From NCBI RefSeq assembly GCF_035944335.1, contig NZ_DASZBG010000012.1, positions 8,612 to 72,611 on the forward strand: a stretch of DNA of 64,000 nt, read 5' to 3'. The DNA is from Phenylobacterium sp. GTDB lineage: Bacteria; Pseudomonadota; Alphaproteobacteria; Caulobacterales; Caulobacteraceae. This document shows, piece by piece, positions 1 through 64,000 of the stretch. Numbering within the stretch: position 1 is the first letter of the stretch; every line of letters starts with the position of its first letter. The notes beneath the pieces were generated by a model that worked only from the letters and a program-made list of their open reading frames with translations, did no database searches and was not told the DNA's origin. A program made the position numbers and the translations under genes.

Positions 1-413
1 GCCGGAACGTCGTGGGGCAGGCGATCGGTCTCCCGCGCGTAGCGCGTCTGCGAGCGCATCTCGTTGGGTGGGGCGTCCGGCCCAAGGCGCGCGCGATAGA
101 CCGAGGCCCACCAGCCCGGGCGGTACTTGAGATAGACCGGGCAGTTGCAGCAGGTGGCGATGAACCGGGTGGTCGGCGCGCCGTCGCGAAGCTTGACGCC
201 CGTCAGGCGGTCCGCGCCCTGCGCCACCACCAGGCGATCGTCGCGGACGGTGACATAGGGGGTCCCACCCCAGGCGTCGTGGAACTCGCCCGATGCGCCG
301 TCCGCCTCAAGCTTGCCCGCGGCGGCCTGGCAATCGTCGCAATAGCAGACGCCGCAGAGGATCGGCGGCCCGGCGAGCTCCAGACGAACCTGGCCGCAGG
401 TGCAGGCCGCCAT
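1..413 (-). CDS. GFA-family (glutathione-dependent formaldehyde-activating / CENP-V-like) Cys-rich protein; C-terminus runs off the left edge
   Basis: My own translation of the minus strand from ATG at 413 gives MAACTCGQVRLELAGPPILCGVCYCDDCQAAAGKLE...TRFIATCCNCPVYLKYRPGWW. The CxC / CYCxxC / CCxC cysteine pattern is typical of the GFA domain. It is absent from the ORF track because there is no stop in the window. Confidence 0.6.
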   Translation of the reverse strand, partial: MAACTCGQVRLELAGPPILCGVCYCDDCQAAAGKLEADGASGEFHDAWGGTPYVTVRDDRLVVAQGADRLTGVKLRDGAPTTRFIATCCNCPVYLKYRPGWWASVYRARLGPDAPPNEMRSQTRYARETDRLPHDVP

Positions 414-520
414 CCATCGTTGCGTCGTGCTCGACAGGACAGCCTCCGATCCCCGCTCGCCCTCGCATAACAGCCTTCGCCGGCTGCGCGGGGCGATTAA
501 ATCGCACGGACCCTGTGCGC

Positions 521-2710
521 TCAGGTCTTCACGAACGGCAGGCTGGTGGTCGCGGGCTGCCCCATGGCCAGCAAGGCGTTGGCGACGGCGGGCGCGATCA
601 CCGGCGTGCCCGGTTCGCCCACCCCGCTGGGCGGATTGGCCGACGCGACGAAATAGGTCTCCACCGTCGGCGCCTCGGAATTGCGCAGCACGCGATAGCC
701 GTCGAAGTTGGCCTGCTGCACCTCGCCGTCCTTGAGCTCGATCTTGCCGTAGAGCGCCGCCGAGAGGCCGAGGCAGGTGCCGCCCTCCATCTGCGCCTTC
801 ACCTGGTCCGGCGCGATGACCGTGCCGCAGTCGATGGCGGTGACCACGCGGCCCACCTTGGGCACGCCGTTCTCCAGCTTGACCTCGGCCACCTGGGCCA
901 CGACTGAGCCGAAGCTCTCATGCACTGCGACGCCGCGGGTCCAGCCGGCGGGCGCCGGACTGCCCCAACCCGCCTTCTCCGCGGCCAGGTTCAACACCGC
1001 CAGGTGCCGGTTGGCGCCGGCCTTGGCGTAGAGCGCACGGCGGTACTCCACCGGGTCCTTGCCGGCCTTCTTCGCCAGCTGGTCGATGGTGTGCTCCATG
1101 ACGAAGGCGGTGTGGGTCGCCCCCACCGAGCGCCACCACAGCACCGGTACGCCGACCTCGGCATTGATCACCTGCCCGTCGACCACCGGCGTCGCCTTGA
1201 GGTAGGGCGATCCCTTGGCGCCCTCGACGGAGGTGTCGTCGATCTTCGGCGTGCCCATGGGCGAGCCCTTCATGATGGACTGGCTGACGATGCGGTGGCG
1301 CCAGGCGGCGGGCATCCCGTCGGCGTCGGTGGTGATCCGCACCGCATGGTGCACCATCGGCCGGTAGTAGCCGGCGCGCATGTCGTCCTCGCGGGTCCAG
1401 ACCAGCTTCACCGGGCGACCGCCGCCGACGTGCTTGGCGATGTGAACGGCCTCGGCCACGTAGTCGGACTGGAAGTTGGTCCGCCGCCCGAACGAGCCGC
1501 CGGCGTAGAGGGTCTCGACCTCGATATTGCCCGGCAGGTTGCCGACGACCTTGGCGGCGTTGAGCTGATCGAGCGTCGGCGACTGCGAGCCGTGTATCAG
1601 CTTGCAGCTCTGACCCTTGACGATGGCCACGCAGTTCAGCGGCTCCATGGCCGCATGCGCGAGATAAGGGAAGTCGTAGGTGGTCTCGATGGCGGCCGTT
1701 CCCCCGGACGCCTGAGCCCCGCCTCTGGCGTCGAAGGCCTGCCAGGCGGCCTTGTCCTGCGGCTGGATCTTGCCGGCGGCGAGGTCGGCGTAGCTCTTGC
1801 GGATCTGGTCGGTCGAGCGTTTCTCGGCCTTGGCGAAGTCCCACTTCACCTTCAACGCATCGCGGCCCTGGCGGGCGGCCCAGGTGTTGTTCGCCACCAC
1901 GGCCACGCCGTTCGGAACCTGGAACACATCGACCACGCCGGCGACCTTGCGCGCGGCCGCGTCGTCCACCGAGGCCACGGTCGCGCCGAACTTCGGCGGG
2001 TGGGCGACCATCGCGGTCAGCATATTCGGCAGGTGGACGTCCTGGGTGTAGGGCGCCGTGCCCGTGCTCTTCAGAACGCTGTCCTTGCGCCGGACCTTGT
2101 CCGTGCCGATCAGGGTGAAGCTCTTGGGGTCCTTCAACACAGGCGTCTGCGGCGGTTTCACCTTGGCCGCGTCGGCCACCAGGTCGCCGAAGCGCGCCTG
2201 CTTGCCACTGCCGGCGTGGGTGACGACGCCATTGGCGACGGTGATCTGGCCGGCCGGGGCGTTCCACCGGGTCGCCGCGGCCTGTACGAACATGGCCCGC
2301 GTCGCCGCGCCGGCCGTGCGCAGCTGGGCCCAGGAGTTGGCGATGGCGGAGGAGCCGCCGGTCCCCTGCACGCCCATCAGCGAGTTGGAATAGACCTTGG
2401 CGTTGGCCGGCGCGAACTCGACCTTCACCTTGTCCCAGTCGGCGTCCAGTTCCTCGGCGACGATCGCCGCCAGGCCCGCGTGGTTGCCCTGGCCGAACTC
2501 GATGTGCTTCGACACCACGGTGACGATCCCATCGGGCGCGACCTTCACGAACGGCCCGAAGGCGCCGAAATCGTGCGGCGCGCCCAGCGCGAGGATATCG
2601 GCCGGCGAGCAGCCGACCACCAGGGCGCCGCCGGTCAGCGTTGCGCCGATCACCAGGGCCTCGCGGCGGGTGGCGCCGGTGGAGGCGAGGCGGTTCAGAG
2701 GCTTGTTCAT
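521..2710 (-). CDS. Molybdopterin-binding large (beta) subunit of an IorB/aldehyde-oxidase-type oxidoreductase, TAT-type signal
   Basis: This is the last 730 aa of the 914-aa track ORF. The start is set at MNKPLNRLASTGATRREALVIGATLTGGALVVGC (twin-Arg signal). It lies 14 nt downstream of the FeS subunit gene, and the body looks like xanthine-dehydrogenase-family Moco subunits. Confidence 0.85.
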   Translation of the reverse strand: MNKPLNRLASTGATRREALVIGATLTGGALVVGCSPADILALGAPHDFGAFGPFVKVAPDGIVTVVSKHIEFGQGNHAGLAAIVAEELDADWDKVKVEFAPANAKVYSNSLMGVQGTGGSSAIANSWAQLRTAGAATRAMFVQAAATRWNAPAGQITVANGVVTHAGSGKQARFGDLVADAAKVKPPQTPVLKDPKSFTLIGTDKVRRKDSVLKSTGTAPYTQDVHLPNMLTAMVAHPPKFGATVASVDDAAARKVAGVVDVFQVPNGVAVVANNTWAARQGRDALKVKWDFAKAEKRSTDQIRKSYADLAAGKIQPQDKAAWQAFDARGGAQASGGTAAIETTYDFPYLAHAAMEPLNCVAIVKGQSCKLIHGSQSPTLDQLNAAKVVGNLPGNIEVETLYAGGSFGRRTNFQSDYVAEAVHIAKHVGGGRPVKLVWTREDDMRAGYYRPMVHHAVRITTDADGMPAAWRHRIVSQSIMKGSPMGTPKIDDTSVEGAKGSPYLKATPVVDGQVINAEVGVPVLWWRSVGATHTAFVMEHTIDQLAKKAGKDPVEYRRALYAKAGANRHLAVLNLAAEKAGWGSPAPAGWTRGVAVHESFGSVVAQVAEVKLENGVPKVGRVVTAIDCGTVIAPDQVKAQMEGGTCLGLSAALYGKIELKDGEVQQANFDGYRVLRNSEAPTVETYFVASANPPSGVGEPGTPVIAPAVANALLAMGQPATTSLPFVKT

Positions 2711-2724
2711 GATCCCATCCCCTC

Positions 2725-3234
2725 TCAGTTCGTCGCCGCGGCGGCCGGCGCCGGCGGGACGTCGAGCGGCGGCGCGTTTGCGGCCACCTGCGGCAGGCCG
2801 GCGGCGTCCTTGATGGCCGCGCGGATGCGCTGGTAGGTGCCGCAGCGGCAGATGTTGCCGTCCATGGCCCCGCTGATCTCGTCGTCGGACGGCTTCGGCT
2901 TGGTGGCCAGCAGGGCGACGGCGCTCATGATCTGGCCGGACTGGCAGTAGCCGCACTGCGGCACGTCGTGCTTGACCCAGGCGACCTGCACCGGGTGCGT
3001 CCCGCCCAGTCCCTCGATGGTGGTGATCTTGGCGGTCCCGAGCACCGAGATCGGGGTCGAGCAGGCGCGAATCGGCTGGCCGTCGGCGAGCACGGTGCAG
3101 GCCCCGCACTGGCCGACCCCGCAGCCATACTTCGAGCCGGTCATGCCGAGCTCGTCGCGCAGCACCCAGAGCAGGGGGGTGTCCGGCGCGGCCGCGACGC
3201 TCACCGGCTTTCCATTGATCTGCAGCGTCGCCAT
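2725..3234 (-). CDS. (2Fe-2S)-binding small subunit of the Mo oxidoreductase
   Basis: [11 protein letters not shown] and CGYCQSG...CRCGTY cluster motifs are present. The start is moved to MATLQINGK, with SD GAAGGGG 5-6 nt upstream. Confidence 0.85.
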
Positions 3235-3364
3235 GCGAACCCCTTCCGAACCAGCCATCGATCATCCTAACGCCGTTCAGACTCGAGCGTAAATGCCGCC
3301 ACGGTTGCCGCCACGCCGCCGAAGCCGCTAGTTACGCAGCGACGCAGCGATCCCGGGAGACACC

Positions 3365-3712
3365 ATGCTTGGCTACGCCCTCGCCGCCGCGGCCTTCAGC
3401 CTCGCCGCCGGCCCGGCGCTCGCCCAGGACGGCGGGGCGCTCTTCAACATGCGGTGCAAGATGTGCCACCAGGCCGCTTCGACACCGCTCGGCCCGGCGC
3501 TCACCGGCGTGGCCGGCGCGAAGATCGCCGCGCGGCCCGACTTCACCTATTCGCCGGCGCTGAAAGCCAAGGAGGGCGCCTGGACGGACGCCAACCTGGA
3601 CGCCTTCCTGAAGGCTCCGATGGCGTTTGCGCCGGGCGCCCGGATGCAGGCGCCCGTGCCGGCCGACGACGCGCGGGCGGCGATCGTCGCCTACCTGCAT
3701 ACGCTGAAATAA
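3365..3712 (+). CDS. Periplasmic c-type cytochrome (class I, c2-like)
   Basis: Signal peptide MLGYALAAAAFSLAAGPALA and a single CKMCH haem motif, 115 aa. It is divergent from the Mo/FeS oxidoreductase genes and is a likely electron acceptor. Confidence 0.85.
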   Translation: MLGYALAAAAFSLAAGPALAQDGGALFNMRCKMCHQAASTPLGPALTGVAGAKIAARPDFTYSPALKAKEGAWTDANLDAFLKAPMAFAPGARMQAPVPADDARAAIVAYLHTLK

Positions 3713-3722
3713 CCCGGAGCCC

Positions 3723-4601
3723 ATGGACGCCTTCCCCGCCTTCTTCCCACTCGCCGGCCGCACCATCGTGGTGGCGGGCGAGGGACCGGCGGCGGAGGCG
3801 AAGCTCAGGCTGTTCGACGGCTCCCCCGCCCGGGTGATCCGCCTGGCGGGCCAGGCGGCGCTCTCGCCCAAGGCCTATGTCGGCGCGGCCCTGGCGTTCG
3901 TCGCCTCGGACGACGACGACTTCGCGAACCGCGCGGCCCAGGCGGCCAAGGCCGCCCATGTGCCAGTCAATGTGGTCGACCGGCCGGCGCTCTGCGATTT
4001 CATCACGCCGGCGGTGATCGACCGGGGCGAGGTGGTGGCGGCGGTCGGCACCGGCGGCGCCTCGCCGATGCTGGCCGCCCTGCTCAGGCAAGACATCGAG
4101 GCCCGCGTGCCCGAAGGCGCGGGCCGGGTGGCGGCCCTGTTCCGCAGCCTGCAGGACGAGGTCCGCAAGGCCCTGCCCGAGCCGCATGTGCGCCGGGCCT
4201 TCTTGCGCGCCGCCCTGACCGGCCCCGCCGCCCAGGCCGCCTTGGCCGGCGACATGGAGGAGGCCAAGACCCAGCTGCGCGAGGCCTTGGCAAACGGCCT
4301 CGCTCCGCAAGGGATGGTGAGCTTCGTGCTGGGCTCGGGACCGGCGGAGCGCCTGACGCTCGCCGCCTGCCGGGCGTTGGCCGCCGCCGATGTGCTGGCG
4401 GCCGACACGGGCGCGGATGCGCAGGTGTTGGCCCTGGCGCGGCGCGACGCCGAGCGGCTGGCCCCAGACCAGGCGACCCCGGAGCAGCTGTCAAACCTGA
4501 CGCTTCGCGGCCTGCACGTGGTGCGCGTCACCGCCGGCCCGCCGGCGCCGGCGGAACTGCGCGGGCTTGCCGAACTCGGCGTGGAGGTGGTCGCGATCTA
4601 G
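3723..4601 (+). CDS. Siroheme-synthase-like protein: precorrin-2 dehydrogenase/ferrochelatase module with a short degenerate methyltransferase-like tail
   Basis: The N-terminus FPLAGRTIVVAGEGPAAEAKLRL is a Rossmann motif of CysG-N/SirC type, followed by VNVVDRPALCDFITPAVIDRG. The C-terminal ~90 aa (VSFVLGSGPAERLTLAACRALAAADVL) resembles only the first part of a SUMT domain. Confidence 0.7.
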   Translation: MDAFPAFFPLAGRTIVVAGEGPAAEAKLRLFDGSPARVIRLAGQAALSPKAYVGAALAFVASDDDDFANRAAQAAKAAHVPVNVVDRPALCDFITPAVIDRGEVVAAVGTGGASPMLAALLRQDIEARVPEGAGRVAALFRSLQDEVRKALPEPHVRRAFLRAALTGPAAQAALAGDMEEAKTQLREALANGLAPQGMVSFVLGSGPAERLTLAACRALAAADVLAADTGADAQVLALARRDAERLAPDQATPEQLSNLTLRGLHVVRVTAGPPAPAELRGLAELGVEVVAI

Positions 4602-6274
4602 CGGTCCAGCGGCCGGCCCCTGGTCTCCGGCAGCAGCAGGAGGCAGGTCACCACCGAGAGCGCCGTGAAGGCGAACGGGTACCAGAGCCCCGAATAGATG
4701 TTGCCCACCGCCGCCACGATGGCGAAGGCCGTGAACGGCACGAAGCCGCCGATCCAGCCCGTGCCGATGTTGTAGGGCAGCGACATGGCCGTGTAGCGGA
4801 TGCGGGTCGGGAACAGCTCCACCAGGCACGCCGCGATCGGGCCGTAGAGCGCCGTGGCGGCGATCACGAAGACCATCAGCACCCCGAACGCGCCGGCCAG
4901 GTTCATCCGCGCGGGGTCCGCCTTGGCCGGATAGCCGCCATGCGCCAGGGCCTGTTTGATCTTGCCCTCGACGGTGATCTTCACCGCCTTGGCCACGTCC
5001 TTCGGCAGCCCACGGGCGTCCGCCGAGGGGATGGTGATCAGGCCCACCCGCACCTGGGCCGGGAAGCCGGCCGGGGCGGCGACGTTCTCGTAGCTGACGC
5101 CGGCGTTGGCCAGCGCGCTCTTGGCGATGTCGCAGGAGGAGGTGAAGCTCGCCTTGCCGATGGGATCGAACTGCAGCGAACAGTCGGCCGGATCGGCGAC
5201 CACGCTCACCGGCGTCGCGGCCTGCGCCTCGGCGAGCGCCGGGTTGAGGGTTCGCGCCAGGCCGTGGAAGCCCGGGAAATAGGCGACCAGCATCAGGGTC
5301 ATGCCGAACAGCATCACCGGCTTGCGGCCGATCTTGTCGGAGAGCCAGCCGAACAGCACATAGCCGATGGCGCTGACCGCGGCGGCGGCCATCATCAGGG
5401 TGTTGATGGTGGCCGGCTCGACCTTCAGGAACTTCTCCATGAAGGTCTGGACGTAGAAGAAGGCGGTGTACCAGACGGCGCCCTGGGCGCTCATGATCGC
5501 CACCAGCGACAGGATCACGATCTTCAGGTTGGGCCACTGGCCGAAACTCTCGGCGAACGGTCGCTGCGAGCCTTCGCCGCGCGCCTTCATCCGCGCGAAT
5601 TCCGGGCTCTCCGAGAGCTTCAGGCGCATGTAGATGGAGATGGCGAGCAGCCCCGCGGACACCAGGAACGGGATGCGCCACCCCCAGGCGTCGAACGCCG
5701 CGGGCCCGAACAGCCTGCCCAGCACGAGGCGGCTGACGAGGATCACCAGCAGGGCCGCGAAAAGGCCGAAGGCCGCCGAGGTCTGCACCCAGCCGGTGGA
5801 CCGCCCGCGGGCGCCTGTGGCCGCGTGCTCCGCCACATAGATCGCCGCCCCGCCATACTCGCCGCCCAAGGCGAAGCCCTGGACGATGCGCATCAGCACC
5901 AGCAGCGCCGGAGACAGGATGCCGACGCTGGCATAGGACGGCAGCACGCCGATCAGGAAGGTCGCGCCGCCCATCAGGGTCACCGTGACCAGGAAGGCTC
6001 CCTTGCGCCCGAGCCGGTCGCCGACCCGGCCGAACACCAGCGCCCCGATCGGGCGGAACAGGAAGCCGGCGCCGAACAGCGCCAGCGCCGCGACATAGCC
6101 GGCGGTCTCCGGCAGGCCCGAGAAGAAGGTCTTGGAGATGACCTGGGTCAGGCTGCCGAAGACGAAGAAATCGTACCATTCGAAGGTGGTGCCGGCGGCC
6201 GAGGCCGCGACGACGGTCTTCAGCGATGTGGCCTTCACGGGCGTCGCAATGCCCTCCACCGCCAACTCCGCCAT
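4598..6274 (-). CDS. MFS transporter, metabolite:H+ symporter (MHS) type, with a ~110-aa extra loop domain
   Basis: TTFEWYDFFVFG and GRVGDRLGRKG motifs with a multi-TM profile. The start is taken at ATG 6274 (MAELAVEG), with SD GGGAGGG 7 nt upstream, rather than the track TTG at 6280. Confidence 0.85.
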   Translation of the reverse strand: MAELAVEGIATPVKATSLKTVVAASAAGTTFEWYDFFVFGSLTQVISKTFFSGLPETAGYVAALALFGAGFLFRPIGALVFGRVGDRLGRKGAFLVTVTLMGGATFLIGVLPSYASVGILSPALLVLMRIVQGFALGGEYGGAAIYVAEHAATGARGRSTGWVQTSAAFGLFAALLVILVSRLVLGRLFGPAAFDAWGWRIPFLVSAGLLAISIYMRLKLSESPEFARMKARGEGSQRPFAESFGQWPNLKIVILSLVAIMSAQGAVWYTAFFYVQTFMEKFLKVEPATINTLMMAAAAVSAIGYVLFGWLSDKIGRKPVMLFGMTLMLVAYFPGFHGLARTLNPALAEAQAATPVSVVADPADCSLQFDPIGKASFTSSCDIAKSALANAGVSYENVAAPAGFPAQVRVGLITIPSADARGLPKDVAKAVKITVEGKIKQALAHGGYPAKADPARMNLAGAFGVLMVFVIAATALYGPIAACLVELFPTRIRYTAMSLPYNIGTGWIGGFVPFTAFAIVAAVGNIYSGLWYPFAFTALSVVTCLLLLPETRGRPLDR

Positions 6275-6342
6275 GCGCAAACCCTCCCGAACGCTTCGGG
6301 AGAAGCTCTAACACTGGCTCGCAAGCGGTTGGAAGACTGCCG

Positions 6343-8697
6343 TCAGGCGACGGCGCTGTCGTCCTTGTCGTCGGTCGCAGCCGCCCGGCTCAGGCGGGCG
6401 ATTTCGGCGATCAGGGCGCCGGGCGAGATCGGCTTGCCGACCACGCCGTCCATGCCGGCGTCGAGGTAGCGCCGCTGCTGGTGGGCCAGCACGTTGGCGG
6501 TCAGGGCGACGATGGGGGTCGCAGCCGCGTCGCCACCGAGATTGCGGATCCGCCGCGCGGCCTCCAGGCCGTCGATCCCCGGCATCTGCACGTCCATCAA
6601 GATCACGTCGAAGACGCCGCGCTCGGCGGCCTCCACGCCCAGATAGCCGTCCGCCGCGGTCTCCACCGCCGCGCCGAAGCTTTCCAGCAGCTTGGTGGCG
6701 ATCATCCGGTTGGTGCTGTTGTCCTCGACCACCAGGATCTTCAGGCCGTCGAGCACCGGCGACAGGTCGTCGGGCTGGATGGTCTGGGCCGCGGCCGGCT
6801 CGGCGGCGATCTCCAGCCAGAAGACCGAGCCTCGGCCCTCCAAGGAGGTGAAGCCCACGTCGCCCGACATCATCTCGGCCAGCCGCTTGGTGATCGCCAG
6901 GCCCAGGCCCGAGCCTCCGAAGCGGCGGGTGGTCGAGGCGTCGCCCTGGTCGAAGCGCTGGAAGATGCGGTCCTGGGCCGCCGCCGGGATCCCGACCCCG
7001 GTGTCCTCCACCTCGAAGCGCAGGGTGGCGCGGGTCGGCGTGTAGCAGGTGATCGTCACGGAGCCGCGCTCGGTGAACTTCACCGCATTGCCCACCAGGT
7101 TGAACAGCGCCTGGCGCAGCCGCACGGGGTCGGCGCGCACCCAGCCCACCTGCGGGTCGACGTTGATGGCGAGCTGGAGGCCCTTGGCGTCGGCTTGCGG
7201 GCGCAGCAGCCGGGCGACGCCCTCGACCACGGCGGCCACGTCCACCGGCTCGCACGCGAGCTCAAGCCGGCCCGCCTCGATCTTGGAGAAGTCGATGACG
7301 TCGTTGAGCAGTTCGGCCAGCATCCGGCCGCAGGACAGCGCCTCCTCAAGCATCCGCCGGCCATCCTCGGTCAGCTGCTCGGACTTCAGGAGGTGCAACA
7401 CGCCCATGACGCCGTTCATCGGCGTGCGGATCTCGTGGCTCATATTGGCCAGGAAGGTCGCCTTGGCCTCGGCGCCGGCTTCGGCCGCCTGCTGGGCCTC
7501 GATCAGCGCCAGCTCCTGGCGCTTGCGGTCGTCGAAGTCCTGCACCAGGCCCACGGCCTTCAGCCAGCGGCCGTTGCGGCCTACCTTCAGGTGATGGGAG
7601 ACGCGGATCCAGCGGGTCTCGCCGTCCGGGCGGACGATGCGCGCCTCGAAGGCCTCGCCGGACTGTTTCGAGCCGGAGTGCAGCGCCCGGAAGGAGCCGC
7701 GAACATGCTCCAGGTCGTCGGGATGGAAGCCGGGGAAGCGCAGGTGCGTGGCTTCCTCGTAGGTGGCGTTCTTCTGGCCGGTCAGCCGCTCGAACTCCGG
7801 GGAGGCCCAGAAGGTCTTGGCCACGTGATCGATCTCATAGACCCCGGCCTCGGCGGCCTCGAGGGCGAGCTTCAGGCGGGTGGCGCTGGCCTGGGCCTCG
7901 CGCTGGGCGCGGCGCATCTGCTGTTCGCCGCGGCGGGCCGCGTCGCGAGCGCCGGCCAGTTCGGTGATGTCCTCGGACATGCCCTTCAGGACGAAGCGCC
8001 CGTCGCCGGTCGGCTCCGTCTGGATGGTGACGCGCACGGTGATCCAGCCGCCGTGCGCGCGGATGCGGTGCTCGAATTGTGCCGGCGCCCCGGTGCGCAC
8101 GGCGCGTGCGAGGAAGCCTTGCGTGCGCTTGCGGTCGCGCCAGTGGACCAGCTTGGAGAAGGCGTCGGGGGCGTCGACCTGCGTCGGATCGATGCCGAGC
8201 ATGGCCACGAGCTCATCGGACCACCAGATGCGGTTGGTGGTCGGATCGTAGCTCCAGATGCCGACGCCGGCCGAAGCCCCCAGCATCTTGCGGGTGCGGC
8301 GCGCGTCCTCGAGCTCCTCGCTCCGCGCCCGCTCGGCCGTGGCGTCGCGCATGCTGACGACGTGGTAGCCGTCGTCGCTCATCTGCCGGCGCGCCGCGAC
8401 CCATAGATAGTCGCCGCTCTTCAGCCTGAAGCGAACCTCGGACTCGACGATCCGCCCCGGGCCGTTGGCCGCCATGCGGGCGCGCATGCTCGCCAGGTCG
8501 TCCGGATGATGGAAATCCAGGGCGTACTGTCCGAGGATTTCAGCCTCGCTCCAGCCGGTGATGCGTTCCCAGGCGGGATTGACCAGCCGCACCTTCAGGT
8601 CAGCGTCGACAAGAAACATCATGTCGCCGCTGTTCTCGAACAGCAGCCGGATCAGATCGGCCTTGTCGGGACCGCGCGAAGGGCGCTTGCCGGCCAT
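6343..8697 (-). CDS. Cytoplasmic hybrid sensor histidine kinase (multiple PAS - HisKA - HATPase - REC)
   Basis: H-box MSHEIRTPMNGV, N/G boxes NLVGNAVKFT and GGSGLGLAI, and a C-terminal receiver (ILVVEDN...ILMDVQMPGIDG...GKPI). Three PAS-like repeats are present, and there is no TM segment. Confidence 0.9.
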   Translation of the reverse strand: MAGKRPSRGPDKADLIRLLFENSGDMMFLVDADLKVRLVNPAWERITGWSEAEILGQYALDFHHPDDLASMRARMAANGPGRIVESEVRFRLKSGDYLWVAARRQMSDDGYHVVSMRDATAERARSEELEDARRTRKMLGASAGVGIWSYDPTTNRIWWSDELVAMLGIDPTQVDAPDAFSKLVHWRDRKRTQGFLARAVRTGAPAQFEHRIRAHGGWITVRVTIQTEPTGDGRFVLKGMSEDITELAGARDAARRGEQQMRRAQREAQASATRLKLALEAAEAGVYEIDHVAKTFWASPEFERLTGQKNATYEEATHLRFPGFHPDDLEHVRGSFRALHSGSKQSGEAFEARIVRPDGETRWIRVSHHLKVGRNGRWLKAVGLVQDFDDRKRQELALIEAQQAAEAGAEAKATFLANMSHEIRTPMNGVMGVLHLLKSEQLTEDGRRMLEEALSCGRMLAELLNDVIDFSKIEAGRLELACEPVDVAAVVEGVARLLRPQADAKGLQLAINVDPQVGWVRADPVRLRQALFNLVGNAVKFTERGSVTITCYTPTRATLRFEVEDTGVGIPAAAQDRIFQRFDQGDASTTRRFGGSGLGLAITKRLAEMMSGDVGFTSLEGRGSVFWLEIAAEPAAAQTIQPDDLSPVLDGLKILVVEDNSTNRMIATKLLESFGAAVETAADGYLGVEAAERGVFDVILMDVQMPGIDGLEAARRIRNLGGDAAATPIVALTANVLAHQQRRYLDAGMDGVVGKPISPGALIAEIARLSRAAATDDKDDSAVA

Positions 8698-8789
8698 AGA
8701 GGGATCCTAGAGTCCAGCCGAACCCCATACGCCCGCGAGGTAAACACAAGGTTTGGGCGAGCTGCGGCCCTCCTCGCCTCGGCCCGCCC

Positions 8790-9980
<1,191 letters not shown>

Positions 9981-10022
9981 CGGGAAATCTCCTAAATCAA
10001 TGCGGCGCCTTATGACCGGAAA

Positions 10023-10847
10023 TCAGGAGCCCGTGTAGACGCCTTTGCGCTTCTCGCGGAACGCCGCCATGGATTCCTTGACGTCGTTGGGCGACTTGCG
10101 GGCGAGGCCCAGGCCCACCGTCTCGTAGCGCAGCGCCGCCTCCAGCTCGGCGTCGGTGTTGTGCTGCAGCACCCGCTTGGACATGCGCAGGGCCACGGGC
10201 GGCCACTGGGTCATCAGGTCGGCGTAGGCGACGGCGTCGTCGACCAGGCTCTCGGCCGGGACGATGCGGTTCAAGAGGCCGATGCGCAGGGACTCCTCCG
10301 CCTCGAGGGTGCGGCTGGTGAAGATGATGTCGGCCGCCGCCGCATAGCCCACGACGCGCGGCAGGAAGTAGGAGAGGCCTGAGTCCGGCGACAGGCTGCG
10401 CTCGATGAACACGCTCTTGAAGCGGGCCGCGGGCGATCCCAGGCGCACGTCGCAGGCGAGCGCCGTCGACATGCCGGCTCCGGCCGCCACGCCGTTGATC
10501 GCGCCGACGATGGGCTTGTCGAAGCCTTGCCACATCAGCGCCCAGCGCCCGACCCAGCCCATCTCATCGAGGCGGCCGCCCTGGGACGCCGGCTCCTCAA
10601 CGCGGCCGGTGGCCACCGGGCCGGTTCCCAGGAGGTCCGCGCCGGCGCAGAAGCCGCGGCCCGCGCCGGTCAGCACCAGGGCGCGCGCCTCGTCATCGGC
10701 CTTCACCGCGGCGACAGCGGCCTGCACCTCTTCGCGCAGGCTCACCGAGATGGCGTTCAGCCGGTCGGGCCGGTTCAGCGTCAGCACCGCCACATGGCCG
10801 CGCCGCTCCAGGCTGAGGGTCTCGTAGTCGCCCGCTTCGTAGGCCAT
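10023..10847 (-). CDS. Enoyl-CoA hydratase/isomerase (crotonase) family protein
   Basis: LNRPDRLNA and GAGRGFCAGADL oxyanion-hole motifs. The start is set at MAYEAGDYE (ATG 10847), with SD GGAGGA upstream. Confidence 0.85.
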   Translation of the reverse strand: MAYEAGDYETLSLERRGHVAVLTLNRPDRLNAISVSLREEVQAAVAAVKADDEARALVLTGAGRGFCAGADLLGTGPVATGRVEEPASQGGRLDEMGWVGRWALMWQGFDKPIVGAINGVAAGAGMSTALACDVRLGSPAARFKSVFIERSLSPDSGLSYFLPRVVGYAAAADIIFTSRTLEAEESLRIGLLNRIVPAESLVDDAVAYADLMTQWPPVALRMSKRVLQHNTDAELEAALRYETVGLGLARKSPNDVKESMAAFREKRKGVYTGS

Positions 10848-11020
10848 GGCCGGTCCTCCGCGCTCTCTATCGTTGGCCAAAGCATCGCGCCGAAGGAGCG
10901 CGAGGGAAAGCGATCTTGCCCGGCCGGCGGACGGAATCGCGGCGTCTCGCGAGCCGTGAGCGCAACCCGGCGGCCGCTACGGTGTTCCTGTGGGGATCCG
11001 TTCTCGCAAGGAACAGCCGA

Positions 11021-11203
11021 ATGTCCGGCGCCTTCGCCTTCCTCCGACCCTTCGCGCTGCTGGCGGCCATCGCCTTCGTGGCGGGCTTCTTCGGCTATCT
11101 GGCGCTTGGCCAGCCCAGCCGGGCCGTCGCCGAGATCGCAGCGCAGCCGATCGTGGCCTCCGGCCCCGCGTCCGAAGACTGGAACCTGCCGCACCACATC
11201 TGA
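11021..11203 (+). CDS. Small hypothetical membrane protein (60 aa)
   Basis: MSGAFAFLRPFALLAAIAFVAGFFGYLALGQ has one TM segment. GC3 is high, and AAGGAA lies 8 nt upstream of the ATG. I recognise no family. Confidence 0.45.
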   Translation: MSGAFAFLRPFALLAAIAFVAGFFGYLALGQPSRAVAEIAAQPIVASGPASEDWNLPHHI

Positions 11204-11207
11204 CGAC

Positions 11208-11966
11208 CTAGCCGCCCCGGGCCACGAACCAGCCGTTGCGGAATCCCTCGCTGGCCTTGCCGTAGAGGAACGGCTGGCCCTCGGGCGTCAGGACGCTGCC
11301 CCCCGCGGCGGCCAGCACCGCATGGCCGGCGGCAATGTCCCATTCCATGGTCGGGCCGTGGCGCGGATAGATGTCCGCCGCGCCTTCCGCGATGCGGCAA
11401 AGCTTGATGGAGGAATCCATCGCTTCGCGCCGGTCGAAGCCATAGCGCTCGGCGAGCGCCTGGATGGTCTCTTCCTTCATGGTGTGGCTGATCAGGACCA
11501 GGGCCTCGCCGGCCGGCCAGGGCCGCACGCGCACCGGCTGGTCCGCGCCGCCCTGTCTGCGCTTCAGCGCCTGCCCGCCGGAGGTGAACCAGAGCTCGCC
11601 CGTGGGCGGGCAGGCCACGGCGCCGGCCACCGGCCGATGGTTGTCGATCAGGCCGATGTTCACGGTGAAATGCGGGTCGCCGCGCACGAAGGCCTTGGTG
11701 CCGTCCAGCGGGTCGACGAGGAAGAACCGCGGTCCGATGGCGTCGGGCGTGCCGAACTGGGCCGCGTCCTCCTCCGAGATGATCGGGATATCCGGAAAGC
11801 GGCTCCTGAGCGCCTCGAGGATCAGCGCCTCGGCCCGATGGTCGGCCTCGGTGACCGGACTTTCGTCGGCCTTGTGAGTCACCGACAGGCCCGAGCGCCA
11901 TAGGGGCAGGATCAGCTGCGCGGCGGCCTCGCAGATCTTTGCCAGTTCGGGGCCCACCTCGTTCAT
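11208..11966 (-). CDS. cysQ: 3'(2'),5'-bisphosphate nucleotidase / inositol-monophosphatase family
   Basis: SPVTEADHRAE, ISEEDA, LVDPLDGTKAF and MEWDIAAGHAV motifs. The start is at ATG 11966 (MNEVGPE), with SD GAAGGA 6 nt upstream. Confidence 0.8.
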   Translation of the reverse strand: MNEVGPELAKICEAAAQLILPLWRSGLSVTHKADESPVTEADHRAEALILEALRSRFPDIPIISEEDAAQFGTPDAIGPRFFLVDPLDGTKAFVRGDPHFTVNIGLIDNHRPVAGAVACPPTGELWFTSGGQALKRRQGGADQPVRVRPWPAGEALVLISHTMKEETIQALAERYGFDRREAMDSSIKLCRIAEGAADIYPRHGPTMEWDIAAGHAVLAAAGGSVLTPEGQPFLYGKASEGFRNGWFVARGG

Positions 11967-12054
11967 CGCCAATCCTTCGCCGCCTTCTGGGCAGGGGTTC
12001 TCTTATGAGGCCGGGGGCGTTTTCCAAAGGCTCAAATCACGCCAAGGTCGTCCC

Positions 12055-12735
12055 ATGACCGAGCCGCCGGCCCCCGACGACATCGCCGCTCCCGAGCCCG
12101 CTTCGAGCGTGCGCGCCGCTGAGCTCGCCGCCTATCTGGCGGGCCGCATGTGCCACGACTTCATCAGTCCGGCGAGCGCCATCGTCTCGGGGCTCGACTT
12201 GCTGGAAGACCCCTCGGCGCAGGACATGCGCGAAGAAGCCATGTCGCTGATCTCCAGCTCGGCGCGCAAGCTTGCCGACCTGCTGCAGTTCAGCCGCGTG
12301 GCGTTCGGCGCCTCGGCCTCGGCGGAGACCTTCGACGCCCGCGACCTGGAGAAGCTGGCGCAGGGCGTTTTCGCCCACATGCGCGCCGAGCTGCAGTGGA
12401 CGGTCGAGGCGCCGGCGCTCAACAAGCCGGCCGCCCGGGCGATCCTCAACCTGGCGCAGATGACCGGCGCGGCTCTGCCGACCGGCGGTGTGGCGTCGAT
12501 CCGGGCGGTGCAGGAAGCCGGCGCCATCGCCATCGCCGCCGAGGCTTCAGGCCCCCGCGCGCGCCTGCGGCCGGAGGTGCTGCGCGGGCTGCAGGGCCAG
12601 CCGCTCGGCGACGGCCTGCACGGTCACTGGGTGCAGGCCTACTATGTGCACCTGTTCCTCACCGACGCCGGGGGACGGGTGTTCGCCGACGTGAGCGATG
12701 AGAAGGTGGTGTTCGCCGCCACCGTGCCGGCCTGA
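12055..12735 (+). CDS. chpT: Histidine phosphotransferase ChpT (CckA-ChpT-CtrA/CpdR phosphorelay)
   Basis: RMCHDFISPASAIVSGLDLLED carries the phospho-His helix, followed by a degenerate HATPase-like C-terminal domain. 226 aa. Confidence 0.85.
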   Translation: MTEPPAPDDIAAPEPASSVRAAELAAYLAGRMCHDFISPASAIVSGLDLLEDPSAQDMREEAMSLISSSARKLADLLQFSRVAFGASASAETFDARDLEKLAQGVFAHMRAELQWTVEAPALNKPAARAILNLAQMTGAALPTGGVASIRAVQEAGAIAIAAEASGPRARLRPEVLRGLQGQPLGDGLHGHWVQAYYVHLFLTDAGGRVFADVSDEKVVFAATVPA

Positions 12736-12797
12736 CATTGCCCCGCCGGCCGCTCGGGGCCTAAGCTCCGCCGGCAGTCAGGGTAGGGGACGTCTTC

Positions 12798-14906
12798 GTG
12801 CACAGCTTCATGGGATTGGGCCGCGCGGTGCGCGGGTTGGCGCTCGGCATGCTGGCGGCGACGGCGATGGCGACGGGCGCCGTGGCGGCGCGGCCGTTCA
12901 CCGCCAAGGACATGGCGACGCTTGATCGGGTGTCCGACCCGCAGCTCTCGCCCGACGGCCGATACCTCGCCTATTCGGTGGGCGTGGTCGACTGGGCCGC
13001 CAACCGGGTGAACGGCACGCTGTGGATCGCCGACCGGCGCGCGCCCGCCCAGCCGCCGCGCATGCTGGAGATCTCCACGCGGCCCGCCGGCCAGGCCCGC
13101 TGGAGCCCGGACGGGACGCACCTCTACTTCCTCTCCAACCGCGGTGGGACCCAGCAGGTCTGGCGCACCGATCCCGAGGGCGCGGCGGCCGTGCAGGTCA
13201 CCAACCTGCCCATCGACGTGCGCAGCTATCGGCTCAGCCCCGACGGCCGGACGCTGGTGGTGGCGCTGAGCGTCTTCGCCGATTGCCCGACGCTCGCCTG
13301 CACCAAGGGTCGCCAGGATGCGCGCAAGGCCAACCAGGTCTCCGCCGTCACCTTCGAGCACTTGCCGCTGTTCATCTGGGACGACTGGCAAGCTGGCGAA
13401 CGGGCGCAGCTTTTCGCCCTCAAGCTCGACGCGGCAGGCGGCGTGGCGGGCGAGCCCACGCGGCTGATGACCGGCTTCGACGCCGACGCGCCGGGGCGTC
13501 CGTTCGGCGGCGACAGCGACTTCGCGGTCTCCAACCAGGCGGTGGTGTTCTCCGCCCTGGAGCCCGGCGCCGCCTGGGGCGTCACCGACCTCGAAGGGCT
13601 CTACAGCACTCCCCTCGACGGCTCCGCGCCGCCTCGGCGCATCAGCCCCGTCGCGCCCGGCGCCTACGGCAAGCCCACCCTCTCGCCGGACGGAACCCAG
13701 CTCGCCTACCTGGCGCAGAAGGCCCGCGGCGGCGGCGACGTCCGCGCCGCGGTCATGGTGCGCGACCTGCGCACCGGCGCCGACCATGAGGCCGATCCCG
13801 GCTTCGACCGCTCCGCGGCCGGCCTGGCCTGGTCGCCGGACGGCCACACGCTCTACGCCACCGCCGAGGACCAGGGCCGGGTGCGCCTGTTCGCCATCGA
13901 TCCGGCGGCGGGCAAGGTCCGCCCGCTGACCACAGGCGGCCAGGTCACAGGCGTGACCGCCGGCGGCGACCGCATCGTGGTCTCGCAAGACAGCCTGATG
14001 GGTCCAGCCCAGCTCTATGAGGTCGGCCCGCGCGGCGAGCGCCAACTCACCGCCCACAACGCCGCCCGGCTGGCGGACTTCGCCTTCTCCACGCCCGAGC
14101 AGTTCAGCTTCAAGGGCTGGAACGACGAGCCGGTGATGGCCTACGTCCTGCCGCCGCAGGGCTATCAGCCGGGGCGCAAGTACCCGGTCGCCTTCCTGAT
14201 CCACGGCGGCCCGCACGGCTCGTTCGGCGACGCCTGGTCCACCCGCTGGAACCCGCAGGTCTGGACCGGCATGGGCTACGCCGTGGTGATGGTCGATTTC
14301 CACGGCTCGTCCGGCTACGGCGAGGCCTTCGGCCATTCGATCGTCGGCCACTGGGGCGACCGGCCGCTGGAGGACCTGCAAAAGGGCTGGTCGGCCGCCC
14401 TGGCGAAATATCCCTACCTCGATGGCAGCCGCGCCTGCGCGCTCGGCGGCTCCTACGGCGGCTATATGGTCGCCTGGATCGCCGGCGCCTGGAACGCGCC
14501 CTGGAAGTGCCTCGTGGATCACGACGGCGTCTTCGAGACCCGCACCATGGCGCTGACCACCGACATCACCGGCTTCGCGGAATATGAGACCGATGGCCTG
14601 TCTTGGGAGAAGGGCGAGGCCTATGAGCGGTTCAATCCGCTGAACAGGGTCGCCGCCTGGAAGACGCCGATCCTGGTGGTGCATGGCGGCAAGGACTTCC
14701 GCGTGCCGCTCGGCCAGGGCCTGGCGGCCTTCACCGCCGCCCAGCGCCGCGGCGTCCCCTCCAAGCTGGTCTATTTCCCCGACGAGAACCACTGGGTGCT
14801 CAAACCCCAGAACTCGGTGGAGTGGTACCGCAACGTCGAGGACTGGATGCGGCGCTGGACCGGCTCGGAAACCGTCGCCGCCAACCGCTCGGCTACCGCT
14901 CCTTAA
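12798..14906 (+). CDS. Exported S9-family serine peptidase (prolyl oligopeptidase / dipeptidyl-peptidase type)
   Basis: Signal peptide, a beta-propeller-like N-terminal half with repeated SPDG motifs, and a catalytic GGSYGGYM serine motif in the C-terminal hydrolase domain. The track start is GTG; ATG at 12810 is an alternative. Confidence 0.9.
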   Translation: MHSFMGLGRAVRGLALGMLAATAMATGAVAARPFTAKDMATLDRVSDPQLSPDGRYLAYSVGVVDWAANRVNGTLWIADRRAPAQPPRMLEISTRPAGQARWSPDGTHLYFLSNRGGTQQVWRTDPEGAAAVQVTNLPIDVRSYRLSPDGRTLVVALSVFADCPTLACTKGRQDARKANQVSAVTFEHLPLFIWDDWQAGERAQLFALKLDAAGGVAGEPTRLMTGFDADAPGRPFGGDSDFAVSNQAVVFSALEPGAAWGVTDLEGLYSTPLDGSAPPRRISPVAPGAYGKPTLSPDGTQLAYLAQKARGGGDVRAAVMVRDLRTGADHEADPGFDRSAAGLAWSPDGHTLYATAEDQGRVRLFAIDPAAGKVRPLTTGGQVTGVTAGGDRIVVSQDSLMGPAQLYEVGPRGERQLTAHNAARLADFAFSTPEQFSFKGWNDEPVMAYVLPPQGYQPGRKYPVAFLIHGGPHGSFGDAWSTRWNPQVWTGMGYAVVMVDFHGSSGYGEAFGHSIVGHWGDRPLEDLQKGWSAALAKYPYLDGSRACALGGSYGGYMVAWIAGAWNAPWKCLVDHDGVFETRTMALTTDITGFAEYETDGLSWEKGEAYERFNPLNRVAAWKTPILVVHGGKDFRVPLGQGLAAFTAAQRRGVPSKLVYFPDENHWVLKPQNSVEWYRNVEDWMRRWTGSETVAANRSATAP

Positions 14907-14930
14907 CCATCCTGGCGCGACAAGGGTGGG

Positions 14931-15314
14931 GTGAAGGAGCCTCAGCGCTTGAAGACCTGCCTGGTCGTCGACGACAGCCGCGTGATCCGCATGGTCGCGC
15001 GCCGGATCCTGGAGGACCTGGGCTTCCAGGTGGCCGAGGCCGGCGACGGCGCCGATGCGCTCGCCTTCTGCCGCGCCACCATGCCCGAGGCCATCCTGCT
15101 CGACTGGCACATGCCGGTGATGGGCGGACCGGAGTTCCTGCGACGGCTGAGGCTGGAGCCGGGCGGCGAGGCTCCGCGGGTGGTCTACTGCTCCGGCGAG
15201 AGCCAGGTTGAAAGGATTCGAGAAGCGCTCGAGTCCGGGGCCGATGAATTCATCATGAAGCCCTTTGACGCCGAGATCGTGGTCGGCAAGTTCGCCGCGG
15301 CGGGGCTGGCATGA
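14931..15314 (+). CDS. Single-domain CheY-like response regulator
   Basis: LVVDDS...LLDWHMP...IMKPF receiver signature, 127 aa. There is a 4-nt overlap with the downstream cheR-like gene. Confidence 0.9.
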   Translation: MKEPQRLKTCLVVDDSRVIRMVARRILEDLGFQVAEAGDGADALAFCRATMPEAILLDWHMPVMGGPEFLRRLRLEPGGEAPRVVYCSGESQVERIREALESGADEFIMKPFDAEIVVGKFAAAGLA

Positions 15315-16111
15315 CGCCCCGGGAGCGCGACCATGTGGCCGGGCTGTGCGCCACGCTGGCCGGCCTGAACATCGAGACCGACCGCGGCTATCTGCTCGAG
15401 AGCGGACTGGGCGTGGTCGCCCGCCGCGAAGGCTATGGCTCTATCGCCGAGCTCGTGCGCTCGGTCCGCGACCGCGGCGACCAGCGGCTGGTCTGGGAAG
15501 TGGTCGAGGCGCTGGCGCCGGCCCACACCGCCTTCTTCCGCGATCCCGAGGTGTTCGCCGCGCTGGGCGAGCATCTGGAAGCCGCCGCGGCGCGCGGCGC
15601 CGTGCGGGTCTGGAGCGCGGCCTGCGGCTCCGGGCAGGAGATCTATTCCATCGCCATGTTGCTGGAGGAGCGCGGGGTCGACGGCGTCGAGCTGTTCGCC
15701 TCGGACCTGTCGCAGCGGTCGGTCGAGAAGGCCCGCGTCGGCCTCTACAGCCAGTTCGAGGTGCAGCAGGGCCTGTCGGCGCGCCGCCTGGTCCGGCACT
15801 TCGCCAATGTCGAAGACGAGTTCCTGCTCGATCCGGAGATCCGCCGGCAGGTGAAGTGGCGCCGCCTGAACTTGCTGGACGTCGCCCCGGGCGTCGGGAC
15901 CTTCGACGTGATCCTCTGCCGCCATCTGCTCGGCTCGCTGCTGCCGCCGGCGGGCGAGCGGGTCATGGCCCATCTCACCGCCGCGCTACGGCCCGGCGGA
16001 CAGCTGGTGCTGGGCGCGGGCGAAGCTCCGCCGACATCCCTCGGCCTGGTTCCGGTTGCGGGCGCGCCGGGGAGGTTCGAGATCCCCGAGCGCGTGCGGG
16101 CCGCCGCCTGA
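15311..16111 (+). CDS. cheR: CheR-type protein-glutamate O-methyltransferase
   Basis: TAFFRDPEVF and the SAM-binding WSAACGSGQEIYSIAM motif, 266 aa. It appears translationally coupled to the CheY-like gene. Confidence 0.9.
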   Translation: MTPRERDHVAGLCATLAGLNIETDRGYLLESGLGVVARREGYGSIAELVRSVRDRGDQRLVWEVVEALAPAHTAFFRDPEVFAALGEHLEAAAARGAVRVWSAACGSGQEIYSIAMLLEERGVDGVELFASDLSQRSVEKARVGLYSQFEVQQGLSARRLVRHFANVEDEFLLDPEIRRQVKWRRLNLLDVAPGVGTFDVILCRHLLGSLLPPAGERVMAHLTAALRPGGQLVLGAGEAPPTSLGLVPVAGAPGRFEIPERVRAAA

Positions 16112-16128
16112 GTCCAGACCGCAAAAAA

Positions 16129-16153
16129 CCCCGCCGTGTGCACGGCGGGGTTT
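16129..16153. terminator. Bidirectional intrinsic terminator between cheR (+) and the entericidin-like gene (-)
   Basis: A-tract, then stem CCCCGCCG / loop TGTGCA / CGGCGGGG, followed by TTT. Confidence 0.7.
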
Positions 16154-16177
16154 CTCCAACACTGAACCCGAGTGGGG

Positions 16178-16315
16178 CTAGTGCTTCGCGTCCTGCGCGG
16201 TGTCGGAGACGGCGTGGCCTGCGGCCGAGACGTCCTTGCCGGCGCCTTGAACGGTGTTGCAGGCGGCCACGCCAAGGCTGACGGCCAGGGCCGCCAGGAC
16301 CATGAGTTTGCGCAT
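16178..16315 (-). CDS. Entericidin A/B-family small lipoprotein (45 aa)
   Basis: My own translation gives MRKLMVLAALAVSLGVAACNTVQGAGKDVSAAGHAVSDTAQDAKH, with lipobox GVAAC. SD GGGAG lies about 10 nt upstream. It is too short for the ORF track. Confidence 0.7.
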   Translation of the reverse strand: MRKLMVLAALAVSLGVAACNTVQGAGKDVSAAGHAVSDTAQDAKH

Positions 16316-16357
16316 TTTGGAATTCTCCCGAGGATGTGCTGAAAGTCGCATCCACTG

Positions 16358-16382
16358 AACGCCTAGGCCGCGGCCTGGTTCC
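16358..16382 (-). promoter_or_regulatory. EcfG/SigT-type promoter (GGAAC-N16-CGTT) for the entericidin-like gene
   Basis: The plus strand reads AACG-cctaggccgcggcctg-GTTCC. The -35 lies inside the last codons of phyK, and the -10 is about 43 nt upstream of the ATG at 16315. Confidence 0.65.
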
Positions 16383-18084
16383 CGTCCCCGGCCTCCGGAC
16401 GCTCCGGAAGCGCCGCCGGATTGGGGAAGGTCAGGCGCGCGGTGATCCCGCCCGAGGAGTTGCGCACCAGGTCGGCGTGGCCGCGCAGCTGGCGGGCGAA
16501 GGCGGTCATCAAGGTGCGGCCGACTCCGGAGGAGACCAGCGCATCGTCCGGCGCCTGGCCGTCGTCGCTTATCTCCAGCTCCGCCTCCTCGCCGCGGACG
16601 CGGAAGTTGACGGTCAGGACGCCGCCGCGTTCGCGGAAGGCGTGCTTCTGGGCGTTGGTGATCGCCTCGACCGCGAACAGCGCGAGCGGCGCCAGCCGGT
16701 CTGGATCGATGACCAACGCGTCAACCGCCAGCACGGTCTGTACGGCCGGCCCGTGCAGCATCTCGCCGGTCACCAGCTGGGCGGTCAGCTCCTCGAGGAA
16801 CGGCCGCAGGTCGACGCGCTTCAGATCGGGGCCCTGGTAGAGCGCCCGGTAGATTAGGGCGAGCGCGGTGATCCGCTGGCGGGTGTCGCTCATCGCCGCC
16901 CGCGCGGCCGGGTCGGTGAGCGAGCGCTGCTGCATGTTGAGCAGGGACGAGATGACCTGCAGGTTGTTCTTCACCCGGTGGTGGATTTCGCGCATCAGCG
17001 CGTCCTTCTGGGCCAGGGAATCCCGCAGGCTGGCGTCTCGGCCGACTATGGCGTCGGCCATGTCCTCCAGGGTCTCGGCCAGTTCGCGGATCTCCGGCGG
17101 CATCTGGTCGGCCTGGACCGGCCGCACGCTGAGGCGGCCGCGCGCGTAGAGCGAGGCGATCCGCTGCAGGTAGGCGATCCAGCGCACCACCACCTGCTCG
17201 GTGACCACCGTCACCGCCGTCAGCGCCAGGGCGAAGGTCAGGAGCGGGAAGACGATGCCGGATAGTGGGTTCAGCCAGGCCCAGGATAGCAGGCCGGGCG
17301 AGCGGGCGGAGAGCACCACATAGACGGCCTCGCCGACCACCGGCGCGGCGGAGAAGACCCTGCGCTGGCCGCCGGCGTCGCGGTCGTACCAGACGTAGGA
17401 GCCCTGGGCGCGGGTGCGGGCGCGCCAATCGGCCGGCAGGGTGGTGAAGGCCTTCGGATTGGTCGCGGTGATATAGCGGCCGCTCGGGTCGGCCAGCGCC
17501 ACCTCGGAATGGGCCGGCAGGATCGGATCGGCGACCGAGGGCTCCAGGCTGTTCAGCCGGATCACCGCGACGAAGGCGCCGTCGAAGCGCCCATCGGGGG
17601 CGGCGGCGCGGACCGCGGCCAGCACCGCGGGCTCCTGGGCGTAGGGCGAGCCGGGATCGCGGGTGATGACCAGCGGTTGGCCGACCGAGAGCTGCTGGAA
17701 CCAGGGGCGCATCGCGCGCTGTTCGTCGGCGGGGACGTCGCCGGCGGCGCAGGCCACCCGCCCGCGGCTGTCGAAGCGGATCAGGTTGGCGTAGCCCGGG
17801 ATACGCTGGGTGACCTCCGCCAGCCGCTGGGCGCACTGGAAGCCCACAGACCCGGGCGCCAGCGTCTGCAGCAGGATGTCGGCCGCCTCCATCCGCGCGC
17901 GCGCGGTGGCGGCGCTGCGCTCAGCGGCGAAGCCGAGGTTGCGGCGCAGGTCGACCCGCTCACGGTTGAAGGCGATCGCCGATTGCAGGATGCCAAGCAG
18001 CAGCACCGGCAGCAATGCTGCCGCCAGGGCCAGCGTCAAGCGGACCCGGATGGTGCTCAAGGATGCCCAGGGCAGGCCGGCCAT
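16363..18084 (-). CDS. phyK: Membrane sensor histidine kinase of the HisKA_2 family; positional PhyK (PhyR kinase)
   Basis: Two TM segments flank a ~250-aa periplasmic domain. The H-box is EIHHRVKNNLQVISSLLNMQ, followed by a HATPase domain. It starts 19 nt downstream of the sigT stop. Confidence 0.8.
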   Translation of the reverse strand: MAGLPWASLSTIRVRLTLALAAALLPVLLLGILQSAIAFNRERVDLRRNLGFAAERSAATARARMEAADILLQTLAPGSVGFQCAQRLAEVTQRIPGYANLIRFDSRGRVACAAGDVPADEQRAMRPWFQQLSVGQPLVITRDPGSPYAQEPAVLAAVRAAAPDGRFDGAFVAVIRLNSLEPSVADPILPAHSEVALADPSGRYITATNPKAFTTLPADWRARTRAQGSYVWYDRDAGGQRRVFSAAPVVGEAVYVVLSARSPGLLSWAWLNPLSGIVFPLLTFALALTAVTVVTEQVVVRWIAYLQRIASLYARGRLSVRPVQADQMPPEIRELAETLEDMADAIVGRDASLRDSLAQKDALMREIHHRVKNNLQVISSLLNMQQRSLTDPAARAAMSDTRQRITALALIYRALYQGPDLKRVDLRPFLEELTAQLVTGEMLHGPAVQTVLAVDALVIDPDRLAPLALFAVEAITNAQKHAFRERGGVLTVNFRVRGEEAELEISDDGQAPDDALVSSGVGRTLMTAFARQLRGHADLVRNSSGGITARLTFPNPAALPERPEAGDGNQAAA

Positions 18085-18103
18085 TGCGAGCCCGTATCCG
18101 TCC

Positions 18104-18715
18104 TCACCGGACGGTGCTTAGCCGCTCCGCATCGGCGAGGATAGAGCGCATTGCTTCGCTCGCCGGCTCCCCGTCGCGGTCGTAGTCCCCGCCCTCGAGG
18201 ATCGCATGCAGCGCCCGGCGCGCCCGGCTCACCCGGCTCTTCACCGTGCCCACCGCGCAGCCGCAGATGTCGGCCGCCTCTTCGTAGGCGAAGCCGCCGG
18301 CGCCCACCAGGATCAGCGCTTCGCGCTGTTCGGGCGGCAGCATGGCCAGGCCCTGGCGCAGTTCGTCCAGCGCCACCGGGGCTTCCGGATCGTCCACCGC
18401 CACCAGGGTCCGCTCGGCGGCCTCCTGGTCGAGCTGGCTCTGGCGCCAGGAGCGGCGCTTCTCGGAATAGAACTGGTTGCGCAGAATCATGAAGGTCCAG
18501 GCCTTCATGTTGGTGCCCATCTGGAAGCTCGCCCGGGCGTCCCAGGCCTTCATCATCGCGTCCTGGGCGAGGTCGTCGGCCGCCGCGGGGTCGCCGCAGA
18601 GGGTGCGCGCAAAGGCCCGCAGGTGCGGGATGAGCTGCACGAGCTCGCGCTTGAAGGCTTCGTCGTCGGGCCGGGGCTCCGAGGACGGCGCCCGCTGTGG
18701 CTGGGCCTCGGGCAT
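18104..18715 (-). CDS. sigT: ECF sigma factor of the EcfG group (general stress response sigma)
   Basis: 203 aa with sigma-70 regions 2 and 4 (LIPHLRAFARTLCGDPAAADDLAQDAMMKAW; REALILVGAGGFAYEEAADICGCAVGTVKSRVSRAR). Its ATG overlaps the nepR stop (TGATG). Confidence 0.9.
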   Translation of the reverse strand: MPEAQPQRAPSSEPRPDDEAFKRELVQLIPHLRAFARTLCGDPAAADDLAQDAMMKAWDARASFQMGTNMKAWTFMILRNQFYSEKRRSWRQSQLDQEAAERTLVAVDDPEAPVALDELRQGLAMLPPEQREALILVGAGGFAYEEAADICGCAVGTVKSRVSRARRALHAILEGGDYDRDGEPASEAMRSILADAERLSTVR

Positions 18716-18903
18716 CAGCCCTTCTCCGAGGCGCGGCTGTCGGCCTTGCGCAGGATGTCGAGGAATTCGTCCGGGACGTCCTCGTTGACCACCTGGTCGA
18801 ACATCTGTCGCAGGCGCACGCCAATCGCCTGCTGGCGCAGGCGGGCTTCGTCCAGGGCGGCGGACGACTTGCGTCGTTCGCCAGGAGGCCGTTGTTCTAT
18901 CAT
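18715..18903 (-). CDS. nepR: Anti-sigma factor NepR
   Basis: C-terminal motif RLRQMFDQVVNEDVPDEFLDILRKAD. The start is set at ATG 18903 (62 aa) because the track TTG start at 18963 overlaps the -10 box of its own promoter. Confidence 0.8.
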   Translation of the reverse strand: MIEQRPPGERRKSSAALDEARLRQQAIGVRLRQMFDQVVNEDVPDEFLDILRKADSRASEKG

Positions 18904-18961
18904 GTTACTGGCGTGCCGCTCTCGCGGCGGCCGCCCCCTCTTGGCATTCTCGTTGTCGCTC

Positions 18962-18986
18962 AACGTCCGACTCCGCGCCAGGTTCC
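18962..18986 (-). promoter_or_regulatory. EcfG/SigT-type promoter (GGAAC-N16-CGTT) for nepR-sigT-phyK
   Basis: The plus strand reads AACG-tccgactccgcgccag-GTTCC. This is the classic autoregulated promoter position. Confidence 0.8.
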
Positions 18987-19026
18987 CGCAGATCGTCGGA
19001 CAAGATGCGAAAAACCGCGGGAAATG

Positions 19027-19051
19027 GGAACAAGTTCCCCCTGGTGACGTT
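19027..19051 (+). promoter_or_regulatory. EcfG/SigT-type promoter (GGAAC-N16-CGTT) for phyR
   Basis: GGAAC-aagttccccctggtga-CGTT, divergent from the nepR promoter and about 80 nt upstream of the phyR start. Confidence 0.8.
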
Positions 19052-19129
19052 TTTGTCCCATCATGGGGTTCGCGGTGGGGGAGACTTCCCGCGTGGCCGC
19101 TGGCTTTGAATACCAGGGAGGGGTCACCC

Positions 19130-19930
19130 TTGAGTCTACTCGCTCGCCTCGCGCCGCATCTGCCTTACGTGCGCCGGTACGCCCGCGCGCTCACCGGGGA
19201 CCAGACGACCGGCGACCACTACGTCCGCGTGGCGCTCGAAGCGCTGGCCGCCGGCGAACGCGTGCTCGATCCCGGCCTGACCCCGCGCGTGGCGCTCTAT
19301 CACGTGTTCCACGCCATCTGGTGCTCCTCCGGCGCCCAACTCGAAGGCCCGACCGACGAGGACCTGGCGACTGACGACACCACGCGGCGCCTGATGCGGA
19401 TCGCCCCGCGCTCGCGCCAGGCGTTCCTGCTGACCGCCCTGGAAGGCTTCACCCCCTCCGAAGCCGCGCAGATCCTGGGCGCCGACTTCTCCGAGGTCGA
19501 GCAACTGATCGCCGAGGCGCAGACCGAGATCGACGCCGAACTCGCGACGGACGTCCTGATCATCGAGGATGAGCCGGTGATCGCGGCCGACATCGAGGCG
19601 CTGGTCAAGGAACTCGGCCACTCGGTGGTCGATATCGCCGCCACCCGCACCGAGGCCATCGACGCGGTAGCCCGCAAGACGCCAGGCCTCGTCCTGGCCG
19701 ACATCCAGCTGGCCGATGGCTCCTCGGGCATCGATGCGGTGAAGGATATCCTGGCGCGCTTCGACGTGCCGGTGATCTTCATCACCGCCTTCCCCGAGCG
19801 CCTGCTGACCGGCGAGCGGCCGGAGCCCACCTTCCTGATCACCAAGCCCTTCCAGCCGGAAACGGTGAAGGCGGCGATCGGCCAGGCGCTGTTCTTCCAT
19901 CCGCGCAAAGCCTCGAAACAGGCGGCCTGA
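19130..19930 (+). CDS. phyR: Anti-anti-sigma factor / response regulator PhyR
   Basis: TTG start preceded by GGGAGGGG. The protein begins (M)SLLARLAPHLPYVRRYARALTGDQ with a sigma-like N-terminal domain, followed by a C-terminal receiver (LIIEDEP...LADIQLADG...ITKPF). The upstream 300 aa of the 574-aa track ORF is an artefact. Confidence 0.9.
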   Translation: MSLLARLAPHLPYVRRYARALTGDQTTGDHYVRVALEALAAGERVLDPGLTPRVALYHVFHAIWCSSGAQLEGPTDEDLATDDTTRRLMRIAPRSRQAFLLTALEGFTPSEAAQILGADFSEVEQLIAEAQTEIDAELATDVLIIEDEPVIAADIEALVKELGHSVVDIAATRTEAIDAVARKTPGLVLADIQLADGSSGIDAVKDILARFDVPVIFITAFPERLLTGERPEPTFLITKPFQPETVKAAIGQALFFHPRKASKQAA

Positions 19931-19964
19931 ACCCAAAGGGTCCAGCTTGCGTTGAACACCCAAG

Positions 19965-19998
19965 AGGGCGTCGCCTCCCGCGGCGCCCTTTCTGGTTT
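19965..19998 (+). terminator. Intrinsic terminator after phyR
   Basis: Stem AGGGCGTCGC / loop CTCCC / GCGGCGCCCT (one G-U pair), followed by the T-rich tail TTTCTGGTTT. Confidence 0.6.
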
Positions 19999-20015
19999 CT
20001 AGAGGGAGCGATCCG

Positions 20016-20189
20016 ATGCTCGGCTGGTCAATTCTCTTCGCGGTGCTGGCGATCCTCGCCGGCTTCTTCGGCTTCTTCGGCCTGGCGGGCCTCGCCGCCT
20101 CGATCGCCAAGATCCTGTTCGTCGTCTTCCTCGTGCTGCTGGTGGTGAACTTCATCATCCGCGCCTTCCAGGGGCGCTCGGTCCTCTAG
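20016..20189 (+). CDS. DUF1328-family small membrane protein (57 aa)
   Basis: My own translation gives [64 protein letters not shown] is present. A paralog lies at 24205..24384. Confidence 0.75.
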
Positions 20190-20209
20190 GCTGCGTATCT
20201 CGGACGCAG

Positions 20210-20235
20210 AAACGGCCGCTCTTGCGAGCGGCCGT
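20210..20235. terminator. Hairpin terminator between convergent genes
   Basis: 11-bp stem AACGGCCGCTC / loop TTGC / GAGCGGCCGTT. Confidence 0.55.
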
Positions 20236-20263
20236 TGTCGTGTCCCCTATGTCCGGATTCAGA

Positions 20264-20557
20264 TCACGATGGCGGATTGCCGCCGTTCTGCGGGGCGAGC
20301 GGGCCGCCCTTCTGATAGTTCTGCCGGCTCGCCGCGTCGGGGCGCGGCGCGGCGAAGGGGGCGGCGCCGGCGGCCTGGGCGGTGTTCTTCGCATCGGCCG
20401 ACCCGAAGTCGCCCGCCTTCCAGGCCCAGGTGGCGGCGAAGCCGAGCACGGTCAGGGCGATCCCGAACACCAGCACCCAGAAGATGTTGCGACCGGTCCG
20501 GCCCTGCCGGGCGCGGGTGGCGCCGACGGTCTGTCCGTCGTCTTGCGAATAGGCCAT
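20264..20557 (-). CDS. Hypothetical single-pass membrane protein (97 aa)
   Basis: MAYSQDDGQTVGATRARQGRTGRNIFWVLVFGIALTVLGFAATWAW has one TM segment. SD AGGAGG lies upstream, GC3 is high, and the gene is downstream of an EcfG promoter. Confidence 0.6.
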   Translation of the reverse strand: MAYSQDDGQTVGATRARQGRTGRNIFWVLVFGIALTVLGFAATWAWKAGDFGSADAKNTAQAAGAAPFAAPRPDAASRQNYQKGGPLAPQNGGNPPS

Positions 20558-20572
20558 CGGGAAAGCCGCCTC

Positions 20573-20782
20573 CTACTGGTGTGGGAAATAGCTGAACGGG
20601 CCAGTCGTGATCTTCGCCACGACGGCGGCCTTGGGTGAGGTGAGGGTGCCGATCAGGCCGCTGGCGAGCGCCAGGCCGAGCACGGCGCAGATCACCATCA
20701 ACCGCCGTCGCGCGGCCTGCTGGCGATAGTTCGGCGTCTTCATCAGGGCGAAGCCGCCGCGGAATCCGTAGCCTGAGCGCAT
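20573..20782 (-). CDS. Hypothetical small membrane protein (69 aa)
   Basis: Only the 3' part of the 177-aa track ORF is used. The start is at MRSGYGFRGGFALMKTPNYRQQAARRRLMVICAVLGLALASGL, with SD GGGAGGG 7 nt upstream, about 38 nt after the predicted TSS. Confidence 0.5.
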   Translation of the reverse strand: MRSGYGFRGGFALMKTPNYRQQAARRRLMVICAVLGLALASGLIGTLTSPKAAVVAKITTGPFSYFPHQ

Positions 20783-20828
20783 TGGCGAGCCCTCCCTCGC
20801 GCGGGGTCCCTTCGCCCGCCAAGGTTTC

Positions 20829-20854
20829 AACGCCTCGCCTGCGCGGGACGTTCC
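20829..20854 (-). promoter_or_regulatory. EcfG/SigT-type promoter (GGAAC-N17-CGTT)
   Basis: The plus strand reads AACG-cctcgcctgcgcgggac-GTTCC, oriented toward the two small membrane-protein genes. Confidence 0.65.
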
Positions 20855-21037
20855 CTGCCGCAGGGCCGCCATGGCCAGGCCTCCAGAAAGTCTTGATCTT
20901 TCAACACCTGCGGACGAGTCTTGCGCCGGCCGGGACGTGCTGCCGCCGCGTCGGGCGCTCGGTGAACCGCCGCGATGTATTTTTTTCGAAAAAAGTGGGG
21001 CGATGGCGGAACGCACTCGTGGGAGTGCGTGTTTAGT

Positions 21038-21161
21038 CGAGTGCGGAGGCGGCGACGCCCCCCCCGACTTGAGACTGGCGAGCATGCCAGTCTGCCGTCT
21101 CCGCACCCCTTTTCTCGATGATGCACACCTCAGGCGGGCCCCAGGGCCCGCCCTTTCTTTT
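21038..21161 (+). ncRNA. Candidate GSR-dependent small RNA (GsrN-like); 5' end approximate
   Basis: The ~320-nt gap has no credible CDS. GGAAC at 21009 has an imperfect -10 (N15-CGTG or N17-TGTT). A 13-bp stem (21042-21054 / 21094-21106) encloses an unpaired 7-C tract (21059-21065) and an inner 8-bp hairpin, and is followed by TTTT. A second GC hairpin (21133-21152) is followed by TTTCTTTT. Confidence 0.4.
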
Positions 21162-21178
21162 GCGCTCGCGCTTTCGAC

Positions 21179-21622
21179 CTAGCGCGGAGCGAGGTGCAGG
21201 GTCACGTCGGCGCGGCGGCGCAGGGGCGCGGCCTGACCGCCTGAGGTCACGGCGCCCGCCTGGCCGGCGGCCGTCATCTTGAATTCGGCGGACGGCAGGC
21301 CGTTGGCGGCGAGGGCGGCGGTCACCGACTGGGCCCGGCGGCGCGAGAGCTCGAGGTTGGCGCCCGCCTGGCCGGCCCCGTCCGCCAGCCCGAGTACGTC
21401 CACGCCGAGGATCTTGCAGGCCCGGGTGTTGGAGGCGGCCTGGGCGATCACCATGCGGCCCTCCGGCGTCAGCTCGGCCTGGTCGGGCGCGAAGTAGATC
21501 TGCACCGTCTGGTCCTCGCAACGCGGCGTCGCCTTCACCAGCCGCGCGCGAGCGGTCTGCATGGTCGCACAGCCGCCCAGGGCCATCGCGGCCGCGGCCG
21601 TCAAGAGCAGCGCCGTTCTCAT
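21179..21622 (-). CDS. OmpA-domain lipoprotein (peptidoglycan-associated, 147 aa)
   Basis: The start is at MRTALLLTAAAAMALGGC (lipobox), with SD GGAGGGGAAG upstream. The C-terminal OmpA-like motif is GLADGAGQAGANLELSRRRAQSV. Confidence 0.8.
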   Translation of the reverse strand: MRTALLLTAAAAMALGGCATMQTARARLVKATPRCEDQTVQIYFAPDQAELTPEGRMVIAQAASNTRACKILGVDVLGLADGAGQAGANLELSRRRAQSVTAALAANGLPSAEFKMTAAGQAGAVTSGGQAAPLRRRADVTLHLAPR

Positions 21623-21707
21623 CGTCTTCCCCTCCAGCCCGCTAGCGGGCGCGCCAAAGGGCGGCCGGAAAATCCGACCGCCCCTGACATCTCGGTGTCG
21701 GCGTCGC

Positions 21708-22058
21708 CTAGTAGCGCGGCGAGCCGTCTTCCCAGAAGTACCGGCCCGTGGCCGAGTCGTAGTAGTAATAGCGACCCGCACGGTCGTCATAGTACTGGCG
21801 ACGGTTCGGAGCCGCGGCCGCGCCGCAGCCGCCTTCGTCGTGGCAGCCCTTCACGGCCCCGAGCGAGCCGCCGACGACCGCGCCGATCGCCGCACCGCCC
21901 AGGGTGCTGCCGTGCGCGACGTTGTTCCCGATCACCGCCCCGGCCACAGCGCCGAGCGCTGCGCCGCCGAGGGCCGTGTTGGTGGTGTGCGGGTCGTCAG
22001 CGCAGGCCGCGACCAGTACGCTGGCGCCGGCAAGCGCGATCAATGGCTTGAGCATCAT
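21708..22058 (-). CDS. Glycine-zipper lipoprotein (17-kDa-antigen-like)
   Basis: The start is at MMLKPLIALAGASVLVAAC (lipobox), with SD AAGGAGAG upstream. It has a GxxxG-rich segment GGAALGAVAGAVIGNNVAHGSTLGGAAIGAVVGGSLGAV and a Tyr-rich tail. Confidence 0.75.
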   Translation of the reverse strand: MMLKPLIALAGASVLVAACADDPHTTNTALGGAALGAVAGAVIGNNVAHGSTLGGAAIGAVVGGSLGAVKGCHDEGGCGAAAAPNRRQYYDDRAGRYYYYDSATGRYFWEDGSPRY

Positions 22059-22088
22059 GGCTCTCCTTTTGTGTCCCCTGCCGGGCCT

Positions 22089-22113
22089 AACGCCAGCCCA
22101 ACGCCGCAGTTCC
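22089..22113 (-). promoter_or_regulatory. EcfG/SigT-type promoter (GGAAC-N16-CGTT) for the glycine-zipper / OmpA lipoprotein genes
   Basis: The plus strand reads AACG-ccagcccaacgccgca-GTTCC, about 30 nt upstream of the ATG at 22058. Confidence 0.7.
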
Positions 22114-22129
22114 GTCGAAGGCGGAAAGC

Positions 22130-22154
22130 GGAACCTCCACCGTCCCCCACCGTT
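22130..22154 (+). promoter_or_regulatory. EcfG/SigT-type promoter (GGAAC-N16-CGTT) for the 22193-24208 operon
   Basis: GGAAC-ctccaccgtcccccac-CGTT, back-to-back with the minus-strand promoter and about 40 nt upstream of the ATG at 22193. Confidence 0.7.
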
Positions 22155-22192
22155 GGAAGGGCGCAACACCCTTCTCAAGCGGAGCATCTCCC

Positions 22193-22525
22193 ATGGTCGG
22201 CGGACGCCTGAACGACGACACGCGGGCCCCTGACGCCCTCGACAAGGCCGATCTGCGCGAAGCCTATGAGCGTGGCCGGAGCGACGAGCGGGCCCGCCGC
22301 AAGCGCCACCCGATCGGCATGACCCTGACCTTCGCCGCGGCCGCGGTCGGCGTGGCGATGCTGGCCCTGGCCCTGGTGAACGGCTCGTTCGGCGCGGCCG
22401 GCCTCCAGGTCGACCAAGGCCTGCAGATCGCCAAGCCGGTGGCCAGCCAGGCGGCGTCTAACGCCGGCGACCAACTTCGCGACGCCGCCGCCCAGGCGCG
22501 CGCCAAGGCCTCCAACGCCGGCTGA
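22193..22525 (+). CDS. Hypothetical membrane-anchored stress protein (110 aa)
   Basis: A charged N-terminus, one TM segment (MTLTFAAAAVGVAMLALALV) and an Ala/Gln-rich C-terminus. GC3 is high, and the gene is directly downstream of an EcfG promoter. Confidence 0.6.
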   Translation: MVGGRLNDDTRAPDALDKADLREAYERGRSDERARRKRHPIGMTLTFAAAAVGVAMLALALVNGSFGAAGLQVDQGLQIAKPVASQAASNAGDQLRDAAAQARAKASNAG

Positions 22526-22547
22526 TCCCATAGAAGCGCGTAGCCCC

Positions 22548-23414
22548 GTGGGGCGTATCAGCCGCGTCGAGGTCGTGGCGAACCTCGCCTCGGGCGGGGT
22601 GGGCAAGGACGCCGCCACGGAGATCGAGAAGATCCTGGCCGACCACGGCCTGACGGCCCATGTCTGCGCGCCGGAAACCCGCGACCTGACCAACTGCCTG
22701 CGCGCCGCCGTGGACGCGGGTCCCGACCTGCTGGTCACCCTGGCCGGCGACGGGACGGCGCGCGCCGCCGCGGAGCTTTGCGGCCCCCACGGTCCGTTGC
22801 TCGCCACCCTGCCGGGCGGCACCATGAATATGCTGCCGCGCGCCCTTTACGGGACACGCTCCTGGCAGGACGCGCTCAACGTCGCCTTGTCCGAGGGCGA
22901 GAGGCGCACCATCGGCGGCGGCGAGGTGGAGGGGAATACTTTCCTGGTGGCTGCGGTGCTCGGTTCGCCCGCGCTCTGGGGCGCCGCGCGCGAGGCCGCC
23001 CGCTACCACGAGCCGATCCTGGCCCTGGCGCGCGCCCGCCGCGCGCTACGCCGCGCCTTCACCGGGCGGCTCCGCTACGCCTTCGACGGCGGTGTGGCGG
23101 ACAAGGCCGAAGCCCTGGTGTTCATGTGCCCTCTGGTTTCACGCGTGATGGCCGACGAGGAGGCCGCCCTGGAGGCCGCCGCCCTCGACGTGCGCGGCGC
23201 GGCCGACGCCTTCCGGCTGGGGATCAACGCCCTGGTGCGCGACTGGCGCGACGACCCGGCGGTGGAGTCCCGCCACGCCCGCTCGACGCGGGTCTGGGCA
23301 GCCAGCCGCATCCCAGCCCTGCTCGACGGCGAGCTGGTGCGCCTGCACAGCGCCGCCGAGGTGGTCTATCGTCCGGCGGTGGCGCGCATGCTGGCCATCC
23401 CCAAGGACACCTGA
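22548..23414 (+). CDS. Diacylglycerol/lipid kinase catalytic-domain protein (YegS/BmrU-like)
   Basis: VVANLASGG...LLVTLAGDGT...LPGGTMNMLPRAL is the DAGK_cat signature. It lies 22 nt after the preceding gene. Confidence 0.8.
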   Translation: MGRISRVEVVANLASGGVGKDAATEIEKILADHGLTAHVCAPETRDLTNCLRAAVDAGPDLLVTLAGDGTARAAAELCGPHGPLLATLPGGTMNMLPRALYGTRSWQDALNVALSEGERRTIGGGEVEGNTFLVAAVLGSPALWGAAREAARYHEPILALARARRALRRAFTGRLRYAFDGGVADKAEALVFMCPLVSRVMADEEAALEAAALDVRGAADAFRLGINALVRDWRDDPAVESRHARSTRVWAASRIPALLDGELVRLHSAAEVVYRPAVARMLAIPKDT

Positions 23415-23419
23415 AGCCC

Positions 23420-24208
23420 GTGGCCATCCGCCTGGCCCATCTCTCCGACATCCACTTCGGCGGCGAGAACGTCGCCGCGGTGGCGGCCACGGCCGACTAC
23501 GTGAATTCCGGCGAGTTCGACCTGATCGTGGTGTCTGGCGACCTGACCCGCTACGGCGAGCCGCAGGAGTTCGAGGCCGCCGCGGCCTGGCTGTCGACGC
23601 TCAAGGGACCGCGACTGGTGACGCCGGGCAACCACGACGCCCCCTATCTTGCTTGGTCCGAGCGGATCTTCACCCCATTCCGCCGCTTCGAAGCAGCGAT
23701 CGGCCCCGCGGCGACCCAGACGCATCTCGGGTCCGGCTTCGCGGTGCGCGGGCTGAACACCGCGCGGGGCGTCCAGCCACGGATCAACTGGTCGAAGGGC
23801 CAGGTGGCCCCGGCCCAGGCGCGCGCCGCCGCGGACTGGTTCGAGACCGCACCCCACGAATGCTTTCGGCTGGTGGTCTGCCACCACCCGCTGATGGAAA
23901 TGATCGGGGGTCCAATGACCGCGCGCGTCTGGGGCGGCCAGGGCGCGGCCCGCGCCTTCGCCGAGGCGAAGGTGGATCTGGTGCTGTCCGGGCACATCCA
24001 CGCGCCCTTCACCTGGCCCTATCCCTACGGCGACGGACGCACCTATGCGGTGGGCGCCGGCACCCTGTCGGTGCGCGAACGCGGCGTGCCGGCCGGCTTC
24101 AACGTGGTCGAAATAGAAGGGGCGGCGATTCGCATCGCCGCCCTCGGGTGGACCGGCTCGCATTTCGAGCCGTATCGCACCTGGTCGTTAGATCGACGTG
24201 TATCCTAG
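23420..24208 (+). CDS. Metallophosphoesterase (calcineurin-like)
   Basis: GTG start. Motifs are [27 protein letters not shown] and LSGHIH. The N-terminal 214 aa of the 476-aa track ORF overlap the kinase gene and were rejected. Confidence 0.8.
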
Positions 24209-24384
24209 AGCGTGGGGCTTCGGCCGCCGCGCACGAAGTGCATGACGAGCGAGACCAGGAACAGCACCAGGAAGACGACAAAGAGGATCTTGGCCACGCC
24301 CATCGCCGCGCCGGCGATCGTCGTGAAGCCGAGCACGGCGGCGATCAGCGCCACCACCAGGAATGTCAGGGCCCAGCCTAGCAT
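24205..24384 (-). CDS. DUF1328-family small membrane protein (59 aa), paralog of 20016..20189
   Basis: My own translation gives [66 protein letters not shown] is present. Confidence 0.75.
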
Positions 24385-24450
24385 TGCGTTATCTCCAAGC
24401 GCGCCCTAGCGGACGCAAACGGTGCAGGTCGGCTGACCTGCGCCCATGTC

Positions 24451-24476
24451 AACGCCCGCTCAGGCGCGGCCGTTCC
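24451..24476 (-). promoter_or_regulatory. EcfG/SigT-type promoter (GGAAC-N17-CGTT) for the DUF1328 paralog
   Basis: The plus strand reads AACG-cccgctcaggcgcggcc-GTTCC. A 7-bp hairpin (GCAGGTC..GACCTGC, 24424-24441) lies in the predicted 5' UTR. Confidence 0.65.
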
Positions 24477-24502
24477 CACCCGGAGCGTGGCTTTGGCGGC
24501 GC

Positions 24503-24892
24503 TCAGCGCCGGGGGGGCGGCTTGCGGCTGGCGAAGGCGGCGGTGACGACCGCGGTCAGTATGCGCGGATTGCGGATGACCACGGCCACCGCCGCGGCCA
24601 TGGCGCCGGCGGCCACCAGCGGCCGTTCGCGGGCCAGTTCGACGAGCCGCGAGGTGAGGTTCTGCTGGTCGCCCTTGACCGGCTTCGGCTTGGCCTTGCG
24701 GGTCAGGATGAAGGCGAGGATCAGCGCCAGCAACGCAAAAGCGCCGGCGACCGCGGTCGCCGCCCAGGCCGGGCCGATGATGTCGCGCAGCGCCGCGTAG
24801 AGCGCGAACGACAAGGCTATGACGACAACGACAGCCGCCGCAACCAGGGCGGCGACGGCGGCCATCATTGAAAGCAGTTTGTTGAAGATCAC
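24503..24892 (-). CDS. Membrane protein, YqjE/DUF1469-like (often annotated 'phage holin family'), tentative
   Basis: 129 aa with two to three TM segments. There is a 4-nt overlap with the upstream DUF883 gene, the same pairing as E. coli yqjD-yqjE. Confidence 0.55.
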   Translation of the reverse strand: MIFNKLLSMMAAVAALVAAAVVVVIALSFALYAALRDIIGPAWAATAVAGAFALLALILAFILTRKAKPKPVKGDQQNLTSRLVELARERPLVAAGAMAAAVAVVIRNPRILTAVVTAAFASRKPPPRR

Positions 24893-25194
24893 TTACGTCC
24901 GGCCGACAGTAGCAGGCCGATCAGGACGCCCACGCCAAGCGCGGCGCCCGTCGCGGCGAGCGGACGCTCGCGCACGCGCTCGACCATGTACTGCTGGGCC
25001 TGTTCGAGCTGCTCGCCGGCGGTGTCGGCGTAGGCGCGCGACTGGGTGCGCAGCTGCTCCAGGCCGTCCTGGACCGCTTGCTCGATGCGCGCACGGGCGT
25101 CGGCGAAGGTCCGTTGGGCCTCGGCCGTCATGCGGACACCCTTGTCCACGCCATTCTTGGCTTCGTCGGCGAAATCTGCGGCGTTCGCGGGCAT
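24889..25194 (-). CDS. DUF883 (ElaB/YqjD-type) membrane-anchored stress protein
   Basis: The start is at MPANAADFADEAK, with SD GGAGA 7 nt upstream. It has a helical body and the characteristic C-terminal anchor RPLAATGAALGVGVLIGLLLSAGRK. Confidence 0.8.
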   Translation of the reverse strand: MPANAADFADEAKNGVDKGVRMTAEAQRTFADARARIEQAVQDGLEQLRTQSRAYADTAGEQLEQAQQYMVERVRERPLAATGAALGVGVLIGLLLSAGRK

Positions 25195-25248
25195 GTCATG
25201 TCTCCGGAAAGGGAAGCCCCGGCGAGGCGGCGGGGAGGCGCTTGCCTG

Positions 25249-25274
25249 AACGTCGGACATGGTAGGACGGTTCC
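25249..25274 (-). promoter_or_regulatory. EcfG/SigT-type promoter (GGAAC-N17-CGTT) for the DUF883 operon
   Basis: The plus strand reads AACG-tcggacatggtaggacg-GTTCC, about 55 nt upstream of the ATG at 25194. Confidence 0.7.
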
Positions 25275-25387
25275 AGCCGCCGCGCAAAGACGGAGCCGTG
25301 GCGCCCCATCCCCGCGGCGAACCAAACGCAGCCCTGCCGGCCGGGTTCCTTGTCGCGCTCCTCGCCGACGCATCCTATGTTCAGGCC

Positions 25388-26803
25388 ATGACGCGCCAAG
25401 ACGTCCCTCCGCCCTCCCACCCGAGCCGGCTGGAACTCGCCCTGCAGGCCGCGGGCTTGGGCGAGTTCGAGTGGGACGTGGCGCGCGACCTGCTCATCAT
25501 CAGCCCGCGGATGGCGGCCATCGCCGGCCTGCCGGCGGGCAAGCGGGCGGCGGAACGCGGCGCGGCGCTGGACCGCTTCGTGCATCCGGACGATCTCGAG
25601 CGGGTCCGCAGCTCGCGCGCCGCGAACCTGGCCTCGGGCGACACCTTCGAGGTGGAGTACCGCCATATCCGGCCGGACGACCAGCGCACCGTACATATGC
25701 GCATCGCCGGGATCATGGCGCGCGACGCCAAGGGACGCCCCACGGGCCTGACCGGCATCGTCGAGGACATCACCGCCCGCCAGGTCGAAGACGACGGGCG
25801 CCAGGCGCTGATGGCCGAACTGGACCATCGGGTGAAGAACGTGCTGGCCGCCGTTCAGACGCTCGCCGTCCAGACGGCCAAACAGACCACCTCCCTCGAC
25901 GCCTTCCTGGCCAATTTCGGCGGCCGGTTGAAGGCCATGGCGAGCGCCAACGAGCTGCTCACCGCCGCCCGCTGGCGCGGGGCCGCCATCGATCATCTGG
26001 CCGCCGCCGAGCTCGGGGCCATCGCGCCTGGCCAGACCCGCTGGGACGGGCCGGAGCTGTTCCTGACGCCGCGGGCGGCCAATGCGCTCGCCCTGGCGCT
26101 GCACGAGCTCTCCGCCAACGCGGTGAGGCATGGCGCGCTCTCGGTGGAGAGCGGCCGGGTGGACCTGCGCTGGACGCAGCTGCCGGATGGCGGCTTCGAG
26201 CTGATCTGGTCGGAGAGCGGCGGTCCGCGGACCAGCACCCCGACGCGGCGTGGCTTCGGCGCGACCCTGCTGGGCCAGGTGACCGGACGCGAGCTGAACG
26301 GCGAGACCTCCGTCGAGTACCGGCCCTCCGGCCTGCGCGCGACCCTGACGGCCGGCGCGGCTGCGCTCGCGCCGCGTCCCGACGACCTACCCGAAGCGCC
26401 GGCCCCGCGGCCCGTCGAGGCGACGCCCGTCGCCAACCGGGCCTTGAGCCTGAAGGGCGCGCGGATCCTTATCGTCGAGGATGCGGTGCTGCTGGCGCTG
26501 GAGCTGGAGACCGGACTCTCGGAAGCCGGCGCCGAGGTGATCGGTCCGGCCTATGAGCTGGAGGAGGCCATGGCGCTGCTCGATCGGCCGATCGACGCGG
26601 CGGTGCTCGACGCCAACCTCAACGGCCGCTCGGTGATGCCGGTGGCCGAGGCCCTGGCGGCCCGCCACGTGCCCTTCGTCTTCGCCACCGGCTATGGCGA
26701 GGCCGGCGGCGCGCCGGGCGGCTTCGACGCGCCGGTCATCCGCAAGCCTTACGACGTCACCCAGGTCGCCGACGCCGTCGCCGAGCTGCTTGCGGCGCGC
26801 TGA
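25388..26803 (+). CDS. PAS - HWE histidine kinase - receiver hybrid protein
   Basis: The start is at MTRQDVPPPSH. It has a PAS domain (FEWDVARDLLIISPRMAAIAGL...VEYRHIRPDD), H-box LDHRVKNVLAAVQ, HELSANAVRHGA and GFGATLL, plus a C-terminal REC (ILIVEDA...VLDANLNG...IRKPY). Confidence 0.85.
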   Translation: MTRQDVPPPSHPSRLELALQAAGLGEFEWDVARDLLIISPRMAAIAGLPAGKRAAERGAALDRFVHPDDLERVRSSRAANLASGDTFEVEYRHIRPDDQRTVHMRIAGIMARDAKGRPTGLTGIVEDITARQVEDDGRQALMAELDHRVKNVLAAVQTLAVQTAKQTTSLDAFLANFGGRLKAMASANELLTAARWRGAAIDHLAAAELGAIAPGQTRWDGPELFLTPRAANALALALHELSANAVRHGALSVESGRVDLRWTQLPDGGFELIWSESGGPRTSTPTRRGFGATLLGQVTGRELNGETSVEYRPSGLRATLTAGAAALAPRPDDLPEAPAPRPVEATPVANRALSLKGARILIVEDAVLLALELETGLSEAGAEVIGPAYELEEAMALLDRPIDAAVLDANLNGRSVMPVAEALAARHVPFVFATGYGEAGGAPGGFDAPVIRKPYDVTQVADAVAELLAAR

Positions 26804-26970
26804 CCCTGAGGCGGCGTGCCGCTGAGACAAGGCGCCGCCTCGCGGCGCAGCAAGCGTAGCCCTATCAACGGGCGCATGGAGGACCTGCGGCCCAGCTGCA
26901 GGGGCGGGACCGGCCGCCGAGGGACATCGCCCGGTTCACGCGACCCCGCCTTCATACCAACACGCCGGCG

Positions 26971-28188
26971 TCAGATGACGCCCTTGGCCTTCAAGGCCGC
27001 GATCTTCTCGGGCGTGAAGCCCACGATCTCCCGCAACACCTCATCGGTATGCGCCCCCAGCGCCGGGCCCGGCCAGCGGACACGGCCCGGCGTGGCGGAG
27101 AGCTTCGGGAAGGCGTTCTGCATCTTCACCTGCCCGAACACCGGGTGGGGCACCTCGACGATCGCCTCGCGCGCCCGATATTGGGGGTCCTCCAGCATGT
27201 CCGGCGCGCGGAACACGCGGCTGGCCGGCACGCCGTGCGATTCGAGCAGCGCGAGCAGGTCTGGCAAGCTCTGGGGGCCGGTCCACCCGGCGATGATCTG
27301 ATCGAGCTCGGCCTGGTTCCGCCCGCGCGAGGCATGGTCGAGAAACTTCGGTTCGGACGTCAGCGCCGGCTGTCCCATGGCTTCGCAGAGCCTGGCGAAC
27401 ACCGTGTCGCCGTTGCCCCCGATCAGGATCAGCTCGCCGCCCGCGCACGGGTAGGCGTTGGAGGGCGCGATGCCCGGCAGGACCGAGCCGGAGCGCTCGC
27501 GGACATAGCCGGTCAGGTCGTATTCGGTGACCAGGTTCTCCATCACCGCCAGCACGCTCTCGAACAGGGCCGCGTCGATTACCTGACCCTTGCCCGTCCG
27601 CGCCCGCGAATGCAGCGCCATCAGCACGCCCATGACCGCGTGCATCGCCGCCAGACTGTCGCCGATGGAGATGCCGGCCCGCGCCGGCGGCCGGTCCGGC
27701 TCGCCGGTGACATAGCGCAAGCCCCCCATGGCCTCGCCGATCAGGCCGTAGCCGGCGCGCTGCGAATAGGGCCCGGTCTGGCCGAAGCCGGAGACCCGGG
27801 CCATCACCAGCCTGGGGTTCTCGGCGCTGAGGCGCTCATAGGAGAGGCCCCATTTCTCCAGGGCGCCCGGTCGGAAGTTCTCGACCACCACGTCGGCGGA
27901 ACGGATCAGGGCGCGCGCGATCTCCTGGCCCTGCGGCGTACGCAGGTCGAGGCCCACCGACTTCTTGTTGCGGCCGATCACCGGCCACCAGGGCGACAGG
28001 CCCTTGGGCAGGCTGCGGCCCCATTGGCGCATCGGATCGCCCACCTTGGGGTCCTCCAGCTTGATCACCTCGGCGCCGAAGTCGCCCAGGATCTGGCCGC
28101 AGAAGGGACCGGCGATCAGGGTCCCCATCTCGATCACCCGAAGGTCGGCGAGCGGGCCTTGCGCGGTAGGGGTGTCGGCGTCGGTCAT
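26971..28188 (-). CDS. CaiB/BaiF family (class III) CoA-transferase
   Basis: LADLRVIEMGTLIAGPFCGQILGDFGAEVIKLE... is typical of the family. 405 aa. Confidence 0.9.
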   Translation of the reverse strand: MTDADTPTAQGPLADLRVIEMGTLIAGPFCGQILGDFGAEVIKLEDPKVGDPMRQWGRSLPKGLSPWWPVIGRNKKSVGLDLRTPQGQEIARALIRSADVVVENFRPGALEKWGLSYERLSAENPRLVMARVSGFGQTGPYSQRAGYGLIGEAMGGLRYVTGEPDRPPARAGISIGDSLAAMHAVMGVLMALHSRARTGKGQVIDAALFESVLAVMENLVTEYDLTGYVRERSGSVLPGIAPSNAYPCAGGELILIGGNGDTVFARLCEAMGQPALTSEPKFLDHASRGRNQAELDQIIAGWTGPQSLPDLLALLESHGVPASRVFRAPDMLEDPQYRAREAIVEVPHPVFGQVKMQNAFPKLSATPGRVRWPGPALGAHTDEVLREIVGFTPEKIAALKAKGVI

Positions 28189-28276
28189 GGGGCCAGGAGC
28201 CGCGCGGCGGGCCCCTTGTCAACGCCCCGGCAGCGCTGGCTTCCCATCATCCCGCCGGAGCGCTAAGTCGCTGGTC

Positions 28277-28957
28277 ATGGCTTCCTACGTCTTCGATCCG
28301 CCCGCCCAGGTCTCCGCCCCCATCGAGGGCGAAGACGCCCGCTTCCCGGTGCGCCGCATCCTCTGCGTCGGCCGTAACTACGCCGCCCACCGCCGCGAGA
28401 TGGGCGGCGACGACCGCGACCCGCCGTTCTTCTTCGCCAAGCCCGCCGACGCCCTGGTGGCGCCGGGCGCCGACGTCGCCTATCCGCAAGCGACGGCGAA
28501 CCTGCACCACGAGATCGAGCTGATCGTCGCGATCGGTAAGGGCGGCGCGGACGTGGCCGTCGACCAGGCGCTCGACATGATCTTCGGCTACGCGGTCGGC
28601 GTCGACCTGACCCGACGCGACCTGCAGGCCGCCGCCCGCGAGAAGATGCAGCCGTGGGAAGCCGCCAAGGGCTTCGACCAGTCCGCGCCCATGTCGCCGG
28701 TCCGCCGCTGGGCCGGTTCCCCGCCGCAGGGCCGCATCGCCATCTCGGTGAACGGCCAGGTGAAGCAGGAGGCCGTCGTCGCCGACATGATCTGGAACGT
28801 TCCGGAGATCGTCTCCGAGGCCTCGAAGCTGTGGCGCCTGGCGCCGGGCGACCTAATCTTCACCGGCACGCCGGAAGGGGTCGGTCCGCTGGTCCGCGGC
28901 GACGCCGTCACGGGCGAAGTCGAGGGCGTGGGCAAGCTCGCCTTCAGGGTCGTCTGA
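28277..28957 (+). CDS. Fumarylacetoacetate hydrolase-family protein (fumarylpyruvate/FAA hydrolase type)
   Basis: The start is at MASYVFDPP. Motifs are ILCVGRNYAAH, FFFAKP, HHEIELIVAIGK and PGDLIFTGTPEGVG. Confidence 0.85.
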   Translation: MASYVFDPPAQVSAPIEGEDARFPVRRILCVGRNYAAHRREMGGDDRDPPFFFAKPADALVAPGADVAYPQATANLHHEIELIVAIGKGGADVAVDQALDMIFGYAVGVDLTRRDLQAAAREKMQPWEAAKGFDQSAPMSPVRRWAGSPPQGRIAISVNGQVKQEAVVADMIWNVPEIVSEASKLWRLAPGDLIFTGTPEGVGPLVRGDAVTGEVEGVGKLAFRVV

Positions 28958-29598
28958 TGGCTTACACCCTCTACTCCGCCTGGCGCGCCACGGCGCCCTA
29001 CCGCGTGCGCATCGGCCTGGCGCTGAAGGGCGTCGGCTACGACTATGTGGCGCTGGACCTGATCAAGGGCGACCAGCGCGAGCCCGAATATCGCGCGGTC
29101 AATCCGCAGGGCCTGACGCCGGCGCTGGACATCGGCGGCCATGTGCTGACCCAGAGCCTGGCGATCCTTGAGTGGCTGGAAGAGACCCGGCCGGAGCCCG
29201 CGATCCTGCCGAAGGCCGCGCTGGACCGGGCCGTGGTGCGCGCGATGGCCGATATCGTGGCCTGTGACATCCACCCGCTGAACAACACCCGCGTGGGCCG
29301 CGAGCTGCACAAGCGCGGCATCGACCCGGAGGGCATCCTCGCCTGGACCCAGCGGTGGATCAAAGACGGCTTCGATACGCTCGAACCCATGGTGGCGAAG
29401 CATGGCAAGGGCTTCGCTTTCGGCGAACAACCGACCATCGCTGACTGCTGCCTCATCCCCCAGATCTATTCGGCCAACCGCTATGAGGTGGACCTTGCGC
29501 CCTATCCGGCGATCGGGGCGGTCGCAGAGCGGGCGGCCGAGCATCCCGCCTTCCAGAGCGCCCATCCGAACAACCAGCCGGACGCCAAGCCCGCGTGA
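28957..29598 (+). CDS. maiA: Maleylacetoacetate / maleylpyruvate isomerase (zeta-class GST)
   Basis: MAYTLYSAWRATAPYRVRIGLALKG...NPQGLTPAL...TQSLAILEWLEE. The start overlaps the FAH stop (TGATG). Confidence 0.85.
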   Translation: MAYTLYSAWRATAPYRVRIGLALKGVGYDYVALDLIKGDQREPEYRAVNPQGLTPALDIGGHVLTQSLAILEWLEETRPEPAILPKAALDRAVVRAMADIVACDIHPLNNTRVGRELHKRGIDPEGILAWTQRWIKDGFDTLEPMVAKHGKGFAFGEQPTIADCCLIPQIYSANRYEVDLAPYPAIGAVAERAAEHPAFQSAHPNNQPDAKPA

Positions 29599-29639
29599 GA
29601 GGGGTTGTGGCGCGGGCGCGGGCGCTCTAGAGCGCGCCC

Positions 29640-30260
29640 ATGCTCGAAGACCTTAAGGACAACAACCGAGCCTGGGCCGAACGCAAGACGGCCGGCGATC
29701 CGGGCTTTTTCAAGCGGCTGGTGGGCCAGCAGGCGCCGCAATACTTCTGGATCGGCTGCTCCGACAGCCGCGTGCCGGCCAACGAGATCGTCGGCCTCGA
29801 TCCCGGCGAGATGTTCGTCCACCGCAACGTCGCCAACCTCGCCCCGCCGCAGGACGCCAACTATCTCAGCGTGCTGCAGTTCGCCGTCGACGTGATCAAG
29901 GTGAAGCACATCCTGGTGGTCGGCCACTATGGCTGCGGCGGCATCGCGGCGGCGGTCGACGGCCAGCGGCGTGGGTTGGTCGACCACTGGCTGCACCCGA
30001 TCCGCGAGGTGCATCACGAGCATCGCCACGAGCTCGACGCCATCCCTGAGGAGCGCGCCCGCCTCGACCGGCTCTGCGAGCTGAACGTGATCCGCCAGGT
30101 TCGCAACGTCGCCTCCGACGTCTTCGTCCAGGACGCCTGGGCGCGCGGCCAGAGCCTTTGCGTCCACGGCTGGGTCTATTCGATCGAGGACGGCCTTGTG
30201 AACGACCTCGGCATCGACGTCGGCGGCCCGGAAGCGCTGGCGGGTCTCGACGACGCCTAG
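29640..30260 (+). CDS. can: Beta-class carbonic anhydrase
   Basis: WIGCSDSRVP and VVGHYGCGG zinc-ligand motifs. 206 aa. Confidence 0.9.
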   Translation: MLEDLKDNNRAWAERKTAGDPGFFKRLVGQQAPQYFWIGCSDSRVPANEIVGLDPGEMFVHRNVANLAPPQDANYLSVLQFAVDVIKVKHILVVGHYGCGGIAAAVDGQRRGLVDHWLHPIREVHHEHRHELDAIPEERARLDRLCELNVIRQVRNVASDVFVQDAWARGQSLCVHGWVYSIEDGLVNDLGIDVGGPEALAGLDDA

Positions 30261-30323
30261 GAGCGACAGCCAGGAAAAGTGGGAACCGCTTTTCCGTCCG
30301 GATGCGCGACCGAGCAAAAAGGC

Positions 30324-31277
30324 CTACGCCAGTTTGATCTCGCGCAGCCGCTCCTGCAGGTACGCATCGGCGGTGATCGGGGTCGGGTAGCGGTCCGGGT
30401 GCTGGGCGTCGATGCAGCTCGGCAGGGTCTCGATCAGATAGTCCGAATTGAAGTGCAGGAAGAACGGCGTGGAGTAGCGCGGGAAGCCGCGGCGCTCCGG
30501 CGCCGGATTGACCACTCGGTGGGTCGTCGAGGGCAGTTTGTGGTTGGTCAGCCGCTGCAGCATGTCGCCGATATTGCAGACCAGCGAGCCCGGCGGCGGA
30601 TTGATCGGCAGCCAGCCGCCGTCCTTCTCGATGACCTCCAGCCCGGCTTCTTCGGCGCCGAGCAACAGGGTGATGACATTGATATCCTCGTGGGCGGCGG
30701 CGCGGATGTGCGGCCCGTCCTTCGGCACCGGCGGATAGTGCAGCAGGCGCAGGATCGAATTGCCCTCGTTCACCGTGGGATCGAAGAAGTGGCGGTCGAG
30801 GCCGAGCCAGACGGCGATCGCTTCCAGGACCTTCAGGCCCATCTCGTCGAGCGCGCCGAACAGCCAGCCGACGGTCTCGCGGAACTCCGCCACCTCGGCG
30901 TCGGGCCAGACATTGTCCGGCATGTGGTCGCGATAGCGGTGGCCGGCCGGCAGGTCGCGGCCCACGTGCCAGAATTCCTTGAGGTCGTAGTGCGTCTCGC
31001 CCTTGGCGGTCTCGACGCCGAACGGCGTGTAGCCGCGCTGGCCGGAGACCGGCAGCTTGTACCTGCGCTTGGCGTCTTCCGGCAGGGCGAAGAACCGCTT
31101 CGCGGCCTCGTTGGCGGCGTCGATCTTCGCCTGCGCGATGCCGTGGTCGGAGATCACCGCAAAGCCGTACCGGGCGAACGAGTCGCCCAGGGCCTTGGAA
31201 AACCCGGAGAAGTCGCGGCTGAAGCCGGTGAAGGATACGGGGGCGATGGTGCGCGGCAGGGTCGGGGCTTGGCTCAT
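30324..31277 (-). CDS. 2-oxoglutarate/Fe(II)-dependent oxygenase (isopenicillin-N-synthase family)
   Basis: The start is at MSQAPTLPR. It carries the HxD...H facial triad (AAHEDINVITLL ... STTHRV). Confidence 0.85.
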   Translation of the reverse strand: MSQAPTLPRTIAPVSFTGFSRDFSGFSKALGDSFARYGFAVISDHGIAQAKIDAANEAAKRFFALPEDAKRRYKLPVSGQRGYTPFGVETAKGETHYDLKEFWHVGRDLPAGHRYRDHMPDNVWPDAEVAEFRETVGWLFGALDEMGLKVLEAIAVWLGLDRHFFDPTVNEGNSILRLLHYPPVPKDGPHIRAAAHEDINVITLLLGAEEAGLEVIEKDGGWLPINPPPGSLVCNIGDMLQRLTNHKLPSTTHRVVNPAPERRGFPRYSTPFFLHFNSDYLIETLPSCIDAQHPDRYPTPITADAYLQERLREIKLA

Positions 31278-31403
31278 GAACTCATTTCTACACCCGGAAA
31301 CCGAGCGCCTCCAACCGCCTGGAATCCGGGCGTTCGGCCCCCGTCGCCGCCTTTTCACGCAAGACCCGTTCTCAAATCCAGGCCCGCGGCTTAAAGAGCG
31401 CCC

Positions 31404-32120
31404 ATGGCGAACAAGCTGCAAAAGACCGCCGACGAGGCCCTGGCCGGCCTGTTGTTCGACGGCATGACCATCATGGCCGGAGGCTTCGGCCTCTGCGGTA
31501 TCCCGGAGAACCTGATCGCGGCGATCCGCGCCTCAGGCGTCAAGGACCTGACCGTGGTCTCCAACAATTGCGGGGTCGACGATTTCGGCCTCGGCATCCT
31601 GCTGGCCGGCGGCCAGATCAAAAAGATGATCTCCAGCTACGTGGGCGAGAACAAGCTGTTCGAGCAGCTCTATCTGTCGGGGGCGCTGGAGCTGGAGTTC
31701 AATCCGCAGGGCACGCTGGCCGAACGCATCCGGGCGGGCGGGGCGGGCATCCCGGCCTTCTTCACCAAGACCGGCGTCGGCACCCTGGTGGCCGAGGGCA
31801 AGGAGGTCCGCGAGTTCGAGGGCGAGGCCTATGTCATGGAGCGCGGCCTGACGGCCGACCTTTCCATCGTCAAGGCCTGGAAAGGCGATGCGGCGGGCAA
31901 CCTCGTCTATCGGAAGACCGCGCGGAACTTCAATCCGATGATGGCCACCGCCGGCAAGGCGACGGTCGCCGAGGTCGAGGAGCTGGTCGAGGTGGGCTCG
32001 CTCGACCCCGACAACATCCACACCCCGGGCATCTACGTGGACCGCATCTTCGAAGGCGCGGTGTTCGAGAAGCGCATCGAGCGGGTCACCACCCGGCCGC
32101 GCGAGCAGGAGACCGCATAA
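31404..32120 (+). CDS. scoA: 3-oxoacid CoA-transferase subunit A
   Basis: [19 protein letters not shown]...[12 protein letters not shown]...ENKLFEQ...[24 protein letters not shown]. Confidence 0.9.
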
Positions 32121-32776
32121 TGGCCTGGACGCGTGAACAGATGGCCGCCCGCGCCGCGACCGAGCTGCGTGACGGCTTCTATGTGAACCTGGGCATCGGC
32201 ATCCCGACCCTGGTCGCCAACTACATCCCGCCCGGCGTCTCGGTGACCCTGCAGAGCGAGAACGGCATGCTGGGCATGGGCCCGTTCCCCTATGAGGGCG
32301 AGGCCGATCCAGACCTGATCAACGCCGGCAAGCAGACCATCACCGAGCTGGCGAGCTCATCCTATTTCTCATCCGCCGACAGCTTCGCCATGATCCGCGG
32401 CGGCCACATCGACCTTTCGATCCTGGGCGCCATGCAGGTGAGCCCCCAGGGCGACCTCGCCAACTGGATGGTGCCAGGCAAGATGGTCAAGGGCATGGGC
32501 GGGGCCATGGACCTGGTGGCCGGCGTCAAGCGCGTGGTGGTGGTCATGGAGCACACCGAGAAGTCCGGCGCGCCGAAGCTGGTTAACGCCTGCTCCCTGC
32601 CGCTCACCGGCCGCAGCGTCGTGGATCTGGTCGTCACCGACCTGGGCGTCTTCGAGGTCAATCGGGGCAAGTCGCCGCTCACACTCCTGGAGCTGGCGCC
32701 GGGCGTCACCCTCGAGGAGGTCAAGGCCAAGACCGAGCCGGGCTTCCAGGTGGCCAAGGCGCTGGCGCCCGTTTGA
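32120..32776 (+). CDS. scoB: 3-oxoacid CoA-transferase subunit B
   Basis: The start ATG overlaps the sco[18 protein letters not shown]...SENG (catalytic Glu region)...GGAMDLV. Confidence 0.9.
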
Positions 32777-32890
32777 GGCCGACGGCGACATAAAAAGAGC
32801 CGAATACCGGTGTAACCGGCTCGCTCCCGATCGCGAATTGGCCTCGAAGCCTGGCGATGGCAGGATCGCGGGCCCGAGGAGGCCAAGCCG

Positions 32891-33175
32891 ATGACCAAGA
32901 CCCAGACGACGCTCGCCGCCGCCGCGGTGCTCGCCCTGATGGCCGGCGCCGCGGCCGCCGCCGACGAGAAGACCGACGCCGCTCCGGCCGCCAAGGAGAA
33001 ATGCTTCGGCATCGCCAAGGCGGGCCAGAACGACTGCATGTCCGGGCCCGGCACCTCTTGCGCCGGCACCGCCAAGACCGACTACGACGGCAAGGCCTGG
33101 AAGGAGGTCCCGAAGGGGACCTGCGTCACCATCAAGACGCCGAAGGGCATGGGCTCGCTGACCCCGAAGGCCTGA
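32891..33175 (+). CDS. bufA: DUF2282-family exported 4-Cys precursor peptide (bufferin BufA1-like)
   Basis: A Sec signal ([24 protein letters not shown]) is followed by [58 protein letters not shown]. There are exactly four Cys. The symbol is tentative. Confidence 0.8.
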
Positions 33176-33185
33176 TGAGACGCCC

Positions 33186-34034
33186 ATGCGCCAGGGCCTG
33201 ACCGCCGGGCTGAGCCTGAAGCCGCCGCACGTCGCCGAGGCGCTGGCCGCGACAGCGCAGGGCCTGTGGTTCGAGGTCCACCCCGAGAACTACATGGCGG
33301 CCGGCGGGCCGCGGCTGGCGGGGCTGGCGGCGATCGCTGAACGCCATCCGATCTCGCTGCATGGCGTCGGCCTGTCCCTGGCCGGCGATGCGCCGCCCGA
33401 CGCCGCGCACCTGGCGGCGCTGAAGCGACTGGTGGACCGCTTCGATCCGGCCCTGGTGTCCGAGCACCTGGCCTGGTCGCGAAGCGCCGGGCGCTATCTG
33501 CCGGATCTGCTGCCGTTCCCGCGTACGGCGGAGGCGCTTGGCCGTATCGCCGAGAATGTCTCACGGTTTCAGGATGCGATCGGCCGCCCGGTGCTCATCG
33601 AGAACCCCGCGCTCTATCTGCCCCTGGCCGGCCATGAGCTGCCGGAGACCGAGTTCCTCGCCGAGCTGGTCCGCCGGACCGGCTGCGGCCTGCTGGTCGA
33701 CGTCAACAACGTCTTCGTCAGCGCGCACAATCTCGGCTACGCCGCCGAGGCCTATCTGCAGGCCCTGCCGGCCGAGGCGATCGGGGAGATCCACCTGGCC
33801 GGTCACACGGCCGACCCGCAGCTCGGCGGCGAGCTGTTGATCGACAGTCATGACGCGCCGGTCGCGGCCGCCGTCTGGCGCCTCTACGAGCGGCTGATCG
33901 GGCGGATCGGGCCGCGGCCGACGCTGATCGAGCGGGACGACAACCTGCCGGCGTTCGCCGAGCTGATGGCCGAGCGCGCGCGGGCCCAGGCCATACTGGT
34001 CCGCGCCGCCGCACCGGTGGTCGAACATGTCTGA
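33186..34034 (+). CDS. bufB: DUF692 / MNIO-family (multinuclear non-haem iron oxidase, MbnB-like) enzyme
   Basis: GLSLKPPH...WFEVHPENY...SLHGVGLSL...VSEHLAW...IENP...VDVNNVFVSAHN...IHLAGH...IERD. It lies 10 nt after the precursor gene. Confidence 0.85.
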   Translation: MRQGLTAGLSLKPPHVAEALAATAQGLWFEVHPENYMAAGGPRLAGLAAIAERHPISLHGVGLSLAGDAPPDAAHLAALKRLVDRFDPALVSEHLAWSRSAGRYLPDLLPFPRTAEALGRIAENVSRFQDAIGRPVLIENPALYLPLAGHELPETEFLAELVRRTGCGLLVDVNNVFVSAHNLGYAAEAYLQALPAEAIGEIHLAGHTADPQLGGELLIDSHDAPVAAAVWRLYERLIGRIGPRPTLIERDDNLPAFAELMAERARAQAILVRAAAPVVEHV

Positions 34035-34791
34035 CCTCGCCCGCTTCCAGACCGCTTTCGCCGAGGCCCTCAGCGGCGATGTCGCCGGCCTCGCGCCCTG
34101 GATCGCGCCGGAGGCTGCGCCGCGCTTCGCGGTCTATCGCAACACGGTCGCCAAGGGCTGCGCGGACGCCGTCGCCGCGCAGTTCCCGACGCTCGCGAGC
34201 GTGGTGGGCGAGCCCTGGCTGCGCGCCGCCGCGGCGCTGTTCGCCCGCGCTCATCCGCCGCTCAGCGCCAGTCTGGCGGACTACGGCGAGGGCTTCCCGG
34301 CCTGGCTGGCGGCCTTCCCGCCGGCCGCGGACATGCCGTGGCTCGCGGGCCTCGCCCGCATCGACTGGGCGCGCGGCGAGGCGCTGTTCGCCCGCGACCT
34401 GCCGCCGCTGCGCGCCGAGGCGGTCGCGGCGCTGCCGGCCGACGCCTACGTCGGCCTGGCCGCTGAGCTGCACCCGGCGGCGCGCGTCCTGCGCTTTGCC
34501 GACGGGGCTCCCAGCCTGTGGCGCGCCCTGCAGGGCGACGATCCGCCGGCCGATGTCGAGCTCTCGCCGGAGCCGGAGGGGTTGCTCCTCACGCGCCCGG
34601 ACTTGGAGGTCCGCACCGAGCTCTTGAGTCCCGGCGGTCTCGGCTTCCTGGACGCCTGCCGCGCCGGGCTGAGCCTGGCGGCGGCCGGCGAGGCCGCGCT
34701 CGAAGCCCAATCGGACCTGAGGCTCGCCGACACCTTCGCCGCCTTCATCGCCGCCGGCGCCTTCGCGCGCCTCGTTCCCATCGTCATGTGA
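34027..34791 (+). CDS. bufC: DUF2063-family partner protein (MbnC/BufC-like)
   Basis: MSDLARFQTAFAEALSGD...FAVYRNTVAKGCADAVAAQFP is a typical DUF2063 N-terminus. There is an 8-nt overlap with the DUF692 gene. Confidence 0.8.
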   Translation: MSDLARFQTAFAEALSGDVAGLAPWIAPEAAPRFAVYRNTVAKGCADAVAAQFPTLASVVGEPWLRAAAALFARAHPPLSASLADYGEGFPAWLAAFPPAADMPWLAGLARIDWARGEALFARDLPPLRAEAVAALPADAYVGLAAELHPAARVLRFADGAPSLWRALQGDDPPADVELSPEPEGLLLTRPDLEVRTELLSPGGLGFLDACRAGLSLAAAGEAALEAQSDLRLADTFAAFIAAGAFARLVPIVM

Positions 34792-34803
34792 GATACTGAT
34801 CCC

Positions 34804-35382
34804 ATGAACACTCGCCTCTTCGCGGCCATCGCGGCCGCCGCCATCTTCTCCGCCCAGGCCGCGCCCGCGGCGCAGGCGCTGAAAACCGCCGTCTTCGCCG
34901 GCGGCTGCTTCTGGTCGGCCCAGCACGACATCGAGCACACGCCGGGCGTGGTGAAGGTCGCGGTCGGCTATGCGGGCGGCACGCGGCCCGGCCCGAACTA
35001 CGAGAACCACGAGGGCTATCTGGAATCGATCCAGGTCACCTACGACCCGGCCAAGATCAGCTATCCCAAGCTGGTGGACGCCTTCTTCCACCACATCGAC
35101 CCGACCGACCCCGACGGCCAGATCTGCGACCGCGGGCCTACCTATCGCACCGCGGTGTTCGCCGCCGACCCCGCCGAACGCCAGGCCGCCGAACAGGTGA
35201 AGGCCCAGATCGGCAAGGAACTGCGCCATTCGATCGCCACCGAGATCCGCCCCGCCGCCCGTTTCTGGATGGGCGAGGACTACCATCAGGACTACGCGCG
35301 CAAGAACCCGGGCGCCTACAACGCCTACCGCGTCGGCTGCGGGCGCGACGCTACCTTGAGGGTGGTCTGGGGCGGCCGGTGA
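34804..35382 (+). CDS. msrA: Peptide-methionine (S)-S-oxide reductase MsrA with N-terminal signal peptide (exported)
   Basis: Signal MNTRLFAAIAAAAIFSAQAAPAAQA, then the catalytic motif FAGGCFWS, GY.E...V.YDP and DYHQDY. It starts 12 nt after bufC. Confidence 0.85.
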   Translation: MNTRLFAAIAAAAIFSAQAAPAAQALKTAVFAGGCFWSAQHDIEHTPGVVKVAVGYAGGTRPGPNYENHEGYLESIQVTYDPAKISYPKLVDAFFHHIDPTDPDGQICDRGPTYRTAVFAADPAERQAAEQVKAQIGKELRHSIATEIRPAARFWMGEDYHQDYARKNPGAYNAYRVGCGRDATLRVVWGGR

Positions 35383-36904
35383 CCGGATCGCGCGGCTGGG
35401 CGTGAAAACCCCGGCCGACGAACATCTCGACGCGCCTCTCGTGCTTGGGATCCAGGAAGACGCTGTCGATCTCGTGACCAACGGCGCTCGAGAAGTCGCC
35501 CTCCATGTCGCGCAGGAACCAGCCCTCGTAGGCGACGCCCAGGACGCGCGCGCCGAGCTGCGGGGTGAGCGGGGCGCTGCTCTCGGCCTGGTTCTCCGGC
35601 TTGCCGGTCAGAAGCCAGTAGACCAGCGGCGGCGATCCGGCCGCCCCGAAGTAGCTGCGGCCGTAGTAGGCGAGCGCGTAGTAGGTGAAGCGGTCGTTGA
35701 CCGCCACGGCCGAGAGGCCGGCGCCCTCCTCGATCCTGGCGCGGTCCACCACGATCCTGGCCGTCTGTGACCAGCCGCGGACCCGCTTCAGGCTGTTGGA
35801 GGCCCCGAGCGCGTCGCCCGCCCTTGGTTCGACGAGCACCAGCAGCACCAAGGCCGCCAGCACCGCCTGGATGGCGATCGCCGCGGTCAGCCAGCGCCGC
35901 GCCCGCCAGCGCATCATCCAGCCGGCCACCAGCACCGAGCCCGCGAGGTAGCTCGCCCCCGACCAGTTGGCGTTGGCTCGGCTGAGCAACGCCTGGATGG
36001 CGACGACGGCGATCGGCGGCAGGATGAAACAGAGCAGCAGCAGGTCCTCGCGGGGCAGGGCGCGCCGCCGCGCCGCCAGGATCAGGCCTGTGATGAGCAC
36101 GCCGAACGGGATCGGCCCGAACACTCCGAACTGGCTGACCAGGAAGGTCCCGAAATTGGCCGGGTTGAACGGCGTGTGCTGGCCCCAGGCCGCGTTGGCG
36201 GCGGTGTGGTGCAGGGTCGCGAAGCCGTGCTGGGCGTTCCAGACCAGGTTGGGCGACAGCACAAGGCCGAACACGGCGAGCGCCAACAGGGCCGAGCCAA
36301 GGCTCCACGCCCGCCGGGCCTCGCGGCTGAGCGCCAGGTGCAGGGCGACGCCGATGACGACATAGAGCGCGGCGTACTTGCTCAGGAAGGCCAGGCCCAG
36401 CGCCGCGCCGAACCCTGAGGCCAGCGCCAGACGCCGCCCGCCCGCGGCCGGCTGCAGGTCGGCGTAGGCGAGGATGGTCAGGCCGAGGAAGAACAGCAGC
36501 GGCGCGTCGGTCGCCACCACCAGGCCCGACAGTTGCACGGCCGGCATCAAGGCGTAGAGGGCGGCCGCAGCCAGCGCCGCCGGCCCGCCGTAGAGCCTGC
36601 GGCCCAACGCGAAGACGCAGAGCGTCGCTCCGGCCTGGAACAGGGCCGCCGAGAGCCGCACGAAGGCTTCCGAATCGCCGCCCAGCTGGGTGGTGGCCCA
36701 GATCGCCCAGGCGACCATCGGCGGTTTGGAATAGTAGCCGAAGTCGAGCGTCCGCGACCAAAGCCAGTACTGGGCCTCGTCGGGGTAGAGCTCCAGCGGG
36801 CTCCGGAACAGCGCGACGAAGCGGGCGAGCGTCAGACCCGCCGTGAGCAGGATCGCCGCCGTCCAGTCGGCATCGGGGCTCCGCAGGCTCGCGCTACGCG
36901 CCAT
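35351..36904 (-). CDS. GT39/ArnT-like membrane glycosyltransferase (PMT_2 type)
   Basis: 517 aa and polytopic. The N-terminal DEAQYWLWS (DE motif in the first loop) resembles dolichyl/undecaprenyl-phosphate sugar transferases. The 3' end overlaps msrA convergently by 32 nt. Confidence 0.8.
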   Translation of the reverse strand: MARSASLRSPDADWTAAILLTAGLTLARFVALFRSPLELYPDEAQYWLWSRTLDFGYYSKPPMVAWAIWATTQLGGDSEAFVRLSAALFQAGATLCVFALGRRLYGGPAALAAAALYALMPAVQLSGLVVATDAPLLFFLGLTILAYADLQPAAGGRRLALASGFGAALGLAFLSKYAALYVVIGVALHLALSREARRAWSLGSALLALAVFGLVLSPNLVWNAQHGFATLHHTAANAAWGQHTPFNPANFGTFLVSQFGVFGPIPFGVLITGLILAARRRALPREDLLLLCFILPPIAVVAIQALLSRANANWSGASYLAGSVLVAGWMMRWRARRWLTAAIAIQAVLAALVLLVLVEPRAGDALGASNSLKRVRGWSQTARIVVDRARIEEGAGLSAVAVNDRFTYYALAYYGRSYFGAAGSPPLVYWLLTGKPENQAESSAPLTPQLGARVLGVAYEGWFLRDMEGDFSSAVGHEIDSVFLDPKHERRVEMFVGRGFHAQPRDPVTGRPRPPSR

Positions 36905-37106
36905 CAGCTGTCCTTCGTCTGCGGGCGGACCCTAAGGCTCCAACGTCGCCTGTAAAGGCGCCGGCGCCACAGTTGTGGACAAGATGTGCGACGGAGCGTC
37001 ACCGTAGCAAAACCGTCACCACCAGTCTTATCTTCCGCGCTATACGGCTCGAAGGTTCAGGCGCGCCAGGGGGCTGACCTGAGGGGTCGATGAAGGGGGT
37101 TACTCG

Positions 37107-39668
37107 ATGAACAGATTTAGCCGCGCGCTTTGCGCGACGACGGCGCTTGCTACGGGACTCCTGCTGGCGGGGAGCGCGTTCGCGCAGTCCACCGCGACGC
37201 AGGTGCAGGAACTGATTATCACCGGCAATCGCCAGGCGCCCTCGACGGCGGGTCTGGCGACTCAGGTGAACGAAGCCAAGGACGTCTCGATCGTCGGCAA
37301 GGCGTTCATCGAGACCCAGATGCCCAGCGCCAACATCGCCCAGCTGATCAACGTGCTGCCGGGCGTGAGCTATTCGACCGAAGACCCCGGCGGCTTCAAC
37401 TCAGGCGATCTGCGGATCCACGGCTTCGACGGCAACCACGTGGCCGTCATCCTCGACGGCGCCCCGCTGAACGACACCGGCAACTACGCGGTGTTCCCCG
37501 GCGAATACATGATCGGCGAACTGATCGACCACATCACCGTCAACGTCGGCTCCGCCGACGTGGACAGCCCCTCGGCCTCGGCCTTGGGCGCGACGATCAA
37601 CGCCGTCTCCAAGCTGCCGAAGGAAACCCCCGGCGGCATGCTCCGCGCCAGCGCCGGCAGCTACAAATACCTGCGCGGCTTCGGTGAGTATGACACCGGG
37701 GCGATCGGGCCTTGGGGCACACGCGCCTTCGTGGCCGGCGAGTACGGCACGGAGCACAACTTCAAGGGCCGTCCGGGCACGAGCAAGCGCTGGGACGTCT
37801 CGGGGCGTATCTACCAGCCGCTGAGCGGCAACGACTTCCTCAGCCTCGCCGGCATCTATGTGCAGGAGCGCCAATATCCGGCCTTCCGCCTGACCCGGGC
37901 GCAGATCTCCTCGCTTGGCTTCTGGTATTTCGGAGACAACCCGAGCTTCACGCCGGAAACGGTCACCCCTGGCAGGGCGGACCTCATTCCTGCCAATGCC
38001 GGCCCATCGGGCGCGGACAACAATTTCTACGCCCTGTTCCCGAACCCGGTGAACTTCGGCAGCCTCCGCGGCCAGTCGCACTTCACGCTGGCCAAGAACT
38101 TGGTGCTGACGGTCGACCCCAGCCTGTTCTACACCCTGGCCAACGGGGGCGGCGGCACCACCCTGAAGGAGAACGATCCGCGATTGATCGGCAACTCCAC
38201 CGCCTCGGGCGTCGACCTCAACGGCGACGGGGACACCTTGGACACCTTGGTGGCCTACGGCCCCAGCAACACCCGGACGCACCGGGTCGGCCTGACCACC
38301 TCGCTGCTGTATGACCTGAACGAGAGCAACCACTTCCAGCTCGCCTACACCCTGGACTACGGGCGGCACCGCCAGACGGGCGAATTCACGCCCGTCGACC
38401 TCAACACCGGCCTTCCGCAGGACGTGTTCGGCGGCAGCCCGGCGGGCGGCGGCGCGGATATCAAGACCGCCGACGGCGCGATCCTTCGGGGCCGCGACCG
38501 TTTCTCGATCGCCATCCTGAACCAGGTCTCCGCCAACTACATCGGCAAGTTCATCGACGACCGGCTGCACATCAACCTGGGCGTGCGGATGCCGGACTTC
38601 GAGCGCAAGCTCAACCAGTTCTGCTACACCTTCAACGGCACCAGCGCCTATTGCGACACCATCGACCCGGCGGCTGTCCAGACGGCGTTCAACGCCGACG
38701 TGGCGGCGGTCAATGCCGCCGTCGCCGCCGGCCGGGCGCCGCCGACGACGGCGACGAATCTCGCCGCGGTGTTCCGCGGCGGCATCACGCCCACCATCGG
38801 TCCCAACGGCCTTCCGAACTTCCGCTTCCCGTTCAAGGCGGACCTGAAGTACCGCAAGACCCTGCCGAACGCCGGCATCAGCTTCCGCCTGGCCGAGGAT
38901 CACCTGATCTACGCGTCCTACGCCAAGGGTCTGGCGGCGCCGAAGACGGACAACCTCTACACCTCGTCCCCCAACCTGGTGCAGCCGGAAACCAGCAACA
39001 ACTACGCCGCCGGCTATCGGTACCAGACGAACGCGCTGAACGTTTCGGCGAACCTCTACCGGACCGACTACAAGAACCGGATCGTGTCCTCGCCGGACCC
39101 GCTTGACCCCACCCTCTCCATCGACCGCAACGTGGGCGATGTGCGGATCCAGGGCGTCGATCTCGAGCTCGGCTACACCCCGATCGATCACCTGCACCTG
39201 TACGCCAGCGCCAACCTCAACAAGAGCAAGGTGCTGAAGAGCTACACGCTCAGCACCTCCGGCATCAGCTTCCAGCTGCCGGTGGCGGGCAAGGAACTGG
39301 TCCTGACCCCCGACCGAATCTTCAACGGCCGGATTTCCTACGACGCCGGTCCTGTCACCCTGGGCCTGCAGGCCAAGTACATGAGCTCGCGCTGGCTCGA
39401 CGACCTGAACACCGACCGGATCCCCGGCTACGCGGTGTTCGGCGCCGACGCCCGCTGGAACCTGCCCTGGTACGACGGCGCCTATCTGCAGTTCAACGTG
39501 CAGAACCTGTTCGACCGCAGATACATTTCGCGGGCGACCACCAACGCGACCAACGTGGCGTTCCCGATCCCGAACACCACGCCGCCGCGGACCTTCTTCG
39601 CCTCGACGTCCTCCCTTCAGGTCGGCGCGCCGCGCACCGCGGTCCTGACCCTGGGTGTCAACTTCTAG
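37107..39668 (+). CDS. TonB-dependent outer-membrane receptor
   Basis: Signal peptide, a plug domain (ELIITGNR..., IHGFDGNHVAVILDGAPLND), a long beta-barrel and a terminal aromatic residue (...LTLGVNF). Confidence 0.9.
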   Translation: MNRFSRALCATTALATGLLLAGSAFAQSTATQVQELIITGNRQAPSTAGLATQVNEAKDVSIVGKAFIETQMPSANIAQLINVLPGVSYSTEDPGGFNSGDLRIHGFDGNHVAVILDGAPLNDTGNYAVFPGEYMIGELIDHITVNVGSADVDSPSASALGATINAVSKLPKETPGGMLRASAGSYKYLRGFGEYDTGAIGPWGTRAFVAGEYGTEHNFKGRPGTSKRWDVSGRIYQPLSGNDFLSLAGIYVQERQYPAFRLTRAQISSLGFWYFGDNPSFTPETVTPGRADLIPANAGPSGADNNFYALFPNPVNFGSLRGQSHFTLAKNLVLTVDPSLFYTLANGGGGTTLKENDPRLIGNSTASGVDLNGDGDTLDTLVAYGPSNTRTHRVGLTTSLLYDLNESNHFQLAYTLDYGRHRQTGEFTPVDLNTGLPQDVFGGSPAGGGADIKTADGAILRGRDRFSIAILNQVSANYIGKFIDDRLHINLGVRMPDFERKLNQFCYTFNGTSAYCDTIDPAAVQTAFNADVAAVNAAVAAGRAPPTTATNLAAVFRGGITPTIGPNGLPNFRFPFKADLKYRKTLPNAGISFRLAEDHLIYASYAKGLAAPKTDNLYTSSPNLVQPETSNNYAAGYRYQTNALNVSANLYRTDYKNRIVSSPDPLDPTLSIDRNVGDVRIQGVDLELGYTPIDHLHLYASANLNKSKVLKSYTLSTSGISFQLPVAGKELVLTPDRIFNGRISYDAGPVTLGLQAKYMSSRWLDDLNTDRIPGYAVFGADARWNLPWYDGAYLQFNVQNLFDRRYISRATTNATNVAFPIPNTTPPRTFFASTSSLQVGAPRTAVLTLGVNF

Positions 39669-39695
39669 ACTCAGCGTCATCTTTGGAACGAGGAG

Positions 39696-39724
39696 GGGCG
39701 GCCTGGCGACGGGCCGCCCTTTTC
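39696..39724 (+). terminator. Intrinsic terminator after the TonB-dependent receptor gene
   Basis: Stem GGGCGGCC / 8-nt loop / GGCCGCCC, followed by TTTT. Confidence 0.7.
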
Positions 39725-39789
39725 CGTGCCGGCTTGACGCCGCGCCCGGCCGCGCCCATCTGCGCGCGTCGTTTCAGGTCGAGGGCTGG

Positions 39790-40794
39790 ATGAGCTTCAC
39801 CGTACCGCCGGAGTGGGCGCCGCACCGCGCCATGTGGCTGGGTTTCCCGAGCCATGCGGCGCTGTGGGAGGCCGACCTCGAGCCCGCCCAGCAGGAGGTG
39901 GCGGCGCTGGCCCGCGCCCTGGCCGGCCCCGGGGCCGAGCGCGTGCGCCTGATGACCGGCCATCCGGACGGGGAGGCGGCGGCTCAGCGCCTGCTGGGCG
40001 ACGTGGACGGCGTCGAGATCACGCCGGGCGCGTTCGGCGACATCTGGCTGCGCGACACCGGCCCGATCTTCGGCCAGCGGGACGGGGACCCCGAGGCGCA
40101 CGGCTTCCGCTTCAACGGCTGGGGCGGCAAGTACGAGCTGGAGCACGACGACACCGTCGGCCGGCAGGTCGCCGAGACCGCGCAGGTCCCGCTGATCCGC
40201 CACGACTTCGTGCTGGAGGGCGGCGCCCTCGACCACGACGGCGAAGGCACGGTGCTGACCACGACCCAGTGCCTGCTCAACCGCAACCGCAATCCCGGCT
40301 GGACCCCCGAGGCGGCCGAAGCCGCGCTCGCCGACGCGCTCGGCGCGCGGCGCGTGCTCTGGCTGGGCGATGGCCTGCTGAACGACCATACCGACGGCCA
40401 CGTGGACAATCTCGCCCGCTTCGTGGCGCCTGGCGTGGTGGCCTGCCCGATCGGCTGGGGGCGTGGCGACCCCAATGCCCGGGTCTATGACGAGACCGCC
40501 CGCCGGCTCTCCGCCATGACCGATGCGGCGGGACGACCGCTCAGCGTGATGCGGATCCCCTCGCCGGGCTTCATCGGCGACGACGGCGAGCGGCCGGCCC
40601 CGGCCAGCCACATGAATTTCCTGATCGCCAACCGGGCGGTCATCGTGCCCATCTATGCCGAACAGCCGGGGGAGTTCGCCATCCAGGCGCTGGAGCATCT
40701 GTTTCCCGACCGCCAGGTGATCGGGCTGCCGTCCACCGCCATCCTGACCGGCGGCGGGTCGTTCCACTGCATCACCCAGCAGGAGCCCGCCTGA
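39790..40794 (+). CDS. aguA: Agmatine deiminase
   Basis: The start is at MSFTVPPEWAPH. Motifs are IWLRDTGPIF, VLEGGALDHDGEGTVLTT, DGHVDN and the C-terminal catalytic GGGSFHCITQQ. Confidence 0.9.
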   Translation: MSFTVPPEWAPHRAMWLGFPSHAALWEADLEPAQQEVAALARALAGPGAERVRLMTGHPDGEAAAQRLLGDVDGVEITPGAFGDIWLRDTGPIFGQRDGDPEAHGFRFNGWGGKYELEHDDTVGRQVAETAQVPLIRHDFVLEGGALDHDGEGTVLTTTQCLLNRNRNPGWTPEAAEAALADALGARRVLWLGDGLLNDHTDGHVDNLARFVAPGVVACPIGWGRGDPNARVYDETARRLSAMTDAAGRPLSVMRIPSPGFIGDDGERPAPASHMNFLIANRAVIVPIYAEQPGEFAIQALEHLFPDRQVIGLPSTAILTGGGSFHCITQQEPA

Positions 40795-41672
40795 TGAGCC
40801 GCAAGGTCACGGTGGCGGCGATCCAGTCGTCCTACGGCGACGACATGGCGGCCAATATCGCCAAGACCGCCGGCTTCGTGCGCGAGGCCGCCGCCAAGGG
40901 CGCGCAGGTCGTCCTGCCGTCCGAGTTGTTCCAGGGACCCTATTTCTGCGTGGCCCAGGAGGAACGCTGGTTCGCCCAGGCCTATCCCTGGCGCGAGCAC
41001 CCTTGCGTCACCGCCCTCGCGCCGCTGGCGGCCGAGCTGGGCGTGGTGATCCCGGTCTCGATCTTCGAGCGCGAGGGGCCGCACTACTTCAACAGCGTGG
41101 TGATGATCGACGCCGACGGCAGCCCGCTCGGCGTCTACCGCAAGAGCCATATCCCCGACGGGCCGGGCTATATGGAGAAGTACTACTTCCGGCCGGGCGA
41201 CACCGGCTTCCGCGTCTGGCCGACGCGGTTCGGACGGCTGGGCGTCGGCATCTGCTGGGACCAATGGTACCCGGAGACGGCGCGCGCCATGGCCCTGATG
41301 GGCGCGGAGATCCTGTTCTATCCGACGGCCATCGGCTCGGAGCCCCACGATGCGGCGCTGGACACCGCCGCGCCCTGGCGGCGCGCCATGCAGGGCCACG
41401 CGGTCTCCAACGTGATCCCCGTGGTGGGCGCCAACCGAACCGGCTTCGAACCCTGGGCGAACTATCCGAACGGCGGCCAGCAGTTCTATGGCTCCAGCTT
41501 CATCGCCGACCATCGCGGCGATCTGGTCGCTGCCCTCGGGCGCGAGGACGAAGGCGTGCTGAGCGCCGAGTTCGATCTCGACTTCCTCACGACCCACCGC
41601 GCGGCCTGGGGCTTCTTCCGCGACCGGCGGCCCGACCTCTACGGAGTGCTGGCCCAGGGCCGGCCTCAGTGA
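40794..41672 (+). CDS. aguB: N-carbamoylputrescine amidase (nitrilase superfamily)
   Basis: VAAIQ...LPSELF...YRKSHIP...GVGICWDQWYPE carries the Glu-Lys-Cys triad. The start overlaps the aguA stop. Confidence 0.9.
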   Translation: MSRKVTVAAIQSSYGDDMAANIAKTAGFVREAAAKGAQVVLPSELFQGPYFCVAQEERWFAQAYPWREHPCVTALAPLAAELGVVIPVSIFEREGPHYFNSVVMIDADGSPLGVYRKSHIPDGPGYMEKYYFRPGDTGFRVWPTRFGRLGVGICWDQWYPETARAMALMGAEILFYPTAIGSEPHDAALDTAAPWRRAMQGHAVSNVIPVVGANRTGFEPWANYPNGGQQFYGSSFIADHRGDLVAALGREDEGVLSAEFDLDFLTTHRAAWGFFRDRRPDLYGVLAQGRPQ

Positions 41673-42217
41673 CGCGCGCGCCGCAGATCGAGACCGAACG
41701 GTTGGTCCTGCGGCGCTGGCGGGAGGACGACGCCGAGCCCTACGTGGCCATGATGCTGGATACGGACGTCAGCCGCTGGCTGGGCGGCCCGTTCGACGAG
41801 GCGGAGGCCTTGGCGCGGATTGCGCGCAACGAGGCGGCGCTGGAGGCTCACGGCTTTGGTCGCATGGCCATGGAGCGCCGCTCCGACGGGGCGTTTCTCG
41901 GCTACTGCGGCCTGATGCCGATCGCCGAGACCCTGCCATTCGACGGCGGCTTCGAGGTGGGCTGGAGCCTCGCCCAGGGCGGCTGGGGCCAGGGCTACGC
42001 CAGCGAGGCCGCGCGGGCGGTCTTCGCCGACGGCTTCAGTCGCCTCGGCTTGCCGCAGATCCTCGCCTTCACCGGGGTCTTGAACCACCGCTCGCAGGCG
42101 GTGGCCCGGCGGCTGGGCATGAGTCGGGACCCCGACCAGGATTTCGATCATCCGGGCCTCGCGGACGACCATCCGCTGAAACGCCACATCGTCTTCGTGG
42201 CGAGGTCGCCTCAGTAG
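41669..42217 (+). CDS. GNAT-family N-acetyltransferase (RimJ/RimL-like)
   Basis: The GTG start overlaps the aguB stop. IETERLVLRRWREDDAEPY...GWGQGYASEAARAV. Confidence 0.8.
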   Translation: MTRAPQIETERLVLRRWREDDAEPYVAMMLDTDVSRWLGGPFDEAEALARIARNEAALEAHGFGRMAMERRSDGAFLGYCGLMPIAETLPFDGGFEVGWSLAQGGWGQGYASEAARAVFADGFSRLGLPQILAFTGVLNHRSQAVARRLGMSRDPDQDFDHPGLADDHPLKRHIVFVARSPQ

Positions 42218-42948
42218 TCGCAATCGGTGGGCGGCGTGCGGTCGCGGACCAGCTCGGCGCGGGCGGTCTCCAAGTCCTGGCGGAACTCCGGATGGTCGTG
42301 GAGCTTCGCCACCATGGCCGCGCCCAGTTCGCGCCCGGCGTCGACGTCGGATTGGAAGTGCACCCCGCAGACCACCCGGCTCTGGCCGATTTCGCGGCCT
42401 GCGACCATCAGCTCGCTCGCCCTGTCGGGCCGCAGTTCGCTGAGGATCAGCCCCCAGGCCCAGCCCGCCATCGAATGGCCCGACGGATAGGAGGCGTTGG
42501 TCCGCATCCAGTCCTCGCGCGGCACGCACAGCGGTTGGGCGTCGCCGATCGGCGGGCGGGTGCGGTTGTAGTGATCCTTGGGCGGCGTGCCGACCGTGCG
42601 GACGTCCAGCTCCACGCGCTGCAGGACACGATAGGCGACCGGCGTGGTCTTCGGGCCGATCTCGGCGCCCAGGGCGCAGGAGAAGCGGTGAACCGCGCCG
42701 CCCTGCCAGAGGTCGTTGTCCCGTTCCGCCAGCGTCCAGCGCTTGGATCCGGCCAGCGTCCGGGTGTCGAGGTAGGTCTGCCGGTCGCTGCGAGCCCGCG
42801 GGCTGTCCGCGGCCGGCGGCGGCCCCAGGATCAGGGTCCCGTCCAGCTCACCCTTGTGCATATAGCCCGCAAGCTTCGCGCCCTGCGCCGACGCGATGGC
42901 GGCGACCGTCAGAGCGGCCGCCGCACCGAGAACTCCGTACCTGATCAA
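42211..42948 (-). CDS. Exported class A non-specific acid phosphatase (PAP2 superfamily)
   Basis: Signal peptide, then the motifs K(x6)RP (KDHYNRTRP), YPSGHS and SRVVCGVHFQSD. Confidence 0.85.
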   Translation of the reverse strand: MIRYGVLGAAAALTVAAIASAQGAKLAGYMHKGELDGTLILGPPPAADSPRARSDRQTYLDTRTLAGSKRWTLAERDNDLWQGGAVHRFSCALGAEIGPKTTPVAYRVLQRVELDVRTVGTPPKDHYNRTRPPIGDAQPLCVPREDWMRTNASYPSGHSMAGWAWGLILSELRPDRASELMVAGREIGQSRVVCGVHFQSDVDAGRELGAAMVAKLHDHPEFRQDLETARAELVRDRTPPTDCDY

Positions 42949-42958
42949 CGTCTTGCCT

Positions 42959-43843
42959 CTAGCTCCGCAGCACGGTCTTGCCGTTGCGGATCACGGTCGC
43001 GCCGCGGTCCAGCACCCGGGCCTCGAAGGAGACCACGTCGCCGTCCTTCCAGAGATCGACGGTCACGGTGTCGCCCGGGAACACCGGGGCCGAGAACCGC
43101 GCCTGGTGGCTGAGGATCTGCTGCGGATCGTAGTCGCAGATCTCCTGCAGCACGGCGCGGCAGGTGATCCCATAGGTGCACAGCCCGTGCAGGATCGGCC
43201 GCGGGAAGCCGGCCCGCTTGGCCACGTCCGGATCGGAGTGCAGCGGGTTGCGGTCGCCGTTCAGGCGATAGATGAGCGCCTGGTCGGGCCGCGTCTCGAT
43301 GGGCACGGAGATGTCCGGCTTGCGGGTCGGCGTCGCATGCGGCTCCGGCGCGCCGTCCGAAGGCCCGCCGAACCCGCCGTCGCCGCGCGCGAAGGTCGAG
43401 CCGGTGAGGGTGGCGACCTTCTCGCCCTTGTCGTCGGTCCAGACGGTCTCGTTGACCACCACCGCGCCCTTGTCCTTGCCCTTGTCGAAGGCGCCGATGG
43501 TGCGGCTGGCGGCGGTGAACGAGCCGGCGGCGGGGAGGGGCTTGTGCAGCTCCACCTTCTGCTCGCCGTGGACGACCATCAGATAGTTCAGCTGGCTGAC
43601 CCGCAGGCCTTGCTTCTGCTCCACGTTCTGCGCGGCGCGGCGGCCCGCGCCGGCGGCCAGCACCGTGGCCGCGGTCGGCACCACCTTGAGGTCCTTCTCG
43701 TAGACGAACGGCAGCTCGCGCTCGTCCATCGGGTCGCGGCCCATGCCGACGCCAAGCGCGTAGAGCATCACGTCCTTGTCGCCATAGGTGAAGGTGCGGG
43801 GCTCGGTCTTCTGCTCGAGGATGTCGGGATAATAGATCGGCAT
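42959..43843 (-). CDS. Double hot-dog MaoC-family dehydratase / (R)-specific enoyl-CoA hydratase
   Basis: 294 aa. The C-terminal half carries the hydratase motif RLNGDRNPLHSDPDVAKRAGFPRPILHG. Confidence 0.8.
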   Translation of the reverse strand: MPIYYPDILEQKTEPRTFTYGDKDVMLYALGVGMGRDPMDERELPFVYEKDLKVVPTAATVLAAGAGRRAAQNVEQKQGLRVSQLNYLMVVHGEQKVELHKPLPAAGSFTAASRTIGAFDKGKDKGAVVVNETVWTDDKGEKVATLTGSTFARGDGGFGGPSDGAPEPHATPTRKPDISVPIETRPDQALIYRLNGDRNPLHSDPDVAKRAGFPRPILHGLCTYGITCRAVLQEICDYDPQQILSHQARFSAPVFPGDTVTVDLWKDGDVVSFEARVLDRGATVIRNGKTVLRS

Positions 43844-44029
43844 GAAATCGGTCCTCCGGAGTATGGGCGAGGGGCGTCGTCTCTATAGCGGCGATTGAAG
43901 CCCCGAAGCGCACCGGCGGCAAGCGGCGTGGCGCCTCAATTGCCGCCCCGGCCCCGATCGGTTAGAAGCGGCGACCTTGCGCCGTGGCGTGCTCGCCACG
44001 GCCCAGCTCCTCGATTTTCGAAGGCTTCG

Positions 44030-44827
44030 ATGACCACCACCACCGCCCAGATGCCCGGCCAGATTTCCGGCAACGTCCTGTTCTATTCCAAGCCCGAGCC
44101 GCTGAGCCCCGAGCTGCACGGCAAGCTGGGCGTGGTCCAGAGCGACAAGCCGTTCCGCTTCGCCAAGGCCGGCCACGCCGTTCCGCTGACCGTGGGCGAG
44201 TTCCCGCTGGCCGCGGTCTCCGGCCCGATCATCTTCGTGGGTGACGACAAGACCCCGATCGCCGTCATGGGCCTGAACGCCGGCGACAACATGTTCGTGG
44301 GCGAGAACGGCCTGTTCGATCCGGGCATCTACATCCCGGCCTATATCCGCCGCTACCCCTTCGTCTTCGCCCAGGACGACGATGCGCAGAAGATGGTGCT
44401 GTGCATCGACCGCAACGCCGACTTCATCGTCGAGGGCGGCGACATGCCGTTCTTCGAGAAGGACGGCAAGCCCAGCGAGTACACCCAGCGCTGCATGGAG
44501 TTCTGCAACAACTTCGAGCAGGAGCGTCAGCGCACGATCGCCTTCGTGCAGATCCTCAAGGATCTCGACCTGTTCGAGAGCAAGGTCGCCAATTTCACGC
44601 CGATGAACGCCGACGGCACGACCGGCGAGCCGCAGAAGATCGCCGACTATTTCGGGGTCTCGGAGGAGAAGCTGAACGCGCTTCCCATCGAGAAGCTGAC
44701 GGAAATCCGCGATAACGGCGCGCTGGGGCAGATCTACGCCCACCTGCTGTCGCTGGTCGGCTGGGACCGCCTCGTCGCGCTGGCCCTGGCCCGCGCCCCG
44801 CAAACGCCCGCCGCGGCGAACGCGTAA
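44030..44827 (+). CDS. SapC-family protein
   Basis: The start is at MTTTTAQMPG. PLTVGEFPLAAVSGPIIF...YIPAYIRRYPFVFA matches my memory of SapC proteins. Confidence 0.75.
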   Translation: MTTTTAQMPGQISGNVLFYSKPEPLSPELHGKLGVVQSDKPFRFAKAGHAVPLTVGEFPLAAVSGPIIFVGDDKTPIAVMGLNAGDNMFVGENGLFDPGIYIPAYIRRYPFVFAQDDDAQKMVLCIDRNADFIVEGGDMPFFEKDGKPSEYTQRCMEFCNNFEQERQRTIAFVQILKDLDLFESKVANFTPMNADGTTGEPQKIADYFGVSEEKLNALPIEKLTEIRDNGALGQIYAHLLSLVGWDRLVALALARAPQTPAAANA

Positions 44828-44831
44828 CGCT

Positions 44832-45224
44832 TTATCTCGCGAACACGCCCCGCGTCAGGCACGAGAAGACCAGCCGGCCCGCCTCGTCGAGGAGGTCGTG
44901 CTGGCAGATGACGATGCCCTTGCCCTCGCCCACCGGGTCCTTGGCCATGACCGTCATGCGGCCGCGCAACAGCTCGCCGACCGGCGGATTGCGCATCCAG
45001 CGCAGGGCGTCGACGCCGAGCCGCTTGGTCTGCGGCCAGTCGGTGTGGGCCACCGCGTCGAGCTTGGCCCAGATCGCATAGACCATGGCGTCCGGCGCGC
45101 CGCGGTCGGCCGTCCAGCCCGGTGCGAAGGCCTTGATGAAGCCGTCCAGCGCCTCGGCGTCGACGGCCATGGCCCCAAGCGACTCGACCTGGCCGATCTC
45201 GATATCGTCGAAGCGGGCGGGCAC
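44832..45224 (-). CDS. Small hot-dog-fold (MaoC-like/thioesterase-like) protein
   Basis: 130 aa with high GC3. The family assignment is by general resemblance only. Confidence 0.6.
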   Translation of the reverse strand: MPARFDDIEIGQVESLGAMAVDAEALDGFIKAFAPGWTADRGAPDAMVYAIWAKLDAVAHTDWPQTKRLGVDALRWMRNPPVGELLRGRMTVMAKDPVGEGKGIVICQHDLLDEAGRLVFSCLTRGVFAR

Positions 45225-45347
45225 GGGCGAACTCTCCGGTTGGCGAACTTGGTTGCGCCATCAGAACGGTCTAGGCGACCCGCGTCGAGCCTTGCTTTGC
45301 GTCTCCGCCCCTTCCACGCCATATAGCCGCGGTATCACGCGGGGGCG

Positions 45348-47483
45348 ATGACGAGGGTGACGATGCGCTGGCTTGCCGCGATCCTGGCGTTCCTGGCCGT
45401 TTCGACGGCCGCGGCGGCCGCCCCGATCAACACCGGTCACCTGAGCGCCGAGCTCGTGTCGCAGACCCAGGGGATCGCGCCGGGCCAGACGGCCTATATC
45501 GCCCTGCATCAGAAGATCCAGCCGGGGTGGCACACCTATTGGCGCAACGCCGGCGACTCCGGCGAGCCGACGCGGCTGAAATGGACCCTGCCGTCCGGCT
45601 GGAAGGCCGGCGACATCGTCTGGCCGACGCCCAGGCGCCTGCCGGTCGGTCCCCTGGTCAACTACGGCTACGAGGACGACGTCGTCTTGCCCGTCGCCAT
45701 CACCGCGCCCGCCGACGCCAAGCCCGGCCAGGCCATCACCCTGAAAGCCGCCGCCTCGTTCCTGGTCTGCAAGGATATCTGCGTGCCCGAGGACGCGACC
45801 CTGCAGATCGCTCTGCCGGTGGTGGCGGGGCCAGCCGCCACCGATCCGCAGTGGGGCCAGAAGATCGCCGCGACGCTGGCCGCCACGCCGAAGCCCGCCG
45901 GCCTCACCGCGGTCTTTCAGAAGAAGGGCGCCATGGTCGCGCTGGCGATCGTCGGCGCGCCGCTGAAGGGCGCGGAGGTCCATGACGTCTACTTCTATCC
46001 TTTCGACTCGACCGTCATCGACCATGCCAAGCCGCAGCGCGTCGAGCGCGGCCCGGACGGCCTGACCCTGACGCTCACCCCCGGCTACGCCTTCCAGGGC
46101 GCGGCCGCTCCCGCCGCCATGGGCGGGGTGCTGGCGCTCGACGGCAAGGCCTACGAGGTCGCCGCGACCTCCGGCCCGCCGCCGGCCGGCGCTGCGGGCC
46201 TGGGGCCGCCGGCGCCCAAGGGCGCGGCCGGCGGGGCTGGCCTCGGCCTCATCACCGCGGCGGTGTTCGCCTTCGTGGGCGGTTTGATCCTCAACCTGAT
46301 GCCCTGCGTCTTCCCGATCCTCGCCATGAAGGCCGCCTCGCTCGCGGCCCACGGCGGCGGCGCGCAAGCGGGGGAGGCGCGCAGGCACGGCCTGGCGTTC
46401 GGGGCCGGGGCGCTGATCACCTTCCTGGCCCTGGCGGGCCTGCTGATCGGCCTGAAGGCGGCCGGCGCGGCGATCGGCTGGGGCTTCCAGCTGCAGTCGC
46501 CGCCGGTGGTGGCGGTGCTCGCCCTCCTCATGCTGGCGGTGGCGCTCGACCTTTCCGGGGTGTTCGAGGTCGGGACCTCGCTGCAGGGCCTGGGCTCCGG
46601 CGCCGCGTCGCGCGGCGGCCTGGTCGGCGACCTCTTCACCGGCGCGCTGGCCGTGGTGGTCGCGGCCCCCTGCACGGCGCCGTTCATGGGCGCATCGGTG
46701 GGCTGGGCCCTAACCCAGCCGGCGGCGGCCGCCCTGACCGTGTTCCTGGCGCTGGGCATAGGCTTCGCCATGCCGTTCGTGGCGGCGACCTTCTGGCCGG
46801 GCCTGCTCGCCCGGCTGCCGAAGCCCGGACCCTGGATGGACGCCTTCCGCAAGGCGCTGGCCTTCCCGATGTACGGTGCGGCCGCCTGGCTCGCCTGGGT
46901 GCTGACCATCCAGGCCGGCGAGACCGCGCTCGCCCGCATCTTCATCGCCGCCATCGTACTGGCGCTGGCCGCCTGGTTGGCCGGCGCCGCCCAGCGCAGC
47001 GCCGCCCGGGGTCAGCGTCCCGTGGCGCTCGTCTCGTTCGCCGCCCTCCTGGGCGCCGCGGCCCTGGCCGGCGTCATCTGGCCCGCCTACGCCGAAACCT
47101 CCGGCGACAGCGCCGGGGCCAAGTCCGCTGACGCCGCCTGGGAGGCCTACAGCCCCGAGCGCCTCGCCGACCTGCGCGCGCAGGGCCGGCCGGTGTTTGT
47201 CAACTACACCGCCGCTTGGTGCGTCTCCTGCCAGGTAAACGACCGCGTGGTGATCTCCACCCGGTCGGTGGCCGAGGCCATGAAGGCCGATAAGGTGGTC
47301 TATCTGAAAGCCGACTGGACCAAGCGCGATCCGGTGATCGCCGCCGAGCTCGCCCGCTACGGCCGGGCCGGGGTGCCCCTCTATCTGGTCTATGGCGCGA
47401 ACGGCGGCGAGCCGCAGGTCCTGCCTGCCATCCTCACCCGGGGCGTGGTCCTGAGAGCCTTGGAGGCCGCCGCGAAGGGCTGA
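45348..47483 (+). CDS. DsbD/ScsB-family transmembrane thiol:disulfide reductase (N-terminal periplasmic domain - TM core - C-terminal thioredoxin)
   Basis: Signal peptide and a periplasmic domain with the FLVCKDICVPE motif. The TM core has Cys residues in MPCVFPIL and APCTAPF. The C-terminal Trx domain has WCVSC. ATG at 45363 is an alternative start. Confidence 0.85.
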   Translation: MTRVTMRWLAAILAFLAVSTAAAAAPINTGHLSAELVSQTQGIAPGQTAYIALHQKIQPGWHTYWRNAGDSGEPTRLKWTLPSGWKAGDIVWPTPRRLPVGPLVNYGYEDDVVLPVAITAPADAKPGQAITLKAAASFLVCKDICVPEDATLQIALPVVAGPAATDPQWGQKIAATLAATPKPAGLTAVFQKKGAMVALAIVGAPLKGAEVHDVYFYPFDSTVIDHAKPQRVERGPDGLTLTLTPGYAFQGAAAPAAMGGVLALDGKAYEVAATSGPPPAGAAGLGPPAPKGAAGGAGLGLITAAVFAFVGGLILNLMPCVFPILAMKAASLAAHGGGAQAGEARRHGLAFGAGALITFLALAGLLIGLKAAGAAIGWGFQLQSPPVVAVLALLMLAVALDLSGVFEVGTSLQGLGSGAASRGGLVGDLFTGALAVVVAAPCTAPFMGASVGWALTQPAAAALTVFLALGIGFAMPFVAATFWPGLLARLPKPGPWMDAFRKALAFPMYGAAAWLAWVLTIQAGETALARIFIAAIVLALAAWLAGAAQRSAARGQRPVALVSFAALLGAAALAGVIWPAYAETSGDSAGAKSADAAWEAYSPERLADLRAQGRPVFVNYTAAWCVSCQVNDRVVISTRSVAEAMKADKVVYLKADWTKRDPVIAAELARYGRAGVPLYLVYGANGGEPQVLPAILTRGVVLRALEAAAKG

Positions 47484-48109
47484 TGCTGACCCGCAGGATT
47501 CTGCTCGCCGCGGCTGGATTGGCGGCGGCCTTTCCCGCCCTCGCCGCGCCGGAGCTGAACGCCCCCGCGCCGGCGTTCCGCGCGACCGACGAGACCGGCA
47601 AGACGCGGTCGCTCGAGGATTTCAAGGGCAAGATCGTGGTGCTGGAATGGACCAGCGACGCCTGCCCTTACAGCCACAAGCACTACGATTCTGGCAACAT
47701 GCAGCGCCTGCAGGCCAAGGCGCGTCGCGACGGCGTCGTCTGGCTGACGGTAATGACCGCCCCGCCTCGCTCGGCGGAATTCATGACGCCCGCCGAGGTG
47801 GTCCGCTGGAAGCGCAAGGTGAAGAGCCACGCCACCGCGGTGTTGATCGACGACGACGCCAAGGTGGCCCGCGCCTACGAGGCCAAGACCACGCCGCACA
47901 TGTTCATCGTCGATCGGGCGGGGCGGCTGGTCTACATGGGCGGAATCGACGACCGGCCCTACGTGGACCCCGCCAGCCTCAAGGGCGCCACCAACTATGT
48001 GGCCCTGGCGCTCGCCGACCTGAAGGCGCATCGGCCTGTTGCGCAACCGGTGACCCGACCCTACGGCTGCAGCGTTAAGTACGCCCCGACTGCTCCCTTC
48101 GGGGGCTGA
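47483..48109 (+). CDS. Exported thioredoxin-fold protein, PRX-like1 type with SxxC (SDACPY) active site
   Basis: An RR-containing signal (MLTRRILLAAAGLAAAFPALA), the redoxin fold (APAFRATDETGKTRSLEDFKGKIVVLEW) and the C-terminal PYGCSVKY motif. The start overlaps the dsbD-like stop. Confidence 0.75.
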   Translation: MLTRRILLAAAGLAAAFPALAAPELNAPAPAFRATDETGKTRSLEDFKGKIVVLEWTSDACPYSHKHYDSGNMQRLQAKARRDGVVWLTVMTAPPRSAEFMTPAEVVRWKRKVKSHATAVLIDDDAKVARAYEAKTTPHMFIVDRAGRLVYMGGIDDRPYVDPASLKGATNYVALALADLKAHRPVAQPVTRPYGCSVKYAPTAPFGG

Positions 48110-48125
48110 CCCGAACCCATTTCGA

Positions 48126-49727
48126 ATGGATCGTCGCTTGTCTGAGATTGACGCCGCCTGGAGCCGTCTCAAAGCCGCCGGCGTCGCCGCCAAGGCGCGG
48201 CGGATCGCGGCCCTGTTCGACGCCGAGCCCGATCGGCTGGCGCGGCTTAGCGTGAGCGCCGCGGGGCTGAAGCTCGACCTCTCCAAACAACCTTGGTCGC
48301 TGGCCGATCTGGATACCGCCCTCGGACTGGCGCGCGCCGCCGGCGTCGAGGCCAGGCGCTCGGCCCTGTTCGCCGGCGAAATCGTCAACGCCTCCGAAGG
48401 CCGGCCGGCGTTGCACATGGCGCTGCGCGCGCCGGCCGGCGCCGACTTCCGCGCCGACGGGAAGCCGGTCTCCGCCGAGGTCGAGGCCACCCGCGCCAAG
48501 ATCAAGGCCTTCGCCGCCAAGGTCTGCGCCGGCCCGACGCGGGCGATCGTCCACATCGGCATCGGCGGCTCCGACCTCGGCCCACGGTTGATCTGGGAAG
48601 CCCTCAAGCCGCTGGACCCCAAGATCGAGCTGCGCTTCGCGGCCAATGTCGATCCGAACGAACTCGCCCAGGCGCTGACCGGCCTCGATCCGGCCACCAC
48701 CCTCGTCGTCGTCGTCTCCAAGACCTTCACCACGCTGGAGACCCTGACCAACGCCGAGACCGCCCGCGCCTGGCTTCGCGCCGGCCTGGGCCCGGACGCC
48801 GACAGCCATCTCGTCGCGGTGTCCGCCGCGCCCGACAAGGCCCAGGCCTTCGGCGTGCCCGCCGACCAGGTGTTCGCCTTCTGGGACTGGGTGGGCGGCC
48901 GCTATTCCCTGTGGTCGGCCGTCGGCCTCTCGTGCGCCGTCGCGCTCGGCTACGAGGTCTTCGAGCAATTGCTCGCCGGCGCCGCGGCCATGGACGCCCA
49001 CTTCGCGAGCGCGCGGCTGGAGGCCAACGCCCCGGTGCTGCTGGCCCTGGCCCATGTGTTCAACCGCAACGGCCTCGGCCGGCCCACCCGCGCGGTCGTG
49101 CCCTACGCCCAGCGCCTGGGCCTCTTCGCAGACTTCCTGCAGCAGCTGGAGATGGAGTCCAACGGCAAGCGTGTGGACGCGGCCGGGCGGCCCGTGGCGC
49201 ATGCGACCGCGGCGGCGGTGTTCGGCGACGCCGGCACCAACGGCCAGCACGCCTTCTTCCAGATGCTGCACCAGGGGACCGACGTGATCCCCGTCGACAT
49301 CCTGGCCGTGCGCGAGGCCAGCGAGGGCGATCCGGCTGCGCAGAAGAAGCTCCTGGCCAACGCGATCGCCCAGGCCGAAGCCCTGATGGTGGGCCGCACC
49401 GAGGCCGACGTCCGCGCCGAGCTCGAAGCCAAGGGGCTTGCCGCCGCGGAGATCGACGCGCTCGCGCCGCAGCGCACCTTCCCGGGCGATCGGCCGACGG
49501 CCTTCCTGCTGATGGACCGCCTGACGCCGCGGGCGCTGGGCGCCCTGATCGCGCTCTATGAGCACAAGGTGTTCGTGGAAGGCGTGCTCTGGGGCATCAA
49601 CAGCTTCGACCAGTGGGGCGTCGAGCTCGGCAAGAGTCTGGCGACGCGCGTGCTCGGCGAACTGGAAGGCGGCCCGGCCGGCGCCCACGATCCCTCGACC
49701 GCGGCCCTGATCGCCCAGCTGCGCTGA
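48126..49727 (+). CDS. pgi: Glucose-6-phosphate isomerase
   Basis: 533 aa. IGIGGSDLGP, SKTFTT.ET, DWVGGRYSLWSAVG and QQLEMESNGK motifs. Confidence 0.9.
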   Translation: MDRRLSEIDAAWSRLKAAGVAAKARRIAALFDAEPDRLARLSVSAAGLKLDLSKQPWSLADLDTALGLARAAGVEARRSALFAGEIVNASEGRPALHMALRAPAGADFRADGKPVSAEVEATRAKIKAFAAKVCAGPTRAIVHIGIGGSDLGPRLIWEALKPLDPKIELRFAANVDPNELAQALTGLDPATTLVVVVSKTFTTLETLTNAETARAWLRAGLGPDADSHLVAVSAAPDKAQAFGVPADQVFAFWDWVGGRYSLWSAVGLSCAVALGYEVFEQLLAGAAAMDAHFASARLEANAPVLLALAHVFNRNGLGRPTRAVVPYAQRLGLFADFLQQLEMESNGKRVDAAGRPVAHATAAAVFGDAGTNGQHAFFQMLHQGTDVIPVDILAVREASEGDPAAQKKLLANAIAQAEALMVGRTEADVRAELEAKGLAAAEIDALAPQRTFPGDRPTAFLLMDRLTPRALGALIALYEHKVFVEGVLWGINSFDQWGVELGKSLATRVLGELEGGPAGAHDPSTAALIAQLR

Positions 49728-49766
49728 CTCGCTTTCTTCACGATCCTCGGCTATAGGCCCGCCCCC

Positions 49767-49841
49767 ATGAGCGGCTTCGCGCATCATCACGACCACCACC
49801 ATCCGACCCTCGCGGGATCGGCCTGGGCGCGCTTGGCTTAG
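49767..49841 (+). CDS. Candidate histidine-rich leader peptide (24 aa) of a his attenuator
   Basis: My own translation gives MSGFAHHHDHHHPTLAGSAWARLA*. Six His fall in seven consecutive codons, immediately upstream of hisS-hisZ-hisG. No strong SD is present. Confidence 0.45.
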   Translation: MSGFAHHHDHHHPTLAGSAWARLA

Positions 49842-49858
49842 ATAGCGAACCCTTTCCG

Positions 49859-49903
49859 AGCCCCGCCGATGCGGACGGGGCTTGCTGACCGAGCTCCGTC
49901 CGT
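49859..49903 (+). promoter_or_regulatory. Mutually exclusive hairpins downstream of the His leader ORF (candidate attenuator)
   Basis: Hairpin A is AGCCCCG (49859-65) / CGGGGCT (49876-82). Hairpin B is GCGGACGGGGCT (49871-82) / AGCTCCGTCCGT (49892-903, 12 bp including G-U pairs). They share the 49876-82 segment. No U-tract follows. Confidence 0.35.
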
Positions 49904-49926
49904 CGACCCTTCACCAGGACCGACCG

Positions 49927-51486
49927 ATGGATCTTACTTCTCAGAACCCTTTCTTGAGCGAAGCCGCCGCAACCGCTAAGCGCGGCGGCATGACCGACGC
50001 TGCCAAGTCCGACGCATCGAGGCCGGACGCCCGCACCCCGCGCGGCTTCATCGACCGCCGCGCCCGCGACCTCGTCGACGAGCGGAGGATCCTGACGGCG
50101 GTGTCCGCGGTCTATGAGCGCTATGGTTTCGAGCCGCTGGACACGCCGGCCTTCGAATATGCCGACGCGCTGGGCAAGTTCCTGCCCGACGCCGATCGGC
50201 CCAACGAGGGCGTGTTCTCGTTGCAGGACGATCCGGATGCCGATGGCAATGGGCCGTGGATGGCGCTGCGCTACGACCTGACCGCGCCGCTCGCGCGCTT
50301 CGCCGCCCAGAACTGGGAGACCCTGGCCAAGCCCTTCCGCCGCTACGCCTTCGGGCCGGTGTGGCGCAACGAGAAGCCGGGCCCGGGCCGCTTCCGCGAG
50401 TTCGTGCAGTGCGACGCCGACACGGTGGGCTCGGCCCGTCCCGAGGCAGACGCCGAGATCATCGCCATGGCGGTCGAGGGCCTGCAGGCCGCCGGCGTGC
50501 CGGCCGGCTCGGCGATCCTGAAGATCAACAGCCGCAAGCTGCTCAACGGCCTGATGGCGACCGCCGGCGTCATCGACGACGGCCAGAAGCTCGCCGTGCT
50601 GCGCGCCGTCGACAAGCTCGACCGCCTGGGCCCCGACGGGGTGCGCCTGCTGCTGGGCGACGGCCGCAAGGACGAGTCCGGCGCCTTCACCAAGGGCGCG
50701 GGGCTGAACGCGGCCGCCGCCGAGCGCGTCTTGGCCTTTACTGCCGTCGGCGCGGGCCGCGGCGACACCCTCGGCCAGCTGGCCAATGTGATCGGCGGTT
50801 CGGCCGAGGGCGATGAGGGTCTCGCAGACCTGGAGGCCATCGATCGGGCGCTGACGAGCCTGGGCGTGGGCGCGCAGGGCGCGGTGTTCGATCCTTCGGT
50901 GGTGCGGGGGCTCGAATATTACACCGGCGCCGTCTTTGAGGCCGAGCTGCTGCTCGGGACAACCGACGAGAAGGGCCGGTCGGTCCGCTTCGGCTCGGTG
51001 GGTGGCGGCGGCCGCTACGACGATCTCGTGGCCCGCTTCACCGGCGAGCGCGTGCCGGCCACCGGCTTCTCCTTCGGCGTCTCGCGCCTTGCCGCGGCGC
51101 TGCGGGCGGCCGGCCAGGACGCCGCCGCCGAGGCGCGCGGCCCGGTGGTGGTCATCGTCTTCGACGAGGCGCGCATGGCCGACTATTTCGCCGTCGCCGG
51201 CGAGCTGCGCGCTGCCGGTGTCGCCGCCGAGGTCTATCTCGGCCAGTCCGGCCTGCGGGCGCAGATGAAATACGCCGACCGCCGGTTGTCGCCGGCCGCG
51301 GTGATCATCGGCGAGGACGAGTTCGCCGCCGGGACCGCCACGGTGAAGGACCTCGACCTCGGTCGGGCCTTGTCCAAAGGCGTCACCGACAACGCCGCCT
51401 GGCGCGCCGAACGGCCGGGGCAGGTGACCGTGCCCCGCGCGGAGCTGGTGGCGACGATCGGCAAGATCCTGGACTCCCAGCTGTGA
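49927..51486 (+). CDS. hisS: Histidine--tRNA ligase
   Basis: Class II aaRS motifs (PRGF.D; FRYAFGPVWRNEKPGPGRFREFVQCDAD; GGGRYDDL). The start is uncertain. ATG 49927 has AGGAC 7 nt upstream, ATG 49990 is the alternative, and the track TTG at 49882 is unlikely. Confidence 0.9.
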   Translation: MDLTSQNPFLSEAAATAKRGGMTDAAKSDASRPDARTPRGFIDRRARDLVDERRILTAVSAVYERYGFEPLDTPAFEYADALGKFLPDADRPNEGVFSLQDDPDADGNGPWMALRYDLTAPLARFAAQNWETLAKPFRRYAFGPVWRNEKPGPGRFREFVQCDADTVGSARPEADAEIIAMAVEGLQAAGVPAGSAILKINSRKLLNGLMATAGVIDDGQKLAVLRAVDKLDRLGPDGVRLLLGDGRKDESGAFTKGAGLNAAAAERVLAFTAVGAGRGDTLGQLANVIGGSAEGDEGLADLEAIDRALTSLGVGAQGAVFDPSVVRGLEYYTGAVFEAELLLGTTDEKGRSVRFGSVGGGGRYDDLVARFTGERVPATGFSFGVSRLAAALRAAGQDAAAEARGPVVVIVFDEARMADYFAVAGELRAAGVAAEVYLGQSGLRAQMKYADRRLSPAAVIIGEDEFAAGTATVKDLDLGRALSKGVTDNAAWRAERPGQVTVPRAELVATIGKILDSQL

Positions 51487-52613
51487 GGACCGAGCCCCCG
51501 GTCCCGACCAAGGCGCTCGAAGCCATCCGCGCAGCGCTCGGCCCCGGCGCCGAGTCGGTCGATGCGCCCATCCTGCAGCCGCTCGGCCTGCTGCTCGATC
51601 TCGCGGGCGAAGCCATGCGCGCGCGCCTGTTCGTGGTCCAGGCGGAAGGCGGCGCGGAGCTTTGCCTGCGGCCCGACTTCACCGTGGCGGTGGCGCGGCG
51701 CCACCTGGACGGCGGCGCAGCCTCCGGACGCTATTTCTATGAAGGCCCGGCGTTCCGCGCCGCCCCGGGGACCGAGCGGCCGGAAGAGTTCGTGCAGATG
51801 GGCGTGGAGGCGTTCGCGCCCCCCTCCGGCGACGGCGCGGCGGCGGACGCCGAGATCGCCGGCCTCGCCTGGCGGGCCGCCACGGCCGGCGGGCGCTCTG
51901 ACCTCAGCCTGTGGCTGGGCGACGTGGGCCTGTTCGCCGCCTTCATCGAATCCCTGGGGCTCCCGGCGACGCTTTCGGCGCGGCTGAAGCGGGTGGCGGG
52001 CCGCCCCCGCCTGCTGCAGGCCGAACTCGCCCGCGCCGGCCACGTGGCCGCGCCGGCCGCCAACCAAGGCCAGCTCGCCGCCCTGCTCGCCGGCCGCTCC
52101 GAAGGCGATACGGCCGCCCTCCTGGAGGAGGTCTGGGCCCTGGCCGGCATCGAGCCGGTGGGCGGTCGCGGCCCCGCCGAGATCGCCGCCCGCCTGGTGC
52201 GCCGCGCCGAAGCCGCCGCCGCGCCGGCGCTTGGCCAGCCCGAGGCCCAGGCCATCGCCGCCTTCATGGCGATTTCCGAGCCCGCCGCGGCCGGCCTCGC
52301 GAGGGTGCGCGGACTGGCCGGCGGCAAGGCCAAGGCGCTCACAGCCGCCCTCGCCGTCTGGGACGCTCGGCTGACGGATCTGGCCCGCAGCGTGCCGGCC
52401 GACCGGATGCGTTTCGCCCCCGCGCTTGGCCACGCCTTCGACTACTACGACGGCCTGACCTTTGAGGTGCGCAGTGAAGCCTTGGGCCCGGACCGGCCGG
52501 TGGCCGTCGGCGGCCGCTACGACGGACTGCTCGCCCGCCTGGGCGGCGGACCGGGGCGGGCGGTCGGCTGCATGGTGCGTCCCTGGCGCGCCTTCGCGGG
52601 AGGCGAGGCGTGA
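51483..52613 (+). CDS. hisZ: ATP phosphoribosyltransferase regulatory subunit
   Basis: HisS paralog lacking an anticodon domain (LCLRPDFTVAVARRH...YFYEGPAFR...EFVQMGVE). Its GTG start overlaps the hisS stop. Confidence 0.85.
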   Translation: MRTEPPVPTKALEAIRAALGPGAESVDAPILQPLGLLLDLAGEAMRARLFVVQAEGGAELCLRPDFTVAVARRHLDGGAASGRYFYEGPAFRAAPGTERPEEFVQMGVEAFAPPSGDGAAADAEIAGLAWRAATAGGRSDLSLWLGDVGLFAAFIESLGLPATLSARLKRVAGRPRLLQAELARAGHVAAPAANQGQLAALLAGRSEGDTAALLEEVWALAGIEPVGGRGPAEIAARLVRRAEAAAAPALGQPEAQAIAAFMAISEPAAAGLARVRGLAGGKAKALTAALAVWDARLTDLARSVPADRMRFAPALGHAFDYYDGLTFEVRSEALGPDRPVAVGGRYDGLLARLGGGPGRAVGCMVRPWRAFAGGEA

Positions 52614-53563
52614 GCGGGCCCTTGATCATCGCCGTCCCGTCCAAGGGCCGGCTGAAGGAGCAGGTGGAAGCCTGGCTCGCCGACTGCGGCCTGGACCTGG
52701 CGGCCTCGGGCGGCGCGCGGGGCTATCTCGGCGTGCTCAAGGGGTTGCCGAACGCCCAGGTGCGGCTGCTGTCGGCCGCCGATATCGCCGAGGCGGTGGA
52801 CGCGGGTGAAGTCCACCTCGGGGTCACCGGCGAGGACCTGCTGCGCGAGCGCGGCGAGGATCTCGATGGCCGCGCCCTCCTGCTGAAGGCGCTGGGCTTC
52901 GGCCGCGCCGATCTGGTGGTAGCGGCGCCCAAGAGTTGGCTCGACGTCGAGACCATGGCCGACCTGGAGGAGGTGGCGCACGACTACCTCGCCCGCACCG
53001 GCCGACGCATGCGCGTCGCCACCAAATACCTCGCTCAGACCCGGGTCTTCTTCACCCGCCACGGCGTGGCCGACTACCGGATCACCGAGTCCGGTGGCGC
53101 CACCGAAGGCGCGCCGGCCGCCGGCGCGGCCGAGCTGGTGGTCGACATCACCACCACCGGCGCGACGCTGGCCGCGAACGGGCTGAAGGTGCTGGCCGAC
53201 GGCGTGATCCTGAGAAGCCAGGCGCAACTCGCCGCGAGCCTCAAGGCCCGCTGGTCGGCCGATCAGTTGGCCAGCGCCGAGCGGTTGCTCCGCGTCGTCG
53301 AGGCCCGCACCGCGGCGCTGCGCAGCGCGACCCTCACCTGGCCCGCGGCCGGCGATGCGGCGGAAGCCGCGGTGGTCGACCGGCTGGTGAGCGCCGGCGC
53401 CAGCCGGCGGCCGCATGGCCTCCTGGTGGAGGCCGGCCAGCTGGCGGAGGCGTCGCTGGCGCTGACGGCCGCGGGCCTCGGCCCGGTCACCGCCGCGCGC
53501 CCCGACTTCGTGTTCGACGTGGCCTGCCCGGCGTTCGACGCCCTGAAAGAACGGGTTATTTGA
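52610..53563 (+). CDS. hisG: ATP phosphoribosyltransferase catalytic subunit
   Basis: IIAVPSKGRL...GVTGEDLL...DITTTGATLAANGL. There is a 4-nt overlap with hisZ. Confidence 0.9.
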   Translation: MSGPLIIAVPSKGRLKEQVEAWLADCGLDLAASGGARGYLGVLKGLPNAQVRLLSAADIAEAVDAGEVHLGVTGEDLLRERGEDLDGRALLLKALGFGRADLVVAAPKSWLDVETMADLEEVAHDYLARTGRRMRVATKYLAQTRVFFTRHGVADYRITESGGATEGAPAAGAAELVVDITTTGATLAANGLKVLADGVILRSQAQLAASLKARWSADQLASAERLLRVVEARTAALRSATLTWPAAGDAAEAAVVDRLVSAGASRRPHGLLVEAGQLAEASLALTAAGLGPVTAARPDFVFDVACPAFDALKERVI

Positions 53564-53765
53564 CGATCGCGTCAAAAGACGGCGTAAATTTGTGCGAGCT
53601 CGCGAAATTCTGATCGAGCCTTGCTGCGAAACACCCCGCAAGCCGTTGACTCGGGCAGAAAATTGCCGTTCCTTCACGACGCGAGAGACATGAAGGCATC
53701 AGTCCTGAGGTCTCCGGCGTTTCGGGGAGGAAACGCCCGCTCATTCGAGCGACTGCTCAAGATCA

Positions 53766-53805
53766 GGCCCGCTGCGATTATCCCCCGCGGCGGGCCAAAT
53801 TTTTT
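53766..53805 (+). terminator. Strong intrinsic terminator ~200 nt downstream of hisG
   Basis: 11-bp stem GGCCCGCTGCG / loop ATTATCCCC / CGCGGCGGGCC (one G-U pair), followed by AAATTTTTT. Confidence 0.7.
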
Positions 53806-53816
53806 CCCGGAATCGT

Positions 53817-53855
53817 CAAAAAAGCGCATCCCTACCCTGAAGAGGAGGGATGCGC
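53817..53855 (-). terminator. Intrinsic terminator of the M13 peptidase gene
   Basis: On the minus strand, GCGCATCCCT / 12-nt loop / AGGGATGCGC is followed by TTTTTTG, 7 nt after the stop codon. Confidence 0.8.
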
Positions 53856-53861
53856 GCCGCG

Positions 53862-55937
53862 CTACCAGATCCGCACTCGGTCCGCCGGGGCCACGTACAT
53901 CTTGTCGCCAGCCTTGACCCCGAACGCCTCGTAGAAGGCGTCGATGTTGCGCACCGGCACGTCGACCCGCGCCTGGTTCGGCGAGTGCGGATCGGAGACC
54001 AGCTGCTGGCGCAGCCGATCGTCGCGGGTCTTGCCCCGCCAGACCTGCGCCCAGCCGAGGAACACCCGCTGGTCGCCGGTCAGGCCGTCGATGATCGGCG
54101 CCGGCTGGCCATGCAGCGAGGCGTGATAGGCGTCGAGCGCCAGGAGAAGGCCGCCGAGGTCGGCGATGTTCTCGCCCATGGTCAGGTCGCCGTTGATCTT
54201 GGCGCCCGGCAGCACCTCGAAGTTTCCGTATTCCTTGCCGAGCTTGGTCGCCTCGACCTCGAAGCGCTTGGCGTCCTCCGGCGTCCACCAGTCGGTGAGC
54301 CGGCCCTTGGCGTCGTAACGGCGGCCCTGGTCGTCGAATCCGTGGGTCAGCTCGTGACCGATCACCCCACCGATGGCGCCGTAGTTGATCGCCGCGTCGC
54401 CCTGCGGATCGAAGAACGGCGGCTGCAGGATCGCGGCCGGAAAGACGATCTCGTTGCCGGTCGGGTTGTAGTAGGCGTTGATCGTCGGGGGCGTCATGCC
54501 CCACTCGGCCTTGTCCACCGGCCCGCCCAGCCGCCCGACCCGGAAGGCCCAATCGAAGGCCGAGGCCCGCTCGACGTTTCCGTAGAGGTCGGCGTCCTTG
54601 ATCACCAGGCCGGAATAGTCGCGCCACTTGTCGGGATAGCCGATCTTCACCCGCAGGCTGTCGAGCTTCTCGAAGGCCTTGGCCTTGGTGGTCGGGCTCA
54701 TCCAGTCGAGCTTCTCGATGCGCGCCCGCATGGCGGTGCGGATGTCGCCCACCAGGGTCAGCATCTTGGCCTTGCTCTCGGCGGGGAAGTAGGCCTCGAC
54801 ATAGAGGCGGCCCAGCGCCTCGCCGATCTGGCTGTCGACGAGGGCGACGCTGCGCTTCCAACGCGGCTGCTGCGCCTGCTGGCCGCCCAGGGTCTTGTTG
54901 TGGAAATCGAAGTGGGCGTCGTCGAAGGCCTTGGAGAGGTAGGGCGCGGCCTGGTCCACGAGGGTGAAGGCCTGCCAGGCCTTCAGGGTCTCGATCGGGG
55001 CCTTGGCGTAGAGGTCGGCGATCTTCGGGAAGGCGGTCTTCTCGCCCACGACCACCTGGCTGACCTTGCTCAGCTTGGCGCCTTGCAGATAGGCCGCCCA
55101 GTCGAAGCCCGGCGCCAGCTTGGCGAGGTCGGCTACGGGCGTCGCATTGTACATCTTGTCGTCATCGCGGCGCTCGGCGCGAGTCCAGGAGACCTTGGCG
55201 ATCTCGGTCTCCAGCGCGACGATCGCCTTGGCGTTCTCCGCAGGCTTCGGCCAGTGGGTCAGCGTCAGAATCCTGGCCACATACTGTTCGTACCTGGCCT
55301 TCTGCGGCGCGAAGCCAGGCTCCAGATAATAGTCCCGATCCGGCAGGCCGAGGCCCGCCTGGCCCAGATAGACCGCATAGTGGTCCGGATCCTTGGCGTC
55401 CTCGGCGATCGAGGCCGAGAAGATCGAGCCGCCGAAGGCTCCGGTGGTCGCGCCCATGTGGCGGGCGATCTCGGCCCGCGTCCTCAGCGCCCTGATCTTC
55501 GCGAGGTCCGCGGCCATCGGCTTGGCGCCCAGCGCATTGACCTTGGCCTCGCCCTGGAAGCTTCGGTAGAGCGCGCCCACTTGAGCTCGGGGCCCGGTCG
55601 CGGCCTTGTCGGCGGCGGTCTTCTCGACCACCGCGCGCATGCGGTTCTGCGACAGCTCGTTCAGCGAATCGAAGGCGCCGTACCGCGTCCGGTCGGCGGG
55701 GATGACCAACGACTTCAGATAGCTGCCGTTAGCGTACTGGAAGAAGTCGTCGCCGGCGCTGACGCTGGGATCGCGCCCGCTGAGGTCATAGCCCCAGGCG
55801 CCGAGCCGCGGCGCCTTGGTGAGGTCCGCCGTGGTCGGCTGCACGGCCGGCGCGGGCGAGGCCGCCGGCGCGGCGAGGGCCGGGCACGCGGAAAGAAGGG
55901 CGGCCGTCGCGGCGGCCCCAAGCCAGAAGGTCTTCAT
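53862..55937 (-). CDS. pepO: Exported M13-family zinc metallopeptidase (PepO / endothelin-converting-enzyme-like)
   Basis: Signal peptide, the HELTHGFDDQG zinc motif and a downstream ENIADLGG glutamate ligand. 691 aa. Confidence 0.9.
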   Translation of the reverse strand: MKTFWLGAAATAALLSACPALAAPAASPAPAVQPTTADLTKAPRLGAWGYDLSGRDPSVSAGDDFFQYANGSYLKSLVIPADRTRYGAFDSLNELSQNRMRAVVEKTAADKAATGPRAQVGALYRSFQGEAKVNALGAKPMAADLAKIRALRTRAEIARHMGATTGAFGGSIFSASIAEDAKDPDHYAVYLGQAGLGLPDRDYYLEPGFAPQKARYEQYVARILTLTHWPKPAENAKAIVALETEIAKVSWTRAERRDDDKMYNATPVADLAKLAPGFDWAAYLQGAKLSKVSQVVVGEKTAFPKIADLYAKAPIETLKAWQAFTLVDQAAPYLSKAFDDAHFDFHNKTLGGQQAQQPRWKRSVALVDSQIGEALGRLYVEAYFPAESKAKMLTLVGDIRTAMRARIEKLDWMSPTTKAKAFEKLDSLRVKIGYPDKWRDYSGLVIKDADLYGNVERASAFDWAFRVGRLGGPVDKAEWGMTPPTINAYYNPTGNEIVFPAAILQPPFFDPQGDAAINYGAIGGVIGHELTHGFDDQGRRYDAKGRLTDWWTPEDAKRFEVEATKLGKEYGNFEVLPGAKINGDLTMGENIADLGGLLLALDAYHASLHGQPAPIIDGLTGDQRVFLGWAQVWRGKTRDDRLRQQLVSDPHSPNQARVDVPVRNIDAFYEAFGVKAGDKMYVAPADRVRIW

Positions 55938-56053
55938 AGATGCAATTCACCCTGAGATGGTTTGGACGCGACCATGCCCCGCGCGCGCCGGTTTGAGACC
56001 TTACTTTTCGCTCATGATTGCGGCGAGCCGAGGACGCAATCGTCGGCGCGACG

Positions 56054-56515
56054 TCATGCCCCGCCCGCGGCATGCGGCGGTCCGACGCCGGAGCCGACGG
56101 CGAAGGCCACCGGCAGCCGACGACCGTCGGAGAAGACCAGGGTCGCGGGAAGCCGATCGCCGGGCTTCAACGCCCGGCCCAGGTCCACGAACATCAGGTG
56201 ATATGCCCCCGGCGCGAAAACCACCGCGCCGCCCGCCGGGATCTCGATGCTGGGCTGGGCGGCCATGCTCATGACGCCGTGGTCGAGACTCGATCGATGC
56301 ATCTCCACGCGGCGCGCGGCGGGGCTTTCGACCCGCGCCAGGGCCTTCGCGGTCCGGCCGCGGTTGACCAGCAGCATGTAGCCCACGCCGTTTCCGCCGG
56401 CGACGGCCGGCCGGCTCCACGGCTCGCGAACCTCCACCCGGCTCGGGCCAGGCTTGGCAACGGCCGCCGGCGCCACGGCCAGCGCCATACAGGCAAGCAG
56501 GATCGGACGACGCAT
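56054..56515 (-). CDS. Periplasmic copper chaperone PCu(A)C (DUF461)
   Basis: The start is at MRRPILLACMALAVAPAAVA, with SD GAGGAG upstream. It has the copper motif region VEMHRSSLDHGVMSM...PGAYHLMF. The upstream 97 aa of the track ORF were rejected. Confidence 0.8.
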   Translation of the reverse strand: MRRPILLACMALAVAPAAVAKPGPSRVEVREPWSRPAVAGGNGVGYMLLVNRGRTAKALARVESPAARRVEMHRSSLDHGVMSMAAQPSIEIPAGGAVVFAPGAYHLMFVDLGRALKPGDRLPATLVFSDGRRLPVAFAVGSGVGPPHAAGGA

Positions 56516-56665
56516 CGGGCAGGCTCCTCGCCAGGACGGCGGGTCTCTAGGCCGTCCACGCAAAATCGCAAAATCGGACCACCACGGGGATCTCCCACGG
56601 CGCAGGCGCCCCAGCCGCGCCGGATTGGCGACCGAATTGCGGCCGTGGATCTTGCGTCGGCGCAA

Positions 56666-56690
56666 GGAACCAAGCGCAGCCGTGAACGTT
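56666..56690 (+). promoter_or_regulatory. EcfG/SigT-type promoter (GGAAC-N16-CGTT) inside a 630-nt intergenic region
   Basis: GGAAC-caagcgcagccgtgaa-CGTT. The nearest plus-strand annotated gene, the OmpA porin, starts about 460 nt downstream. Confidence 0.55.
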
Positions 56691-57151
56691 GTAGGCCCGG
56701 CGCAACAGGGGCGCGTCGCGTGAGTAGGTGGGGCGTATGTCGTCGTTCGATCCCGTTGAGGAGCTTGCGGAACGATCGTCCGCGGCCGCCGGGCTGCGTC
56801 GGGCAAGCTGCGCCGTCATGCGGGATTTACAAGCAATTGCCGCCACTTCGCGCCGCGGGCGCGCCGAGGCGTCAGCTATCGCCACAGAACACGAGACAAG
56901 TGTTCGCAAGTCATTTGATGATTCCGACGAATGCCAGGACGATCGGAATCGGTCACCGGGGGGCTCGCCTCTCCGCCTTCGCATTGCTTGCAGAGGTAAT
57001 AGTCGTATAGCGTCCTGGTTCAGGCTGATTGAGGCCTTGAGATTGCGGAAAGAGTGTGGCTTCGGCGACACTTACGTAATCGAAGGGGCTTGATATAAAC
57101 GTGCTGGGTCAATAGGCCGCAGCACTGAGGGCAACGAGAGGGCTCTGAGAA

Positions 57152-58366
57152 ATGAAGTTCAAACTCCTGGCGGGAGCCGCCTTGGCCGCGCTCTTCACCG
57201 CGTCCGGCGCCGCTGCTGAAGTCGGCTGGTATGGCGCGGCTGATATTGGCTATCACTGGCCAGAGCCCATGCGGGCCACATCGTCCAACATCGCCGCCAA
57301 CGGCATTCCCTATATCTGGGACTTCAACCAGAAGAACGATTGGACCGGCTTCGCGCGCCTGGGCTACCAGGTCAGCGATCACTGGCGCGTCGAGCTGGAA
57401 GTCGGCTACCGCCCCGGCGACATCAAGTCGGTCCTCGGCGGGACCAACCAAGCCGTCATCGGGCTCTGCACCCCCGGCGTGATCCGTTCGGCTGCGGCCC
57501 CGAACTGCGGTTCGCCGACCGGCGACATCAACTCCTGGACCGTGCTGGGCAATGTCATCTACGACATCATGCCCAATTCGGCGCTCGATCCGTTCATCGG
57601 CGCCGGCATCGGCGTGAACTCGATCGCAGTCCACACGACCGGCCAGTTCTCCAACGTCACCGGCGTGATCACCCCCCTGGGCGGCGCCAATCCCGCCTTC
57701 CAGAACCTGACGGTCAGCGACAACGACACCGTGTTCGCCTGGCAAGTGCTGGCGGGCGTGGCGTGGAAGGCGACCGATCGCCTGAACGTCGACCTGACCT
57801 ACCGCTACCTCAGCGGTGCGGACATGACCTTCACCTCGGTCGGTTCGTCTCCGGGTGGCCTGCAGCCGGGCAACTTCAAGGGCAAGTACAAGGACGACTC
57901 GGTGACGCTCGGCCTGCGGTATTCGTTCGCCGCACCGCCGCCGCCGCCGCCGCCTCCGCCGCCTCCGCCCCCGCCGCCGCCTCCCCCGCCGCCTCCGCCT
58001 CCGCCGCCGCCGCCTCCGCCGCCGGCCTTCGAGGCGAAGCAGTTCATCGTGTACTTCCCGTTCGATCAGTACATCCTGACGCCGGAAGCGCAGCAGGTGG
58101 TGCAAGAGGCCGCGACCTACGCCAACAACGGTCACGCGACCAAGGTGGTGGTGGTCGGTCACACCGACACCTCGGGTTCCGGCCCCTACAACATGCGTCT
58201 GTCGGAGCGCCGCGCGAAGGCGGTGGCCGATGCGCTGGTCGGCCTGGGCGTCGCCCAGACCGCCCTGTCGGTCGACTGGAAGGGCAAGACCCAACCGGCC
58301 GTCCAGACCGGCGATGGCGTGAAGGAACCGCTGAACCGTCGTTCGACGATCGACATCAACTTCTAA
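57152..58366 (+). CDS. Two-domain OmpA-family outer-membrane protein (N-terminal beta-barrel, poly-Pro linker, C-terminal OmpA peptidoglycan-binding domain)
   Basis: Signal MKFKLLAGAALAALFTASGAAA, a barrel with alternating aromatic strands, a 30-Pro linker, then VVVVGHTDTSGSGPYNMRLSERRAKAVADAL. Confidence 0.9.
   Translation: MKFKLLAGAALAALFTASGAAAEVGWYGAADIGYHWPEPMRATSSNIAANGIPYIWDFNQKNDWTGFARLGYQVSDHWRVELEVGYRPGDIKSVLGGTNQAVIGLCTPGVIRSAAAPNCGSPTGDINSWTVLGNVIYDIMPNSALDPFIGAGIGVNSIAVHTTGQFSNVTGVITPLGGANPAFQNLTVSDNDTVFAWQVLAGVAWKATDRLNVDLTYRYLSGADMTFTSVGSSPGGLQPGNFKGKYKDDSVTLGLRYSFAAPPPPPPPPPPPPPPPPPPPPPPPPPPPPPPAFEAKQFIVYFPFDQYILTPEAQQVVQEAATYANNGHATKVVVVGHTDTSGSGPYNMRLSERRAKAVADALVGLGVAQTALSVDWKGKTQPAVQTGDGVKEPLNRRSTIDINF
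57935..58024 (+). repeat. Uninterrupted run of 30 proline codons (CCG/CCT/CCC) inside the ompA-like gene
   Basis: Counted codon by codon between GCA (57932) and GCC (58025). It is in frame and coding. Confidence 0.95.
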
Positions 58367-58400
58367 TTTCGATCACGACGGCTTCTTCGGAAGTTTGCGA

Positions 58401-58433
58401 GAGCCCGGCGGAAACGCCGGGCTCTTTGCATTT
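58401..58433 (+). terminator. Intrinsic terminator of the ompA-like gene
   Basis: Stem GAGCCCGGCG / GAAA loop / CGCCGGGCTC, followed by TTTGCATTT. Confidence 0.8.
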
Positions 58434-58523
58434 GGTCTCCCTCCCCATGAAGGGGCGGAAACGCTCGCAGAGCTTGCCTTCGGCGTAAGAATTCCCATTG
58501 TCCCGGCCATGCGCGGAACAGAC

Positions 58524-61500
58524 ATGTCCTTCGATCACCTGGACGGGGTAAAATTTGCGGATGAGCGCTCGGCGATCGCCGCCGCCCTGGCCAGCCAACC
58601 CCTGACCCAGGAGGACCGCGCGGGCGTCCGCGCCGAGGCCGAGGCCTTGGTCCGCGCCGCCCGCCGCAGCGCCCGAAAGCAGGGCGTCGTCGAGAGCTTC
58701 CTGCAGGAATTCAGCCTGTCCACCCGCGAGGGCCTGGCGCTCATGTGCCTGGCCGAGGCCCTTCTGCGCACGCCCGATGAAGAGACCCGTGACCGGCTGA
58801 TCGCCGAGAAGATCTCATCGGCCGACTGGGCGAGCCACGCCGGGCAGTCCGATTCGCTGCTGGTGAACGCCTCCACGTGGAGCCTGATGCTCACCGGCAA
58901 GATCATCGACCCGGACGAGGAGGCGCAGGCCGACCTGCCGGGCTTCATCCGCCGTCTCGCCGGCCGTCTGGGCGAGCCGGTGATTCGCCGCGCGGTGGGC
59001 GCCGCGGTCCGCATCATGGGCGAGCAGTTCGTGCTGGGCGCCACTATCGACAAGGCCATCAAGCGCGCCGATCAGGACGGTTTCGTCTGCTCCTTCGACA
59101 TGCTGGGCGAGGGGGCCCGCACGGCGGCTGACGCCGAACGCTACGAGAAGGCCTACGCCGCCGCCATCCAGGTGGTCGGCAAGCGGTCGAAAGGAAAGGG
59201 CCCGGAGACCGGGCACGGCGTCTCGGTGAAGCTCTCGGCGCTGTCGCCCCGGTACGAAGCCCGCGAGGCCGACCGCGTCTGGGCCGAGCTCTATCCGCGC
59301 GCGTTCAGGCTCGCCGAACTCGCCGCCGCCGCCGACATCAACCTGACCCTCGACGCCGAGGAGGCCGACCGCCTGGTCCTCTCGCTCGAGCTGCTCGATC
59401 GGCTGGCCCGCGAGCCATCCCTGGGCGATTGGAACGGCCTCGGCCTCGCCGTCCAGGCCTACCAGAAGCGCGGACCGCAGGCCGTCGCCGCCGTCGCCGA
59501 CATCGCGCGCGGCAGCGGCCGGCGCCTGATGGTTCGCCTGGTCAAGGGCGCCTATTGGGATAGCGAGATCAAGCGTGCCCAGGTCGCCGGCCTGCCCGGC
59601 TATCCGGTCTATACGACCAAGGCCGCGACCGACCTCTCCTACCTCGTCTGCGCGCGGGCCCTCCTGGCCGCGGCGCCCCACCTTTACGCCCAATTCGCCA
59701 CCCACAACGCCCACACCCTGGCCGCGGTGCGCCAGATGGCCCGGCAGATGGGGCTGAGCCCCGAGTTCCAGCGGCTGCACGGCATGGGCGAGGCGCTCTA
59801 CGCCGGCGCCCGCGACCGCTACGGCGACTTCCCCTTGCGCGTCTATGCGCCGGTCGGCAGCCACGAGGACCTGCTGCCCTACCTGGTCCGCCGACTGCTG
59901 GAGAACGGCGCCAACACCTCGTTCGTCCACGCCTTGCTGGACGAGCGGACGTCCGTCGAGAAAGTCGTCTCCGATCCCATCTCCCAGGTCGAGGCGGCCG
60001 GCGGCGGGCCGCACGCGCGCATTCCGTTGCCGGTGGACCTCTATGGGCCAAGCCGCCGCAACTCGACCGGCATGGACCTTTCCACGGCGCAGGACCGGGC
60101 GAAGCTCGCCGAGGCGATCGCGGCGCTCGACGGCGGACGGCTGGAGGCGGGGCCGATCGTCAGCGGAAAGCTCGCGCCGGCCAAACAGCCGCAGGACCGC
60201 GTCTCACCCTCCGACCTTTCCCGCGTCATCGGCCGCGCCTGGAATGCGTCCTCCGACCAGGTCGACGCCGCCTATGTCGCCGCCCGCGCCGCCCAGCCGG
60301 GCTGGGAGGCGCTCGGGGGCGAGGGCCGTGCGCCCATCCTGCGGGCCATGGCCGACGCGCTCGAGGCCCATCGCGAACGGCTGGTGGCCATCTGCGCCCG
60401 CGAGGCGGGCAAGACGCTGAGCGACGGCGTCGCCGAGGTGCGCGAGGCGGCTGACTTCTGCCGCTACTACGCCCACCTGGCCGAGACCCAGTTCGCCTCG
60501 CCCGAGACCCTGCGAGGTCCGGTCGGCGAGACCAACCGGCTGTCGCTGCACGGCCGCGGCGTCTTCGCCTGCATCAGCCCGTGGAACTTCCCGCTGGCCA
60601 TCTTCACCGGCCAGATCGCCGCCGCGCTCGCCGCCGGCAACGCCGTCGTGGCCAAGCCCGCCGAACAGACCCCTCTGATCGCCGCGGCGGCGGTGCGCCT
60701 GTTTCATAAGGCCGGATTGCCGGGCGACGTCCTGCATCTGCTGCCCGGCGACGGCGCGAGCGTCGGTCAGGCGCTGGTGGCGCACAAGGATTGCGCGGGC
60801 GTCGCCTTCACCGGCGGCACGGAGACGGCGTGGGCGATCAACCGTACGCTCGCAGCGCGCAAGGGGCCGATCGTCCCCTTCATCGCCGAGACCGGCGGTC
60901 TGAACGCCATGTTCGTGGACACCACCGCGCTGCGCGAACAGGTCATCGACGACGTCATCGCCTCGGCCTTCGGCTCCACCGGCCAGCGCTGCTCGGCGCT
61001 CAGGATGCTGTTCGCGCCCAACGACACCGCCGACCTGCTGATCGAGGGGCTTTCCGGGGCCATGGACGCCCTGGTGCTGGGCGATCCGGCCGACCCGCGT
61101 ACCGACATCGGCCCGGTGATCGACGACGAGGCGCTGGCCGCCCTGGAGGTCCACGCCGAGCGGCTGGCCGCGGAAGGTCGGGTGTTACACCGCCTGCCAG
61201 CGCCGAAAGGCGGCCACTTCTTCGGGCCCGTGCTCGCGGAGATCCCTTCGGCGGCCTCCCTGCAGCGGGAGGTGTTCGGGCCCATCCTGCACGTGGTGCG
61301 CTACGACGCCGCCGATCTGGCGGCCGCCGCGCGGCCGCTGGTGGAAGCCGGCTACGGCCTCACCCTGGGCGTCCACAGCCGCCTGGAAAGCTTCGCCGAG
61401 GAGGTGCAGAGGACCGTGCCGGCCGGCAACGCCTATGTGAACCGCTCGATGATCGGGGCGGTGGTCGGCGTCCAGCCGTTCGGCGGCGAGGGCCTCTCCG

Positions 61501-61619
61501 GCACCGGCCCCAAGGCCGGCGGCCCCCACGCCCTCCTGCGCTACGCCGTCGAGCGGGCGGTCAGCGTCAATATCGCCGCTCAGGGCGGCGACCCGGCGCT
61601 GCTCAACCTCAATCCCTGA
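58524..61619 (+). CDS. putA: Bifunctional proline dehydrogenase / L-glutamate-gamma-semialdehyde dehydrogenase
   Basis: About 1031 aa. It has a PRODH barrel (SVKLSAL..., VRLVKGAYWD) and an ALDH domain (FTGGTETA, EAGGLNA-like ETGGLNAM, catalytic Cys in GQRCSA). The start is at MSFDHLDG; ATG 58509 is an alternative. No N-terminal RHH domain is obvious. Confidence 0.9.
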   Translation: MSFDHLDGVKFADERSAIAAALASQPLTQEDRAGVRAEAEALVRAARRSARKQGVVESFLQEFSLSTREGLALMCLAEALLRTPDEETRDRLIAEKISSADWASHAGQSDSLLVNASTWSLMLTGKIIDPDEEAQADLPGFIRRLAGRLGEPVIRRAVGAAVRIMGEQFVLGATIDKAIKRADQDGFVCSFDMLGEGARTAADAERYEKAYAAAIQVVGKRSKGKGPETGHGVSVKLSALSPRYEAREADRVWAELYPRAFRLAELAAAADINLTLDAEEADRLVLSLELLDRLAREPSLGDWNGLGLAVQAYQKRGPQAVAAVADIARGSGRRLMVRLVKGAYWDSEIKRAQVAGLPGYPVYTTKAATDLSYLVCARALLAAAPHLYAQFATHNAHTLAAVRQMARQMGLSPEFQRLHGMGEALYAGARDRYGDFPLRVYAPVGSHEDLLPYLVRRLLENGANTSFVHALLDERTSVEKVVSDPISQVEAAGGGPHARIPLPVDLYGPSRRNSTGMDLSTAQDRAKLAEAIAALDGGRLEAGPIVSGKLAPAKQPQDRVSPSDLSRVIGRAWNASSDQVDAAYVAARAAQPGWEALGGEGRAPILRAMADALEAHRERLVAICAREAGKTLSDGVAEVREAADFCRYYAHLAETQFASPETLRGPVGETNRLSLHGRGVFACISPWNFPLAIFTGQIAAALAAGNAVVAKPAEQTPLIAAAAVRLFHKAGLPGDVLHLLPGDGASVGQALVAHKDCAGVAFTGGTETAWAINRTLAARKGPIVPFIAETGGLNAMFVDTTALREQVIDDVIASAFGSTGQRCSALRMLFAPNDTADLLIEGLSGAMDALVLGDPADPRTDIGPVIDDEALAALEVHAERLAAEGRVLHRLPAPKGGHFFGPVLAEIPSAASLQREVFGPILHVVRYDAADLAAAARPLVEAGYGLTLGVHSRLESFAEEVQRTVPAGNAYVNRSMIGAVVGVQPFGGEGLSGTGPKAGGPHALLRYAVERAVSVNIAAQGGDPALLNLNP

Positions 61620-61677
61620 GGTCCGTGCGCACCCGAACCGTCAGCCCAGCCGTTAGGACGGGTTGAAGGAGCGGCCC

Positions 61678-61854
61678 ATGCCCGACCCCGATCCACGCCC
61701 AAGGCCCGATACGTCGGACGCCAAGCCCACGCCAAACCAGCCGAAGGACTCCTCCGTCTATGGCGGCCAGTGGAGTCCTGGCGGAGACAAGCCGGCCGAC
61801 CCGACAACGCCGGATCGCCCTGAGCCGATCAAGGCGCCGCTCGAGTCGCAATAG
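61678..61854 (+). CDS. Small hydrophilic Pro/Asp-rich hypothetical protein (58 aa)
   Basis: MPDPDPRPRPDTSDAKPTPNQPKDSSVYGGQWSPGGDKPADPTTPDRPEPIKAPLESQ. A strong SD, GAAGGAG, lies 7 nt upstream, and GC3 is high. I recognise no family. Confidence 0.4.
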   Translation: MPDPDPRPRPDTSDAKPTPNQPKDSSVYGGQWSPGGDKPADPTTPDRPEPIKAPLESQ

Positions 61855-61944
61855 ACTCCCTGCGACCGGGCTGAACCCTTCGGCGCGCGCTGTGCGTTGC
61901 GCTCTCCGGGACGGCCTCTCGGGGGCCCGGGTCAGGGAGAGCAC

Positions 61945-63726
61945 ATGACGCTGCACCAGGCGCTGGCCTTTGGCCTGGTCGTCGCCACGATTGGCTGCTT
62001 CATCTGGGGCCGATTCCGTTATGACCTGATCTCGCTGGCGGCGTTGCTGGCCTCGGTGGCGCTCGGCCTCGTCTCGCCCAAGAAGGCGTTCGACGGCTTT
62101 TCCAACGACGTGGTGGTGATCATCGCCTGTGCGCTGGTGGTCAGCGCCGGCTTCGCGCGCTCGGGCATCATCGAAGCGCTGCTGCGGCCCATCACGCCCA
62201 GGCTGAAGAGCGCGCGGACCCAGGTTCCGGTGTTCGTTTCAGCCGTCGCCCTGCTTTCCATGACCACCAAGAACGTCGGCGCGCTGGCCATCATGATGCC
62301 CATCGCCTTGCAGACGGCTCGCAAGACCGGGACGTCGCCGTCCTCCCTGCTGATGCCGATGAGCTTCGCGTCGCTGCTGGGCGGCCTCGTCACCCTGGTC
62401 GGCACCTCGCCGAACATCATCGTTTCCCAGGTGCGGCAGGAGCTCTTCGGCAAGCCGTTCGGCATGTACGACTTCGCCCCCGTCGGCCTGGCGTTGACCG
62501 GGCTCGGGGTGGTCTTCCTGGCCTTCGGATACCGGCTCTTGTCGAAACCGCGCGCCCCGGCGGTGACCCTCGACGCCGCGCTCGAAGCCAAGCCCTACGT
62601 CACCCAGGTCGAGGTGCCGCAGGACTGGCCGGTGGAGAAGCGCCGCGTCGCCGATCTGCACGCCCAGGCCCAGGGCGACGTCAGCGTGGTCGCCCTGCTG
62701 CGCAGTGGGACGCGGAGGTCCACGCCGCACGGCGCCACGGTGCTGAAGCCCGGCGACAAGCTGTTGCTGGAAGGCGACCAGGGCGCGCTCGAGGCGCTCA
62801 TCGCGCAGGCGAAGTTGACGCTCACCCGCTCCGACAAGCCCGTCGCCATGGAGGAGCCGACCGAGGACGCCCATGTCGCCGAGGTGGTGGTGGAGGCCCA
62901 TTCGCCCCTGGCCGGCAAGACGGCCCAGCGGATGGACCTGTACGGGCGCTACGGCGTCAACCTGCTGGCGGTCAGCCGCAGCGGCTATCGCCTGACCCAG
63001 GTCATCAACCGGACGCGCCTGCGACCGGGCGATATCCTGATGATCCAGGGCGGCGAGCGCACCTTGCCCGCGGCCCTCACCGAGCTCGGCCTCCTGCCGC
63101 TCGCCGAGCGCGAGGTGCGGCTGGGCGGCATCCGCCGGGCGCTCGCGCCGGCCGCCATCCTGGCGGCCGCCATGCTGTCCATCGCCTTCCACCTGGCGCC
63201 GGTGGCCATCGCCTTCTTCGCCGCGGCCGTGGCCATGGTGGCGTTCGGGGGCCTTCGGATGCGCGACGCCTATGCCGCGCTGGACGGACCCGTGCTGGTG
63301 CTGATCGGCGCGCTGATCCCGGTGGGCGAGGCGATCCACGCCACCGGCGGCGCGGACTTGGTGGCCGGCTACCTGTCGCAGGTCCTGGACCTCGCTCCGC
63401 CGATGCTGGCCATGGGCCTGATGATGCTGCTGGCGATGGTCAGCGCGCCCTTCATGCACAATGCGCCGACCGTGCTGGTCTTCGGGCCGATCGCCGCCGG
63501 TCTCGCCGTGCGGCTGCATCTCAATCCCGACGCCTTCCTGATGAGCGTGGCGGTGGGCGCGGCCTGCGACTTCCTCACGCCCATCGGCCACCAATGCAAC
63601 ACCCTGGTCATGGCGCCGGGCGGCTATCGGTTCTCCGACTACCCCCGATTGGGCGCCCCCCTCAGTTTGCTCGTCCTGGTGGTGGGCATCCCGCTCATAG
63701 CTCTGGTTTGGCCGCTGCGGGGCTGA
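61945..63726 (+). CDS. SLC13/DASS-family permease with central TrkA-C (RCK_C) domains
   Basis: The start is at MTLHQALAFGLVV, with SD AGGGAGAG upstream. Two polytopic halves flank two TrkA-C-like repeats (VADLHAQAQGDVSVVALLRSG...; PLAGKTAQRMDLYGRYGVNLLAVSRSG...). Confidence 0.85.
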   Translation: MTLHQALAFGLVVATIGCFIWGRFRYDLISLAALLASVALGLVSPKKAFDGFSNDVVVIIACALVVSAGFARSGIIEALLRPITPRLKSARTQVPVFVSAVALLSMTTKNVGALAIMMPIALQTARKTGTSPSSLLMPMSFASLLGGLVTLVGTSPNIIVSQVRQELFGKPFGMYDFAPVGLALTGLGVVFLAFGYRLLSKPRAPAVTLDAALEAKPYVTQVEVPQDWPVEKRRVADLHAQAQGDVSVVALLRSGTRRSTPHGATVLKPGDKLLLEGDQGALEALIAQAKLTLTRSDKPVAMEEPTEDAHVAEVVVEAHSPLAGKTAQRMDLYGRYGVNLLAVSRSGYRLTQVINRTRLRPGDILMIQGGERTLPAALTELGLLPLAEREVRLGGIRRALAPAAILAAAMLSIAFHLAPVAIAFFAAAVAMVAFGGLRMRDAYAALDGPVLVLIGALIPVGEAIHATGGADLVAGYLSQVLDLAPPMLAMGLMMLLAMVSAPFMHNAPTVLVFGPIAAGLAVRLHLNPDAFLMSVAVGAACDFLTPIGHQCNTLVMAPGGYRFSDYPRLGAPLSLLVLVVGIPLIALVWPLRG

Positions 63727-63807
63727 CACGGGACGGTCACACTCTCGTGAGCGCCGGCGCCTCCGGTTCGGCCAAAGCCTTGATCTGTCGAGGGCTGGCC
63801 GGCGCCG

Positions 63808-63823
63808 TTAAGGCCTCGTTAAC
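63808..63823. promoter_or_regulatory. Full CtrA-box consensus TTAA-N7-TTAAC
   Basis: TTAAggcctcgTTAAC in the last intergenic region of the window, followed by an A8 tract. Confidence 0.4.
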
Positions 63824-64000
63824 AAAAAAAACCTGGGCGCCGAACCGGCGTCCTCATTGACGACTCCTTAGGCTCTGTGTCCCCATATGTGGGTTGTCTG
63901 GCCGTCTGGCCCACAACATCTTGGGGGCGCGGGACCCAAGGCCGGGAGACCGGGGTCCCACACAGAGTATGGGTTTGGGACGATGAGCGAAGCGGCGAAG

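Follow-up and report, generated by a model that had tools for sequence, protein, structure and literature searches.

A gsrN-family small RNA in the GSR locus of a Phenylobacterium-like soil bacterium

The closest described relative of the element reported here is GsrN of Caulobacter crescentus, the name given by Tien et al. (2018; PMC5869019) to ccna_R0081, an sRNA of Landt 2008. It is a sigT-dependent RNA of 106 nt, which is processed between C53 and T54 (PMC5869019) and uses a C-rich loop to pair with the katG and osrP leaders (PMC5869019; 10.1101/344820). Homologues have been reported in Caulobacter, Brevundimonas and Phenylobacterium, mostly beside ecfG, nepR and phyR, and BLASTn matches of gsrN are limited to the Caulobacteraceae (Tien et al. 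2018; PMC5869019). The original prediction for the DNA analysed here, a GsrN-like sRNA in a GSR locus, drew on two points of background, the pairing of the C-rich loop with the katG leader and the position of homologues beside ecfG/nepR/phyR; both agree with Tien et al. (PMC5869019).

The window, which is the whole 64-kb stretch of DNA that was analysed, was scanned with Rfam at the gathering thresholds, and two matches were obtained. The first is to the RF01529 (CC3552) model at 21045-21153 on the plus strand, with 88 bits against a gathering score of 50 and an E-value of 9e-13. It covers model positions 1-106 of 106 and is not truncated, so that the covariance-model check suggested with the prediction turned out in its favour. 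The second is to RF01527 (CrfA), at 53683-53804 on the plus strand, with 54.8 bits against a gathering score of 38, an E-value of 7e-7 and a middle part of the model that is partly matched. CrfA is a carbon-starvation sRNA of Caulobacter.

The name "CC3552" gave no match in a full-text literature search, and the link from this Rfam family to GsrN was made via supplementary sequences of Tien et al., namely those of the probes and of the gene blocks, among them "R0081 tandem A", which contains the locus together with its promoter. RF01529 is equated with GsrN because the gene block for ccna_R0081 (supplementary file 12) aligns to the window and folds alike. The two sequences share 94 identical positions of 112-120; in the 5' half the count is 55 of 61, and the predicted fold is the same. 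A contig of C. vibrioides DSM 9893, found by the pattern scan described below, agrees with this alignment. Together with the conserved promoter and the GSR neighbours, these results uphold the proposed GsrN-like sRNA. The following feature is very probably the gsrN gene of a Phenylobacterium-like soil bacterium, orthologous to C. crescentus GsrN (RF01529):

21043 to 21160 (approximate), plus strand: predicted gsrN transcript of about 118 nt, with the 5' end placed by homology (to about 2 nt either way) and the 3' end in the U tail

The element is an ordinary member of a described sRNA family. It is already known in this sense, and standard Rfam annotation would label it. The RNA fold of 21040-21165 has a minimum free energy (MFE) of -61.5 kcal/mol and a z-score of -4.48, and none of 200 dinucleotide shuffles folds as well.

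An exact 19-mer scan with CCCCCGACTTGAGACTGGC, using one genome per species, yielded 83 stretches. Eighty of them are true homologues from Phenylobacterium, Brevundimonas, Caulobacter or unclassified Caulobacterales MAGs, the closest being that of Phenylobacterium terrae (95%). The other three (L007, L038 and L046) are unrelated coding sequences from other phyla that match by chance, and they were left out. An alignment of 79 sequences (A1) was scored against the window's own MFE structure. In this alignment, 96.7% of the cells are paired, and double-sided changes occur at 9 of the 29 pairs, over 64 cells. None of 500 column shuffles reached the observed pairing values, and in controls with the partner slid by 1-3 columns only 33-51% of the cells pair. 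RNAalifold, to which the structure was not supplied, returned the same three helices. The proposed check of folding and covariation across related genomes thus supports the stems. Much of the 5' domain does not vary, and the 19-mer used for the search predetermined part of the loop and the 5' arm of the inner hairpin; the informative covariation therefore lies in the outer stem and, above all, in the terminator, where 6 of the 8 pairs show double-sided compensatory changes.

The gap that holds the element is bounded by a small minus-strand ORF ending at 20782 and by an OmpA-like gene (21179-21790, minus strand). Three ORFs exist mechanically in and around the conserved block, at 20871-21182 (plus strand, 103 aa), 20975-21121 (plus strand, 48 aa) and 20827-21126 (minus strand, 99 aa), and the block could be imagined as the gene of a small protein. 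This has practically no chance of being correct. The two longer ORFs, 20871-21182 and 20827-21126, have no Pfam match, and the region has about 70% G+C, where spurious long ORFs are expected. Conservation tracks the helices, not codons. Moreover, the homologues differ within the block by indels of 1, 2 and 4 nt (in the C-tract of 6-10 residues, the apical loop and the linker), which would shift any frame and exclude a coding function. The gap is therefore free of a credible CDS, as had been predicted, and the sRNA reading is retained.

The 5' domain of the predicted RNA is made up of the following parts:

21043 to 21053, plus strand: 5' arm of the outer stem, GCGGAGGCGGC, pairing with 21094-21104
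21054 to 21071, plus strand: C-rich loop GACGCCCCCCCCGACUUG, unpaired and conserved, the predicted target-recognition (seed) region
21072 to 21093, plus strand: inner hairpin AGACUGGC-GAGCAU-GCCAGUCU, paired in all homologues
21094 to 21104, plus strand: 3' arm of the outer stem, GCCGUCUCCGC, supported by covariation and by the C. crescentus alignment

A 5' stem enclosing an exposed C-rich loop and an inner hairpin is the arrangement of the GsrN family, and it is found here both in the MFE structure and in the RNAalifold consensus. On the DNA, the full stem GTGCGGAGGCGGC (21041-21053) / GCCGTCTCCGCAC (21094-21106) comprises 13 pairs, one of them G.U. The 13-bp stem of the original prediction is thus present, and its inner 8-bp hairpin is exact; the C-tract was given as seven residues and has eight (21058-21065). 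The transcript probably starts near 21043, judging from the mapped start of its C. crescentus homologue, and the first two bases of the 13-bp stem would then not be transcribed. In C. crescentus, the +1 position was placed at the G after the T in TGCGAAGG, from the numbering of the RT primers (18-36 and 72-89) and the RACE ends T54 and T64. The supplementary oligonucleotides of Tien et al. are numbered with a discrepancy of 2 nt among them, and the majority numbering (RT primers and RACE ends) was used. With a +1 position at about 21043 by homology, the transcribed stem has 11 bp. Consistent with the first two bases of the stem being untranscribed, only 15 of 72 homologues retain the outermost pair, 21041/21106.

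The 5' arm of the outer stem has a mean unpaired probability of 0.001, and the stem carries compensatory changes of GC to AU or the reverse at two pairs and of CG to UA at one. By homology, the processing site of C. crescentus (C53/T54) corresponds to a position in the 3' arm of this stem. The C-rich loop has a mean unpaired probability of 0.865 and is invariant among the homologues except for the length of the C-tract, an invariance partly imposed by the search pattern. The arms of the inner hairpin, AGACTGGC (21072-21079) and GCCAGTCT (21086-21093), are paired in 100% of the cells of the 79 sequences, with one-sided (G.U) changes only, while the apical loop varies in length and sequence. Among the homologues, the C-tract has six residues in 6 sequences, seven in 27, eight in 41, nine in 3 and ten in 2. 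The longer tracts are those of Phenylobacterium, the shorter ones those of Caulobacter and Brevundimonas.

The 3' part of the element consists of a linker and a terminator:

21105 to 21132, plus strand: single-stranded linker with the conserved UUUUCUCGAUGAUGCA (mean unpaired probability 0.875)
21133 to 21162, plus strand: intrinsic terminator, an 8-bp all-GC stem with a 4-nt loop, then CTTTCTTTTG, found by a terminator scan

Within the linker, UUUUCUCGAUGAUGCA (21109-21125; also UCUCGAUGAUGC) is near-invariant in Phenylobacterium and Brevundimonas and different in Caulobacter. The second RACE end of C. crescentus, T64, maps to the homologous U-rich stretch. The linker could be a second functional site, for example an Hfq or RNase site or a second seed. 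The terminator hairpin is GGCGGGCC-CCAG-GGCCCGCC (21133-21152), and it gives the predicted RNA a Rho-independent end at a length of about 118 nt, in the range of the roughly 100 nt expected of the family. Two plus-strand terminator-like structures had been predicted in the gap. The second is indeed the terminator, as recognised by the scan; the first is not a terminator and corresponds to the 5' functional domain of the sRNA.

Since the 3' hairpin lies 27 nt from the stop codon of the OmpA-like gene, the hairpins might merely be terminators or structural elements of the flanking convergent genes, or copies of a dispersed intergenic repeat, with no transcript of their own. A single contig (X34) of one RNA run, which covers a gsrN homologue together with the neighbouring gene, would also fit this explanation. 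It is nevertheless extremely improbable. After the hairpin there is no T-run on the minus strand, the T tail being on the plus strand, and a conserved EcfG promoter stands at a fixed distance of 7-8 nt upstream. With one copy in the window and one at the syntenic place of each locus, the element does not form a repeat family. In addition, C. crescentus GsrN is a mapped independent transcript (PMC5869019). An independent sRNA that ends at this terminator remains the preferred reading.

The gsrN and OmpA-like genes are convergent, the latter having its stop codon at 21179 on the minus strand, and 50 loci retain this orientation. The hairpin they share has its T tail on the plus strand only, and minus-strand transcripts might therefore run on across gsrN in antisense. 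In several relatives (loci L004, L033, L050, L056 and L081), the gsrN terminator hairpin is repeated about 15-25 nt downstream in a tandem, terminator-like manner that is not seen in the window.

Upstream of the transcript lie the elements of a promoter and an A/T-rich sequence:

20981 to 20994, plus strand: A/T-rich upstream element, palindrome TTTTTTCGAAAAAA, recognised from the sequence and a conserved A-tract
21008 to 21012, plus strand: -35 element GGAAC of an EcfG/SigT-type promoter, conserved in the homologues
21030 to 21033, plus strand: -10 element TGTT, at a spacing of 17 nt from GGAAC and of the form NGTT among the homologues

GGAAC-N17-TGTT is a near-consensus EcfG/SigT site whose first -10 base deviates from C. 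No sigma-70-like promoter was found in the gsrN gap. In C. crescentus, the gsrN promoter is sigT-dependent (PMC5869019), and its layout on the gene block is an A-tract, GGAAC-N16-CGTT, 7 nt and TGCGAAGG. Seventy-five of 76 homologues carry GGAAC, 32-34 nt 5' of the T of TGCGGAGG; the -10 element follows after 16 nt in 66 homologues and after 17 nt in 9, the window being among the latter, and it ends 7-8 nt before the same T. Among 75 homologues the -10 element is TGTT in 37, CGTT in 26, GGTT in 6 and AGTT in 6. The original prediction had described GGAAC with an imperfect -10 element, either N15-CGTG or N17-TGTT. Both are present, the former at 21028-21031, and GGAAC itself starts at 21008 rather than at 21009. 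As TGTT is the most frequent variant, the supposedly imperfect -10 element of the window is the form that prevails in the family.

The TGTT element and the 17-nt spacer are unlike the C. crescentus promoter, the loop has eight C residues, and the length of the C-tract differs between genera. From these features one might suppose that the copy in this lineage is a relic derived from gsrN or a divergent paralogue, and that it has lost its dependence on SigT or acquired other targets. Such a history is very unlikely. TGTT is the commonest -10 element of the family, and the longer spacer recurs in the closest relatives (L006, L031, L056 and L082). The window copy retains an intact promoter, fold and terminator, and its 5' domain is nearly the same as the functional one of C. 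crescentus. An intact gsrN orthologue accounts for these observations.

The predicted AT palindrome is present as well. Its perfect form is the 14-mer TTTTTTCGAAAAAA at 20981-20994; the 15-mer that had been quoted (T7-CG-A6) occupies 20980-20994 and, with its extra T, lacks perfect symmetry. Between the A6 half of the palindrome (20989-20994) and the -35 element there are 13 nt. Of 75 homologues, 56 have five or more consecutive A ending 11-15 nt 5' of GGAAC and the other 19 have different A/T-rich runs there; A has a frequency of 77-96% at positions -19 to -14 from GGAAC. The C. crescentus gsrN construct carries the same CAAAAAAATCG at the equivalent upstream place. An A-tract or A/T-rich element about 13 nt 5' of the gsrN -35 element is conserved across three genera. 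The whole 64-kb window contains only 12 runs of at least five A or five T. The phyR promoter has GAAAAAC at a similar distance, and most other EcfG promoters of the window are without such an A-tract. The A/T-rich element is probably a UP-element-like part of the gsrN promoter, to judge by its sequence and position. A further idea is that the A-tract or AT palindrome, centred at about -50, provides extra control (as a UP element or through a second DNA-binding regulator), that the linker UCUCGAUGAUGCA adds a second seed or protein-binding site, and that the length of the C-tract (6-10) could tune the target range. This combination is rather unlikely, and no description of it for gsrN was found in the literature examined.

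The genes to the left of the gap form a GSR locus:

16363 to 18084, minus strand: HisKA_2/HWE-type sensor kinase, PhyK-like (Pfam HisKA_2, E 6.6e-27)
18104 to 18715, minus strand: ECF sigma factor of the sigT/ecfG type (Pfam Sigma70_r2, Sigma70_r4_2 and Sigma70_ECF)
18715 to 18963, minus strand: anti-sigma factor NepR (Pfam PF18557 NepR, E 5e-15)
19136 to 19930, plus strand: anti-anti-sigma response regulator PhyR (Pfam PhyR_sigma2, PhyR_sigma-like and Response_reg)

Proximity to ecfG/sigT, nepR and phyR is found here and is typical of the gsrN family without being universal. The phyR gene lies upstream of gsrN on the same strand, with 1.1 kb between its stop codon and gsrN. In tblastn searches of the homologous loci, PhyR was upstream of gsrN in the same orientation in 65, and most others are cut by the edge of the locus. 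The ECF sigma gene is directly downstream of nepR, and homologues with 80-96% identity are equivalently placed in 53 loci. By analogy with C. crescentus, its product may be the activator of gsrN. The right-flank genes are syntenic and comprise the OmpA-like gene, a glycine-zipper gene, ORF 22175-22825 and a metallophosphatase gene. The last three are kept beside gsrN in C. vibrioides (L022). This shared flank ties the window copy positionally to C. crescentus gsrN, even though gsrN is away from sigT there.

The motif GGAAC-N16/17-CGTT occurs ten times in the 64-kb window, against 0.68 expected. Nine occurrences fall within 16.3-25.4 kb, and the tenth is at 56666-56690. The clustered sites include 16382 (minus strand), 18986 (minus strand) before nepR-sigT and 19027 (plus strand) before phyR. 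That at 22113 (minus strand) precedes the glycine-zipper and OmpA-like genes, and further sites are at 22130 (plus strand) and at 24476, 25274 and 25349 (all minus strand). The nine clustered EcfG motifs place gsrN in a dense general-stress-regulon island. Between phyR and gsrN, two minus-strand ORFs without a Pfam family (20264-20557 and 20573-20782) encode small predicted membrane proteins of 97 aa and 69 aa. A perfect EcfG motif, GGAAC-N17-CGTT (20854-20829, minus strand), precedes both, and they recur in 44 and 33 homologous loci, respectively.

A mode of action can be proposed by analogy with C. crescentus (PMC5869019; bioRxiv 10.1101/344820). Under stress, phosphorylated PhyR would sequester NepR and release the ECF sigma factor, which would then transcribe gsrN from the promoter motif seen in the window. 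The full-length RNA of about 118 nt may be stabilised by Hfq. An endonucleolytic cut in the 3' arm of the outer stem, at about 21099-21100 of the window by homology, would leave a stable 5' isoform of about 55 nt. Its exposed C-rich loop may pair with G-rich 5' leaders such as those of katG and osrP, which would raise their translation or stability and close a coherent feed-forward loop with the sigma factor.

A search for G-rich complementary sites had been recommended with the prediction, for katG and other leaders. In the 64-kb window it gave nothing above background: AAGTCGGGGGGG with at most two mismatches has 5 matches against 12 expected by chance, and the sole exact match is the antisense strand of gsrN itself. 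RNAduplex scanning of both strands of the window with the loop yielded no outlier other than this self-match and none that is notable near a start codon. The leader of the adjacent SigT-type glycine-zipper gene has no obvious complementarity to the gsrN loop. This gene is not osrP, since osrP is CCNA_00882 and encodes 332 aa; katG and osrP are both absent from the 64-kb window. The sequencing runs that contain the window are DNA metagenomes only. Metatranscriptome contigs with near-identical gsrN homologues, which come from relatives, are of low or flat depth and run on into promoter sequence or flanking genes; they do not mark out a transcript and could reflect DNA carry-over.

A reading of the raw sequence without tools thus recognised a known regulatory RNA correctly. 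What is gained is a firm annotation of gsrN, its promoter and the surrounding island of EcfG promoters, which marks where the general stress regulon of this uncultured bacterium has its core; no new biological question arises from it. The alignment of 79 sequences goes beyond the comparison already published and draws attention to two conserved features, the A-tract upstream and the linker. Slightly new, in a descriptive sense only, are the upstream A-tract, the near-invariant linker, the genus-specific length of the C-tract and the density of EcfG promoters around gsrN.

Compared with C. crescentus GsrN, the window element has the same outer stem, C-rich loop, inner hairpin, U-rich linker and terminator, and the same promoter plan of A-tract, GGAAC, N16/17 and NGTT. 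It differs in having 8 instead of 6 C residues in the loop and an apical loop of 6 nt instead of 4 nt. The outer stem has a G-C pair where C. crescentus has A-U, which is a compensatory change. The linker is UCUCGAUGAUGCA rather than UUUGUUGAUGCGA, and the promoter has TGTT with a 17-nt spacer in place of CGTT with a 16-nt spacer. The gene also lies inside the GSR locus, whereas it is distal to this locus in C. crescentus, which is the exception in gsrN location according to Tien et al. (PMC5869019). With the gsrN genes of Phenylobacterium and Brevundimonas (Tien et al. 2018, Fig. 9), the element shares the place beside ecfG/nepR/phyR, the 5' C-rich loop and the EcfG-binding site; it is 93-95% identical to the Phenylobacterium copies and shows no substantial difference from them. 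GsrN-like sRNAs proposed in Rhizobiaceae and Brucella (Fig. 9C) resemble it in their EcfG-type promoter, their proximity to the GSR locus and an exposed loop in the 5' stem-loop. Those candidates are without detectable sequence similarity and were proposed by position only, whereas the element in the window belongs to the family at the level of its sequence.

Follow-up and report, generated by a model that had tools for sequence, protein, structure and literature searches.

The locus at 32891-35382 of the 64,000-nucleotide stretch of Phenylobacterium DNA analyzed here (the window) is an ordinary member of the Buf1-type bufferin clusters. In the reading that we consider probable, it is an ECF16-driven Buf1 operon that is co-transcribed with a gene for an exported methionine sulfoxide reductase (msrA), derives from a larger ancestral locus by reduction, and has its bufferin and MsrA coupled through a shared stress regulon.

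Four open reading frames (ORFs) on the plus strand encode proteins of 94 (BufA), 282 (BufB), 254 (BufC) and 192 (MsrA) amino acids. Their positions and spacing are those given by the initial annotation: bufA and bufB are separated by 10 nt, bufB and bufC overlap by 8 nt, and bufC and msrA are 12 nt apart. GC3 values of 0.89-0.96 indicate that all four are real genes. The 8-nt overlap suggests translational coupling of bufB and bufC. The features of the locus, together with one distant regulator gene, are as follows:

18107-18715: ECF sigma gene, EcfG-type with adjoining NepR, no other ECF sigma gene being present in the window
32777..32890, plus strand: intergenic region between the CoA-transferase B gene and bufA, read as the remainder of a sigF/bufA divergent promoter region
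32812..32837, plus strand: ECF16 (sigmaF-type) promoter motif GTAACC-N16-CGAA, the sole exact match in 64 kb
32891..33175, plus strand: bufA, Buf1 (DUF2282) bufferin precursor, 94 aa (PF10048, 86.9 bits)
33186..34034, plus strand: bufB, MNIO (DUF692) bufferin maturase (PF05114, MNIO_BufB)
34027..34791, plus strand: bufC, DUF2063 partner of the MNIO, RRE-like chaperone (PF09836, 72 bits)
34792..34803, plus strand: bufC-msrA junction of 12 nt, read as a scar where relatives have doxX and an msrA-proximal ECF-type promoter
34804..35382, plus strand: msrA, peptide Met-(S)-sulfoxide reductase, 192 aa (PF01625, PMSR, 168 bits)
35351..36904, minus strand: convergent PMT_2-family glycosyltransferase gene (PF13231 and PF02366), context outside the system

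The PMT_2 gene overlaps the 3' end of msrA by 32 nt and forms the downstream boundary of the unit.

Profile searches matched DUF2282, DUF692 (MNIO) and DUF2063 to the first three genes, and every defining Buf1 feature that can be assessed from sequence is present, which upholds the bufferin-type cluster proposed at the outset. Identical Phenylobacterium sp. proteins are named “BufA1 family periplasmic bufferin-type metallophore” and “MNIO family bufferin maturase” in RefSeq/UniRef. BufA exceeds the DUF2282 cut-off of 22.4 bits (PF10048) and matches the BufA2 model only weakly (24 bits, cut-off 60), as expected for a Buf1 precursor. It contains exactly four cysteines, Cys38, Cys49, Cys57 and Cys78, in the KEKC, NDC, TSC and GTC contexts previously described, and these align with the invariant cysteines of 14 homologues from five orders, including the Buf1 precursors of Caulobacter, Pseudomonas and Cupriavidus. 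Exactly four cysteines are likewise found in 81 of 83 BufA homologues. The hydrophobic N-terminus is predicted to be a Sec signal peptide spanning approximately residues 1-24, with an n-region containing lysine, an h-region of 17 residues rich in Ala and Leu, a c-region AAA/AD and a maximal Kyte-Doolittle hydropathy of 2.57 (11-residue window); the signal peptides of BufA and MsrA were both assessed by sequence features. The bufA gene is preceded by a good Shine-Dalgarno sequence, GAGGAGG. We infer that BufA undergoes thiooxazole conversion and binds copper.

BufB scored 329 bits against MbnB_TglH_ChrH (PF05114) and 361.6 bits against the NCBIfam model MNIO_BufB, which exceeds the equivalog cut-off of 310. 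All three motifs cited for its assignment to DUF692 (HPENY, HLAGH and IERD) were found, and the BufB proteins of Caulobacter, Phenylobacterium, Pseudomonas and others share 63-76% identity with it. The PF09836 match of BufC agrees with its earlier designation as the DUF2063 partner, and a weak match to HvfC was also obtained.

MsrA scored 144.7 bits against TIGR00401 (cut-off 108), and its best match in the PDB is MsrA of Mycobacterium tuberculosis (1nwa, E = 1e-32). The catalytic Cys35 is located in the GGCFWS motif and is accompanied by the further conserved Cys108 and Cys179, the three cysteines being conserved in 76-78 of 78 orthologues. When the protein is aligned to 1nwa, residues 1-26 are not part of the MsrA fold. 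The N-terminus, MNTR followed by LFAAIAAAAIFSA and QAAPAAQALK, carries a predicted Sec-type signal peptide (residues 1-25) with cleavage between AQA and LK, and a signal-peptide-like n-h-c N-terminus is present in 70 of 77 orthologues. The description of this gene as an msrA with signal peptide and GGCFWS active site was therefore retained, with export as a prediction, and the enzyme is probably periplasmic.

A separate promoter for msrA had been considered in the initial annotation, but an intergenic one could not be accommodated in the 12-nt spacer, which contains neither a promoter motif nor a terminator. The final 140 nt of bufC are free of ECF-type motifs, and a search for a sigma70 promoter or a terminator parting msrA from bufC was equally negative. 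These features suggest that bufC and msrA are co-transcribed, and msrA of the window is best read as dependent on the bufA promoter.

Measured from the bufA ATG, the ECF16 motif extends from 79 to 54 nt upstream, and all matches with one mismatch in the window fall within coding regions. Of 82 related loci, 64 have an exact GTAACC with CGAA or CGTA 16 nt downstream in the 200 nt before their first bufA, at starting positions between 36 and 172 nt (mostly 76-123 nt) upstream of bufA, and this conservation spans Caulobacter to Pseudomonas and Burkholderiales. The GTAACC-type consensus was defined experimentally for Caulobacter sigmaF (PMC3511200) and for ECF group 16 (PMC3420878), and the motif also precedes the RpoE7-dependent DUF692/DUF2063 operon of Sinorhizobium meliloti (PMC6180224). 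The motif at 32812-32837 is thus likely to be active as a promoter. The earlier statement that no ECF regulator is visible holds for the adjacent genes but not for the region upstream of bufA, where this exact ECF16/sigmaF motif is located. A tblastn search of the 64-kb window with sequences of close relatives as queries detected no homologue of SigF or NrsF, and neither sigF nor nrsF occurs in the 6.6 kb beyond its left end. This left flank carries molybdenum-cofactor genes. The ECF sigma gene at 18107-18715 was rejected as the cognate regulator, as its EcfG type and the adjoining NepR assign it to the general stress response and SigF gave no tblastn match.

The missing regulator genes are found in relatives. 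At loci L083 (P. soli), L002 (P. aquaticum), L010, L022 and L108, nrsF and sigF lie between the CoA-transferase B gene and bufA, with divergent motifs GGTTAC for sigF and GTAAC(C/G) for bufA; the window retains only the bufA-side motif and an A-rich stretch upstream of it. The ECF16 motif is missing ahead of bufA in three sister loci without sigF and DoxX (L091, L093 and L117), so that regulation in this sub-clade appears to be labile. The latter loci could be taken to suggest that the window cluster is a decaying remnant, in which the loss of sigF-nrsF and doxX has left bufABC without proper regulation or function; two flanking pieces are indeed deleted in comparison to P. soli, buf is wholly lost in many relatives, and a 1-nt indel polymorphism near the bufB start distinguishes the window from locus L081. 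However, the four ORFs are intact with high GC3, BufB lies above its equivalog cut-off, the four BufA cysteines are intact and the promoter matches the consensus exactly. In addition, DoxX was found to be dispensable for Buf1 modification and the copper phenotype (PMC11626156), and the Caulobacter buf2 operon is sigmaF-dependent though unlinked to sigF (PMC3511200). Decay is accordingly regarded as very unlikely.

The buf1 locus of Caulobacter vibrioides (sigF-nrsF and bufA1B1C1D1, CCNA_03363-03366; PMC11626156, PMC3511200) shows the same gene order as the window, and both share a DUF2282 four-Cys Sec precursor, an MNIO, a DUF2063 protein and a GTAACC-N16-CG(A/T)A promoter. The BufB proteins of Caulobacter species share 72-75% identity with that of the window. 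The window differs in lacking bufD (DoxX) and adjoining sigF-nrsF and in carrying an exported msrA 12 nt past bufC, whereas the Caulobacter loci have no msrA up to 10 kb away from buf1. The periplasmic Met-sulfoxide reductase of the Caulobacter sigmaF regulon is instead the molybdoenzyme YedY/MsrP, encoded at a separate locus and controlled by sigmaF together with both buf operons (PMC3511200).

The reported absence of DoxX was confirmed for the 64-kb window, as tblastn with two DoxX proteins from close Phenylobacterium relatives gave no match. A fused or misannotated doxX nearby was considered and rejected on the same blank search, and the 12-nt spacer and the intact BufC C-terminus exclude a remnant. 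DoxX (BufD) is consequently a Buf1 feature that the window lacks; since it is a non-essential one, membership in Buf1 stands. Of the 73 related BufB loci whose sequence extends far enough downstream, 71 have doxX directly after bufC, which makes its lack in the window unusual. Natural DoxX-less variants exist in at least five further lineages, one of which, L108, retains a frameshifted pseudogene remnant of doxX.

In P. soli (L083), the gene order is CoA-transferase AB, nrsF and sigF on the opposite strand, bufA-bufB-bufC-doxX (PF07681)-msrA and a convergent PMT gene, and this layout is also found in L002, L010 and L013. L083 and L002 show synteny with the window: CoA-transferase AB lies upstream, the convergent PMT_2 gene lies downstream, the buf genes are the same and the msrA genes are orthologous (82 and 73% identity, respectively). 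Unlike the window, they keep sigF-nrsF and doxX. P. aquaticum additionally exhibits two tandem bufA genes and a GCATCC-N17-CGTA ECF-type motif in its doxX-msrA spacer. In these four loci and in L110, the closest relatives whose cluster is complete, doxX is situated between bufC and msrA, resulting in a spacer of 495-564 nt; in DoxX-less relatives, the spacer measures 17-222 nt and differs among loci. The view that msrA stands in place of DoxX could not be maintained, as five relatives have both genes, L108 preserves a doxX remnant and msrA occupies the same chromosomal site in many relatives without buf genes. These observations indicate that msrA is a resident neighbor and that DoxX was deleted without being substituted. 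In a neighborhood survey, msrA was nearby in only 4 of 80 BufB-anchored loci, all four syntenic with the window; none of the 80 shows msrA adjoining a Buf1 cluster outside the clade of the window. In a neighbor-joining tree of MsrA, which is unbootstrapped and based on a single short protein, L010 with its full cassette is the deepest-branching member of the clade and MsrA of the window is sister to that of L083. Reduction is the best explanation of the window layout: sigF-nrsF, doxX and the msrA promoter would have been deleted, fusing msrA to bufABC.

The same comparisons bear on the idea that MsrA is a dedicated bufferin accessory, which assumes the redox role of DoxX or repairs methionine or sulfur of the peptide (Met50, Met87). 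This idea draws on the tight packing of msrA in the slot after bufC and on BufA itself, in which Met50 immediately follows Cys49 and Met87 lies within a conserved GMGSL tail; a GMG motif occurs in 49 of the 83 homologues. Moreover, a methionine on the beta-sheet face of Caulobacter Buf1 is perturbed by Cu(II) (PMC11626156), and DoxX-family proteins have been tied to oxidative and thiol stress (PMC12452194, discussion). Nevertheless, the joint presence of doxX and msrA in five relatives argues against substitution, and msrA orthologues persist in dozens of loci without buf. NDCM occurs in only 6 of 83 BufA sequences, the methionine near copper in Caulobacter is not conserved in BufA of the window (W-K-E-V), and outside the clade msrA is absent beside Buf1 clusters. 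A dedicated accessory role is therefore considered highly improbable.

A further possibility is that the adjacency is incidental, with msrA as a housekeeping or stress gene of the backbone beside a mobile or variable sigF-nrsF-bufABCD island, expressed from an unrecognized promoter within bufC or by read-through and unrelated to the bufferin. Among non-redundant relatives, CoA-transferase AB is followed directly by msrA, without sigF or buf, in 12 cases, and 24 show other contexts. The convergent msrA/PMT pair constitutes a conserved backbone that is kept in most relatives irrespective of buf, and the rarity of msrA near BufB, confined to window-syntenic loci, points in the same direction. The msrA promoters, however, provide evidence on both sides. 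In the 150 nt upstream of 41 non-redundant msrA genes without preceding buf or doxX, 16 loci carry GTAAC[CG]-N15-17-CG[AT][AC] and 18 carry GCATCC-N15-18-CGTA; neither motif was found on the opposite strand, and shuffling yielded means of 0.07 and 0.03, respectively. An ECF-type promoter of its own is usual for an msrA orthologue. That about half of the buf-less loci use the GCATCC-type and not the ECF16-like promoter would fit an incidental adjacency, but the ECF16-like motif of the 16 loci that carry it lies at a conserved distance of ~68-72 nt from msrA, and sigF stays directly beside msrA after loss of buf in three lineages, L085 (near-identical to L086-L088), L106 and L115, accompanied by nrsF where the contig reaches. 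Further arguments against it are the promoter-less spacer and bufC end of the window and the ECF regulons of independent organisms, in which exported Msr and DUF692/DUF2063 operons are combined (PMC3420878, PMC2893595, PMC3511200). On balance, an incidental adjacency is judged unlikely.

Control by ECF16 of exported Met-sulfoxide reductases beside DUF692/DUF2063 clusters has been described before, for Bradyrhizobium, Neisseria and Caulobacter. In Bradyrhizobium japonicum, three MetSO reductases, among them the signal-peptide MsrA Blr7043, are under the control of EcfF/OsrA (ECF16). This regulon resembles the window in its GTAAC-type promoter and signal-peptide MsrA, and its sigma factor belongs to the group that would probably act on the window; in contrast to the window, no DUF2282, DUF692 or DUF2063 is reported in this regulon, and its msr genes are separate units that are not fused to a RiPP cluster (PMC3420878). 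The Neisseria sigmaE regulon consists of two units, its own operon including the gene for the DUF2063 protein NGO1945, and msrA/msrB (PMC2893595, PMC3511200). A DUF2063 gene and exported MsrA/MsrB are thus placed under one sigma factor, resembling the pairing in the window, but the enzyme is an unlinked Trx-MsrA-MsrB three-domain fusion, the anti-sigma factor is of the ZAS type and not NrsF, and the promoter consensus is a different one. [quoted passage not shown] The surveys of bufferin clusters and their supplements make no mention of msrA or PMSR; as genes are treated as unrelated beyond a 10-bp intergenic distance (PMC12452194), the window msrA at 12 nt would be missed. The link between MsrA and copper or oxidative stress suggested by the initial annotation is reasonable, but it is known at the level of regulons and is not peptide-specific (PMC3420878, PMC2893595, PMC3511200). 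It is proposed that bufferin and MsrA are coupled as parts of a shared envelope-stress regulon, with no peptide-specific tailoring role.

Genes related to redox and copper functions that had been noted elsewhere in the window were recovered, and a thioredoxin-fold gene was found beside one of them:

45348-47483, plus strand: DsbD/ScsB-like membrane electron transporter (Pfam DsbD_N, DsbD_TM, Thioredoxin_7)
47483-48109, plus strand: thioredoxin-fold AhpC/TSA-Redoxin protein (AhpC-TSA, Redoxin)
~56051-56515, minus strand: PCu(A)C-family gene (PF04314)

The DsbD/ScsB and AhpC/TSA-Redoxin pair is a candidate for the periplasmic reductant supply of exported MsrA. In B. japonicum, an analogous DsbD-like/thioredoxin pair is co-regulated with the exported MsrA and was proposed as its periplasmic electron supply (PMC3420878). 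No ECF16 motif lies upstream of the window pair (45348..48109), and a second such motif driving this pair or other genes of the window was sought and not found.

According to the preferred reading, an ECF16-driven operon with co-transcribed msrA, copper, metal or oxidant stress would free an ECF sigma factor of the sigmaF type, the gene for which would lie in another part of the genome. This factor would initiate transcription at 32812-32837. In the cytoplasm, BufB (MNIO) and BufC would turn Cys49 and Cys57 of BufA into 5-thiooxazoles. Sec export of BufA would be accompanied by removal of the signal peptide and formation of the Cys38-Cys78 disulfide, and the mature peptide would buffer periplasmic copper. 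MsrA, exported via its own signal peptide, would reduce Met-(S)-sulfoxide in envelope proteins and be recycled via Cys108/Cys179 and a periplasmic thioredoxin-like donor. The ancestral locus would have comprised sigF-nrsF, bufABCD and msrA; with sigF-nrsF, doxX and the promoter of msrA deleted, msrA would now rely on the bufA promoter.

The locus serves as a worked example of a seemingly novel RiPP accessory gene that would be a resident neighbor drawn into an operon by deletion. Within this Phenylobacterium clade, it places a three-Cys MsrA, predicted to be exported, in the ECF-controlled envelope-stress locus of a bufferin. It thereby reinforces the pairing of copper buffering and periplasmic Met-sulfoxide repair in one regulon, previously seen in Caulobacter (with MsrP), Bradyrhizobium and Neisseria, and adds a third alphaproteobacterial genus. 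The natural DoxX-less variants agree with the experimental dispensability of DoxX and might serve as natural controls for its function. Should the three-Cys MsrA have become a functional part of the bufferin system, by providing DoxX-like protection or by keeping Met50, Met87 or sulfur ligands reduced, which we regard as quite improbable, the metallophore would be recyclable under copper-driven oxidative stress. The understanding of bufferin chemistry is unchanged by these findings, and the rearrangement of the operon is a minor and explicable one.

The four open reading frames on the + strand lie exactly where the initial annotation had placed them, with the same spacing (gaps of 10 and 12 nt on either side of an 8-nt overlap), and their third-position G+C content of 0.89-0.96 in a window of 70% G+C indicates that they are real genes. 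Profile searches upheld all four identities proposed for a bufferin-type cluster (DUF2282, DUF692/MNIO, DUF2063 and MsrA):

32891-33175, + strand: bufA, 94 aa (DUF2282/BufA1 profile, 86.9 bits)
33186-34034, + strand: bufB, 282 aa (MbnB_TglH_ChrH, 329 bits)
34027-34791, + strand: bufC, 254 aa (DUF2063, 72 bits)
34804-35382, + strand: msrA, 192 aa (PMSR/MsrA, 168 bits)

In a profile search, BufB scored 361.6 bits against the NCBIfam family “MNIO family bufferin maturase” (equivalog cut-off 310), and the exactly four cysteines of BufA align with the four invariant cysteines of Buf1 precursors from Caulobacter, Brevundimonas, Pseudomonas, Cupriavidus, Variovorax and others. Bufferins were first characterized in Caulobacter, where BufB and BufC turn the central cysteines of BufA1 into 5-thiooxazoles, a disulfide links the outer cysteines, and the peptide, exported via Sec, binds copper as Cu(I) and as Cu(II) (PMC11626156). 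The window operon is a bona fide Buf1 bufferin operon with a predicted ECF16 promoter. Calling this a bufferin cluster is right, and public annotation already does so: consecutive proteins of a Phenylobacterium sp. assembly (HEV2530710.1-HEV2530713.1) are identical to the four products, two of which are named “BufA1 family periplasmic bufferin-type metallophore” and “MNIO family bufferin maturase” in UniRef/RefSeq.

A metagenomic contig that is otherwise nearly identical to the window (L081; 99-100%) differs by a 1-nt indel (GGG-CC vs. GGGCCC) located 13-14 nt into bufB (window 33186-33200, L081 681-696), which shifts the predicted BufB start from the ATG at 33186 (282 aa) to an ATG overlapping the bufA stop codon (286 aa). 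The start in the window is backed by the sequence of P. soli, and the indel may represent an assembly error or a strain polymorphism. Tandem or nearby duplications of bufA precursor genes were observed in four related loci (L002, 9271-9966; L005; L008; L019), P. aquaticum (L002) exhibiting two genes of 100 and 102 aa with four cysteines each.

A genome scan with BufB yielded 80 loci from Caulobacteraceae, Burkholderiales, Pseudomonas and others (63-76% identity), 73 of which contained enough sequence after bufC for scoring doxX. The gene was found immediately 3' of bufC in 71 of these; at the other two loci, its position is occupied by a radical-SAM gene or by a transporter gene in convergent orientation. 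The missing DoxX is thus unusual for this BufB sub-family; searches of the 64-kb window with DoxX queries from the closest relatives (tblastn) gave no match. An msrA gene lies near the buf genes in only 4/80 BufB loci, all syntenic with the window and flanked by a CoA-transferase gene on the 5' side and a convergent PMT_2 glycosyltransferase gene on the 3' side. In P. aquaticum, a 154-aa DoxX gene is located between bufC and msrA. The P. soli locus (L083) reads CoAT-A, CoAT-B (the CoA-transferase genes), nrsF and sigF (anti-sigma and sigma factor genes on the opposite strand), bufA, bufB, bufC, doxX (PF07681), msrA and the convergent PMT gene. The proposal that msrA stands in place of DoxX consequently holds for the absence of DoxX but not for a substitution, as msrA is already the next gene after doxX in these relatives.

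A metagenome scan with MsrA added 80 more loci. Non-redundant relatives with at least 900 nt upstream of msrA fall into the following classes:

bufC-doxX-msrA: 5 relatives
bufC-msrA without doxX: 5 relatives and the window
sigF/msrA, no buf genes: 2 relatives
CoA-transferase AB followed directly by msrA: 12 relatives
other msrA contexts: 24 relatives

In the DoxX-less loci, the bufC-msrA spacers are all different (12, 17, 32, 53, 83, 113 and 222 nt), and the longest, in the metagenomic relative L108 (5539-5762), contains a frameshifted doxX pseudogene fragment matching DoxX residues 26-66. This remnant is direct evidence of DoxX loss by decay in the clade, and together with the unequal spacers it argues for repeated loss of DoxX through deletion or decay. 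In Caulobacter, DoxX is dispensable for bufferin modification and for the phenotype (PMC11626156). An unbootstrapped NJ tree of MsrA shows the different locus states intermingled. Its deepest ingroup branch, L010, carries the full cassette, and the window MsrA pairs as sister with the P. soli protein, whose locus likewise is a full cassette. In the simplest reading, the window locus would be a reduced derivative of a sigF-nrsF/bufABCD (BufD being DoxX) plus msrA arrangement. The convergent pairing of msrA and PMT_2 is kept in most relatives, with overlapping 3' ends in several; in the window the two genes share 32 nt (35351-35382), where no terminator-like structure was predicted.

The 150 nt upstream of msrA (coding strand) were analyzed in 41 non-redundant loci in which the orthologous gene is not preceded by buf or doxX. 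An ECF16-like motif, GTAAC[CG]-N15-17-CG[AT][AC], was present in 16 of them, mostly starting 68-72 nt before the ATG, and a second ECF-like motif, GCATCC-N15-18-CGTA, in another 18; neither was found on the opposite strand of these regions, and shuffled sequences gave means of 0.07 and 0.03, respectively. The second motif, GCATCC-N15-18-CGTA(T), precedes msrA by about 51-83 nt and also occurs in several doxX-msrA spacers (L085, L106, L115, L118, L121, L124, L127-L129, L133, L134, L136, L145, L002, L109, L110), and is absent from the window. By sequence alone, it is similar to the TGATCC-N16-CGTA sites used by oxidative-stress ECF sigma factors of the ChrR type (ECF11; PMC5507510). DoxX-retaining loci often carry one or both motifs in the doxX-msrA spacer. 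This distribution suggests that the ancestral msrA was transcribed separately, from an ECF-dependent promoter of its own. In the window, no ECF-type motif was detected in the 12-nt bufC-msrA spacer or the last 140 nt of bufC, and neither a sigma70-like promoter nor a terminator was predicted at the junction, which suggests that the doxX deletion also removed the promoter of msrA and fused the gene to the bufABC transcript. Co-transcription of bufABC and msrA is thus probable. A perfect palindrome, TGTTATGATATAACA(TAA), was also observed about 70-110 nt upstream of msrA in L118, L126, L129, L133, L134 and L145, where the surroundings of msrA are not syntenic; presumably it serves as the operator of a regulator of the divergent neighbor.

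The 114-nt CoA-transferase B/bufA intergenic region contains the sole exact match to GTAACC-N16-CGAA within the 64-kb window (32812-32837). In Caulobacter, 5'RACE defined this consensus as that of sigmaF promoters (PMC3511200), and it has also been put forward for ECF group 16 (PMC3420878). In 64/82 loci, an exact GTAACC occurs no more than 200 nt before the first bufA gene, followed after 16 nt by CGAA in 49 and by CGTA, mostly in Caulobacter/Caulobacteraceae, in 11. Relatives retaining sigF exhibit two divergent motifs in the sigF/bufA intergenic region, GGTTAC on the sigF side and GTAAC(C/G) on the bufA side. The window preserves the latter motif, together with an A-rich stretch that immediately precedes it. 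The report of no visible ECF regulator is accurate for the adjacent genes, tblastn with proteins of the closest relatives detecting neither SigF nor NrsF genes in the window, but it overlooked this motif. The window contains the predicted binding site but no gene for the regulator. Its sole ECF sigma gene (18107-18715, - strand) is EcfG-type (Sigma70_r2/r4_2, PhyR-like sigma domains) and adjoins a NepR anti-sigma gene; this pair (18104-18963) represents the general stress response module of alphaproteobacteria and has no relation to the sigmaF-type promoter at bufA. In three bufABC-msrA loci without sigF-nrsF and doxX (L091, L093, L117), the motif upstream of bufA is likewise gone and the distance between the CoA-transferase B gene and bufA is short; transcription of these clusters may come from read-through of the CoA-transferase operon, or they may be silent.

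The signal peptide previously attributed to MsrA is borne out. Residues 1-25 (MNTR-LFAAIAAAAIFSA-QAAPAAQA, then LK after predicted cleavage) show the n-h-c organization typical of Sec signal peptides, shared by 70/77 orthologues, with neither a twin-arginine motif nor a lipobox cysteine, and lie outside the MsrA fold as aligned to M. tuberculosis MsrA (1nwa, E = 1e-32). MsrA is therefore probably exported. Cys35 (GCFW), Cys108 and Cys179 are kept in 76-78 of 78 sequences, Cys179 lying five residues past the column aligned with the cysteine of the C-terminal YTCHF segment in M. tuberculosis MsrA, where that residue acts as the resolving cysteine. An exported MsrA requires a periplasmic reductant, and the DsbD/ScsB reductase noted elsewhere in the window was recovered 10 kb downstream of msrA:

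45348-48109, + strand: DsbD/ScsB-like membrane reductase (DsbD_N, DsbD_TM, Thioredoxin_7) and thioredoxin-fold AhpC/TSA-Redoxin protein, genes overlapping by one base

Because no ECF16 motif was found upstream, this pair is only a candidate electron source. The pair is similar to the ScsB-peroxiredoxin pairing of Caulobacter (PMC3322552). The PCu(A)C copper chaperone also noted corresponds to a 154-aa PF04314 gene (about 56051-56515, - strand), identified in the gene calls of Logan contig L169, whose sequence is identical. It lies 5' of an OmpA-like gene (57152-58366), from which it diverges. Elsewhere, ORF 521-3265 is really two genes (521-3258, - strand) encoding the [2Fe-2S] and molybdopterin-binding subunits of an aldehyde-oxidase/xanthine-dehydrogenase-type enzyme, and a full molybdenum-cofactor biosynthesis cluster lies just past the left end of the window (L171).

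In the bufferin family survey, precursor, MNIO, DUF2063 and DoxX constitute the core, other genes occurring “in extremely low proportions,” and msrA is not mentioned; its 10-bp intergenic criterion would have left out the window msrA, 12 nt away (PMC12452194). Several regulons connect such genes with Met-sulfoxide repair. SigmaF of Caulobacter controls buf1, buf2 and YedY/MsrP (PMC3511200), EcfF/OsrA (ECF16) of B. japonicum three MetSO reductases, including a signal-peptide MsrA, and a DsbD-like/thioredoxin pair (PMC3420878), and the sigmaE regulon of meningococci is limited to the sigma operon, which includes the DUF2063 gene, and msrA/msrB (PMC2893595, PMC3511200). In S. meliloti, RpoE7 drives a DUF692/DUF2063 operon from a ATGTAACA-N16-CGAAT promoter (PMC6180224). 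The suggested connection of MsrA with the peptide or its stress context accordingly survives as regulon-level pairing, while a peptide-specific role for MsrA is unlikely. Transcription, BufA modification and export are predicted for the window locus. The missing DoxX and the tightly appended, exported msrA are best explained by local deletions in a clade-specific sigF-nrsF/buf/msrA stress locus. The operon is of a known bufferin type with a minor rearrangement, and the link between bufferins and periplasmic Met-sulfoxide repair is real, regulon-level and already documented elsewhere.
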